A stretch of DNA of 64,000 nt. Source: Negaprion brevirostris. Taxonomy: Eukaryota. Every line of letters begins with the position of its first letter. Position 1 is the first letter of the stretch. The stretch is from NCBI GenBank assembly GCA_030324005.1, contig JARDVH010000128.1, forward strand, positions 35,685,589 to 35,749,588, in the 5' to 3' direction. This document shows positions 1-64,000 of the stretch, piece by piece. The position numbers and the translations under genes are program-made. Under the pieces are notes generated by a model that made no database searches, was not told the origin of the DNA, and saw nothing but the letters and a program-made list of their open reading frames with translations.

Positions 1-929
1 CAGTCTTCCCAGCTGCCTTTTGCTGGGCTCGGACTAAAACCCCCTGCTTCTTCTCCACTTTGGTCTCGGGTCTGTAGCTATGGGCCAGTTTGAAGAGCTG
101 AGTCGCAGTCTGCCAGTCCAAGGCCTGGGTGAACTGGTTAATTGGTGGAGGCACCTTCAAACACTTGTATAAGTGGCCCTCTGACACTGAAGTCTGATAT
201 ACCACGACCATTTCACAAATCTTGTCAGATCCTTCCTGGGCTGGAAGTGCTGTTCTGCAGCAACACAAGGTCAACTCATTGGCTGTCCTTTTAAGTGAGA
301 GGAGGCATGAACTCTCTAACAGTCCTTTGTCCCTGATCTCAGCTATCCCTGCTGTGATGTATATTTACTTCTGAATACTTTCATTCAGAATTTTAGGTTG
401 TGGTCACTTCTAACAGGTTTTGTGGTAGCTGATTCAGTTCCAGCTTTAATTGCTGTAAACCTAAAAGCTAGAACTCTGATTTTTTTTTAGGAAAAGGATT
501 TTCGTGGTGCTCTCAAATTAAATCTTTCCTGTATCACACCTCTCCAGATTTCATTGGAAGGGCATTTACAAGCTGGAAGACATTTGAGATTGCATCAACT
601 TGCATTTACACAACACTTTAATGTACAGATATACCATGAGGTGCTTCAGCAGTGTAATCCACAATTGTATGATGGCAGGACTAAATAAGAACATAGTACA
701 GAAGCTTGAGGGATTTGGGAAAATTATTCCAGAATTGTGCTGTGTGGTTTAAAAGGCACAGCTGTCCATAATGGGATGAAGGGAGGNNNNNNNNNNNNNN
801 NNNNNNNNNNNNNNNNNNNNNNNNNNNNNNNNNNNNNNNNNNNNNNNNNNNNNNNNNNNNNNNNNNNNNNNNNNNNNNNNNNNNNNGGCTTGTACCAAAA
901 GCCATGGTTTGAAGAAGGAAAAACTTGAG

Positions 930-1510
930 TGGGGGAAGAATTATCAGACTGCTGGAGCTGACTTGGGCAATGGTGAGGACTTGAAGGACTTTACACAAGT
1001 TTGATTTTTAAATTGGAAACATTGGAATGCTGTGCGAAGTGTAAGCTAGAGACGGATGAATTGAGCAACCTGCAGTGTCTGAATGAGTGACAGGTGGGAG
1101 GATGAGGTAGGAGAGCTTTGAAATGGTGATGTCTGGCTCTGACGAAGATATGGAAGAGAGCTTCATCAGAAGATTGGCTGAGGCAGGGATAATGCTATTG
1201 AGGTGAAAGGCCAGTGGATGAGATTGGAAACTCGGCATGAGGTTGAGTAGGATGCAAACAACTGGGATGAAGCTGAAATGGAAACGGGAATGAATCTGTG
1301 GCATGGGTAGAGTGAGGTTGTGACGGAAATTGTGCCTCCAAGACTAAACATGGGTTGGGGGAGGTGATGTAAAAATGTGGAAACTGACTGACTGTTTTTA
1401 ATGGCAATAGGTTGGAGGCAGCATGTAGACAAGGATGGGGTAGGATAGATCCTTGGGGAAGACTGGAGGTAATATTTGATGAAGCCATTACTGGAGATAT
1501 TCTGATTATA
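930..1510 (-). mobile_element. Degenerate L2-clade LINE reverse-transcriptase fragment
   Basis: Minus-strand translation SSNITSSLPQGSIL resembles the RT motif TSGVPQGSIL. Many frameshifts. Confidence 0.6.
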
Positions 1511-2954
1511 GTTTGCCTTCACTTAGTTCCAATGAACTCCTTCAATTAGCATTGATCCCCATGAGTTTTCTGTGTGGTGGGTGNNNNNNNNNNNNNNNNN
1601 NNNNNNNNNNNNNNNNNNNNNNNNNNNNNNNNNNNNNNNNNNNNNNNNNNNNNNNNNNNNNNNNNNNNNNNNNNNNNNNNNNNNNNNNNNNNNNNNNNNN
1701 NNNNNNNNNNNNNNNNNNNNNNNNNNNNNNNNNNNNNNNNNNNNNNNNNNNNNNNNNNNNNNNNNNNNNNNNNNNNNNNNNNNNNNNNNNNNNNNNNNNN
1801 NNNNNNNNNNNNNNNNNNNNNNNNNNNNNNNNNNNNNNNNNNNNNNNNNNNNNNNNNNNNNNNNNNNNNNNNNNNNNNNNNNNNNNNNNNNNNNNNNNNN
1901 NNNNNNNNNNNNNNNNNNNNNNNNNNNNNNNNNNNNNNNNNNNNNNNNNNNNNNNNNNNNNNNNNNNNNNNNNNNNNNNNNNNNNNNNNNNNNNNNNNNN
2001 NNNNCTGTGGTTATGAAAGGATTTCATGTGATCCAGGAGTTATGTGGTCCTTTAAAGCAGTTGCCTTGCTTTAATTCTTATTTTTGCTATTGTACAATGG
2101 TGTTGATTCAGAATGTTTTTGGAGTCATCAGCCGAGCGTAAAACTAAACGCGAATTATGTAAGCACTATTTTACTTATAGTCATGTTGGAGATAATGAAA
2201 GGAATAAATTGCTTCGTTGTTACCCATCACAATAGCAGAGTAAACTGGCCACCCCATACAGCAGTCTTTTTATAATTTGGATTCTGCTGAAGGTTGATTG
2301 TAGAATAACAATAACTGTACCTACGAGTGGCCATTTCCTTTTGAGTTATAGAACCTCAAAGACTAATAACTGTGCAAGAAGTGTCCATAAAAGCAGCAAT
2401 GCTTTCAGCCTGGAAAATTCTTTGGTCTGTTGACCATTTTCCTATTTTAGAATAACAAAACTGTCAACTGCCACAGATGGGCCATGATTGGAATTAATTT
2501 GAATGGACTTTTTTTGATTAGAATTAAAAAGAAGAATCATGAGATTAAGCCAACCTTATCAGAGGCCACATTGGAGAATTTTCCTAACAATCAGCAGTCG
2601 AAATCCTGAGGGCCACAACCTGTGTTTACTTTTTAACCATCTGTAAAACTTGGAAGCAGCATCATCAACTACATAAAAGATAACCATGCTGTCATTGTAT
2701 AAAAGCTTTTGAGTATAGTGGCAAATATATTGCTCCTAAGTTAAAAGCAGAACTTTGATCAACTGAAATCCCTTGAGTTTTGGAATTCTTGGGCTGCCTG
2801 TTTTTAGTTCCTATGGCCCATGGACTTTAGTTGACAAAACTGATGTAGGTTGAGCTACCAAATGTGTGCTTTATTGAGGCGCAATATGCTTCACACGATA
2901 AATAATGAACTCTAGTTGTCAAGATTCCCCTTATTTTTAACATTTCAGAGGAGT

Positions 2955-3763
2955 TAACTGTTCTTATTCTGCAACCTCAACCAATTTTTGTGTTGTAAAG
3001 GACATATTCTAATCTTACTACCTAGCTACGGAGGGAAGCTTCAAAAATTAGGATTGTACAGTACAATTGTGTCCAAATTGGACTCACGGCAAAAGATGCC
3101 TTAAATCTTCCAGCCATCCAGACCCCAGCTTAATCACACAGATATTCCTGAAAATATTGGCAATGTAGTAATTTAGCTAGACATTTTACCATTTTGATTA
3201 ATCAGGCAAACAGGTTGAACACAAGTGGATTTTTATGTATTCGTAAACTGAAATGTACATGGTTTTATGTTGCTTGGAAGTATTGCATCATGTTATTATT
3301 CACCTTGCAGTAGAACAATTGAGCATGGATTTTTCCCGACTACACACATATGCTCCTCCTCAATATGTGCCAGAGAACACTGGCTATACCTATGCACTCA
3401 GGTGAGATTCTTCCAGCTATGGTGCATGGTGTTTGCTGTAAATGGTCTGGAACAATGCTTCATTCGAATTGAATGTTTAATAATTATTTAAATGATCACA
3501 AATATTGTATTCTAGAGAATGAGTGCAATACTGACTTGTGATTGGAGTATTCAATCAACTGAAATGTTCAAAATTGTTGATGATTGTAAATATTTTCCTA
3601 ACTTGACAATAGAAAAAACATTTTAACCATTCTTGTTTTGCAACTTTAACTAATTCTGTGTTTTAAAAGAGCATATTTTAATCTTACTGCCTAGCTACAG
3701 CAGAAAGCTTCATAAAATAAACAGAATTGGGATTGCACAGTGCAATTGTGTCCAAATTGGACT
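2955..3763 (+). repeat. Diverged ~130-bp direct repeat pair (about 2955-3084 and 3622-3763)
   Basis: Both copies contain ttaac..ttctt.tt.tgcaac, taatcttact.cctagctac and caattgtgtccaaattggact. Confidence 0.8.
3325..3401 (+). CDS. SUN1: SUN1 first coding exon (MDFSRLHTYAPPQYVPENTGYTYALS)
   Basis: Acceptor ttgcag ends at 3310, ATG at 3325, donor AG|gtgag. Nearly identical to the SUN1 N-terminus MDFSRLHMYSPPQCVPENTGYTYALS. Confidence 0.95.
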
Positions 3764-6250
3764 GGATTAGTGTAATATGGGTCCATGCATTGAACATCTC
3801 TATAATAGAAAAATGAGCATCCAAATGCTAGTCTAAATGCATCTGTTTTGGAGTGCACTTGCTGCTTCACTGTTAACATTGCTTACATGTTTTTTGCCTC
3901 CAAGACCCGGTTCTGGTAATCAGTCTTCAAGAAGAGTGTGTGAGAACCAACACATGCTTGATTTTGTAACTTGAACTGACCTCGAGTTCTTGATCACCAT
4001 TGTTCCTTCTTGCCTCTCTTGTAAATCCCACTTGCCTTATTTTTCTGATTTGAACTCCTCATTTGCTTTGTTTGTGTAACAAAAATTGGTATATCATTGA
4101 ATGTACTGCTTGGCCAGATTTCTGTTGATTTTTGTATTAACTATTTTATATCTGCAGGCTGAGAATTATACCTGTAAAAAAAAATGTTAACTTGCCATCT
4201 GTGCAGTGTGTAAAGCAGTTTTCTCTGCTGTTTTTGAGATTGATATTTGTTTATTTTCATTACCACATTATACTGACTACTTTAATCCTTTTTCAAGATT
4301 TTGGCCGTCATGAGTTTCAGTAATTGACATTATATCTGTGTAAGGATCCTCTACCCTGATTATCGTATCTTAAACTTCACCAGTTGTTTGTTCAGTCTCT
4401 CCTAACTCTGCATTCGGTGACTTGAGCAATGCAAGTTACAGAATCTGGGATGGGTAAGCACATTCGGAAACAAATGCCAGAAGTCTGTTAACACAAACAC
4501 TGCTTTATGTTTCGGGTTATTGCTTTTGGTCAAGAATGAAGAGACCTGACAAGAGTATCCCAGTTGTCTTGAGAGTGCTTACGGTCTGCATGTTTACAAA
4601 AAGATAGCAGCTGTCATTTCTCCTTTGGATTTGTGCTTCTAATGTTGCACCTAACACTGTCAATATTTGTTTAGTATGGGGAGAATGAAGACAGGCAGAT
4701 GCACGACACAAGTGTATGAGAGTTAATGGAGAAAGCAGACAGTCGTGTATTCAGAAAAGCCTTTGAGCTGATAATTAGCTTTTAAAATACAGTAATCCTA
4801 CAGGACAAGACTAGGATTTCTGGCGAGTTAAAGATTTACACAAGAACCACTGGCCTCAATTCAAAATTTGAACAGTGAATTGCATTGTTTCCATTTGTGT
4901 TGCCATGATGAATCTAAAACTCCGTTACACAGAAAGGCGGCAAATCAGCCTTCAGTTTCAAATACTACTGCTATCCTTTTGAGTGAAATGTTTGGAGTGA
5001 TACAAGGAAGTGGAAATAGTGTGACAACTCTAAGCCATTATTGCAGACTGCGCGTATAGTGGAGAAACTAATATGTGACCTGGGAATAGTTGAGTCAATG
5101 ACACTCAGTAAAGAGTCAGTAAAGATTCTCTCCCATGTATTAAAATCAGTTATCTTTGTAAAATTCACTGTTCATGTACAAATGCATTTCAAGCTAATTT
5201 GTTTGCTAAACACTATCTTTGTAGGCCTCTTAAATACTCCCCACTTTTTAGCACAACCAAAAAAACACACTTTGCCACTGTATTTCTGATAAANNNNNNN
5301 NNNNNNNNNNNNNNNNNNNNNNNNNNNNNNNNNNNNNNNNNNNNNNNNNNNNNNNNNNNNNNNNNNNNNNNNNNNNNNNNNNNNNNNNNNNNNTGGGCTA
5401 ACAACAATTTATAGTTTATATATATAATAAATAGTTTAACATATCAATTATGAGAATTGTAAGAATGTAACAGTTTCAACTTTATTGATAGTCGTGTGTT
5501 CTAGAATTTCTGCCTTAAAATCCTTCACTACCTGGTACTGTTAAGCCCCCGTTTAAAATGCACCTCACAGATCAGCTCCTGATCACCTGCCCAATAATTG
5601 ACATACAAATGGTTGAAGGGTATTTATTTCTTGTTGCTTATGGGGGTTCAAATCCCACACCAAGCTTTGAACACCAATATTGTAATCTGGAGTTGTCCAC
5701 CATACGATCTCCAAGCCATAAACCTGACCACTAAGCCTCTCCATCCTACCCACTGACTCACTGTTCAAAATATGGGTACGCCCAATGAAATTTGCAATGT
5801 GCGCTCCTTTAATCATTGACTGTTTCTCTCCCACATTTGCTGCTGATCGGAGGGTGAATGACCGTGGTGCATTCTTGTTCTCTCTCGACCTCCCGCGCAG
5901 GCAGTACACTCCCTAAAGGAGTGCATGGGTCAAGATGGTGGCATGTTCTGAGTGGCCACAAAGAACAGCAGTTGCAACAACAGCACCCACCTGGGGCAGC
6001 TGGAGTTTCTAACAGGGCAGAGTGAGGAAGCATGTCTTGGCATCTACACAGCCATCCTGAATTCCTCTGTGGCAGTAAAATGTCAAAAAGCCTTGCGGCT
6101 CAGATGCAGGGGGTTCTGGGGGGTGGGGGGAGGTGTTGGGGAGGAGTGCTNNNNNNNNNNNNNNNNNNNNNNNNNNNNNNNNNNNNNNNNNNNNNNNNNN
6201 NNNNNNNNNNNNNNNNNNNNNNNNNNNNNNNNNNNNNNNNNNNNNNNNNN

Positions 6251-7170
6251 GGTTTAGGGAAGCGGGGATTAGGCTAAAATGAGAGAAGTGCACATTTCAG
6301 TCAGAGGGAGTTACCTATTCAGGACTTGGTGTTGATTCGTAGGGTCTACATCCTTTTGAAAAATAGGTAAAAGCCATCAAGGAAGTTCCACAGGAAAAAT
6401 AATGTACCCAAGCTGACAACATTACTGGGGATGATAAACTACAATGACAGATATCTTAAAAAGATTTCTACCATTTTAGCCCCACTTCATCAACTGTTTA
6501 AAATAAAACACCAAAGATGGAAATGCAGAGAAGAACAGCTTTTGTCAAAGTTAAACAGGCCCTGCAATAATCTACCTTGTTGGTGCATTTTGACGCAAAC
6601 AAAACCTTAATAGTAACCGACATTGCTTCACCATATGGAGTGGGAGCTGTTCTGACCCACCAATGCCTGATGGTACAGAAAGGCCCATTGCCTTCGCTTC
6701 AAGACTTGTCCAACATGGAGAGGAAATACTCCCAAATAGACAAGGAAAGTTTGGCTGTCATTCTTGCAGTCAAAAAGTACCATCAGTATATTCACGGCCA
6801 CATTTATAATAGTCTTGGAACACAGGATAAGCCGATGTCCCCAATTGCTTCTGCAAGGGTGCTGAGATGGGCTGTTTTGTTAGCAGCCTACAGTTTTACG
6901 TTTCACTTTTGTCCCAGAACACAGATATCATATGCAGATGCACTTAACCAGTTGCCTTTGCCACAAACAGTAGAATCTAGCACTGGTTTCTCAAGAGATT
7001 ATACTGGCACTGCATTTGGTAGACACTTTGCCAGTTTCAGCAAAACGCACAAAATTGTGGACAGAAAGATACCCTGTGTTGGCGAAAGTAAAGAAGATGG
7101 TCATGCAATGGCGTCAGTATGAGAAGTCAGACGTGTTAAAACCCTGCCAAAGTAGACTGTCAGAAATAGC
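6251..7170 (+). mobile_element. Degenerate Ty3/Gypsy LTR-retrotransposon pol fragment (RT end / RNase H)
   Basis: LVHFD...IASPYGVGAVLTH...ERKYSQIDKESLAVILAVKKYHQYIHG...ASARVLRWAVLLAAY...ADAL is the Gypsy RNase H signature. Frameshifts and stops present. Confidence 0.88.
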
Positions 7171-7439
7171 CTGTGGAGGTTGTTACTGTGGAGAGGGTGG
7201 GTGGGGTGGTGTGGGGGTGGGGGGGGGGGGGGGGCGGGGGTGGGGAGGAGTGCTTGAGTGCATGCACCAGAGTGATACCTGCTTGTGTTCCTACCTTTGT
7301 ATGATGCTGCTGCTAACTTGCAGTATGTCACTAGAGGCACATACCAGGTCAGTGTTAATTAAACCCAATTCCCTGGTAAGCCAAAAGGCAAAGAAGGTTT
7401 TACTGGTTAGCTCTGCTGCTGGCAAATTTGTATGGATAG

Positions 7440-7700
7440 CATGCAAAACAATACTTTTCACTGTATCTCAGTACGTGACAACAATAAATCAAAACTTCTT
7501 TCTTGCTGCCATCAGACTTTTCAATGGACCCACTTTATATTAATTTGATCTTTTTCTACCTATGACTAACACTATACTCTGCACCTTCCTTTCCTTCTGC
7601 CCTATGTACCTGATGAACGGTATGCTCTGCCTGTACAGTGTGCAAGAAACAATACTTTTCACTATCCCAATGTAAGCAACAATGAATCGAATCAAATAAA
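7440..7700 (+). mobile_element. 3' tail of a Rex1/Babar-like non-LTR element
   Basis: The tail motif gaaacaatacttttcact...acaataaatcaaatc recurs at about 44240-44310 and 57350-57590, and inverted at about 28950-29090 and 55550-55640. Confidence 0.55.
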
Positions 7701-8039
7701 AGGCTAGACTCTGATGTGATCTGACTTTTTGATACATTGTGGTGGCCATATGTGGTCCCATTGTTCCATTCAAAAGATGAGGTGGGCTAAAATATTCCTG
7801 TTACCATCACTACCAAAACAGATCAAGTGAAATGAATTGTTTGTAGGATTTGATACACATTAGCTGTTGCACTTAACTACCAAACAATCTTAACTTGACA
7901 TTTTTTAAAACTTTTTTTTACTCCATTCTTAAAGTAACAAAACTAATGCTCAGAATGGACCAGACAAATCCAAATCCATTCCTTGCTTGCTCCAAAAATC
8001 ACTTGATCTTAGCCAAAAGACCAAGAAGTTTGAGACGAA

Positions 8040-8950
8040 ATTAACAGTCACTTGGACAAACCTGATTACTTGAGGGAAGGTGGCATGGATTTTTTTGAGG
8101 GCAACTCACTGACTTGCTTGAATTTTTTGAGGTGATGTAAGAGTGTTAATGAAGATATTGTAGTTGATACGCTGTACATGGACTTTGAAAAGGCATTTGA
8201 TAAAGTNNNNNNNNNNNNNNNNNNNNNNNNNNNNNNAAGGGCAGTAGCAGCATGGATACAAAATTCAGAGTAACTGGAAACTCTAGTGATGAATGGTTGT
8301 TGTTTAGACTGGAGAAAATTGTATAGTGGGGCTTTCTAGGGCTCTGTGTTATAACCTTTACTATAATGACTCAACTAGGGGATACAAGGCATGTTTTCAA
8401 AACCTGCAGAGCACATAACTTGTTCATCCATTGTGTAAATGACAGATGAAATTTTAATGCAAAGAAGTATGAAATGATTCACAATGAGGAGAGGCAACAT
8501 AAGAGTAAATTCTAAAGGGGTTGTAGGAGCAAAGAGACCAATCATTTGAAGGTGACAGGACAGGTTGAGAAAGCGGTCAGTAAAAGCATGTGGGATCCTG
8601 AGCTTTTTAAGTAGGGGCATAAGAGAACAAAAGCAAGGAAGCCATGGTAAACCCATAAAATGCTGATTTGACCTCAACTGAAATATTCAGTTGAGTGTCC
8701 AGTCCAAGGCAGCAGACCTGAGGAATAATGTAAATGCATTGGAGAAGATGTAGAAAAGTTGCAAAAGAATGCTTACGGGCATTGAATTTCAGTTATGAAG
8801 ATAGATTAGAGAAAGCAAGGTGATTCTCTTTGCAGATTCAGCAGAGATTTGATAGAGCTGCTCAAAATCAAGGGGTCTAAGCAGAGTAGATAGGGACAAG
8901 CTGCTTCTGTCGGAAGGATTGAGAATCAAATGACACTGATTTTATGGTGA
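8040..8950 (+). mobile_element. Degenerate CR1-clade LINE fragment
   Basis: Encodes the RT motif VDTLYMDFEKAFDKV followed by CR1-type C-terminal remnants. Confidence 0.8.
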
Positions 8951-11900
8951 TCCAGATGACATGAGAGGTGCAGTATACGTAAAAGAGCTATTAAGGTTGG
9001 ACAAGAAATGCTGGCCTTCCCAAAAAGGCATTCATCCCATGACAATAAAAAAAAGATTATTAATTCTTGCTGCTGAGTCTTGATTAGTGAGTACCAATTT
9101 GAGAATGTTTATGAATAAGTAAACTAAGATTTTCTGGTTACCAGACCCAGGTTTATTAGTGCACAAAGTCATTTGTTGGTTCTTCAACCCATTGTGAAGG
9201 ATTATAGTTGGAACAATGCTGTATGAAGACCTTAAGTGCAGGAAGAATAAAGTTTGTGAAAAAGAAATAATACTTAACTGGAATGTATTGTATTGTCCCT
9301 AGGATACATAATAAGGGTCCAATCTTGGAACAAAATGCAGTTATGTAAAAGCAGAGAGGAAATGATATTTTCAGAATTTGCATTTATTTGGGTTAATTTG
9401 TTATTTGGGTTAATTTGGTGTTAGGCATTTTATTGCAATTGAAAACTGCCTGGTGGATGAAATTTCTTCTAATTCAAGTACTGCATATTAATTAATGCTA
9501 TAAATGGATACATGTTCATTAATTGTATTTAATTTGTTGGCATTACTTGCTACTTTTGCTTACTCCTTTCCAGTTCTGTAGTTGGTAGGCTAGCCTTCCA
9601 TTTGAGGTACAGTTGGCTGCCACTTGTCGATTTTTAAGTGAAAGCCTTGGCTGGTAGATGAGCCAGCAGTTGATTTCTGTCCTCCTTATGGTGGGCTTTA
9701 TTTTGATTTCTGCATTACTAATCCTGCAGGTTTTTTTTCCGAATCTGTTCGAGTGGTTTGTCTTTTCATGTGCTTTGTTCCTACACTTGCTCCATTTGAA
9801 TTACTGTCTTGTAGAAACATGATGCAGAAACAAGTGAGGGATTCTGAAAAATTGAGAAAGTAAATAAGTGAAAATAGGAAACAAAAGTAGAATAAGATTG
9901 TTCAGTCGTAAGGGAAGAAGAGCTGCATCATGTGCTGTAAAGGACGGCAGGTAAATTTAATTTATACTGCTTGCTCACAATCTATAATGTGTCTTTTTGC
10001 TGAGTGGAATTGTGTTCCATTGTCTGCTTATTCTCTATTTTTACTTTGAGATCTTCAATGAAACACCTCGCACACCTTAGTGCCCCTCTGCTAATTGAAT
10101 AATTTGCGTGAAGTGACATTTAAATAACTTGTGGCCCTGATTGAAGAAGACAAAGCAACTTGTGAATTACATGTGAATTGGTTTGAGTTTTTATCGATTC
10201 ACAGAAAAGCCCATGTGGTGTTCTGTTCATTTGTGTAGCAGTGAAGTGATGTTTAAAATGGGAGCAGCAAATGAGCTATGATTTGTGTGGCTTTTCAGGT
10301 TTCTGTGGATATTGCAGAAATTGTTGTAAAATGAGCTGTCTGGTTTTGAGTTGGAGACTTGATGTTTTAGGTGGGTTGTGAGCAATCAGTTATGTTGTTG
10401 AAATATGATAGAATGTGCAGTTCAGTTGTACCACCGCTTAACTAAACTTATTTAAATATTGCTGTGGGTTGGTTATGTAATTTTTAATATTTGAATCTAG
10501 TGTGTTATGGCAGCATGTAGAACCTTTGTAGAAACTGCAGCTTCTGTAAGTTTTGTACAGAATTGTTACTGTTTGTTATCGGTCTAGAGGTTCACAGTTA
10601 AGTGTAAGCAGTTCTCTGCTAACAAGATAACTTGCACACATACATAGGACTACTTTCCCTAGTTAATTTTGAATGTTCCCATTGTACAGCTGAGAGCTGT
10701 CTTAAAATGCTGTAAAAAGGGCTATGCTTCATTTGATAAAATGTCATGATCAACAACATTTCACAGAGTAAAATTAAAGTGTCAAACTTGTTTTTAAAAA
10801 AGGTTTAAAATAAATTTCAACTGAAAGGAGATCTTGCAGCAATTGGGCAAATCAAAAAAAGTTCCCCCAAAAGGTTGCTGAGGCTAGATCACTTGAAGAT
10901 TCCAAATTGAGATTAATATGTTTTTGTTAACCAAACAGGGTTACAGACCCTTGATGGTTGGATTACGATATGTATTGGCTACGGACAGGCTCGTGGGGCT
11001 GAATGAGGGAGCTGCCCCAATGATGTTCCTATGCTCCACCTGTGTTGCAGTTATTTCCGTCCTTGTTGTGGAATTCTATCACTTTGGCATTACTGCAAGG
11101 TGGAAGCAGCCTTAGTGAGGTTCTCAAATGATTTCATAACCACAAAAGATTGCATCCAAAACATTTAAACTTGTTAAGNNNNNNNNNNNNNNNNNNNNNN
11201 NNNNNNNNNNNNNNNNNNNNNNNNNNNNNNNNNNNNNNNNNNNNNNNNNNNNNNNNNNNNNNNNNNNNNNNNNNNNNNAAAACAATTAAACTTGTTAAGA
11301 GAGCTCTTATGAAACTGAAGCGATCCTCAGCTGTTTTAGCCAGTTGGTGTTCAGTTTGTGTGTTGTTCCTACTCATGGCTCAATTCGATGCTTTGTACCC
11401 TTGCATTGTTTGGCATGAGCACAAATCTGCCCTTCTCCTTCCCACCAACATTATGAATAAAATTGATGCTGCCTTCTGTAATGCCCCTTGCATGAAAGGG
11501 CATCTTGTTCTGCTTGAGTTGCATTGAGATGAATTTGGAGGCCAAGCTAATGAAACCTGCTGTGACTTTTTCTCAAGTCTGTCTCCTTTTTATCATCATT
11601 GTCAACTATCTATAATGTTTTGCATTTTGTATATGCACAAAACAGTCTTAATCAACAGCATTTAAATCGTTAATAGGCATGCAGAGCTGAATTTAGAATA
11701 TTGGGTGTACACAACAGAAAAAACACAACTTTTTAAAAGTGCCTTAATTTCCCATTATACATTTTATATTCTCTTTCTGATTTGTATAATTTTTGAGTAG
11801 AATGTGACAGTATTGGTGATTTGAATTTTTATTTTTCATGTAGAACATACCTTTTCTGTTTTCCGCTGCTGCATTTTTGTCTTTCTGTTGCTCCCCCAAC

Positions 11901-12709
11901 CCGGAGAAGCGTTTTGAACCTTTACAAACGTTCCATGACAGTCGTCTTTCTGGGAATTGGATGGTTCTAAGTTGCATGCTATTCCTCCCCCCTCCTCCCA
12001 CCCGGCATAATGTTTTGCATCCCTTTTGGTTTTCTTTGGAGTGAAGTTGAAATGCTTTCCCAGAAAAATAAATCAAGACGTGAATTTTGATGATTCTTAA
12101 GCACCCCCTCTCCAAGCAGTTGGCTGTAGAGCATTGTTAAGAAAGACTTAAAAATAGTTTTTCTGCTTGCCTGTCAGTTGAGTGGCTGGAGGATCTTGAG
12201 GTAGAAAAAAATAATTGAAGTAACTGTTCTGTGCTAAAACTTTCGCATATTTTGAAACTCATCTGGATTTATAAACCTTAAAAGATGAATATTGTAAGGA
12301 GGATGACTTTATTAAAAGCCTCTGATTACTGTTGATTATCTTTGCTAATCTAACTACACATTCTTTTGTAATGGTGCTTTAACACTGAATCTTGCATACC
12401 CTTGAAACTGGAATTTTTACATCAGTAATTTTGATCGTCTATAAAATTTGAAGACTAAACAGAACTACCAGATTGTGTTTTTAAACTTTTGGTAGTTGAA
12501 TTTATAAAAGATTACAATGTCTAAATTACCACAACCTGCATGTTATGTATTGCATGATTTTAGTGGAAACTGCATTAATGACTGATTAACAATGCACAAA
12601 TTCTTTAAAACTGAAACCAGAGCATGAACAGTATATTACTATTCCTTAGTATTAATGTTTAATTGTTAAATGCATGTGAAATTTTCACATACAGTATGTT
12701 TTATTACAG

Positions 12710-12910
12710 TTCCAGTTACTCTACAGAGGCAGTGGATTTTGAAAGCACACATCAGCTGCATCCAGTATACGACTCACCAAGAATGTCACGACGCAGATTG
12801 CGTCCTGTTAGCACTGAGTTTTATGCCACTGAGAATGTGCACAATGAGAGCATTGGGAGCAACCAATCTTTTACAGGAAGCCTCTTGTCCTATAAGGAAT
12901 CTATATCCAG
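12710..12910 (+). CDS. SUN1: SUN1 coding exon (SSYSTEAVDFESTHQLHPVYDSPRMSRRRLR...SISR)
   Basis: ttacag| acceptor and |gtaag donor. Matches SUN1 SSYSSDALDFETEHKLDPVFDSPRMSRRSLR. Phase 2-2. Confidence 0.95.
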
Positions 12911-13059
12911 GTAAGCCTGATTATTTNNNNNNNNNNNNNNNNNNNNNNNNNNNNNNNNNNNNNNNNNNNNNNNNNNNNNNNNNNNNNNNNNNNNNNNNNN
13001 NNNNNNNNNNNNNNNNNNNNNNNNNNTATTAGGAAAAGGGGACAGTGATCAGGCTTGGG

Positions 13060-13740
13060 ATGATAATTGATTCGAATGCCTGGCACTTAAGTGACAGGTA
13101 ACAATGACCATTTCCCACAAGAGAGATCTAACCATTTCCCCATGACTTTAGATGGCATTGCCAATGCTAATTCCCTCACCATCCTCGGGTTATCAGTTCT
13201 ATGGTGAATAACTCATTGCTTGATTCCTCAACCTGTCCACCATCTGCAAGGCAAAAGTCAGGAGTGTGATGGATAATGCCTAGGAAGCTTCGCACCATTC
13301 AAGTCAAAGCAGCCAACCTGGAACTCACTAACAGCTTTGTGGGTGTACCTACATTACACGCACTGCAACTTAGCTGATCCACCACCTTAAAGATTACCCT
13401 CACCATCTTGCAATGTACATCACCTACAAGGTATACTGCAGCAACTTTCCAAGGCTCCTTCAGCACTTTCAAACTTACGACCTCATTACCTAGAAGGATA
13501 AGAGCAACAGATAATTGGAAACGCCATCACCTACAAGTTTCCCTCCAAGTTGCACACCATCCTGCCTTGGAATNNNNNNNNNNNNNNNNNNNNNNNNNNN
13601 NNNNNNNNNNNNNNNNNNNNAACAGCTTTGTGGTGTACCTACGTTATATGTGCAGCAACAGTTGAGAAAGTTATATTCTCATCATCTCACGAGCAATTGG
13701 AGATGGAGTTAAATGCTGGTAGCAACACTCGTATTTGAAA
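13060..13740 (+). mobile_element. Degenerate non-LTR retrotransposon 3' fragment (clade uncertain)
   Basis: Resembles a common shark LINE 3' region (caaggcaaaagtcaggagtgtgatgg...; taaatgctgg tail). The tail is shared with the SINE at 23535-23845. Confidence 0.5.
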
Positions 13741-14558
13741 AACTATTTTACAAAAAACATAATGATGCTAAGCAGATTTCTTCACCAAAAGTACTTTTGA
13801 AGATTTATTCTTTCTCCTTGACTTTTTTCTTATTGTTTTTCCTCCTATACCCCAAAATCAAAAATAGACCTGCTAATTGAATCAGATCATTTCAGTGCCA
13901 GATTCAGATTAGTAGATATGATTCAATCCTTTGGTTTTCCTCAAGTAACTGAGATAAAAAGAAAATTCTGACTTTGAAACAGAAAATGTTAAAGCACAAA
14001 AACAGTAACTTTAAGGCAGAGACTCTTCTTTGGAAAGCACATGGTACACATGATGTTCCTTGCACCTGATGCTGACTTAGACAATCCTCCAGTCAAATAT
14101 CACTTAAAAACAACGTGTGCACGTTTCTGGAAAGATTGAATGCACTATTTTGGGGCCACTTGGAGACACTATCAACGTAATTTGTTGTTTTTAACTGCTA
14201 CTGAAATATATATGCAAAATTAGACTAAGATTATGAATTGTGCATGTTTGCATAACATCAAATCGTGAGGTTACCAATGAAAATGTTTAGTTATTGTGGG
14301 GTTTCCCCCTTCTTTGAAGTTTTAAGTTGATTAGAGATAGTCAAGAAATCTGGTTCAAGATCTTTGTTCTTTCTTCGGTTTGGTTTCCAGACATGTGAAG
14401 GCAGCCTTGGGGTTGACTTATTCTCCTTTGCTTGGTGTTTTTGTGTAATTGGGATCTTGGGTACTAGTTTGCCTGAACTCTAATCTATTGTGACACAGTG
14501 CTATTATGCAAAACATGAACATTTGCTGGAGATATTTTAATATAGCTTTCTTTTCCAG

Positions 14559-14764
14559 AAGTACAAAACAGCAGCAACAACAAAAACACAAAAGTTCAAG
14601 CAAAGAAATTGTTTCTGTGTCACATACTCCAAGGAAATCCATGGTTGAGTCATCACTTTCCAGTCACAGCAGTATCCTCAGCTATGGGACAGACACATCG
14701 ATGATGTCCACCGTACTGGATGAGTCTTCGATTCGAGAAAAAACAGAACTGGGTCATTTCTGGG
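14559..14764 (+). CDS. SUN1: SUN1 coding exon (STKQQQQQKHKSS...VLDESSIREKTELGHFWG)
   Basis: ttttccag| acceptor and |gtaag donor. Matches SUN1 VLDESWIREQTTVDHFWG. Confidence 0.93.
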
Positions 14765-15414
14765 GTAAGCAGGACAAAGACCAAGTTGTTAAATTAGATA
14801 CAACTACCTTCTGATTAGTACTTTAGATTTCTGATTAGTAAAGCATTGAAGAACTAAATAACTATAACTTGAGCAATTTATTTTCCTATTGAATGTCGTG
14901 TTGGAGACTTAATGTTTGGAAACAAATCTGATTTACATACAATGCTTAATATTTTTAGATTTATCAACCGAGTTTTCAGTCACAGTATCTGTTCTCATTA
15001 GAGTAATGCTGATTTACTTTTATCTGGAAATCCTTTTAAAAAACATTTCAGAGACGGCTCATACTTTTTGCTCTTTACTGTAATGTCTCCTATTCCTTCA
15101 ACCAGGAGATGTATCAGAAACTACCTCTTTACTCTAATCACAGCCCTCGTTGGAATCTTTCCCCATGATCCTTCAGAATGAGTGCTGAATACAATGTCCA
15201 TCATTTCATATGCTGCATTACTAATATAATTTTGTGATTCTGTGATTTCCTTTTCACTCTTGTTGGCAATGCTCTTTTAATCCACAGGTGTCAGTCCACC
15301 TTGTTGTCAAACGAGGGGCATGCACATGGTGGGTCGTGCGTGGGCTACTCTTGGATGTTTCGAGAGTGGCCTAGTACTTCGTGTCGTTGTGTGTGCTTAA
15401 ACCTGGACCAGCAG

Positions 15415-15750
15415 ATGGGCACCACAACAGCTCAGTGACTATCACTGCTAGCTGTGCAGATACATGGATTTGGGCCTGTGTCTGTGGGAGTTTGCGCATT
15501 CTCCCTGTGGTTGCGTGGGTTTCCTCCGGGTGCTCCGGTTTCCTCCCACACTCCAAACATGTGCTCTTAGGCTGATTGGTGTACCAAATTGACCCTACAC
15601 TATTCTCCCCTGAATCTGGCTACATTAGGGGTGCCATTTGCATACACACGGGGCAGGGTAGGTGTAGGAAAATGCTTTGTTAAAATGGCGGCGCGGGCTC
15701 GTTGGGCCGAAGGGCCTGTTTCCCGTGCCGGGTTGTTCTTTGTTCTTTGT
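15415..15750 (+). mobile_element. HE1/V-SINE-like tRNA-derived SINE
   Basis: Core gggtttcctccgggtgctccggtttcctcccaca..ccaaa and CR1-like tail gggccgaagggcctgtt. Confidence 0.8.
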
Positions 15751-16544
15751 TATGATATGCCAAGTGCTCATCCAGATACTTTTTAAAGGACGTGAGGCAT
15801 CCCGCCTCCACCACCCTCCCAGGCAGCGCAGTCCAGAGCCCCCACCACCCTCTGGGTGAAAAAGGTTTTTGTCACATCCCCCTTAAACCTCCCACCCCCT
15901 TACTTTGAATTGGAATCAGTCTGTCTCTCAAATTTACCCAGTCATGTTTTTATTGTTGTTGATGTTCTATATGTCTATAATACAACATTATTTCAATGAT
16001 TAATAAGATTATTAGTATTAATTAACATTATTTCAATCATTTAGCCTACCTGTCGTACTTCTGTACTTTTTCATTCAATATTCTTTTACTCTGTATCCTA
16101 GCGTATGTTCAGCTAACTCGGTGATTTCAAAATTATTTGATTTGCTTGCTAAAATTAAGCAGATGATTTTTTTAATGTGTTTTTATGCAGCTCTCATGCG
16201 TGCATGTATATTTTATAATAAATGCATGCACTTTTTTAACGGGATTGTATTTAATCCAAGCTTCTGGAGGAGAAATAGTTTAAAAATAAAAGGTAGATAA
16301 TGACAGTCATTTACAATAGGGAAAAAAAGCAACTGAAGGATTCAAACTACCCTCTATCCCTTAATTGCCATTCCCGCTGGTGAGTAGCTTAAATCGCAGT
16401 TAACCTTTGAGTCACCTTGCCTGTTATTTATTTAACAGCAATTAGACTTTGCAGCCTTAAAGGGTCACACCCCGAGTGTAGGAGTGCTTTACAAGCTATA
16501 ACACACATATTCAGCTGCACAACCTGTTCTGGTCCCCCTATGCC

Positions 16545-16631
16545 GACACTATAGTTAAGAAAGCCCACCAATGCCTCTACTTTCTCAGAAGACTAAGGAA
16601 ATTTGGCACGTCAGCTACGACTCTCACCAAC
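16545..16631 (+). mobile_element. Rex1/Babar-like LINE RT fragment
   Basis: Reads VKKAHQCLYFLRRLRKFG..ATTLTN. A second copy lies on the - strand at 59805-59925. Confidence 0.65.
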
Positions 16632-19269
16632 NNNNNNNNNNNNNNNNNNNNNNNNNNNNNNNNNNNNNNNNNNNNNNNNNNNNNNNNNNNNNNNNNNNNN
16701 NNNNNNNNNNNNNNNNNNNNNNNNNNNNNNNGGGCTCGTTGGGCCGAAGGGCCTGTTTCCCGTGCTGGGTTGTTCTTTGTTCTTTGTTCTTTTCGAGTTC
16801 ATCTTGTGAAATATCTGCTTCTCGCACTCCAGTGTTTTGCAGCACTTTAGCATTCCAGCAGCAGGCTTGAAAATTGTCTGATGGTCCTAACTTTCTTGCA
16901 CCTGGTGCATGGTATTTTTGAGTCTTGCTGGGAGCATTTTGAGTTTTTTAAATAGGAGCTTGGTGTGTTTAAAGTCCAATTTTGGATTGGTAAAATCTGT
17001 TTGCCTTTACTGGTAATAACTAATAATTGGCTTAGCAGATAACATTTTAACTCATTTTACTAATTTTCTCTTTAAACACATTTAGTTTTTTTTACATTGA
17101 GTGAACAAAATGTCTTTTGAATGAGGAAAATGTTCTTTTAAATGTAATTTCAAGTATGAATTTGGTGTTGACCAAACTCTGGGTTGGTTGGCACACGAGT
17201 CTCAGAAATTAACTAATGTTTGTGTAAGACAATGAAAGACTAAGCATTAGATGTATTATAAACAAAATGCTCACTCCGAAGTCTGTTAGCATGTGGAGTA
17301 TCACAAGCATTAACAAACGAAACACACGCAATTTGGCGATGTTATCTTAGAACCACCAACACGTTCTTTTAGGAAACCACGTCAACCGCAGAAAGGGAAG
17401 CAAGGGTGAAACAAAACTGCTCTAAAACTTAGTGGCTGTTCAAACAAAACAGTCCATAGGGAGCAAATTTCAAATTGATTTTAGCAGTTCTGTGCTTCCA
17501 CCAATATATTCGAGTTTGCACAGAACCCTGCGTTTAAATTCAATCTAGCAAATACTTCTGTTTTGAAGTGTAGTCATTTCAAGTGAAGGGATACTGTTTA
17601 TTTTNNNNNNNNNNNNNNNNNNNNNNNNNNNNNNNNNNNNGAAAGGTCTAGAACGCTGTTTTCATTACTCTAGTGCTTTTACGTTCTGTGTCTGTTTCTT
17701 TGAATAATATTCAAATTTTGAAACTGGATATGAAATGTAGTCTAATCCTGAACCTTAGTTATATTGTGTTCTCCCAAATGTGGTCCAATACATTTGAGGT
17801 TAGTGTACCTAAGTTTCCATCAGAAACTTGGTTGTACCAATTGAAGTGTATTTAGCAGTTGCAAATCTTTGAAATGCATTTTTTTGCATTAATCATTCTT
17901 TGGACATGGTAAATGCACTGTCCAGCATAGAGTTGTTGTACAGACGTAAGTAAATCCCACATTAGATTCTTCTATCTCTACTGAGTTATTAAAGGGTATT
18001 AAAACTGATTTTAATACTTGAATTAAAGGATGAAAAATTAGCTTTGGTTTTGGCTACTAATAGCTATTCATTGATCTCAGCTGGAAGGTGGGTGCACGTG
18101 GCTGGTGGGTGAGAACTAGTTGAGGTTATCTTGTGGTTGAATGGCCTTCTGCAATTTGCTGCTAAACTCCTTTAACGGACAGCTTGGGAAGAGGTGTGAA
18201 AGGATTGATGATGCTTATGAAATTGTACCCTGCATAAGCTCAGGAAATGGTGGGCTGTGATAGAATTTACCACAGAGCAATATCGACACAAAACAAAAGT
18301 GTTGCTTGTAGTGAAGTTTATTCAATGATTTGTTAGTTATTTGCTTCATCATGCAATGGAACAGGATTAGTTGCAGTAAAATGAAATATTTGCATTTATG
18401 TAGTGCCTTTCATGACCTTGGGATGCCCCTTGGCGCTTTACAGCCAATGAAGAACTCAGTGCTGTTATGTCGGTAGTTGCTTTTTAGTAATAGGTTTTTT
18501 TAGCTATTTGAATTCAGCGTTTTATTCAACATAAAACAGGTATTGCTGCTGCAACTGGAGTGAACCTTCCCTTTGTTTGAGCATTTGACCTGAAGTAACT
18601 GCTGAAGGGCACTTGCTTTCCTTCAGTCCATTGGCGCTAAAGTTGCGTGATCGGTTAAATACAGTGTACTTGAGCATAATGGAANNNNNNNNNNNNNNNN
18701 NNNNNNNNNNNNNNNNNNNNNNNNNNNNNNNNNNNNNNNNNNNNNNNNNNNNNNNNNNNNNNNNNNNNNNNNNNNNNNNNNNNNNNNNNNNNNNNNNNNN
18801 NNNNNNNNNNNNNNNNNNNNNNNNNNNNNNNNNNNNNNNNNNNNNNNNNNNNNNNNNNNNNNNNNNNNNNNNNNNNNNNNNNNNNNNNNNNNNNNNNNNN
18901 NNNNNNNNNNNNNNNNNNNNNNNNNNNNNNNNNNNNNNNNNNNNNNNNNNNNNNNNNNNNNNNNNNNNNNNNNNNNNNNNNNNNNNNNNNNNNNNNNNNN
19001 NNNNNNNNNNNNNNNNNNNNNNNNNAAAAAGACAAGTCAAGTAAGTGACTGGTATATTTGTAGCATAACAAAGTAAATATGAATATACTGCTTGGGTAAA
19101 ACTTAGCCACGTGAATTTGTGCTACAGGACTCCACGGTTGTTGTGGTATGACAGTTCTGTTGGGGGTCTCACTTGAAATGCACTTGCAGACACTGAGGAT
19201 AGGTTCAGCTTCTCTGATTATCACTGTCCTGACTAGTAAAATAGACTTCTAATCATTTAGACAAGACTC

Positions 19270-19750
19270 CAAACTGGCCGGAATATTATGTTTGATTCTG
19301 GGCACCATGCTTTAGCGGTAACATAAAGGCTTTGAAGAGGGCACAGAAGAAATTTACCACCCTGACCCCAAGGAATAGGGAATACAGATATGGGGACAAA
19401 CTGGAGAAACTGGTGTGTTACTTTTTGGGGCAGTGAATGTAAGAAAAGATTTGGAAATGTTTAAAAATATGAAGGGTTTCCATAGAAATAGCAGATGACA
19501 AAAGAGCTCAGGTTTAAATTGATTGTAACCACAAAATCAGCAGCAACATGAGGATGATGATTTATTAATGCAATGTGGTTGTACAATTCACTGCCTGATA
19601 GGCTGGTGGATAAATATTGAATAGTAGTTTTCAAAAGGGAACTGGATAATTGAAGGAAAAGATAATTGTAGAGTTATTGGGAAAGAGTGGTAGGGTCAGG
19701 CTAGGTCTTCAAAAGAGCTGGCTCATACTCCGGGCTGAATAGCCATCTTC
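19270..19750 (+). mobile_element. Degenerate CR1 LINE 3' fragment
   Basis: Remnants of FWAP..R...LKRAQKKFT and the CR1 3' UTR pattern. Confidence 0.6.
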
Positions 19751-20040
19751 CTTACAGGGGTGGTGAACCCCACTACCAGATTTCTCTGGCAGTGTTGCAA
19801 CACCACCCCTATTGCTGAAAATTTTGCTGTTAAACCTGCCCCTGTTTTGGTGGGTTGTGCCAATTTTGGGGAGCAGGGGATACTGCTGGGACTAACATAA
19901 TAAGAAAAACGTAACATAAGAAATAGGAGCAGGAGTAGGCNNNNNNNNNNNNNNNNNNNNNNNNNNNNNNNNNNNNNNNNNNNNNNNNNNNNNNNNNNNN
20001 NNNNNNNNNNNNNNNNNNNNNNNNNNNNNNNNNNNNNNNN

Positions 20041-20200
20041 CCCCTCGCTATGAAGGCCAGCATCCCATTAGCCTTCCTGACCACCTGCTGCACGTGCAGG
20101 CTGGGTTTTTGCGACTCGTGCACAAGGACCCCGAGGTCCCTCTGCACCGTCGCATGCTGCAGTTTTTCGTCATGTAAGTAATAGTCCTTCCTACTATTTT
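20041..20200 (-). mobile_element. CR1 LINE fragment
   Basis: Minus-strand VQRDLGVLVHESQKPSLHVQQVVRKANGMLAFIAR is a CR1 ORF2 motif. Confidence 0.85.
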
Positions 20201-21537
20201 CAGAGACCAGGAAAAGGGGGCCCTTGAAGGAGACAATCCTGAGGTTAAAGTCCAAGTTTATTTGGTAGCACAAGCCACAAATTTTCAGACCACTGCCCCG
20301 TCATCAGGTGGGTAGGAGTTGTGTTCACAAACAGAGCATACATAGGTACAAACTCAATTTAGTTTGAAAGTTTGTGGTTTGTGCTACCAAATATGCCCAG
20401 GGTGACAGCAAAGACACCCCAGGAGTTTTGTAAGCTCCCTTGCTTGCGAACCTGCCCACCTGCTGTAAAATTCTGCCCTGTAGTTCTCTCCCATGATTTT
20501 GTAAAAAGAAAATCTTATTTGAGTGAAGTACCAAAGAACCACAGACTCAGTCATTCTGTTTTCAGTTCATTCATGGGATTTTGCATCGCTAGCTAGGCTA
20601 GCACTTAAATGCCTGTTTCTAATTTCCCTCAATTGATGCTGATGAGCTGTTGTGTTGGACCCAGTTGGCATGGTGCGATGCTATTCGGAAGTTTGACCCA
20701 GTAACCCACCTAGTCTTAATCTGTGACTAAAGCACAATTTGGTACATTCACTGGCAATATAGAGAAAGGAAGGACAGTCTGTGCAAGAGATACCTCACTT
20801 GGGTGGGATGGAATTCAGGGAGATGGCAACCTGAAATCTTCCCAATCTTCAGGGAGGGGATATTGAACAACTGATTCCCATAAACTGTATGCACTTGATC
20901 TTTGGACACGTGATACATTGTCAAAACTGAGGAGCGAACTTCTTTCATCAAAGGTTGCATAAAAAGGAAAACATGAAATTAAAGGAAAAGAACAAACCTA
21001 ATTCCTGATTAAATTTGAGCGCCACAATAAATGTACAATTAAATCTACATGGTACATCTCATCGCTTATCTGGCATTGTTGATTTGAAAGTGCGGTGCTG
21101 TATATCCTAAATGATTTTAATGTTTAGAATACTGAGCTTGTGCTGCGTAATTTTGTTCACAATTTTGTTCGCTGTTGCTGTGTGAAGGTGTCAATCCTTT
21201 TTTTGTACTACTGGGAAGGAGCTAGTAATTTGCAGTTCAGCAAAAATCAATTGATATAAAGCATTGATTTATAGACAAGCTGGTAGACCCGAGAAACTAC
21301 AATTTAGCATAGAGTGCCATGTGATTTTGTGAATTTAGAATTGTTATTTAAATAAGTGTTCTCATGGCTTGAATTCAGTTTTGCTGGAATTTAATTTTTC
21401 ATGCTTTAACCAGCAAATCTTAATTAAACCCTTAAACACCAGATTTTACAGGGTGTAACAGTCCCTGCATCAATGTCCTCATTGTAATACGTTGTTTTTT
21501 TTTTACAAGTTCGTTGCATTTGCTTATATTTTTCCAG

Positions 21538-21657
21538 GGATGCAGTTATTCATGAGTCACACACAGCATTTGGCCAAGTATGCTGTATCAACTGCAGCTG
21601 TGTGGTTTTTGCATCTGTATCAAACACTTTTATTGAAGACTGGTTTTTACTCCAAAG
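21538..21657 (+). CDS. SUN1: SUN1 cassette-type exon (MQLFMSHTQHLAKYAVSTAAVWFLHLYQTLLLKTGFYSK)
   Basis: tttttccag| acceptor and |gtatc donor, 120 nt, phase 1-1, open. Resembles the WLAK...FLVQLFQVVLMK exon of long SUN1 isoforms. Confidence 0.82.
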
Positions 21658-22179
21658 GTATCATCTAACTGTGTGGGGAGAACCATGCGCTTGCATGTTC
21701 TTAAATCTGTTGCTGCCTAGTTGAGCCCTTTCCTCCCTGTTGTAAAAAATGTTGCCACTTTTAAAATTCTCAAGTATAAGGTTACTTATTGGTTGTAGTC
21801 TCTCCAGATGCTTTACCTAAAATACATATCTGAAATATTTAGAATTTTTCTAACCATTTGCAGTGGTATGTGCATGGCATGGAAGATCTAACATCATGTG
21901 CTCTTACCTGTAGATCACTTTAACTTGTTTAAATTAGGCAGCATGTCACTGTTTCCCTATTTGTGTTGGAGGGCTGACTAAAGCCAGCTTGTTAAGCTGT
22001 GAGTGGGTATCTAAAATTTAAATAACTTGTTTATTTGATCTTTATTTGCATGCATGAGCATCGTCATCCTGGCTACATGCAAAATGCAATAACTACTCAT
22101 TAGTTTGACAAGTCAAGATTTTTCTCTGCACAATATTTTTTCTGAGAAAGACAGCTAAGGATCAGTTTCTGTGTTGCAG

Positions 22180-22263
22180 CCCATTCAAGTTACTGTGGAA
22201 GAATGAATGTAAAAGAGTTGATTACTGGGGATGGACACCTGAATATAAATGGGGAATCTTTGT
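22180..22263 (+). CDS. SUN1: SUN1 cassette-type exon (AHSSYCGRMNVKELITGDGHLNINGESLC)
   Basis: gttgcag| acceptor and |gtaagt donor, 84 nt, phase 1-1. Matches the AH..CGRM...GESLC segment of SUN1. Confidence 0.92.
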
Positions 22264-22394
22264 GTAAGTATTTTGGTTTGATACCTGCTGTTGCCACTTC
22301 ATTCCACAGTTGCTTGTGGGGCAAAATGCACTTGACCACAAATTGGGTTCACTTTGCTCACTCCACTAATGTATTGTACTGCCACAACCAACAG

Positions 22395-22511
22395 GTGATG
22401 ACTGTAAGGGGATGAAACACGATACATATAAATCCACAGAGGTGGGGTCCACAAAGTACATGAAGTTTACACAAGTCACGCGGACCATCTGGCTGGTCTT
22501 TGCTTATGCAG
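22395..22511 (+). CDS. SUN1: SUN1 cassette-type exon (CDDCKGMKHDTYKSTEVGSTKYMKFTQVTRTIWLVFAYAG)
   Basis: caacag| acceptor and |gttgat donor, 117 nt, phase 1-1. Carries the CDDCKG.KH motif of SUN1. Confidence 0.92.
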
Positions 22512-22704
22512 GTTGATTTTTAGACTTCTATTTTGTGCTGTGTTGATAAAACTTGTGATATTTGATGTTATTACAACATTTTTGGGATATTTGGTGCATT
22601 AACTATTGTGCAGTATATTTAGTAAATTTAAAGTTACACCAAAAAAGGATTGCCTGACCATGCAAAATTGATGTTTTGCAGATTGATCTGTTTTGTGTTT
22701 GTAG

Positions 22705-22803
22705 GCTCTTTGTTGCTGCAAGTGATGCAGGCTGCTGGTGCTGTTGCCTGGTTTGTATCCAGGAAGGTCTTGTCTATTCTGTGGTTGGCCATTGTATCTC
22801 CAG
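22705..22803 (+). CDS. SUN1: SUN1 exon (GSLLLQVMQAAGAVAWFVSRKVLSILWLAIVSPG)
   Basis: tttgtag| acceptor and |gttatt donor, 99 nt, phase 1-1. Matches SUN1 ...SALWLAVVAPG. Confidence 0.93.
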
Positions 22804-23172
22804 GTTATTTAATTTTAATTTTTCATTTTTGTTCTGTATCTGTTCCACCTATTCATTTTTTTCACTTGACCTTTCTAGAGCTGGTGTTTATTGTGCATGT
22901 TTGGTGGTAGAGCATTGCAAGCTTAGATTTCACCCCGAATCTTGAGCATCTAGCAATAACTTCAATAGTATTAACCCTGGCTTAATTTTCTTAAGCGTCG
23001 TGTACTTGCACTCAGATTCATGCATTTTTTCCCTATTTTCTCAGATTTATATTTGGGCTAGTTTATATAGCCTATTTTCCATGGGATTTGCACCTATGCA
23101 AATTACTTCCCTGGGTAATCAACTGAATTCTTAATTATACATCAGTCTTGTGCATTTGTCTGTTTTTCTCAG

Positions 23173-23266
23173 GAAAGGCTGCTTCTGGAGCTTTCTGGTG
23201 GCTTGGGACTGGATGGTATCAGCTGATCACTTTAATGTCCCTTCTTGATGTATTTTTGCTCACCAG
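23173..23266 (+). CDS. SUN1: SUN1 exon, hydrophobic region (GKAASGAFWWLGTGWYQLITLMSLLDVFLLTR)
   Basis: Nearly identical to SUN1 GKAASGVFWWLGIGWYQFVTLISWLNVFLLTR, with canonical splice sites. Confidence 0.96.
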
Positions 23267-23396
23267 GTATGTTGAGCTGATGTCAATTGATTTCAGTTTG
23301 TTTAGCAATGAAAATGTAATGCATGGAAGAATTATGGGCTTTAGAATTTGCTGGTGTAATCTAGTTTGGCAACTATTGTTTTGTCTATGCATCCAG

Positions 23397-23455
23397 GTGT
23401 CTATCCAAATCGCTCAGATGGTTATTCCTGTTGATCCCACTTCTTCTCTTATGTG
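23397..23455 (+). CDS. SUN1: SUN1 exon, transmembrane segment (CLSKSLRWLFLLIPLLLLC)
   Basis: atccag| acceptor and |gtaag donor. Matches CLRNICKFLVLLIPLFLLL. Confidence 0.93.
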
Positions 23456-23534
23456 GTAAGCAAACCCCTACAAGTTTGAATGATCTGTGGTCCTGATAGT
23501 AAGTGTACTGTGATGTGCTGGAGCACAGTGAAGA

Positions 23535-23845
23535 AACGGTGGTGTAGTGGTATTGTCACTGGACTAGTAATCCATTGGCTTGGTAATTCTCTGGGGACCT
23601 GGCCCCAAATGGGAGATTGCTAAATTTAAATTCATTAAAAAATCTGGAGTTAAGTCTAATGGTGAGCATGAACCGTTATAAAAACCCATCTGCTTCGCAG
23701 ATTTCTATCCCTAAAGGACATGCCTACATGTAACTCCAGATCCACAGCAATGTAGCTGACTTTTAATCTCCTTGGCCATTCAGTTCAAGGGCAGTTAGGG
23801 ATAGGCAATAAATGCTGGCTCAGCCAGTGGTGCTCCCATCAAATG
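23535..23845 (+). mobile_element. tRNA-derived SINE (second family)
   Basis: tRNA-like head ggtggtgtagtggtattgtcactggactagtaatcc. A related inverted copy lies at about 47110-47400. Confidence 0.65.
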
Positions 23846-25650
23846 AATTTTAAAAAATGGATTAACAAACTGCCAAAGCAACATTGTACATGGAAGCTGA
23901 TTTGTGATTTGGAAGCACTTTAAAGCATACCTGACATGTGTAATATGTGTAATGTTTTAAGATTAGGTTTCAAATTGAAAGACTGATACCCAACACAATA
24001 TGGCTGTGCTCCAAGTCTAAACTAAAGTTGCCTCTGGCAACCATATAAATGAATATGATGTTCCATCTCCCTGCCAAATGCATTCTGTGGGTCTAATTAT
24101 TGGCTTGGAGAGAGGTGTGCTTTATCTTGAAATCCCACTGAATGGACTTAAACTGTGGCACAAGGAAGACATGGTCCGGCCTGCAAGAGAGATAGATCTT
24201 TACCACATTAGACAAATTGTGAGCTTGGATCTGTTCTTCTGCCTCCAAATGCTCAAGATTGAGCCAACCTCCAAAAGAGCAACACTACTTCCTGCATCCC
24301 AAAGTGATCCACAAGTAGACACAACTTGACAAAGTCCACAAAGAGGACTGGATGTAAAATTGGATTATGTTGTCCGTTTACCACAGAAACACTATTCCTT
24401 GACTAGGTAGAAGCTACGTGAAATGTCCCTTCACTTCTCCACTGTGCGAAAACACCCTGCTTATGAGGTGTATAACACGACGAGCATATACCACTACACT
24501 GCCTTCTGGCAATCCCTCAGTGAGGAGGATGCTTTCCATGGAATACAGCCTGTAACAAGAACTTGCGTGTGAAGTCATCTTAATGTTGGGGGTCTGCTGT
24601 GCTACAGTTACCACACCATTATGGCGCACCTGCAGACTCTCCCGTTCATACTGCCTGCATTAGAAGGATTTGCAAGTTGATTAATTTACTAGCCATGTCA
24701 TGAAGATCTTCTGTGGCCATTAAGTCCTGGAGTGGGATGTGAACACAGCTTCTGGGCTCAGTGGCAGTCTATTCACTGTGCCATGAGACCTCCTAATGCT
24801 GTTAGATCAACAGACTCGGTATTGATGTTTATCCATGAAAAAAAATTAATTCCATCAGCATGTATATAGTGTATAATTTGCAAGTTTTGTTTTAGAAAGC
24901 AGCAAATTGGACAACTTAAACATACAGTAAAGGATAGGCACTAAGCACCGAATCAAGAAACAAGAGAACCTGCAATGGGAGGATGTGTAATGTGTTCTGA
25001 GTGTCAACTTGGTTAGAACTGAAGTCTGCTTACAAGTTTATTTACTTTTTACACTTCAAATAATAACTGCAACACTACGTGTGCATTCTTTTTATTGATA
25101 TAATGGTGTAATCAACTGGGTAAATATGTATTCTGTAGATAATCTGTAGTCACTGAAAAAGGTAGTGGAAATAGTGCAGTTAAATTTCCATTTGGTACCT
25201 AATGGTTAAATGGTTTTCATGTGGCTAATCAAAATTAGCAGTCTGACATTGCCTTGACTTATTGCAAGTTGTTTAAAAATGTGAAAGTTTAAAGTTTATT
25301 TATTAGTGTCACAAGTAGGCTTACATTAACACTGCAATGAAGTTGCTGTGAAAACCACCTCGTCACCACACTCCTGGCATCTGTTTGGGCACACTGAGGG
25401 GAGAATTTAGCATGGGCAATGCACCTAACCAGCATGTCTTTTGGACTGAAGTTCTAAAAGGACCAGGAGAATTATATGAAAGAAGAAAGCAGGAATGCTT
25501 GTTATCACTTAACTTGCTTAATAGTGCTTAAGATCTAGACAAAACAACAGTTTTCCAGTTTGTCTGTGGCAAGTCCTTAGCAAATTTATTGCAAATAAGC
25601 TGAATGTGTTTTTTATTTCCATAAAAATAACATGCCTTTTCTTTCTTTAG

Positions 25651-25799
25651 CTGGTCTGTGGTACTTCGGCCTGGCAGGCTTGTGGTCATTGTTGCCAGTG
25701 TTTAATGGGACAGTAGTGCAAACCATGCAGAGCTCAAAAGAAACTGTACCAACTATCCAGACAAATGGGGAGATTCCTGGTTCTCTACCACTTTCACGG
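25651..25799 (+). CDS. SUN1: SUN1 exon (AGLWYFGLAGLWSLLPVFNGT...SLPLSR)
   Basis: ctttag| acceptor and |gtaatg donor. Phase fits, and the sequence continues the end of the transmembrane segment into the lumen. Confidence 0.9.
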
Positions 25800-25882
25800 G
25801 TAATGCTTCCAACAATAAGTCTTTGCATAGCATAGTTTGAAGCCTAAGTGCAATTTTGTCACTGTACGACTATCTATTTCAG

Positions 25883-26143
25883 AGTACTGGACACTCATTC
25901 GATTGGAGTCGTGTGACAGAGTTGGAAAAGCAGATTGCTGTGCTCAGTGACCAGTGTTCTCAGAGCTCCCTCATTTCAGATGAACGTTACAGTCAGCTTG
26001 CCAGTTTGTTTCAGAAGCTACAGGAACAAGTCGGGCAGGTGAATGACAAAGAAGCAATCATGGTCCTCATCAGAAACTTGATCAGACAGCATTCAACAGT
26101 GTTACAGGAAGAGGTGAAGCAGGGAGGAACTGATCTTCTCAAG
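25883..26143 (+). CDS. SUN1: SUN1 exon, luminal coiled coil (STGHSFDWSRVTELEKQIAVLSDQC...TDLLK)
   Basis: atttcag| acceptor and |gtaagt donor. Similar to SUN1 VEQQVASLSGQC...LLQKLQARVDQM. Confidence 0.92.
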
Positions 26144-28324
26144 GTAAGTTGTTGGAGTTTAAAAAAAGAAAGCAACAGCTGAGGTGACTAAACACATGTT
26201 GAGCTATGCAGATGTTGGGCACATCGGTATTGCATTAGCTTTGGAATATTAATTACTTTTCATTTCAATTAATGTGTTAAACTTTGCTTAATTCGTGCAT
26301 GAATTATCCTCTCGCTTGCAACCAGGTTTTAGCAAGTGTGCATCCTAATTGTAACCTCGGCCACAGGAGTAGTATAATTACCTCAAATTGTGGATTTAAA
26401 GGTCTGTCTCTGTGGGTAATTTTCTCTTACTGCCTGGTTTGAAACATATAAAAACTTGAATAAATTAGCATGTGGGTTATTTTTAACCATGGTTTTGATT
26501 TTGAACTGCTTTACATACTTGTGTGTACCTAGATTTGAGTGCGGATCAGTGATTGAGCTCATTTGGTAAGTGCCGGGGCTGTGTCATTGCAATGTTGCGT
26601 AGATGTGTCAGTGTTCATGCTTGGTAACAAGGTGATACTAAGTGCAACTACCTCACTTTCTTGGGAGAGCGGCGCCATAGTTGTGTTCATGTGCACAAGC
26701 ATGTTTTGTATCCCNNNNNNNNNNCCCTTTTTAAAAAAACTCTCTCCTTGTCGGGGTTGCATTATTAACAGGTGGAAGTCCTGTGATTTTTATATTGAGC
26801 AGTGTTGTTCCTTTAGAGTGAAATGGGGATTGGTGATGATTCAGATATTCCACCACACTTGTTGGTGCCATTAAGATGGCGAGTTTTGTTTTGAAATTGC
26901 CTTTGAATCTTTGCTGTTCTACAAACGTTACACTTCTGAAGGGGAAAAAAAACATTTTTTTAGCCTTCCTAAAGAAGGTGCCTGGGCACTTTGAGCACTC
27001 TAATGAGAAATTAGCTGCTATTTTGTTGAAAGTGAGTAGCTCTGGAAGCTTTTCTTTAGTTCAGGCACATTTGCAAGTAGAACTGATTCGGTTAAGAACT
27101 AAAACAATTTGGACATGTACTTGGTTGTCGGTCACAATTATGAATAGAGCTAACATGGGATCTTTCAGTTTGCAACAGTGGCGGTGCATTCAAAGCAACT
27201 AATTACATCATTGCCTAGCAGCCTTGAAAATGTCCAGCTAATTCCATAAATGGTTTCTACTACAGAGAGTCCATATCAAAGCTATGTTATTTTGATGTAC
27301 TTAAAATTGTTAAATTAGGACTGCTTTAATTGCTGGGGCAAAACACACTGTCTTTGCAATATATTGAGGCTTTTTTACTCCCAATGCATCAGGGATTTGA
27401 AGTTGCATTTACCAAGGTCACTCAACATAAACCACAATGTAAATTGGCTCCATAGCATTTGTATTTGACATTTATTTGCATGTGACATGACAGCCCAACT
27501 AAAATTGTCTTTTGCTACCTGCCAATTGATCCAGTTCAGAAGCTGTGTGGGATTCTTAAATATTCTGACCAAATAAAACAAATAGCCACGATGTTTTAAA
27601 TCAAAATGATGCATGTCAAGTGCAGTGATCCTTAAGCAGCAATAATCTCTAATTAAAATGAAAAATATGGAAACGCTCAGCAGGTAAGGCAACATGTGTG
27701 GAGGAAAAACCCTACTTAAAATTTCAGGTCATTGACCCTTGATCAGAACCTCTGTTTGATCGTGGAGAAAAGAAAATACTTTCCCTGCCTCGGGAATGTT
27801 TCTCCGACCATTTAATCCTTCCCCACAATTCAAGCAGTAATTCCTCACCAATACGCCTGTAAACAAACGATGCTTGGACAGCTGGTAGTTTGCTTACGTT
27901 TGGCAGAAAATTATTACTTTTCCAATCCAGTTTATTTTGCATTAATAAGTACTATCCAAATAGTTTAACCAGTATATATGCTGACCATTTTCCAAATACA
28001 GATATATGCTAGTGATCACAAGATTCTCTTCGGTGGACTTCTTAGATGTCATTCCTTCAGGTTACCAACCACAACATATCGTTAAATAACATATAATTGT
28101 TTGCACTTATAAGTGTGATTAATAGTTGAACTTTTTCTCCCAGACAACTCCTGGGAAAGGAGTTCATAATTGTTCATATTGGTTATAATATCTGTTCCTT
28201 TATGTAGTCTCATCTTCCATAGCTTTGGATGATTTGTTTTACTTATGTTAATCTTGTGTACAACAATTGGTTATCACTTTCAATAGACACATTTTGAAAA
28301 TATTTCTCTTTCTTCCCCCTCTAG

Positions 28325-28411
28325 AGTCAGTTTATGGCTTTACATCAGAAGCATGAATACCGAATTGCTGAACTGGAATTTCTGATTCAGAGTTTGTCTA
28401 ACAGATCAGAG
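28325..28411 (+). CDS. SUN1: SUN1 exon (SQFMALHQKHEYRIAELEFLIQSLSNRSE)
   Basis: Long polypyrimidine tract plus ctag|, donor |gtgtag. Matches TDFMAFHQEHEVRMSHLEDILGKLREKSE. Confidence 0.92.
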
Positions 28412-29829
28412 GTGTAGTAACATAATATAGTTGGTAATTGTAGAATTTTTAGCTACTTGCTGTTGGAGAGCCTTAAGTGAACAGTGTTGGTGCATTGGAT
28501 TCTTTGAATTTAGAAACTGATATTCTTGTATTTGAGTTAGCCAGCAAAAAAAAACCCTGGATTCTGTGGCAAGGTAACTAGCAAATCCTAAGTTTAAAAT
28601 ATTACTAAATCACACAAGCTACTCTATGGTGGTTCCCGATGTCATTAAAACATCTTTTGTTGCTGTGCAATATGTGCAACTTGTGCAGTATAATTACAGC
28701 TCATTTTCAACCCCAAGTGAGTTAAGTACACTTCTATTCATTTGTTGCAATCCAGGCAACTTGAGGGGTTCGAGCCAGAGCGATTGACCTCAGTAAAGAT
28801 TGACAGTATAGTGCAGAGTGTTGAGGTTCACTTATGCATGAGCCTTGGACAAGGCACAGTATCCATCGAGTCAACTGTCCTGAGGGAAAATGTCAAAATT
28901 GGAGAGCTCATTTTTTTGAGACTGTGATTAATCTTATAAGTTATTGTAGATTTGATTTATTGTCACATGTATCAGTGTACCATGAAAAGTATTGTTTCTT
29001 GTGCGCCATACAGACAAAGCATACCATACATAGAGATGGAAAGGAGACAGTGCAGAATGTAGTGTTACAGTCATAGCTAGTAGAGAAGGTAGGTAGCGCA
29101 ATGAGTGATCCTTTGTCATTTAGGTGAATGAAGTAGTTACTGACTGAAAAATTATGTTGATGGTAGGTCATTGAAATACCAGCTACTGGCATTGCATCAC
29201 ACAATTAGAATTGCATACCACAAATTTGCAGTAAAGGCCTATTTCCCCAGAAGATATGAGAAAACTTGTACGTCATACATTAGATATCCATATCTGTTTT
29301 TTACAGAGGCCAGCATGGAGTCATACCATTGAAGGGAGCTGCGTAAATGCTCATTAAAGGGATTACTTGGTGCACTGCTTGTTAATATAGTGGCAGATCT
29401 TCGATTAGTAGTGGCTTATGACTGTTGTAAAGAAGCTGATTTGTTTACATATGCTGGAGCACTTGAGGAATATTCTGACAGTGGACAAGCTTTTCAAAAC
29501 AGTATTGAGAAATTGAGGGCAGCATGGATATGTTTGTAAACTGGAGGCTAGATGTTTTACTGAGAACTAAGCTGACCTGAAGTATCCAAATGTTTTACTA
29601 AAGTAAATTTCATTTTCATTATTTACGCTGCAGACAGGGACGGTGTTCTTTTGGCTACCATTTAGAGAAAAGTATTATATTACTGAGAGTTAGTACAGTA
29701 TGGGCATCTTCATTCTGAGGGTTAGGTTTATGCAAAAAGAAAACTCAAACAAATGATCACTTCTCAAATGATCACCAGAAATATGCACACCATCATGATC
29801 TTTGCTGTGTGTTGATGCTCATAGAGAAA

Positions 29830-30243
29830 GTATAAGTGTACAAATTTCATATAGAATCACAGGAGGCCATTCGGCCCATCGAGTCTATACTGACCNNNNN
29901 NNNNNNNNNNNNNNNNNNNNNNNNNNNNNNNNNNNNNNNNNNNNNNNNNNNNNNNNNNNNNNNNNNNNNNNNNNNNNNNNNNNNNNNNNNNNNNNTGACA
30001 CTATTCTCCCTGAATCTGGCTTAGGGGTTCCACTCACATACACACAGGGCAGGGTAGGTGTAGGAGGATGCGACGGCGCGGGCTCGTTGGGCCGAAGGGC
30101 CTGTTTCCCGTGCTGGGTTGTTCTTTGTTCTTTGTTGTTCTTTGACGTAGAGAACGTGCAGACTTCACACAGACAGTCTAAATCAGGAATCGAATGTGGA
30201 TCCCTGGCGATGTGAGGTATCAGTGATAACCATTGTGCCACCC
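29830..30243. mobile_element. Composite of HE1-like SINE pieces across a 100-N gap
   Basis: Minus-strand SINE tail (atagaatc...ggccattcggcccatcgagtct) and head (...cattgtgccacc) surround a + strand SINE 3' part. Confidence 0.65.
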
Positions 30244-30709
30244 TATTGAAAAGACATTTATCAAAAAGCTGCTTAACAGCAGGTGTGAAAATTGTGGTTA
30301 ACTATAAATCTATTCAATGCACAATAAAGCTAGTTTAAATCTTGGGTGTTCTGTTACCAGTAACAATGCCACATACAGGGTATAATTATCTGTATAATTT
30401 CCTGCATGTGATGCTTTAACTGTTTGAGCTGTGAGACATTTTAGCTTGCACACCTGTATGCCAGCTAATTGACTTAGAATTGCTGAATTTTTTTGTCTCT
30501 TCTCTTGTGGAGTTCATGAAATTAGCTAAAGGTGATTCTTCAGAGAAATCACTGCAGTGTTGAAAGTTTTACTAAACTTTTAACTTGCACATTTTGTATT
30601 TAAACTAATTTTCTTCTCGCATCTACACAAGTTACTGTTGGAAATGCATTTTATTATTACATAGTTTAAAAAATAATTGGTTTGCAAAGTTAGTAAAATT
30701 GTATATTAA

Positions 30710-31060
30710 ACACAAGTAGGAGCGGGAGTTGGCCATATAGGTTCTTGAGTCTTTCCTGTTGTTCAGTAGGATCATGGCTGATCTGAACTTGGCTGTAGCT
30801 CTGTTTTCTTGCCCCTTCCCCATAATCTTTAAATCCCCTGTATTTCAAGGCTGACTCATCCCAGCCTTGTACATATTCAAAGACTTCAGACTCTGTCGGG
30901 TAGAGAATTCCAAAGATTCATGCGTATGTCAGGAATTTCCTCTTCTCCATCTTAAATTGATACAGTTGGAACTATGCCCCTTAGCCCTTGATTTTCCCCA
31001 AGAGGGGAATCATCTGGTCGGTATCAATCCTGTCAAACTCTCTTCAGAATCTAGCATGCT
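30710..31060 (-). mobile_element. CR1 LINE 3' end fragment
   Basis: aggagcgggagttggccat...gatcatggctgatct...gtagagaattccaaagattca pattern, shared with 44500-44880 and 57780-58100. Confidence 0.65.
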
Positions 31061-31065
31061 TCAAG

Positions 31066-31337
31066 GTGATGCATTTTGGTAGATTGAGCTAGGACAGGAC
31101 TTTTCAGTTAATGGTAGGGTACTGGGGAGAGTTAGAGAACAAAGAGATTTAGGGGTACATGTTCATAGCTCCTTGAAAGTGGATAGACAGAGTGGTGAAG
31201 AAGGCATTTGGCATGCTTGGTTTCATCAGTCAGAACATTGAATACAGGAGTTGGGACGGCTTGTTGAAGTTGTACAAGACGTTGGTAAGGCCACACTTAG
31301 AATACTGTGTGCAATTCTGGTCACCCTATTATAGAAA
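31066..31337 (+). mobile_element. CR1 LINE ORF2 fragment truncated by an N gap
   Basis: VKKAFGMLGFISQNIEYRSWDGLLKLYKTLVRPHLEYCVQFWSPYYR. Confidence 0.9.
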
Positions 31338-32204
31338 NNNNNNNNNNNNNNNNNNNNNNNNNNNNNNNNNNNNNNNNNNNNNNNNNNNNNNNNNNNNNNN
31401 NNNNNNNNNNNNNNNNNNNNNNNNNNNNNNNNNNNNNAAGGAAGGAAGACCTGAAGGCCTGGCTGGAATTGGAACTTTGAATCGTGATTACAGCTGGAGC
31501 TCATAATGTATAAATGCCCACTTGTGTTTGTGTTCTATGAGAAGTCTGGTAGTCCATTGTGAGGAACCAGTTTCTCCCAAAACTCTGGAATAAATGCCAG
31601 AGTTTTGAAATAAAAACCACTGTATTTTAACTCACTAACAGTCTCAGAGGTATTATTTTACCTACAACATGTGCATCCCCAGTTTTCATGGCTCCAAGAA
31701 TGGTGGCTGTTGTTGATTGTACACTAAGCAATTTCCTATTGAATATGTACGCTGACATTGTTAGAAAGTGTGAGCTTACGCAAGTGGCATCATTGGTAGC
31801 GTGGGCTTGCGCAGGTTGTTGTTGCCAAGAGGGATCTATTCTTGATGTACCATTTTGTTTTGTATTTCTGCAAATAAGGGTGATGAACTATTGCATCCTT
31901 TTTGTCAAGTTACTGGATCTTTTGGTGACACGGTAAAATTTGAGCCTCAGCTTGATGACACAAAGTTTTGCTTACTAGTTGGAACACTGAGTAGCTAATT
32001 TACACAACATGCAGTGGTTAGCAGTAAAGGTCAAAGACTCTGATCGGTGGTTCTGAGAATATGCTAAAGGTAGACAAGTCAGCAGCACCATGGCTATGTT
32101 TGGGCTATCAGTTTGTGGGGGAGGATGAGGACTAGACTGAGTATGTGGAAAAATTGGAACACTTTTTTTGGTGATTGTACTTGCAGGTAAGACTCAAAAG
32201 TTCA

Positions 32205-32757
32205 TGCATTTACCCTGCTAATGCCCTTGACATTAGGGTCAATTTAGCATGGCTAATCAACCTGACGTGCACATCTTTGGACTGTGGGAGAAAACCGGAG
32301 CACCCGGAGGAAATCCACGACGACGCGGTGAGAATGTGCAAATTCCACACAGACAGTGACCCAGGGCCAGAATTGAACTCAGGTCCTGGCACTGAGAGGA
32401 AGCTGTGCCAACCACTTTGCCACCATGTCGCCCTAAGTATTTACCAGAGTGTTATTAAGAGCAAGATAGTTGACTTACTCGTACAGCCATTCGGCCCATC
32501 GCGTCTGCACTGACCACAATTCCACCCAGATCCTATCCTCATATCCCCACGTATCCCCGGACACCAAGGTCAACTCAGCATGGCTGATCCATCTCGCACA
32601 TCTTTGGACTGTGGGAGAAAATTAGAGCACCTGGAGGAAACCCATGCAGCCACAGGGAGAATGTGCAAAATCCACACAATCAGTGACCTGAGGCTGGAAT
32701 TGAACCTGGGTCCCTGGTGCTGAGAGACAGCAGTGCTAACCACTGTGCCACCATGCC
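32205..32757 (-). mobile_element. Two tandem HE1/V-SINE-like copies
   Basis: Two reverse-complement copies of the SINE core (catctttggactgtgggagaaa...gagcacc.ggaggaaa.cca) and tRNA-like head, at about 32205-32432 and 32478-32757. Confidence 0.85.
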
Positions 32758-32900
32758 ACTATTAACATGAACACTCCAAAGTGCTTTTGTCCTCTGGCTG
32801 GTCTAAGGAATTGAAGCCAGTTATAATTTGAATACTATCAACATAGCTGTGAATTAAACTGACTGATGTGACAACAATGTGATTTGTATTTGTGTCCAAG

Positions 32901-33055
32901 CCTGTTGACAGAGAGGCTCTTATTTACCATTTGGATGGGGCGAACCATGCACAAGAAACTCAAGAACCAAGTGATTTTGAGGAACTACCTGATGAATTCT
33001 TCCAGGTTACCATAGATGATGTTAGAAAGCGTTTTGCTCAACTGAAAAGTGAAAG
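32901..33055 (+). CDS. ASPSCR1: ASPSCR1 (TUG/ASPL) exon embedded in a SUN1 intron (PVDREALIYHLDGANHAQETQEPSDFEELPDEFFQVTIDDVRKRFAQLKSER)
   Basis: tccaag| acceptor and AG|gtaat donor, open frame. Matches ASPSCR1 PVDREPVVCH...ELPDEFFELTVDDVRRRLAQLKSER. Confidence 0.92.
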
Positions 33056-34599
33056 GTAATCTAGGTTTTTTACCTCTGCTTGTCACTGTGTTTAAGAAAA
33101 ACAAGTATACTGATGTTGATATAACCTAATATAATCTCTCATTCAAATTTATAGTTATTGTGATGATCAGTCCTGTACGGAAGCTTTTGCAGTTTACTTA
33201 TTACTCGTCTTTGCCAGGCACCCAGTGGAGACACAACAGTTGAGGTTGATTCCCCGTTTACCTCTTGGGACAATTGCAGCGTTAAAAGCAATCCTGAGTG
33301 AAAGTGTCAACACCTGCCTTAGGTGGCGTTTTTACCGGGAGCCTGTTGTCAGCTGCCAGTAGATCATGCAGACAGTGTCCGTAGCTGGGTTTAGGTCCTG
33401 GTCCAGCATTGTGGTGTCGATATTGCACAATCCTTGCATCCCCCACCCCGCCTTAAAAAAAAGAGATTGGGCAGGTTCCAAGCAACATCGATGAAATTGC
33501 AACGATCACTCAGCATTAACTGCATATCAGGGAATCTCACTAATATCTGAATTCTGCAACAATGTGCAAACATAGCTAAATTAAACAGCAACACAACCAA
33601 TGTAAATATTAGAAGAAAATGTGGGGAGAGGGCTGGAATGTGGAACTGAGCCACGACAGATCAGCCATGATCTTATTGAATGGCGGGGCAGGCTCGAAGG
33701 GCTAGATGGCCTACTCCTCCTATTTCTTATTTTCTTATGTTCTAATGTTCCTAAATGGTTGAATTCTCCTGGAAATTAAGCAGTATCAGAATAAAGTTAG
33801 AGAATAATGGTTAGCACTGGCTAACATTTTTTTTTAAAGAATACTAGTTGGATTTTTACAGCAAATTTTGATAACTTTATTAATTTTTCTTAACAGCAAA
33901 GTCGTTAACTGATTTTATCTTTTTATGTTGGAAATCTGAATAGTAAGAAAAAGATTTGGGAAACAGAAAAATATTCTGATGGAAAAGCAAAATGTTTCAA
34001 AATCTGTTCCCAAAGTGGTTGTGGTCCTTGTTACTGGCCCATTTCACTGAGATGTGGCCGAGATTGGAAAGACACCAATTTTTGCTGTGATAGTTATCTC
34101 AAAATTTCTTGTTCGTATTGCTTTTCTTTGACTAGAGGAATAACACATCTAGAAATACAGAAAGTGCCATTCAGTTCATTCAACTCCCTCCTTATCTACA
34201 TCCCTTTTGGTCTGGGATCGATCACATTTGTTACAATTTCATTGGGTGTTAAATCATATTGATCTGGGACATGGTTTTCATAAAAAATTGAACTTTTCAT
34301 ATTATAGTTTTATTTTCTGTCACCATTAGATAGACACTTGTGGTCATGGATACTAAGCTTGTGTAGTCTCAATTTATATCCCAAGGCATACAACCTGATG
34401 TGTTGTTTGCAGTTATTCAAACTGATAGGAACACAGATTAGGGAGATGATAATGAATAGAACAGAAGAAAATCCCAAACTACTGAAGAAAACCATTTATC
34501 AACTCCAACACCTTGCAAAAGTGAAAGAAGGGTGTGTAGAGAAGAGGATTCGAACCATTAGTCACATCAGAATCTGTTATTCTCTTAGAATTGCAATGT

Positions 34600-34790
34600 A
34601 TATCTTTTTAAAAGACAAAATTGTACCCACCTCTACTACTACCCCTCGCAGCTTGTTCCAGACACTGACCACCCTCTGTGTGAAAAAATTTCCTCCCTGG
34701 ACCCTTTTGTATCTTCCCCTCTCACCTTTTAGTTTTAGACTCCCCTACCTTTGAGAAAAGATATTGACTATCTAACTGATCTATGCCCCA
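34600..34790 (-). mobile_element. CR1 LINE fragment, inverted relative to 35320-35520
   Basis: Reverse complement of part of the CR1 copy at 35151-35657. Confidence 0.8.
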
Positions 34791-35022
34791 AATTATGCCA
34801 AATTATTTGACTCTTGAATTAACAAATGACAATATGGTTTTATTTTGCCAAATGCTGGAACTAATCACTTATGAATGTGAGATAGTGAGAAGATCAAACT
34901 TTGATATAACGCTGCCTGGTTAGATAGCCTTCCTGTGGAATCCTATAGGTGCAAGGAGTCAACGTGACTGGGATGCGAGGTGAGGAACTTGCTAAGTATG
35001 TCTCATTTTTCTGTTTGCTCAG

Positions 35023-35104
35023 GCGACGTCTGGAAGAGGCTCCGTTGATGACAAAATCGATGAGAGACTCTCAATTGAAGGAAAAGACAGAGCGTTATCC
35101 AAAG
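35023..35104 (+). CDS. ASPSCR1: Next ASPSCR1 exon (RRLEEAPLMTKSMRDSQLKEKTERYPK)
   Basis: tttgctcag| acceptor and AAG|gtttg donor. Phase joins the previous exon. Matches ASPSCR1 KRLEEAPLVTKAFREAQIKEKLERYPK. Confidence 0.92.
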
Positions 35105-35150
35105 GTTTGTGAATGATCTGTTTCTTGAAAAATCACACATTAGTAATTAA

Positions 35151-35657
35151 CTGTCATAAAAAGGATATTATTAAACTGAAAAGATTGCAGAAGAGATTTA
35201 CTAGGATGCTACCAGAATTTGATGGTTTGAGTTGTAAGGAGAGGCTGGATAGACTGAGACTTTTTTCTCTGGAGCGTAGAAGGCTGAAGGGTGATCTTAT
35301 AGGGGTCTATAAAATAATGAGGGGCTTAGATCAGCTAGAAATTCAATAGCTTTTCCCAAAGGTAGGGGAGTCTAAAATTAGAGGGCATAGGTTTAAGGTG
35401 AGAGGGGAGAGATACAAAAGTGTCCAGAGGGGCAGTTTTTTCACAGAGGATGGTGAGTGTCTGGAACAAGCTGCTGGCGGTAGTAGTAGAGGCAGGTACA
35501 ATTTTATCTTTTAAAAAGCATTTAACATATGATGGGAATAGAGAGATATGGACCAAATGCAAGCAATTGGGATTAGCTTAGGGGCTTTCAAAAAAAAGCA
35601 AGATGGACAAGTTGGGCCAAAGGGCCTGTTTCCACGCTGTAAACTTCTGACTCTAGC
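35151..35657 (+). mobile_element. CR1 LINE 3' part
   Basis: KKDIIKLKRLQKRFTRMLPEFDGLSCKERLDRLRLFSLERRRLKGDLIGVYKIMRG, then a CR1 3' UTR and tail. Confidence 0.9.
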
Positions 35658-37380
35658 GTTTGAGAAGTGATCTTATTATAATGAGACAACTGCTTCATTG
35701 CAACAATCATTCTCAAGAACCTTCTCTAAGCTGCCTCTATTGTAGAGATATATCTCGTATGAAAAGAGACCAAAATTGTAGACTGTATTCTTGGTATGGT
35801 ATTGGAAACATGTCATACCGAGTAACCTTAGAAACTAATATCGAATTAATGATACAAAGGTGTTTTTGAAAGTTCCTCTGAACTTTATGAACCTGACTTG
35901 TGATCTATAGTGTGGGAGAATGTTCTGATGTAAAAAAAAATGTTTACCCCAATGTCTTTGCTTGTCCCCAGCCCTAGTTTACTTTATGATTTGCTGGAAC
36001 CAATGTTTCTCCACTAAACCTTGGGGTTGGGATGTGAGGGTTATTGAGACAAAGAACCTATTTTAGTTGCTGGTACATATTACACAAAATAAGTACACAT
36101 TTATTTAAAATTTGCATACTTTTTAAAGATTCTTACTCTTACTTTCTTTCTCTCCTGCCTTCCATACCCCAAGCAAATTTGAGTAATTGCCCTGCAAAAT
36201 CCTTTGTATTCCAATAACTCCATTTTGGACAATCTGATGTGCCTGGTGATATCTTATTTGCACAGTAATTGCTGGCTTCCAGTCTTACTTGAAGCTTTGC
36301 TGAACAGGAGTTTTATTGTTATGCATGGTGGAAAGCTTGTGTCTGGCTTGCCATCTGCTGTGACCATGATTTCAGTAACTTGCATCAGGTTTCAATGGCT
36401 AATTATTTAAGCCGGTTGAGCAGGTTACTGATAAGTTATTGATTTGTAACCGTGATTTCCCGCACATCAAAGTACTGAATAGCAGTTTCCAGTCTTTTCA
36501 TGGGCCTTGTGAGCAACAATTAAAATGAGCAGCTGTGTTTCTGTAACTCACCAGGTGGAAAAGATATGTTTGGCCAAGTGTAGTTGTGAAGGTTGTATGT
36601 CACAGCCAGATATGTTCCTGAGGATTTTGGCAACTGACCCTTCCTAACACATTCATAGGAGGGACAGTAGTCAGTGACTGACTGTTACACAGTAGTTTAT
36701 AGCTTGGTGAAAACCAGGGAAAGGTATTTATTTGTGTTTTTTGATCATTAATCATGCCAGAGTTGTGTACATAAAATGCATCTTTATATAAAATTTTGCC
36801 TCATGTGACTTGTATAAAGATGCGTTTTTGTCAAGTTAGCTCAAGGCTGTGCCAGACCTTTTGAAGGCGTCATCAAATTTGTCCCACTTCACTGTTCTTT
36901 ACCCACAGCCCAGCAAGTTCATCCAATTCCCTTTTGAAAGAGCAATTGAACTGCTTCCACTGCTCTTTCAAGCACTGCATTCCTGATCACCATAATACTA
37001 TTGCTGCATTTAAAAAAAACTCATCTCACCTCTTTTGCCGATGAATTTAAATCTGTCATTTTATTACCAGCACTCTCCTCAATGGAAACTGTGTACACTA
37101 TTAAAAACCTTCAGTTTTGAACACTTATTAAATCTCTTCTTGATTTCTGTTCTACAAACAAACTTAACTTCTCCAGTTTAACTATAAAACTGCAGCCCCT
37201 TGTAACAGGTACTAATCTTGAAGTCTATTTAAATTCCTCATCCTTTGAATATTGTGTCTCAATGTAATGAACAAAGTAACCTTTAATTGGAAGGTAAACG
37301 GGAACATGTTGGTGAAGAACACTATTTTTGATTGAAAGCTTTTCTTCTCAAGTAATTTTCCTTTATTTCTCAAACTGCAG

Positions 37381-37424
37381 GAAGTTTACAAAGAGGTTGA
37401 AAGTGCCAAGGCCAGCACTCTAAG
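37381..37424 (+). CDS. SUN1: SUN1 exon (EVYKEVESAKASTLS)
   Basis: ctgcag| acceptor and |gtacg donor. Corresponds to AIQKELEQTKQKTIS, phase 0-2. Confidence 0.88.
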
Positions 37425-37507
37425 GTACGATGCACCGTATTCCTCTTATCAGTTGTGCAGTGATTTCTCATTGGATACTATTTCAGATTTGTTTTTTCTT
37501 TCCCAAG

Positions 37508-37649
37508 CAATGACAATGAGGAACAATATCAACACCTCATGTCTGAACTCAAGAGACTGGATATAGAATTGTCCACCGTCAAGTCAGAGCTGTCAAATAT
37601 GCAAGAGCTAAAGGCATCCTGTGCGAAGATAGATGGGATACAAGGAAGT
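37508..37649 (+). CDS. SUN1: SUN1 exon (NDNEEQYQHLMSELKRLDIELSTVKSELSNMQELKASCAKIDGIQGS)
   Basis: Canonical splice sites. Matches LQLELDQLKSELSSW...KTGCETVDAVQ, including the luminal Cys. Confidence 0.92.
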
Positions 37650-37814
37650 GTAAGCATAATTTTTCTGTCTCATTTGTTATATTTGGATTTTTTGCTATTG
37701 TGCTAGAGAACATGGCTGTTCACTGATGGATTCGTAGTGACAATGGCCATTACAATGATCCCAGTAAAATCTGCAAGATTTCTGTACATAAAATTATTTA
37801 TTCTGCTTTTCCAG

Positions 37815-38069
37815 GTCGATAATCGAGTCAGAGAGTTGGTCAACTTGTTGGTTTTTGGAAACAAACAAGAAACTTCACCCAAGTCCTTCAAGGAATGGCT
37901 GTCCTCGCAGTTTGCCAGCCAAACTGAACTCCAGGACCAGTTAAAAAATTTGGAAATGAAAATCCTCAAAAATCTCACTCAACATTGGATTGAAACAAAA
38001 AAACTACCAGATGCACAGGTAGCTGCGTGTGCGGTCACTAATGCTGGGATAAATGGCATTTCAGAGGAG
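37815..38069 (+). CDS. SUN1: SUN1 exon (VDNRVRELVNLLVFG...NAGINGISEE)
   Basis: ttttccag| acceptor and |gtgag donor. Matches VDVQVREMVKLLF...SSQF...AGASGITEA. Confidence 0.94.
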
Positions 38070-38399
38070 GTGAGTTCTGTCCCAGTTGTTACTCTACCTT
38101 CACTTGACCCATTACCTCTTTGGACCTTGCCCTGCTCCTTTAGTTCGTCATTGTGGCATCAGAGTTAACGTAACGCTTCTTATTGTGGTGCCTAGTCTGT
38201 TGGTTAAGGTGCTCCAATGTTCCTCTCTGATTAACACAACAGAACTTGTCTCACTATGTAGAGACTAGACACTTCCCTATTCATTTAGAAACAGAGCTTC
38301 TCTATTTCCTGTTTTCCCTGAGTATCGAGAAGCAATTAAGAAATCTGTGGAAGCAATAGAAGGCTTTGTGTAGGGTTTAACCATCCCTCCACTTCCTCC

Positions 38400-39135
38400 T
38401 GCATGTGCAATCTGTTGCCAATTCTGCCTTATTTCGCTTTAAAACGTTAGCTGTCCTTTTGCCGTCTGCAACCAAATCGCCGTTCCTTTGTTACTTGGAG
38501 GCTTGATTTTTTTTCTCTCGGGTTGTCCTTGCTGGCCTACCCTGCACAAACTAAATCATACAAAATACTCTGACCTTTTGTCTTGGGTGCATATCCCCAT
38601 CACCTCTGACCCTGAGCTGTAGCAGCTCTCCACACATAAACAAATTGAACTTTAGATCCTCATATTCACTTTCAAACTTTATGGATCTTCAGCTGCATAT
38701 GCCTGCAAGAATCCTCCACTTTGACCTACACCTTGATACACACACTGCTCCTCTCTCTGGCCATTCATCGGCCACATTGCCCCATCTTTTGGAATTTCTT
38801 TCAATAACTGTGAATTTTTTGATTTACATTCTTGTTTCCAAATCCTTCTGTAGCTTAGGCTTCCCTATCTTTCATCATCTTGACAACCCTCCAAGATATT
38901 AGTGCTCCTCTAATTCTAGCCTCTTAAGCAACCATGATTTTAATCATTCCACCATTAGCTGCTTTACCTCCAGCTGCCTAGAATTCCCTCCCTAACCCTC
39001 TCTGCTTCTCCATATCTTTCTTTCTTTAAGATTGTCCTGACCAATCTCTTGTCACCTGTCCTAACACCTCCTATGTAACTGGAGTCAGATTTTGCTTATA
39101 CCCCTGTAAAGCACTGTGGGATGTTTTCCTACATT
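38400..39135 (+). mobile_element. Degenerate L2 LINE 3' fragment
   Basis: C-rich L2-type 3' region ending cctgtaaagcactgtgggatgtttt...acatta. A similar tail lies at about 50600-50770. Confidence 0.55.
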
Positions 39136-40027
39136 ACTTCATGTTGTTGGCACCCCATCAAATTTCACTGCAATCAGTGAAGTTTCATGTGCAGGTTTTA
39201 AATTCAGCATTTTGCAAATCTTGTAACCGTAATACACACTACCCAATTTTTGGTAAGTTACTGCCATGTCAGAGATTTTTATGTTGGACACTATTTGAAT
39301 TTAAGATATTAGCATTACGGCTTGTTTGTGTGTAATTACTAACAAAACTGTCTTGAGCTGTCATTGTGTCTTTGTGCCGAAGAAGTTTATTTAAAATTTA
39401 CTTGTGCCATAATACATTATTTAGAAAGTTATAATCATGCCGGTCCATGGTGGTTAAATGCGTGTCATTGTGCACTTGAAATATTTTGACTGCTTCTCGA
39501 GATATTTCCCTCTGACCTTTTCCAAGGGTTGTTAAGTACTAGAGGGGGTGAATGCTTTCGTATCTACAGGTGCTGGACCGCTTATCAGACATCCCAAAAT
39601 CTGGAAGGACCTGAAAACTGGGTCCTGTGCTGTAAACTACAATGGTACAAAACTACAGCATTATGCTGATCTCCTGCTCTTTGAGTGCAGGTTTAACGGC
39701 AGAATCTGGTCTGGTCCATTGTTCCTTCCTTTGCCTATCCCAAATGGGTTCAACTTGGTGGCAATATCAGCCCAATTCTATTCTCTTTTCCACCTTCCAC
39801 CACAGCATCCTACAAACATAAGACCCAAAATCCTCATATCAGTCCACGTCTTGTCTGAGCTTCTTGGATATGGGGTCCAGTGCCTCTAGTTCGATGTACT
39901 TTACTTGTGTCCATCATTAATATGTCTAAGAATGAATATGGTTTCATAACTCTAGAAGTGTGCAGTTTTTCAGCCTTTAAGTTTTTAATTTTTATTTCCT
40001 GTCATGTCTTGCTTACTCGCTGTCCAG

Positions 40028-40112
40028 CAAGTGCGTGTAATCGTGGACAATGCTTTGAAACTGTACAGTGAAGATAAAACTGGAATGGTGGATTTTGCTT
40101 TGGAATCGGGAG
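40028..40112 (+). CDS. SUN1: SUN1 exon (QVRVIVDNALKLYSEDKTGMVDFALESG)
   Basis: Conserved helix before the SUN domain with the DKTGMVDFALESGG motif. Canonical splice sites. Confidence 0.96.
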
Positions 40113-42941
40113 GTAAGTAGCTGCGGCGGGTTTGGGGGAAAAAAAATACAAAAGCATACAAATTCATATGAACAAAAATCTATATTAACATACCTAATAT
40201 TGACCTTGTGTGGGAGCGAGAGCAAGACCTGTGACAAGTCGGGTATAAATGGTTTGACCTGCTTTCATTTTCCATTTTCTGTGCAATGTTTCACTTTGTT
40301 TTGAGTTAAGAGAACTGGTGATTTGTATGTTTCTCCAATGCAAATAAATTTTTAATCAACATTGGAGAAGATAGTGGGTGTTATAGAAATTTGCACTCTT
40401 GATTAAATATATATAGTTTGCTTCCAATAAATCTTGAAGCACTGATCTGGCTGCTCTACCTCTTATCTGTCTTTGCAAGGGACTTTTTATTTGAAGCATG
40501 CAGCAATCTATTTCCTCCCATAGTCCAAAGTTGCATGGGTTAGGTTGATTGGCTGTGCTAAATTGACTCTTTATGTCAAGGGATTAGCAGGGGTAAATAT
40601 GCAGACTTGATGCACTGAATGGCCTCCTTGTGCACTGTAGGGAATCTATTTACTGGATTGTGGTATGCTAGCAAACCTTGTTACATATATTTTCCACATA
40701 ATTACTTATAATTAATTGTTCAGTGTATCTGAATATGCAAATCAAAAAGTCAGATCTATTCTTTGTAACAACATCGTGGTTTCTGGATGCAGAGCTGAGT
40801 TCTGTATCTGATATGCTTATGTCTCTGACCATGTCCTGAACAGCAGGTTTTACAGTTACATTAAGGTATTGGATGAGTTATTTCCATTGAATTGCATGCC
40901 AGAATTTTTGACAGTTGCTTAATAATAGCCCACATTTCTTTCAAAATCCAGTTTTCCAGGTAAGACAAACGACACTTCCCACTAAATTCAGTACTGATTA
41001 TAGTCGTATCCAGAAATTTCTCATTATAGAAATCCATGCAGTTCACATTTTCTGGGCGTGTACACACTTTCCAACAAATAAACTATTAAAACAATGTACA
41101 AAGGCTCAAAGTGGCAGGACCCGTTTGCATGATTGTCACCTACTTAAAGATTAGATCATTTTCTTCTGATTGAAGGAATTAACAGCACAATGAAACAATT
41201 CTGCCCAATAAATGTTTGTCAAGGTATACAATCTTTGAAATTGAAGCCAGTAAATCCATAAATGTTTGACTGACTCCTTGGATAAACCTTGCTGTGCTTC
41301 TGCAGAGATTTAAGTCAGGCAAAAGATTAAACAGCTTGTTGTGGTTTGAGATTTTATATTGATTAGGAACCCTTCTGGAAAAGTGATCTATTAGCAAAAG
41401 AAATTGATGCATCACTTGGATTCCATTCAGTCTCCACAACCATAGAAACTTGCTATGAAACCAAATGATTTGTCATCAGCTGTAACTCAATCAATCTGGT
41501 AATTTGACCTGTGCAGAGGATGGGACACGCGCATTGCGAAAGAGACCAGATTGCATATATAGTGTTCCTTACTCTATTTTAGAGAAGTTCCAATCATAAA
41601 TAGCCACAGCAGCAATACATTTGGAAGGTTGCAGATATTTCCTGCAGTGCCACCTAACATGTCACGCTGCTGCATGACACCTGTGCAGCAGGTGTAACTT
41701 CCTAAGTGTTACATTCAGATCTCTCTTTAAAATTTGAATATTTTGAATAGGGACTCCATGATTCTGAAAAGCTACAAATAAATGAGTTCAACAGGAAGTG
41801 GAAGTAGCTGCAAATACATTTAGCTGAGAACTCGCTGAAATGTCCACTCTGTTGGGGACTGATATATTCGGAAGTGATTGAACTAGTAACTTTATTCGAG
41901 TCAGTAACTTGGCAATCANNNNNNNNNNNNNNNNNNNNNNGGATGCCTGAGCATGTTGTACAATAAATGTGTTTACTATTTTGCTAACTGGCAGTGTGCC
42001 TTAGTCCTGCATGTGGTCAGATTATAGGTGACCTGACTATCATCTGTTCAGAAGATATTAAAATATGATGTCCATTTAAAAATCAAGTTGGAATAGAGCT
42101 TAATCTAAATGGGCAAAAATTGGTAGCATCAGATTGGCTGTGCATTAAATGCAGCACCTTACATTTAATTCCAGTGACTAATAGAACTGAACATAATAGA
42201 TGGATGACCTTGTACCAACCATTTTCAACTGAAGTGAATTTCAATCCCAGTTAATGAACCATAAAAATCCTACTATCCGCTCTTAAAGTACCTGAATAGA
42301 CAAACAAAAAATGTAGGTGTTTATTCAGATCCAGTCACCTGTAACTTAATTGGTCTTCAAAAACAAATAGCCAATAACCCAGGCAAGTAAATTATCTTGA
42401 AGTTCTACAAATTTGTGTCCTGGGCATGAACTAACATTTCATGTCCTTATTTTGATGCTGACTAACTTATAGCATGTTTCCAGTACAAGTCAGGGGCGAT
42501 ATACTTTTATACTTCAGGAAGGCAAGGCATTTTAGGTATTCATTTTTAAAAAGACAAAAGCTGTCCTCTTTGTGACTATGGTGCATTTCCCTCCAACAAC
42601 CTCATTATGGCCTCTAATGTGGTTCATCACATCACATCTCCAACGCCTCTTTATTGTTCAAATCTGAAGGTGTGTGTTGGGTTCCTCCCATTTATCTGAT
42701 CACTACCAGCAATGATTTTCCGTTGCCCTTTTATGCCTTTACATTGCATCCTCCAAGGATCCTTCTCCTAACTGTCCTCTGATGTCTTCACAACATGCTC
42801 AATGTCCTGTTGGCCCAATTGAGATCTTCAATGCTTTTTAGACAAGCAATAGTTAGGGTCAGGTGAACTCAAATCCTTCCCAAAAATCACTTGCACTGTA
42901 GAGTTCTCCATCTCTTACTGCATCTGTCTTTGTATTTTCAG

Positions 42942-43057
42942 GAGGCAGCATCTTGAGTACTCGTTGCTCGGAAACTTATGAGACTGCAACAGCTGTGATG
43001 AGCCTTTTTGGAATTCCACTTTGGTATTTCTCTCAGTCTCCTAGAGTGGTGATTCAG
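42942..43057 (+). CDS. SUN1: SUN1 exon, SUN domain / KASH-lid (GGSILSTRCSETYETATAVMSLFGIPLWYFSQSPRVVIQ)
   Basis: Nearly identical to SUN1/SUN2 SUN-domain sequence. Canonical splice sites. Confidence 0.97.
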
Positions 43058-44499
43058 GTAGGTAGATTGGAAAATAATTTACAAGTTTTCTTTGTAATAA
43101 TTTGTAATGCATATCTGTGACATTATTACAGCAGGTTTAGACAAAAAGGGTAAATGACCTTCAACAGAAAGCTATATAAGCACGAGTGTCAAATGTAGAT
43201 AGTACAAAATAAAGGAGTTGGAGAAGGCTTGAGTGGAACATAACCACCTTCTAGTGTGGCTGAATGAGTTGCTTCTGTGCTGTAAATTGTATATAATGCT
43301 CATAAATGAGATCTTGCCGCAGTTGATCAACGGCAGACTTAGAAACATGAAAGGGCTCCGAATGTGTACATGCGCTAGACTAAAGTGCTATATCTAGTAT
43401 TTCTTTAACTCCTTTATTCACATTGTGTCTTTTAAAATGATTTCAGAAAAATGAAAAACCATCGTCTGCCAGGAATTTTGATTTTGTGCCCATTTAATCT
43501 TGTGGCTTTCCTTTTAAGAAACATCACTTTTCAGGATCCCTTGCAAAACGCTGGGAAAAAAAATTGTGCTAACTCAATGACTAAAACAAAACAATTTCTG
43601 CTCTTAAAATACTAATGACTATCTATACTGAATCCAATTGAACCATAAATCAGTTAGTAGCAAGGCTTATTTTTGTCGGAACATGAGCAAAATTGATCCA
43701 GTCAATATTGTAATAAACCTTTCTGCTCCAAAGGAAAATGTCTTTCGAACACACACATTTTCTCTCTAATTGGTCTGAGTTTTTGGTATTGGTGATTCTT
43801 TTCACTTCAAGATAATTTACTGCCAAAACTAATCGTTGATACAGGTATCGATCCATTTGTTTACTCAACAGTGTGATAGTTTCTTGGTTAAAGCCACTTC
43901 ATTTTGTGGCAATTGAAAAGGTTTTTTGAGAGTTTATTTTTGGATCAAAGACCACTAATGCCATTGATAGGAAGTGAGTTGACTGGATCAGCAGTGCCAG
44001 AACCAAGCTTGCTCTTCAGTTAATAACTTGCCATTCGTATCATTACATAACTTATAGCATAGAAACAGGTCCTTCAGACTAAATGGTTCAAGCAGTATTA
44101 ATGTTCCAAACAAACCTCCTCTCATAGTCTTCATCTGTACCTGTCTGTATATCACTTGTTTCCTTTCACCCTTATGTGTTCATCTATCTTCTCCTTAAAT
44201 TCTGCATTCTCTCGTTTCCTTCTCCATGAATGCTATGTCTTGTCTGTACAACATGCAGGAAACAATACTTTTCATTGTAAATACATGTGACAATAATAAA
44301 TCAAATCAAAAATGCATCTATTCTTGGCATCTCTAAATACATTCACAATTATTAGTCAGAGGTATTTTACTAAAACCCTCCCTGCTGACTGCACTGAGTG
44401 CAGATCTAATCAGAGGGCATTACAAATCCAGGTTCACAGAAAACTTTAATATCTGTTTCCAAATGTCTGCCTGAAATTTGTCCTGAACATCACCTAAGA

Positions 44500-44890
44500 A
44501 ACAGGGGCAGGATAGAATATTAAGATTTCTCCCTAGCCTGCCCCACCATTCATAATGATTAAGGCTGATTGTTTGGTTCAACTCCTCTTTCACACCCACT
44601 CCTCATATCCCATGATTCCCTGAGAGACCAAAAATCTGACCTATTTCAGTTATAAAAATGTTCAACATTGAACATCCACAACCCTCTGTAGTAGAGGATT
44701 CCAAAGATTCATGTCACATTAGAGAAATTTCTCCTCATCTCAATCCTAAATGATTGACCCCTTTACCTTGATACTGTGCCCAGAGTTTTAGATTCCCCAA
44801 CCAGGGGAAAGAACCAGTGTGCCTGCCCTGTCAAGATCTCTCAGTATCTTGTATGTTTCAATGAGATCATCTATCGTTCTTTGAGAAACC
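44500..44890 (-). mobile_element. CR1 LINE 3' end fragment
   Basis: Same pattern as 57780-58150. Confidence 0.65.
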
Positions 44891-45649
44891 CAATTGACTC
44901 AACATCTAATGAAACAACTGCTCTATGTAAGGAAGTGTGAATGGTAAATATGCATTCAAAAATATCTTGGGGGGCTTTACTTTGCTCTGTGATCTTTTAC
45001 TTACCTGGGTTTTTTCTCTCTCTCTCTCTTTTTCATACATACAATCTCTTAGTCATTTAAATCTTCTTATGATTAAATATTCCCTGTTAACGATCATCCT
45101 CAAACAAGCAGCATCCTCTTCAGCGCAATATTTGTATAGTTGTTCCCCCTGGTGGCAGAACTCATGAACATCTTTCAGTTTTATTTTCTCCACAGCCTGA
45201 GATGGTTTTTAAATTATGCTTTTTACATGTAGCTCTGCACAGTGGGGTAATGGGATTCTGCAAACTGGAGAGATGTGATTTTGACAACAGCATTATCAGG
45301 AAAATATATTAAAGCCCACTTGCATATTGCAAATCCTCAGATTTTTCTTTGATTCTGTGAAACCAGGATTCTTCCAAGTGTATCATTGTTGAATGTGGTT
45401 TGCCCGGAAAATCCCAACGAGGATTCCCCAGTGTAGGTCAGGCAGTGACAGGTGGCTGAAGAATGCTAATGCTAATCCATTGCCACCCAAGGTGGGCTTA
45501 AATAGCTGGAATCTAGTCACTGACCAGGCTGTTGCTTGACTGTGTGCACATGCTAAATGTCTCGATGCACATTGTAATGATTTTAATGCCACAATGAAGG
45601 ACCTAATGTGTGCATGCTGGATTATCGCCAACATGCTGTAATTAATATA

Positions 45650-46212
45650 AAAGCAAAATATTGCAGATGCTGTAATCAAACAAAACAAAACTGGAAAATC
45701 TCAGCAGGTCTGGCAGCCTCTGTGGGGAGAGAATAGTATTGACGTTCTGGGTCTAGATGACCCTTTGTCAGAGCTGGGAGCANNNNNNNNNNNNNNNNNN
45801 NNNNNNNNNNNNNNNNNNNNNNNNNNNNNNNNNNNNNNNNNNNNNNNNNNNNNNNNNNNNNNNNNNNNNNNNNNNNNNNNNNNNNNNNNNNNNNNNNNNN
45901 NNNNNNNNNNNNNNNNNNNNNNNNNNNNNNNNNNNNNNNNNNNNNNNNNNNNNNNNNNNNNNNNNNNNNNNNNNNNNNNNNNNNNNNNNNNNNNNNNNNN
46001 NNNNNNNNNNNNNNNNNNNNNNNNNNNNNNNNNNNNNNNNNNNNNNNNNNNNNNNNNNNNNNNNNNNNNNNNNNNNNNNNNNNNNNNNNNNNNNNNNNNN
46101 NNNNNNNNNNNNNNNNNNNNNNNNNNNNNNNNNNNNNNNNNNNNNNNNNNNNNNNNNNNNNNNNNNNNNNNNNNNNNNNNNNNNNNNNNNNNNNNNNNNN
46201 NNNNNNNNNNNN

Positions 46213-46274
<62 letters not shown>

Positions 46275-46780
46275 GACACGGCAATGTAAATGAGGGGACT
46301 GAAGGTTGAGAATGTTCTAAAAGTGTCCATTAAGTGATCAGAATGTATGAATGGCAGAACAGAGGTACAGATGGTCAGGGGACTGCCTGGGAATTATGGC
46401 AGTTGCTCTTAAAAGTGAGAAAGAAGGATGTTAAAAGGAATGAATGAGATGAAACAAAATAAAATAAATGGAAATAGGACGAAGGTGGAGGAGAGAGTTC
46501 ATGCTGTGAAATTGTTGAACTCAATATTCAGTCCAGAAGGCTGTAAAGTGCCCAATCGGAAGATGAGGTGCTGTTCCTCTAGTTTGCATTGGAGTTCGCT
46601 AGAGCATTGCAAAAGGCCAAGGATGGACATGTGGACAGGAGAGTCTGGAAATGGCAAGCGACAGGATGTTCTGGGTCTCCTTGCGGATGGATTGAAGGTG
46701 TTCAGCAAAGCAGTCACCCAGTCTGCATTTGGTCTCCGATGTAGAGTAGATCGCATTGGGAGCAGTGAATGCAATAGACC
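45650..46780 (-). mobile_element. Penelope-like element remnant spanning an N gap
   Basis: Minus-strand HMSILGLLQCSSELQCKLEEQHLIFRLGTLQPSGLNIEFNNF resembles the C-terminus of the Penelope GIY-YIG ORF. The associated motif ctggaaaatctcagcaggtctggcagc recurs at about 27660 and 50005, and inverted at about 47490-47615 and 54370-54480. Confidence 0.65.
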
Positions 46781-48789
46781 AACTCTAATTAAAAGCTGAT
46801 ATCTTTCTGCAGCTCCTTTGTTTAATGTTTACTTTAATGTTTACTTAAAGGAATAATGATTAGTTTCAACTATGTGTGTGTCTCTGTGGCGGAGAAGTGA
46901 GTGTTCTTGCCTCTGCTCCGAAATGCAATATTTTGGTTTCAAGTTCCACACCACGTATTGAGCACAAAAATCAAGTCTGATTGCATACATTGTCTTTCAG
47001 ATGAAACATCTGGACCAAGATCCATCTATCTGCATAGGTATATGTAAAGATCTTGGGGCAATATTTTGAAGAGCAGGGTGTTTTCCCCACTCATTGTGAA
47101 TATTTATTTATTTTTTGGCCAGCATTTATAGCCCTTGGAGAGCAGTTGAAATTGCTGTGGCTCTGGAGTCACATGCAGACTAGACCATGTAAGGATGGCC
47201 TATTTTATTCCCCAATGGACATTGGTGAACCGGATGGGTTTTTCCAACAATTGTTTCATGTTTGTTGATAGATTCTCAATTCCAGACATTTTTAATTCAA
47301 ATTCCACCACCTGCCATGATGGGATTCAGATCTTGGTCCCCAGAACATTAACTGAGTTTGTGCATTAATAGTCTAGTGATAATACCACTAGGCCATCGCC
47401 NNNNNNNNNNNNNNNNNNNNNNNNNNNNNNNNNNNNNNNNNNNNNNNNNNNNNNNNNNNNNNNNNNNNNNNNNNNNNNNNNNNNNNNTGAATCCAGATGA
47501 CCCTTCAAGGTGCAACGTTGGCTGTATTTTCTTACCACAGATGCTGTCAGATCTGCTGAGATTTCCCAGCATTTTCTGTTTTTGTTTAAATTCCAACATC
47601 TGCTGTATTTTGCACTTATCATTGCCACTGGGGGGGTGGGGGGAAGGGTGTGTGTGTGTGTGTTTAAAAAGTATAATCTAATCACTGAAAAGGCTGTTGC
47701 TTAACTCTTAACTGCACACACTAAATAAATAGATCATGACCAGATTATCTGGCCATTACCACAGTTCTGTTTGTGGAAGTTTGCTTTGTTTTTTTTAAAA
47801 AAACCTGCAAAGTACTTAATTAATTGTAAAACACTTGAGACACCTGGTAGTTGTGAAAAGTGCTAGTCTGCTTAAATTCTTGGATTCACCTTTCAGATGG
47901 TGCATCTTAGCCATAGTTTGAAAACTGTAGCAGCACAATCTTGTGGGTTGTCTTTGCTTCTCTATTCCCTTCCAAACATACAGATTCATTCCCAACGTCC
48001 TGAACAGCATCCGAATTGATTAGTGCTTCACACCTAACGTGGCAAAGCTTTTGTGCCTGACTCTACGAGTTATGTATCAGAAATGCTTTGCAAAGCAATT
48101 TGCTGCAATCCCTGTTTGAATTTTCTCAATGTACAGAATTCCTACATATAAATATGGCAATTTAGTTTTAAGTACTTTTACTCAAGACAGTTGGATGGTA
48201 TGTTTTAACCCATTCGTGACTTTTTTCTTGTGCGACATGTGTGATAATTCTAAAGATTGTACAAGGTGACTTGTGCCATTTTAAATGGATTGTGTATTTC
48301 ACCTCCACCTCAATCCTAAATGTTGTTAAATCTGAATGCTTACAGTATCATCTGTTTCCTGTTTAGCAGTCTAGAATTGCTGGCTAGAGGCAGCTTGGGA
48401 ATAAGCATTTTGTGTAGTGATCTTCTGACTGTGATGTAGAATTCAGCTCCAAGGATATGGCAAAGAAACAGCAATCACTATCCTTGTTAAATTTCTCCTC
48501 CTCATTTTGCCTCCATTTTTCTTCCCTCTTAACCCTCTTGTGCTAGACACTCAACTTTTAAATCTAGACGGAGCCCATCAGTGGTCTATTTGTGCAGGAC
48601 TTGTAGTCTAGTCTAACCCATTCCCGTCCTGGTCCAAAATAAATAGCACATTTTCCAGCTGGGGCAATTGCATAGCAGTTGGGAGAATTGGCTAAACATT
48701 CCATCAGCACCTGGGCGAAGAGCCCAGTTGTACTGTCTCCATTGCAGTCACCAATGAGATTGCTTAACTTGACTTAGAGGTGCGACTTT

Positions 48790-48986
48790 CATAGAATCAT
48801 AGAAACCCTACAGTGTAGAAAGAGACCATTCGGCCCATTGAATCTGCATCGACCATAATCCCACCCAGGCCCTATCTCTATATCCCTACATATTTACCTG
48901 CTAATCCCTTGAACCTACACATCCCAGGGCATGAAGGGGCAATTTATCATGGCCAATTAACCTAACCAGCACATCTTTAGACTGTG
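48790..48986 (-). mobile_element. HE1-like SINE 3' part
   Basis: atagaatcatagaaaccctacagtg...ccattcggccca...aacctaaccagcacatcttt. Confidence 0.75.
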
Positions 48987-49630
48987 TCCTGGTCTGAATG
49001 TCTCTGTATCTCACACATGATGGCTTTACCTCCTGAGCCATCTGGAGGACAGCTGTCTCCATTCATAAATGCCCTGGGAGTGGAATTTTTATGATGTTGG
49101 ACAAAAATGTCCTGCAAAGCAATTTGTCAGACTGATTGTGTAACAGGACTCTGCAACCAACCATTCTGAAACATAAAACTGATTAACAAGGAGTGACTTG
49201 AGACAGAACACTGACAGTAAGCTATCTCCCTACAGGGTAATTTGGATTATGGCCACTTATCATTTTCTGTTACAAAAACAGATTCACTCAAACTGAATGA
49301 AATGTTGTGGATCTTGACTTATGCTGAGGTTTTTGCAGGACTACAGGGAAAAGGCAGGGGAATGGTACAATGTGTATTGCTCCTTCAGAGGGTCAACACA
49401 GATGACGGATGAATTACAGCCTCCTGTGCTGNNNNNNNNNNNNNNNNNNNNNNATCTATAATTCCATGAGATGAAGTGATGGAACATTGTAGAATTCACA
49501 ATACTTGTGTCAAAACCTAGGATCTGAAAGCTGAAAAATTGAAGAAATTGAAAATCTAAAGTTTGCAGTAGTTTTGAAGGGACCTGAGTGTGGAATGTTT
49601 ATAATGCTTCTTATTCCTGTTCTCTTGCAG

Positions 49631-49798
49631 CCAGATGTTTATCCTGGAAACTGCTGGGCATTCAAAGGATCCCAGGGGTATCTGGTTATTCGCCTTTCTG
49701 TGGAGATCTATCCTTCTGCTTTCACTCTAGAACATATACCAAAGTCTCTTTCACCAGCAGGCAATATCAGCAGTGCACCAAAGGACTTCAGTGTTTAT
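49631..49798 (+). CDS. SUN1: SUN1 exon, SUN domain (PDVYPGNCWAFKGSQGYLVIRLS...SSAPKDFSVY)
   Basis: Hallmark PGNCWAF and SSAPKDF motifs. Canonical splice sites. Confidence 0.97.
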
Positions 49799-50224
49799 GT
49801 AAGTATTAGCAAGTGATGGTTGGGGAATAAGGGGATGGAAAGCATTAATCTGCTGAGGTGACCTTGGTCTCGTTCTACATCCACTCGTGAAGAGTGACCA
49901 GACATTCCTAGTGTTAGATCTGCCTTTTGCTTTTAAGTGGCTTAGAAACCATACATTCCTAGAGTATTAAATCAAAATGCTGGAAACCTGACATAAAAAC
50001 CAGGTGCTGGAAATAGTCAGGTTTGGCAGCATCTGTGGAGAGAAAACTAGTTAGTGTTTCGAGTCGAAAGTGACTGGTGTCAATTTGAAAGGTAGTTCCT
50101 CTCCTCATTTAGAAGGTTCTTTTTCAGAAAGAAAAGTTGCACACGCCTTGATAGCATTTTAAGAGGCTTTTTATATATTGCATTTTCTGAGTAACACAAA
50201 ACTGTCTTGTACATTCTTGTTCAG

Positions 50225-50317
50225 GGCCTTGATGATGAATACCAAGAAGAAGGCACAATTTTTGGAAAGTACACATATGATCAAGATGGAGAGGCGATAC
50301 AGACTTTCCTTGTCAGG
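50225..50317 (+). CDS. SUN1: SUN1 exon, SUN domain (GLDDEYQEEGTIFGKYTYDQDGEAIQTFLVR)
   Basis: Matches GLENEYQEEGQLLGQFTYDQDGESLQMF. Canonical splice sites. Confidence 0.96.
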
Positions 50318-50872
50318 GTAAGTTGGTTCCAAATTTTGCTTCTTTAAATTGCTTTAAACCTTTCCATATTTTTAGAAGCTAATTCAGATTTTTGTAAGGT
50401 AGCTTTGCAATTGCATTTTATGCTCAATTGATGAATTATCTCAATGCCTTGGTGTTTGAAAACTGTAGCTGGAATATCGTCGGCATTGGGAATATTTGTA
50501 TCCCGTTCCAGTGCTGGCTGACAGTTACAGAACATTGTTTTGATACAGATGTAATGTCAAGAGCTGATCAGATAACTGTTTGCAAGATTAATTTGGTTTG
50601 TTTTTAAAGTCTTCAGCTATCTTGGCCCTAAGATCTAGAATTCCCTGCTCTAAACTACCATCCTGACAGTTTTTGGTCACTGGTCCTAATAACTCATCAT
50701 GTGGCTCAGTGACCATGACCATTTCAGCGAAACGCCTTGGAATTTTCCTGCATTAAAGATGTTATGTAAACACGATGCGTGAAATAATTTGAGGAATGCA
50801 CCTCCATTAGATAATTGTTTGAGTACATAATTTTTCCTTTTTTCGTTCTACCCTCCCCTCTACAAATCATAG

Positions 50873-50989
50873 GAGGAAAGTTTGAAGAGCTATCAAGTAG
50901 TTGAACTCCGAATATTCTCCAACTGGGGTCACCCAGAGTACACATGTCTTTATCGGTTCAGAGTGCATGGAAACCCTAGGAAGCAATGA
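50873..50989 (+). CDS. SUN1: SUN1 last coding exon ([38 protein letters not shown])
   Basis: SUN-domain C-terminal motif followed by TGA at 50987-50989. Confidence 0.97.
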
Positions 50990-51665
50990 AACGTGGACTG
51001 CACTAATATTGTATAAATTGTAAATACTGGAAAAACTGGGAATAATTCTGGACACTGGAATTTGTTCTTGGGAACTGTGGCATGAATAACGTGTACTGCT
51101 GAATCACCTATTATCAGATGCTTTAAGAACACTGCCAGCTGAACGGTTAATGGCTTTGTCATCTTTTTAGAGAATGTTTGTCTTGTTTTTATTTTGGTGA
51201 ATGTCTGGTGTGTTTGCTTAGCACAACAGGAATATCGAATGCCTTTCCATTTGGAGAATGTGGAAAGAAATTGATGTACAGAGTATTTTATTGGACATTG
51301 GATAATGTTTATTTGTATATTGCACAACAGTCCTTGTATTTGTAAAGAGAATACTTCAAAATATAAACTTATATTAACCAATATAATCCATATATTTAAC
51401 TATTGACATTAAACCTGTGGCCTATGTAGAAATACTTGGAATATAAAATACACTCATGTTACCAGCTATGATATGAAACGAAGTGTATTTCCTCCTGTAA
51501 AGCAAATTTAGAGATTTTGGGGAAGGGACTTTGTGAATAACTATTTATTTTTCAAGAGCAACATAGGACTTTGTGCAATGTATTTTTGTAATTTTTTTCA
51601 CACTGTCTTGAAGTGTTTTTATTTCCTTGGCTGTCGCTGAATTGACAATGCTGTTCAGATGTTTA

Positions 51666-51716
51666 AATAAAGAATTTAATTTTTTGAGAGCCTGCATGTA
51701 ATTGAGACATAATAAA
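51666..51716 (+). terminator. Candidate SUN1 polyadenylation signals (AATAAA at 51666 and 51711)
   Basis: Two AATAAA hexamers about 0.7 kb after the stop codon, followed by GT/T-rich sequence and then repeat-derived DNA. Confidence 0.55.
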
Positions 51717-53454
51717 GGGTAAACTTCCTTTTGTGTAATATTTGTATTTAGATGAGATGCATTTCCAATGGTTGGAACTTTTTAGATGCTGCACTGTTAA
51801 ATTGAGGTCCAGTTTCAGGATGAACTGATCAGTAAACAGCATGAGTTAGGATCTGGAATATACCAGGTAGGCTGGCGGAAGCAGATTCAAACAGAATTTC
51901 AAAAAGAAATTGGATATGTACTTCAGGGGAAAATTGCAAGGTTATGAGGAAAGAGCTGGGAAGGGGGAACTAATTGGATAACTTTCGAGTGCCAGTACAG
52001 CACAATGAGTTGAATGATGTCTGCTGCATCATCCTGCGATTGCTGAGTTATCTTCTGACCCATTGTGCACAAAGGTTTGAGGTTCAGGAGAAAACACAGT
52101 GAGCGCATATTTCTGGGATCAAAATATCCATCAGAGATGGCACTCTCTTTTTAAGATTCATGCAATCAGGCAGAATGGAGTCATATAGCACAAATGGTAT
52201 GGAGGCACAAAAAAATGCGTAAATTATGGGGTTCTTGGGGATATAATGACTATCTGGCCTTTTTTTAAAAAATATTTTTCACATCTTGGGATGATGAAAC
52301 TTAAAAGGCTAAGTACTCATGATGACCAAAGTGTGTAGNNNNNNNNNNTTGGTTAGCTCTCTATTGGTAAATGCAGAGTGGGTAATAGCAGTGATCACAC
52401 TACAATCTTTCTATGATGAAATCTTACTATTGCAAACCTGTAGTACCAACGTATTATCGAATTCTTCAATTTATAAAAAACTTTCACCACATTCTTGAGG
52501 TCTGATTCCATGAGTACTGGCAGTCACCTGGTAGCCCAGCTAAGTGCCATTTAGGAGGAGCTGACATGGTTATCCTTTAGGGCAGAGAAGGGCAGGTTTA
52601 TGAGAGTTATTCAAAATTAAGGGTTTTTGAGAGTGAATAAGGAGAAACTGGTTCCACGTGTAGAATCGGCAAGTAACCAGAGGGCGCATGTCAAAGATGC
52701 GCAAAAAAATCAGAGAGATGAGTTTCACTTAACTGTTTATGATCCAGAATGCACCACATGAGGGGATGGCAGAAGCAGGTTAGGTAACTTGCAAGAGGCA
52801 ATTGTATATTTAGAGGAAAAACTGCAAGGCTGTGTGGTGGGTGGAATGTGCGGCTAATTGGATGGGGAGAATTGGAGACTGGCCTCCTCTGCTATAAAAT
52901 TCTGTATCAATGAGAATGGGGATAGGGGCTGTGGCCATTTAAACACAAATGAGACAGAGCTTTGACATTTTGAACAACCTGCACAGTCTGGGATCTAATC
53001 CAGCACTGTCTTGTCTAGTTTATTGCTATACCAGATGAAATCTTACACCGTCAATCAATTTTAATCATGGTTTTAAACTAATTGTTCAATGCTAAAACCA
53101 AGTCGATGGATCGACAGTTATCTTGGGATTGATACGTTCCTATGTTTCTGAAACATTTTTAATCAAAATTTAATTTTTACAGCAGCTCCTGTGAAGAAAT
53201 TGCTTTATTAAAATGCATGCTCTACACTTTTACAGAACTTCACTCGGACTTGATTAAAGGTTGGAGACTCAAGTTTTGACTAGTTACGTTTTGTCGCATA
53301 TTGTTTGAATTGTGACATTACTGAACTTTGCTATCTATTTTACTGTGTGACTTGCAGATGTTAGGATAGCTAGTTCATTTCCACAAACATCCTTAAGATT
53401 TGTACAAGAATATGCAAAGTTACAAAGCTGTTATTAATTGCAAAAGTTCTCACT

Positions 53455-53830
53455 GGTGAGATGCATTCAGAAGTGCAGATGAGATTTACCAGAATGTTGC
53501 TTGGGTAGGAGAGTTCTAGTAGTGAAGAGAGATTGGATAGTTTGTGGTTGTTTTCCATGGAGCATAGGAGACTGAGATGGAAATGATTGAGATGTATAAA
53601 ATTAAGATGGGCATAGATAGAGTAGACAGGAAGAGATGTTGCCTCTTGTTGGAGGGATCAATGACCAGGGAGGCATAAATTTAAAGTAAGTGGCAGGAGG
53701 TTTAGAGAGGATATGAAGAAAAACTTTTTCATCTAAAGGATGATGGGAGTCTGGAACTCACTGTCTGAAAGGGTGGTGGAGGCAGAGACCCTCATAACAT
53801 TTAAGTGCTGGAAAATGGGATTAGAATAGG
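53455..53830 (+). mobile_element. CR1 LINE 3' fragment
   Basis: Remnants of VQMRFTRML...EERLDSLWLFSMEHRRL. Confidence 0.7.
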
Positions 53831-55994
53831 TGTCTCTCTTGCTTGCCCCCTTTTGCCCCACCCCCCCCTTGCCCCTTTTCACCCACTCCCTTCCCCTGCT
53901 CCGGTTTGAGTGAGAGCGCAGTGTTCTGATGTAATGGTGAAAAGTTGGTGCTCCTGTTGGAGAGGGAATGGACTAGCTGACTTCTGCAAGTTCTGCAGCA
54001 TGCTTGTCAAATCTTCATGGAAGGAAAAAGTCTTCTGATGTGAGATGAAGCATTTGGGTATTTCCTATTTTGGAATCCACCATGCCCCTCCATGTTATGT
54101 TGGGGAGATGCCACATGTAGCAGCAGACAAGACATCCTGTCCACACACACGTCTCCAAGTTTTTTTGNNNNNNNNNNNNNNNNNNNNNNNNNNNNNNNNN
54201 NNNNNNNNNNNNNNNNNNNNNNNNNNNNNNNNNNNNNNNNNNNNNNNNNNNNNNNNNNNNNNNNNNNNNNNNNNNNNNNNNNNNNNNNNNNNNNNNNNNN
54301 NNNNNNNNNNNNNNNNNNNNNNNNNNNNNNNNNNNNNNNNNNNNNNNNNNNNNNNNNNNNNNNNNNTACTATTCTCAAGACATTAACTCTGTTTCTCTTT
54401 CCACAGATGCTGCCAGACTTGCTGAGATTTTCCAGCATTCTTCATTTCAGACCTCAAGCATCCACAGTATTTTGCTTTTAATTCTGGAGTCTTTTTGGAT
54501 GCAACCAGCATATTTGGGATAACTGTTACCTAAGAAAAAGTGCAGTGAAAATGTGCAGTTGACAGTCTTGTAAACAATCTTTGTAGAACTGGATGCTGTT
54601 TTCGACCCTGTTGAGCCCTCCCTTTAGTGGTTATTACCTGTTGCAATGAACCTGGACTCTTGCATATAGCACCTACTGGACTGGGAGCACACAAGAAACT
54701 TTGTGTATATTCCATAAGAACCCAATGCAGCAGGGAAAAATTGGTGGAAAAATAGCAATGCTGTGTGCTGGAATAATCTTTAGTCAGGCTGAATGCCAAA
54801 GCTTTGTGTTGAAATTTAACAGCCTGCAAAATGTTCAAAAATGGTTCAAGGTGCAACTGTTGCCTCAATTTCTGTTCCTGTTCTGTAATTTTTTTCATTT
54901 TTTTTAAATAAAAGTTTTGAAAGAAATACTTCGTTTTTATTAAATTACTCGGTCTTTCCATGTGTCGGAATTTGAGCTACTTTTGGCATAGTTCAATGTA
55001 ACACCGTTCTCCAACTTGCTTTTATAGGCAGCCGGGTTTGTACCAATGCAATTTGATTTTGGCTTCATATCGATGCAAACTTAGTTCAAAGTTGATGAAC
55101 TGCAAGACTGGCCCAGCAGACAGCAGCGAAACAAGCTTGCTGTTTTTTAGGAAGTAAACCTTGCAGAGAGATTCTGTTGCCACGCAGTAGTGCTGCAACA
55201 TCATTCTTTGCTGGGGCCTCCCAGCGGGGAGCTGGTTTGATGTCCTCATCTTCAGGCTATCCAATCAATTTAAAGGGCTTTAACAGAGTCCAAAAAAAGT
55301 TTTTTTTAAAAAACTTTTTTCTTGCATCAAGCAAACTAGATTAAGACAAGATTTGCAGTCCTAATTGCACTCCCACTAATTAATCACTCTATACTGGTGA
55401 GATTCTATTTATTTGTGAATGAGGGCAGTGATTTTTCAAGTAGAACACATTCTTCTGATCTGTCAGATTCAGCTGTTATCTGTACACCAAACGTCGTTTG
55501 GGTGGATGGGATATGACCTGATTTTTAAAATTTGCTTTATGTATAGATCATGTATTGTTTCTTGCGTACTATACAGACAAAGCATACAGTACATAGAGAA
55601 GGAAAGAATGCAGAATGTCATCTAAGTCATAGCTAGCGTGAAGCACAGAATGAGAATGAAAGAATTAGAGTATGCTGGGCACAAGTTTGCAAGAAGTTGC
55701 CATGCTCCAGTGCCATCTTGAGTTTGGTTTTCAATGTGCATGTTCATATTCAGAATACGATGGAAAATGATGTGGAAGGCCAACTATGAAATCTGAGATG
55801 TGTGTATCTAACTACAGTCTATTTTAGTAAACGCCAAATTTCTTTGTACAATCACCATATTTAAAAGATTATTGATGGCCAGACACATGCTTGGGAAAAC
55901 AGGAATTAAATCTCTTGGGAATATTTCTTTTGAACTTCTTTCTCCCAGGGACTCATTCTATTTATTCTGGTTGAGTCAGCTAATGTCACTGCTA

Positions 55995-56250
55995 AAAGTG
56001 GCATGGTGGTTAGCACTGCTGCCTCTCAGTGCCAAGGATCCAGGTTTTGCACATTCTCCCCGGGTCTGCATAGATTTCCTCCCACAGTTTAAAGATGTGT
56101 GGGTTAGGTGGCTTGACCACAGTAAATTGCCCTTGGTGTCAGGGGACCAGCAGGATAACTAGGGTTACAAGGATAGAGTCTGGGTGGGACTCTTTGGTGA
56201 AAGTTTGATGGGCCGAATGGCCTCCTTCTGCATTATACAGATTTTATGAT
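55995..56250 (+). mobile_element. HE1/V-SINE-like SINE
   Basis: tRNA-like head gtggttagcactgctgcctctcagtgccaagga, SINE core, and tail gggccgaatggcctccttctgca. Confidence 0.8.
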
Positions 56251-57779
56251 CACTCTTAGTTTCCACTCTAGCCAAATATACTACTCAACCTTGTCTTGGT
56301 TAGGCTCGAGGAGACCTCCACCCAAGTAATTAAAGCATGACAGTGATTGGCCTTGAACTTCCAGTCAGCTGCAATTCTGGACACATTGCCCACAATGATA
56401 TTACTAACTCAAAATTGCTGCCCATTCCTTTTGGTTTTAGCTGACAGAAATGGGCAGGAAATTTACCATTTATATAGATGATCTGGAGGAGGGAACCGAG
56501 TGTATGGTGTCGAAATTTGCTGATGACACCNNNNNNNNNNNNNNNNNNNNNNNNNNNNNNNNNNNNNNNNNNNNNNNNNNNNNNNNNNNNNNNNNNNNNN
56601 NNNNNNNNNNNNNNNNNNNNNNNNNNNNNNGATCTTATTGAATGGCGGGGCAGGCTCAAAGGGCTGGATGGCCTACTCCTGCTCCTATTTCTTATGTTCT
56701 TATGAAAGTGATGCCGGTCTAGTCCCAGAAAGCAGAGTGGAGTTGGGAGCAGAGGACATCCCCCCCCCCTTTACAGCACTAACTGACATATTCAGTTATT
56801 TTTGAAAGTTTTTTAATGAATACATGTGGGTTAGTGAATGCGTAGTCAGGTAGATGGGGTATTAGGGTCTGATCGCAGGTAGGCATAGTTGGGAGTAGGT
56901 CAGGCAGTAGTAGGGTAGGATCTGTTCAGGTGCTAGAAGAGCACTCTGGTCTGGTTGGTGGGTGTGTTTGGGTGATCAGGTGGGAGGAGGTTATGAGTAA
57001 TCAATGAGTTGGGGAGGGTAGTCAGGTTGGGTCTGGGAGTGAAGGAAGTTACTCAGCTGCTAGACCAATTTTTGAGTAATATTTCTTAGGTAAGTGTGCA
57101 GATAAGTCTGCTGTATCTGGCACAAGTAATACACTATCCCTTGACGTCTTTAATAATCAGAACTCTATTGAGCTCCGTCTTCAAAGTACTCAATGACTCA
57201 GCCTTCACAACCCTCTGTGGTAGAGAATTCCAAAGATTCATCAGCCTTGATTGAAAAAAATCCTCAATGCGGTGTTAAATTTCCTGTTCGTTATTCTGAC
57301 AGTGTTCTCCTGGTTCTCCACACCACATCCTCCCACCTAGAGAAACATCCTGTGTTGGGGAAAAGGTACGAAAGTCTGAGGTCATGTACCAACCGACTCC
57401 CGAACAGTTTTTTCCCAGCTATCAGACTTTTGTACAGACCTACCTCATTAAGTTGATCTTTCTTTACACCCTAGAACTGTAATACTAGGTTCTGCAGCTT
57501 CTCCTTTACTACTTTATGTACAGTATGCTTTGTATTATGTGTAAGAAACAATACTTTTCACTATATATGAATATATGTGACATCAAAAAACTCTTGTAAC
57601 AATTTTGTAAGCTTCAATAAAGTCTCCATCATATATAGTGATCTTATTGTTATTATTTACACTTCCTTAAAAATTTCAGTGAAAACATTTTCATTCCTTG
57701 TTTGGCTGAAGGTGGAAGAAGATGATGCTTTATGGCACTAACAGTTTCTTTGTCCTTCTCTCACAGTGCAGACAAATAT

Positions 57780-58375
57780 AAGATCATATGACATAGGAGC
57801 AGAATTAGGCCACTTAGCCCATTGCGTCTGCTCCAACATTCAATCATGACTGATTTTTTTTTCTCTCATCCCCATTCTCCTGCCTTTTCCCCATAACCCC
57901 TGATCCCCTTATTAATCAAGAATCTATCTACCTCTGTCTTAAAGACACTCAATTACCAGGCCTCCACAGCCTTCTGCAGCAAAGAGTTCCACAGATTCAC
58001 CATTCTCTGGCTGAAGAAATTCCTCCTTATCTCTCTTTTAAAGGATCGTCTGTTTAGCCTGAAGTTGTGCCCTTTGGTTCTAGTTTTTCCTAGTAGTGGA
58101 AATTTCCTCCATGTCCATCCTATCCAAGCCTCACAAGATCCTGCAAGTTTCAATAAGATCCCCCCATCATTCTAAACTCTTGAGTACAGACCCAGAGTCC
58201 TCAACCATTCCTCATACGACAAGCTCTTCATTCCAGGAATCATTCTTCTGAACCTCCTCTGGACTCTTTCCAAGGCCAGCTCATCTTTCTTTAGATATGG
58301 GGCCCAAAACTGCTCACAATACTCCAAATGGGGTCTGACCAGAGCATTATACAGCCTCAGAAGTACATCCCTGCT
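57780..58375 (-). mobile_element. CR1 LINE 3' fragment
   Basis: LRLYNALVRPHLEYCEQFWAPYLKKDELALERVQRRFRRMIPG and RRNFFSQRMVNLWNSL. Confidence 0.9.
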
Positions 58376-58707
58376 TAAATTAGTCAACAGGACAAAGTTT
58401 GCACGTTGCCTGCATTACTTTGAATGGTTGTACGTCAACTCTGCATGGCAAACCCTGCACCATTTTCAGCCCATTGTAACATCAGACCATCATTCTATGC
58501 GAACAACTGGGATAAAATAGAAAACTCTAACTCAGGATTCTATTACTTGCTGACATGATTGATGGAAAAGTTATATTTATCCACCTATGAGATAACTGTG
58601 AACAAATCAGTCTACTTCTGACAGATTGCAAGTCTCATGGTCCAAAACAGCTTAGTACTCTGACAGTAAGCTTCCCTACTTCTGCCAAGCTCTGTATCAT
58701 GTTATTA

Positions 58708-58972
58708 TTATAGAATCATAGAAACCATACAGTGAAGATGGAGGCCATTTGGCCCATCGAGTCTGCACCGGCCACAATCCCACCCAGGCCCTACCCCATA
58801 TCCCTGCATATTTACCCACTAATCCCTCTAAACTACATATCTCAGGACTCTAAGGAGCAATTTTTAGCATGGCCAATCAACCTAACCCACACATCTTTGG
58901 ATTGTGGGAGGAAACTGGAGCACCCGGAGGAAACCCACGTAGACATGAGGAGAATGTGCAAACTCCACAGAC
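58708..58972 (-). mobile_element. HE1/V-SINE-like SINE
   Basis: Reverse-complement SINE core and ATAGAATC tail. Confidence 0.8.
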
Positions 58973-59804
58973 AAGTGGAGTAGCAGGGGTGAAAGTGAGG
59001 GGGGCATAGATGGGGACTGCAATGCACAGCATCGTGGGGGTGAAGCAGAGAAGGGTTTGAAATGCGTATACTTTANNNNNNNNNNNNNNNNNNNNNNNNN
59101 NNNNNNNNNNNNNNNNNNNNNNNNNNNNNNNNNNNNNNNNNNNNNNNNNNNNNNNNNNNNNNNNNNNNNNNNNNNNNNNNNNNNNNNNNNNNNNNNNNNN
59201 NNNNNNNNNNNNNNNNNNNNNNNNNNNNNNNNNNNNNNNNNNNNNNNNNNNNNNNNNNNNNNNNNNNNNNNNNNNNNNNNNNNNNNNNNNNNNNNNNNNN
59301 NNNNNNNNNNNNNNNNNNNNNNNNNNNNNNNNNNNNNNNNNNNNNNNNNNNNNNNNNNNNNNNNNNNNNNNNNNNNNNNNNNNNNNNNNNNNNNNNNNNN
59401 NNNNNNNNNNNNNNNNNNNNNNNNNNNNNNNNNNNNNNNNNNNNNNNNNNNNNNNNNNNNNNNNNNNNNNNNNNNNNNNNNNNNNNNNNNNNNNNNNNNN
59501 NNNNNNNNNNNNNNNNNNNNNNNNNNNNNNNNNNNNNNNNNNNNNNNNNNNNNNNNNNNNNNNNNNNNNNNNNNNNNNNNNNNNNNNNNNNNNNNNNNNN
59601 NNNNNNNNNNNNNNNNNNNNNNNNNNNNNNNNNNNNNNNNNNNNNNNNNNNNNNNNNNNNNNNNNNNNNNNNNNNNNNNNNNNNNNNNNNNNNNNNNNNN
59701 NNNNNNNNNNNNNNNNNNNNNNNNNNNNNNNNNNNNNNNNNNNNNNNNNNNNNNNNNNNNNNNNNNNNNNNNNNNNNNNNNNNNNNNNNNNNNNNNNNNN
59801 NNNA

Positions 59805-59925
59805 GAATGCTTTCAATGGTGCATCTGTAAAAGTTGGTGAGAGTCGTAGCTGACATGCCAAATTTCCTTAGTCTTCTGAGCAAGTAAAGGCTTTGGTGGG
59901 CTTTCTTAACTAAAGTGTTGGCATG
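59805..59925 (-). mobile_element. Rex1/Babar-like LINE RT fragment next to a large gap
   Basis: LVKKAHQSLYLLRRLRKFGMSATTLTNFYRCTIESI. Confidence 0.7.
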
Positions 59926-61409
59926 GGGCGGGGTGGGGCAGGTTTCAGCCGTCTGACCCCTACCACAATCAACACTGCCATTGTTTACTGATCTAAGGTT
60001 AGAAGCCACTGTTACATAAAAGTTTTAATGGTGGTTATTCACAACTGCTTGTGATAATTTTTTCTCTGTACCTTTCTTTGCCAAAAGTTAAGTAGACACT
60101 GTCTGGGAGGGCTGTTGACTCTGAGTTTCAGTAAATTTCCAGTCAATAGAAGATGTAAATTCACAAATGGTTTCAGATTATGAATGTCTCCATGCATGGT
60201 CATCTACAACTTAAGATCTTGCTGGAAACATGTTCAAACATGGGTTAATCCTTTATCTATACAGAAATCACAGGTCACCAGACCATTGGTGACCACCTTG
60301 GGCAGCATTCTGACCCTTTTTGAAAGTCAATTTTCAAAAGTTGGCATTTGAAGTGGGTAGCTTGAAGGTGAGGAATATGACATCCTTGCAGGCATGACAT
60401 GAAAGCTGAAACCTCAAAAACAACCTTGATTTAAAAATCTATAACATAAACATTCATGTGAATTGTTAATGAAATTGCATGGACTGACAATTGTTTTAGG
60501 CTGTTCAAGTGCTTTACTTCCTAAATGTTTCCAAGGCTGTTGGTTTCTGGCTGAGTCCCTGTGGAATTACACTCTTCTCCATCACCAGTAAACATCTGCC
60601 CCAATGTGCACTAGACACTGGAGCCATACTTGCTTATGCACCGTTTCACATAGTTGAGTGGTTCAGAGTCTGGAATAAAGTTAACTAAAGTTTGTTTAAT
60701 AAAAACTTCCTAATGGGTGAACTGAATCACACCAGAGTGAAACATCTTAGGCTCACACTAATGGGGTCTAGTCTAATTTCACACTATACCTTGGAGTTTC
60801 TGATTTGCTGCCTAGCAACAGCCAGTCTGCAGTGCAGTAGGACAGAAAGGACCATCCTCTTGCAATCAGAATAGAACTCTAGCTGAACAACTAGTCGATC
60901 CAGGCAGTGAGACAGAGGGCTAATTTGTCTTCCTCTACAAGATTCGTCTCCATAAGAACTTGCCACAGAGACTTTTGTCTTCAGAGAACCAAAGAGAGGA
61001 ACTCAGCGGACCNNNNNNNNNNGCAAAACTTCCCACCTGAAATGATTTCATCCACATGATTTACTACTTGTATTCATTTTTGTTAATAACCAAAACATAT
61101 GCTTTGTTTCCTCAAAAGCTGCCTAGATTCTATCTTTACTTGCGTACGACTGTGTCCATGAGTGAATGAATGTGTTTTTTTGCATTTACATTTTGGGATG
61201 TCGTGTGAATAAATATCATACTTCAGATTTAAATCTACCTGAAAGCCTGCTTCATGTTGATTACTGAAAATCGCAACACAAAAATGTGTAAAACAATCCC
61301 TCTAAAACACTATCACTGCAGGCAATCGAGAGATGAAGAAGAAACGGGAAGAGTTGTCATATCACCTCCCCATTTTTAAAATTATTGGTTAGCAATTTTT
61401 ATGTTGACA

Positions 61410-61800
61410 AAGGAAAGCTGGCATCTTTTGCAGCCACTGTATGTCCCAAAGCGCTTTCTGGCCAATGGAGTAATTTTGAAGTTTAGTCAATGTTGTAATC
61501 AGCAACCATTTTGTGCCTGGCAAGCTCCCACAAATAACAATGTGCTAATGACCAGTGATCAATTTGATGATGGTTGAGGGACAAATACTGGCAGGACACA
61601 GGAAATAATAACTCCTCTGCTTCTTTTCTGAAATAGTATCTTTTACATCTGCCTGAGATAATAGATTTAATGACTTATCTGAAAAACTGTACTTCCAACA
61701 GTGCACTACACCCTCCACTGAAGTGGTAGCGTTGATTTTGATGCTCAGCACTGTGGAGTGGGTAGGCTGAGAACTAAAAGGTGCTGTCTCAGCAACTTTA
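61410..61800 (-). mobile_element. Old DeuSINE/SacSINE-like SINE remnant
   Basis: caagctcccacaaataacaatgtgctaatgaccag and caaagcgctttctggccaatg motifs. A related piece lies at about 18380-18480. The family assignment is from recall only. Confidence 0.45.
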
Positions 61801-62454
61801 GGAAAGAATAAAATTGGAGATGAAAGAAGTGACTTTTTGAACAACTTAAAGGAATAAGCGTACTGCAAATAAATTGCATGCACCAAGATAAAGTCATAGC
61901 CTTCTAGCCTCAACACTCAAGTTTAACAATTTCTGACTATAATCTCTGGCCCCACATTTGGCTCCTTTTCTTTACGAGTGTTGATTTTAATTTTTTTTTT
62001 GCTTTTGGACCTTAGCTGTTCATTATTCTACCGTTCACATTTCCTGTAGACCCATCTTGTATTTCTTTACCTTTCCAATTTTAAAATTTTATTTAGAGAT
62101 TTTTATAGATTTTTATTTAGAGATTATTATATACATGTTAAAGTCCGTGGAATTCTCTTCCCTAGGGTACAATGGAGACTAGTTATTGAATTTGTTTAAA
62201 TCAGAGTTAGATTGTTGACAGACAAAGCAGAGGCCGATGGCAAAGTGGAGTTGAGGTTAAACTCAGATCTTACTGAATGGCAGAGCAGGCTCAAATGGCT
62301 GAATGGCCTCCTTCTGCTCCTAAATGCTATGTTCCATTCTTACTCCATTTGGCTCTGCCTCCCCCAATTCTTCTACTGGTTAATGTCTCCTGTCTTATCA
62401 CAGACTTTCCCTATTTCCTCTTTCTTTCCTTGACCTGCCCCATTTCACCTCCTT

Positions 62455-63945
62455 CAGATGGTGGATGCATTGGTGATTATCTTCCGAAATGCGACAGATT
62501 CTGGAACAGTTCCTGCAGATTGGGCGGTCACAAATATTACCTCACTATTTAATAAGAGACGTAAAAAGAAAACAGGGAATTACAGACCTCTGAGCCTGAT
62601 GTCAATGGGGAAAATGCTACAATCTATTCTAAAGGGTGTGATAAATGGACACTTAAATAATGATGATCTGAGTCAACATGAATTTATGAATGAGAAATCA
62701 CGTTTGACAAACCTGTTGGGAGTTTTTTGAGGATGTTATAAACAGAATTGACAAAGGACAGTCAGTGGACAAAATGTACTTGGATTATCAGAAGACTTTT
62801 GACAAAATCCCTGACAGAAGGTTTTTAGAATTATAGAATCCCTTCAGTACAGAAGAAGGCCATTCAGCCCATTGAGTATGCACCTACCACGATCCCACTC
62901 TGGCCCTAATCCCATAAACCTCAGTTATCCTGCGAATCCTCCCGACACTAGAGTCAATTTAGCATGACCAATCAACCAATTGAACCTGGGTCCCTGGCAC
63001 TGTGAGACAGCAGTGCTTAAGTTACAGAGCATGGGATAGGAGGTAATACGCTGGCATGGATTAAGAATTGGTTATCAGGCAGAAAACAAAGTAAGGGTAA
63101 ACAGGTTGTTTGCATGTTGGCAGGATGTAACTAGTGGGATCTGTACTTGGGCCCCAATGGTTCACAATACATATTAACGATTTGGATGTGGGGGTCAAAA
63201 TGTAATATTTCCGAGTTCATAGATGATACAAACTAGGTGTGACATGAGGAAGATGCAAAGTGGCTTCAAGGGGATTTGGACAGCTTTAGTGAATGGACAG
63301 GAGCCTAGTAGATGGAATATAACATGGAGCAATGTGAGGTTAGGATTTTGATAGGAGGATCAGATGTGCAGAGTATTTCTTAAATGATGAGACAGTGTAT
63401 AGATGTACAAAGAGAACTGGATATCCTCAATATGTCACTGAAAGTTAACATGTAGATGCAGCAAGCAAATAAGGCGGTTAATGGTACGTTAGCCTTTATT
63501 TCAAGAGAACATAAGGACAGGAGCATGGAAGTCTTCCATTTAATGGAAGCTTGGTTATCATGTCTGGATTACTGTGTGCAGTTTTCGTTCCCTTACCGTA
63601 AAAAGGATGTTACTGTCATAGATGGAGTGCAAAGAACGTTCACCAGACTTGTTCTGGGGATGGTGGGACTGTCTTATGAAGAGAGATTAGGTAAACTAGG
63701 CCTGAATTCCCTAGCGTTTTGGAAAGTGAGAGGTGATCTCATTGAACCTTACAAAATTCTTAAAGGAATAGACAAGGTAGATGACGGTAAAATGTATCCC
63801 TTGGTTGGGAAGTCCAGAACCAAGGGACACAATTTCAACTTGAGGGGGAAGCCACTCAGGATGGAGGTGAAGAGAAATTTCTTGACACAGAGGGTTATGA
63901 AGCTTTAGAATTCGCTACCCCAAGGGCTGTGGAACCTCAGTCATA
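62455..63945 (+). mobile_element. Longer degenerate CR1 LINE ORF2 fragment with a nested SINE (about 62828-63017, - strand)
   Basis: DSGTVPADWAVTNITSLFNK...GNYRPLSL, YLDYQKTFDK, and LDYCVQF...VQRTFTRLVLGMVGLSYEERLGKLGL. Confidence 0.9.
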
Positions 63946-64000
63946 GAAGTAAAGAATTCCTACAGTTCAGAAGGTCAATTGGGTCTGCACCAACACAGCA

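Follow-up and report, generated by a model that had tools for sequence, protein, structure and literature searches.

Two ASPSCR1 exons in a SUN1 intron of the Negaprion brevirostris assembly most likely arrived there by assembly error through a common repeat

Introduction

Does SUN1 of Negaprion brevirostris carry a piece of a second gene, or is the piece there in the assembly alone? The window analysed here, the whole stretch of 64,000 nucleotides, contains SUN1 on the + strand, with shark SUN1 proteins aligning to one exon after another between 3325 and 50986, and one of the SUN1 introns harbors two exons of ASPSCR1. Exon shuffling takes place by insertion of a genomic segment or by retroelement-mediated transduction. 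The ASPSCR1 piece mimics exon shuffling because it lies inside another gene, on the strand of this gene and in its frame. Short-read vertebrate assemblies are known to suffer from chimeric contigs and misplaced exons (PMC6211643); the short-read mouse assemblies of that study have ∼15,500 misplaced exons on average by its own measure, which counts exons off the primary chromosome or scaffold of their transcript. The 64-kb window has 24 gaps and is part of a fragmented draft.

Results

The first-pass annotation had described two intact, in-frame ASPSCR1 exons in a phase-0 intron of SUN1, and their coordinates, splice sites and phases all match (Table 1). The host intron (28412-37380, phase 0) is flanked by SUN1 exons that meet at phase 0, and no stop codon arises with exons A and B between them. 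Exon A resembles Mustelus asterias ASPSCR1 with 96% identity and matches the human ASPL/TUG chains 5ifw, 7oat and 5ifs with E values of 4e-9 to 7e-9, and exon B differs from the Mustelus protein at 3 of 28 residues. Over both exons, 5 of 79 residues are changed and the splice sites are intact. The pair keeps its intron of 1967 nt and has no poly(A) after exon B, which bears out its description as a genomic segment and not a retrocopy. A tblastn search of the 64-kb window with full-length ASPSCR1 returned two matches only, exons A and B; the remaining ASPSCR1 exons are thus absent from the window, as had been noted. An in-frame fit by chance would not be rare, at roughly a few to ten per cent, since it needs just a 0-0 exon pair in a same-strand phase-0 intron.

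Table 1. Features at the SUN1 host intron (positions in the window)
Feature	Position	Strand	Details
SUN1 exon before host intron	28325-28411	+	87 nt, phase 0-0; tblastn shark SUN1 aa 560-588; AG/GT
SUN1-intron CR1, 5' part, cut by gap	31064-31337	+	ORF2 C-terminal fragment; 88-90% to 39 other copies
Unsized 100-N gap, left junction	31338-31437		no sequence support
ASPSCR1 genomic block, probably displaced	31438-35335	+	right end somewhere in 35335-35505
LTR-like repeat, last 232 bases	31438-31669	+	39 other copies at 88-95%; full length ∼700 bases
ASPSCR1 exon A	32901-33055	+	155 nt, AG/GT, phase 0-2, open frame; aa 393-444; start of extended UBX region, helical lariat
ASPSCR1 intron	33056-35022	+	1967 nt, GT...AG
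ASPSCR1 exon B	35023-35104	+	82 nt, AG/GT, phase 2-0, open frame; aa 444-471
Chimeric CR1	35151-35656	+	5' part ASPSCR1-intron copy, 3' part SUN1-intron copy
Likely misjoin zone	35335-35505	+	plateau of subfamily switch scan
SUN1 exon after host intron	37381-37424	+	phase 0 start; tblastn aa 594-608 of P0056

Contigs from three public sequencing runs, X2 (a related species), X4 and X7, cover 32733-34633 at ∼97-98% identity. At position 32959 in exon A the window encodes Thr, and these three runs and Mustelus encode Ile (C vs. T); the Thr is a change specific to the source lineage and lies in a variable loop. Within the ASPSCR1 intron, a retrotransposon tail of ∼130 bases (33623-33751), at which contigs of a fourth run, X1, break, is absent from the X2, X4 and X7 contigs and marks a lineage-specific insertion. 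Elsewhere in SUN1, 37424-37507 is an intron of 83 bases that is spliced out in all listed homologues except the white shark model P0068, which reads into it, and the intron at 6571-7540 has two overlapping open frames of 183 and 189 aa that presumably resemble a Ty3/gypsy polymerase remnant.

As in the extended UBX domain of ASPSCR1/TUG/ASPL (5ifw, 5ifs and 7oat; PMC5080433), the exons encode the N-terminal extension and the helical lariat; unlike in that domain, the UBX fold and the p97-docking Pro-Pro touch-turn are absent from the window. In human ASPL, according to the same paper, the lariat wraps the p97 N domain, and disassembly of p97 hexamers requires both the lariat and the UBX fold's Pro-Pro touch-turn. 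At the level of sequence, exon A matches residues 1-47 of 5ifw, the helical lariat, and by our own count on the aligned chains it contains the residue matching human D351. Neither exon has a Pfam match; Pfam UBX is found at aa 468-539 of P0003, and the UBX exons are on scaffold C137. Because the UBX fold and the touch-turn are encoded there, the exon pair alone is not an extended UBX domain. The insertion point corresponds to aa 588/589 of a catshark SUN1, past the hydrophobic stretch near aa 409-432 but short of the SUN domain (aa 791-922). Given the known topology of SUN1, this region is on the luminal side, away from p97, and the topology argument raised earlier against a function of the insert fits this position.

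The exon A piece was found in none of 28 chondrichthyan SUN1 proteins, and the SUN1 junction reads straight through in 25 of these, namely those where a motif search located it. Conversely, a SUN domain is missing from all 52 proteins that a search with exon A retrieved. Both exons are held by 135 of 136 ASPSCR1 proteins, a set that is biased by having been found with the exon region itself, in a search that listed the best 120 of 653 matches; the exception is a 391-residue entry. No shark ASPSCR1 without aa 393-471 occurs among these best 120 of 653 matches, and the matches listed include no protein from a species closer than Mustelus.

We located the native ASPSCR1 gene by comparing full-length Mustelus asterias ASPSCR1 with the whole assembly. 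Two of the 15 matches are in the window and the other 13 lie in order on the minus strand of scaffold C137 (9058665-9268222). This 217-kb locus, for which coverage was determined minus 500 bases of a neighbouring intron, leaves only aa 1-8, 393-471 and 635 uncovered, and aa 393-471 is the sole internal ASPSCR1 stretch without a match on C137. Both the exon ending with aa 392 (9151809) and that starting with aa 472 (9140638) are phase 0; the 11,170 bases that separate them include a sized gap of 5042 Ns (C137:9142573-9147614), the largest of 59 in the locus, the second largest having 2645. The annotation had named as the deciding test whether the true ASPSCR1 locus lacks exactly these two exons; it does, and the 5042-N gap is in their place.

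The displaced block would fill ∼4.2-4.7 kb of this gap, which is the sum of 465 missing repeat bases, 3713 bases of the window (31438-35150) and up to ∼500 bases of CR1. Sized gaps in this assembly are informative about length, as the N count was within ∼30 bases of the missing length in four of five testable cases (those with both edges in one CR1, among 193 gaps examined, 38 of them touching the CR1 family). One edge of the C137 gap is a (CA)n run; the other is the tail of a young CR1. This tail comes from a different family, so the CR1 at 35160 cannot have it as its 3' end. Copies of the young family have Ns within 800 bases upstream in 10 of 19 cases; since such elements cause gaps by themselves, the gap may hold other content and is no proof on its own. 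Direct comparison revealed no overlap between the block ends and the gap edges.

We next consider the two junctions. On the left, the block begins directly after a 100-N gap that separates two cut-off repeats without homology, a CR1 and then a repeat that its ends lead us to read as LTR-like. X1, X4 and X7 contigs pass from unique SUN1-intron DNA into this CR1, and the LTR-like repeat misses ∼465 bases at the gap, as its copies have ∼465 more upstream bases in common. Gaps of 100 Ns are placeholders: at four whose two edges both belong to the CR1 family, the concealed lengths were +313, +414, -450 and -690 bases. At two of these, L144:1346 and L164:935, 450 and 690 CR1-family bases are repeated on both sides of the gap, a sign of false duplication or of adjacent copies at placeholder gaps.

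The right junction lies within gap-free assembled sequence (31438-41918). Because an X2 contig spans 34760-35189, the passage of unique ASPSCR1 intron into CR1 is genuine and any misjoin is further right. The CR1 tail belongs to SUN1, as X1 and X7 contigs begin at 35626. The annotation had treated the CR1 beyond the block as the continuation of the one ending at 31337. Judged by other copies, 25 of 29 of which place the pieces at 31064-31337 and from 35160 onward in register, this looked plausible; the reading as one copy did not hold, and 35151-35656 is a chimera of two copies. The two in-register ends overlap by 12 nt with three differences, hence the right CR1 has its own 5' end near 35151. 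We compared subfamily markers using a three-cluster mixture on 86 genomic CR1 copies (49 sites, 31 non-CpG); the copies are the best matches to the three pieces and not a random sample, and the clusters were fitted on all 86 with membership not refitted for controls. An arrangement with the left piece and the tail from one copy and the middle from another was favored over a single copy with a log10 LR of 3.85 at all sites and 3.32 at non-CpG sites; of the full-span control copies, none of 49 and none of 52, respectively, had values as high. It was also favored over an arrangement pairing the middle with the tail, by 1.47 and 2.34 (controls, 3 of 49 and 0 of 52). The switch is positioned between 35335 and 35505. 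The four-site allele combination that the window has across the break was present in 1 of 31 CR1 copies, and its middle and tail alleles were paired in 3 of 27 and 1 of 18 copies. A single CR1 split by insertion is therefore rejected by the mismatched 12-nt overlap, the four-site combination and the subfamily test; the insertion point also shows no clear target-site duplication and no single interrupted element. Within 35350-35434 there are exact matches of 58 and 56 nt to other CR1 copies. The assembler passed a 53-nt exact match within the left piece without breaking, so exact-match length cannot fix the join. Dating the CR1 pieces by their distance to the family majority (6.2% left, 9.9% right) was discarded because the subfamilies confound it.

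A real cut-and-paste relocation, in which the block moved out of ASPSCR1 into the SUN1 intron and the right junction formed by CR1-CR1 recombination, is in our estimate very improbable. It would account for the single copy, the 3' junction within gap-free sequence and the in-register CR1 ends, and the 100-N gap can hide several hundred bases. ASPSCR1 would then splice aa 392 to 472 and lose the lariat, keeping its frame because the flanking exons on C137 are phase 0-0, and SUN1 would gain an optional luminal cassette of 79 residues. However, the presence of the 5042-N gap in exactly that intron, which makes up 11.2 of the 217 kb, must then be a coincidence, and the left junction offers no homology, just a gap between two cut repeats. 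Few residue changes relative to Mustelus and intact splice sites are what is expected in a working ASPSCR1, and the lariat, needed for p97 hexamer disassembly according to PMC5080433, is kept in nearly all homologues (135 of 136). The subfamily test, as described, rejects one interrupted CR1. A weaker point is the depth of the block in X4, about half that of the SUN1 side, which is unexpected for neighbours on one molecule. There is likewise very little chance that such a relocation is common to related sharks, with an in-frame ASPSCR1 unable to take p97 hexamers apart.

We also asked how many copies of the block exist. Exon A and the unique DNA before the CR1 each have a single match in the assembly, and the exon pair is the only copy. 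The search for a second complete copy of the ASPSCR1 exons, which had been suggested to separate duplication from misplacement, found none in the assembly and so fits misplacement. In each of the four public runs (X1, X2, X4 and X7), exon A is covered by one contig; a further contig with variants was not seen, nor was the depth elevated. Contigs of X1, which may be the source sample, match the block over 916 and 922 bases with 0 differences. Depth was 8.7 on the block and 5.6-8.5 on SUN1-side contigs in X1, 10.3-12.3 and 10.6-12 in X7, and 7.9-8.5 and 12.4-18.2 in X4. Contig depth reflects copy number poorly, and contigs drop variants; the contig data are therefore weak evidence, although none of them suggests a second copy. 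In all four runs the contigs stop at repeats, and none bridges a junction or ties the block to C137.

These data bear on a real duplication, in which the block was copied into SUN1, the donor was kept in ASPSCR1 and the assembler collapsed the two, leaving a gap at the donor site. A single event of this kind would cover the intactness of the exons, their place in SUN1 and the 5042-N gap. Yet identical copies should about double the depth, and X1, X7 and X4 show no such rise, while diverged copies should give a second or mosaic contig, and a single contig per run was found over exon A; the X1 contigs are free of differences and neither exon has a second match in the assembly. We regard duplication as highly unlikely.

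The half depth of the X4 contigs on the block (32734-35190) was not seen in X1 or X7; strong heterozygosity at the locus, hemizygosity or the filtering out of a second contig are candidate causes. X-linkage of the block is not supported as a cause, as the grey reef shark X is given as 17.3 Mb in PMC12498223 and C137 has a length of 50.2 Mb. The sex-chromosome fusions in the accessible portion of 10.1101/2025.02.26.637739 concern rays, and the term 'fusion' is absent from that of 10.64898/2026.03.13.711537.

Discussion

Overall, we conclude with high confidence that the two exons reached the SUN1 intron by assembly error through a common repeat and that there is no new fusion gene. Assembly error is the most likely explanation because the exons are absent from the ASPSCR1 locus and a 5-kb gap lies in their place. 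The annotation had already considered misassembly likelier than exon capture, and a native locus without these exons and the failure to find a second copy agree with it. Sense-strand CR1 copies of one family would be located both in the SUN1 intron and in the intron that follows exon B of ASPSCR1, and the assembler probably crossed from the CR1 of ASPSCR1 to that of SUN1 at ∼35335-35505. This crossing would have joined ∼4 kb of ASPSCR1 to the half of SUN1 that lies downstream; the other half, stranded upstream, would have been scaffolded in front with a placeholder gap of 100 Ns, and the ASPSCR1 locus left with a sized hole.

Some observations speak against an assembly error. No contig bridges either junction or links the block to C137, and the edges of the C137 gap and the ends of the block have no sequence in common. 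Real non-allelic recombination also gives a chimeric CR1. Finally, the left CR1 piece ends at most 12 nt from where the right one begins, and we see no way to derive this near coincidence of two CR1 ends from how the assembler works.

Like the misplaced exons in PMC6211643, those in the window are off their scaffold as expected from an assembler joining non-adjacent regions. Unlike the cases there, the piece is embedded in a different gene, with which it agrees in strand and frame, and the join is narrowed to ∼170 bases by CR1 subfamily markers. Comparison with exon shuffling gives a likeness in the symmetric 0-0 exon block, bounded by repeats, in a phase-0 intron; in contrast to exon shuffling, there is no donor copy, the intron is kept (no RNA intermediate), poly(A) is missing and one junction is a gap. 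Retrotransposon 3' transduction or retrocopying, with introns removed and poly(A) behind the transduced part, does not describe the block. No SUN1-ASPSCR1 fusion was found in the literature naming both genes, as judged by titles and the beginnings of abstracts; by title, this literature consists of expression or methylation data. The SUN1-ASPSCR1 arrangement is most likely an artefact and not a real feature.

If relocation were true after all, the locus would be a rare example among vertebrates of exons shuffled through relocation, and it would offer a natural experiment on the role of the lariat in an animal. With assembly error as the preferred explanation, the finding matters to users of the assembly. 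The false products that gene prediction may yield are a SUN1-ASPSCR1 fusion and, as the flanking exons on C137 are both phase 0, an in-frame ASPSCR1 minus 79 residues that lacks the p97-disassembling lariat. With every junction at phase 0, such false gene models look plausible. Misjoins of this kind can be spotted without raw reads by assigning the joining repeat to subfamilies through marker sites. In the animal, both genes would be ordinary, with no chimeric protein.
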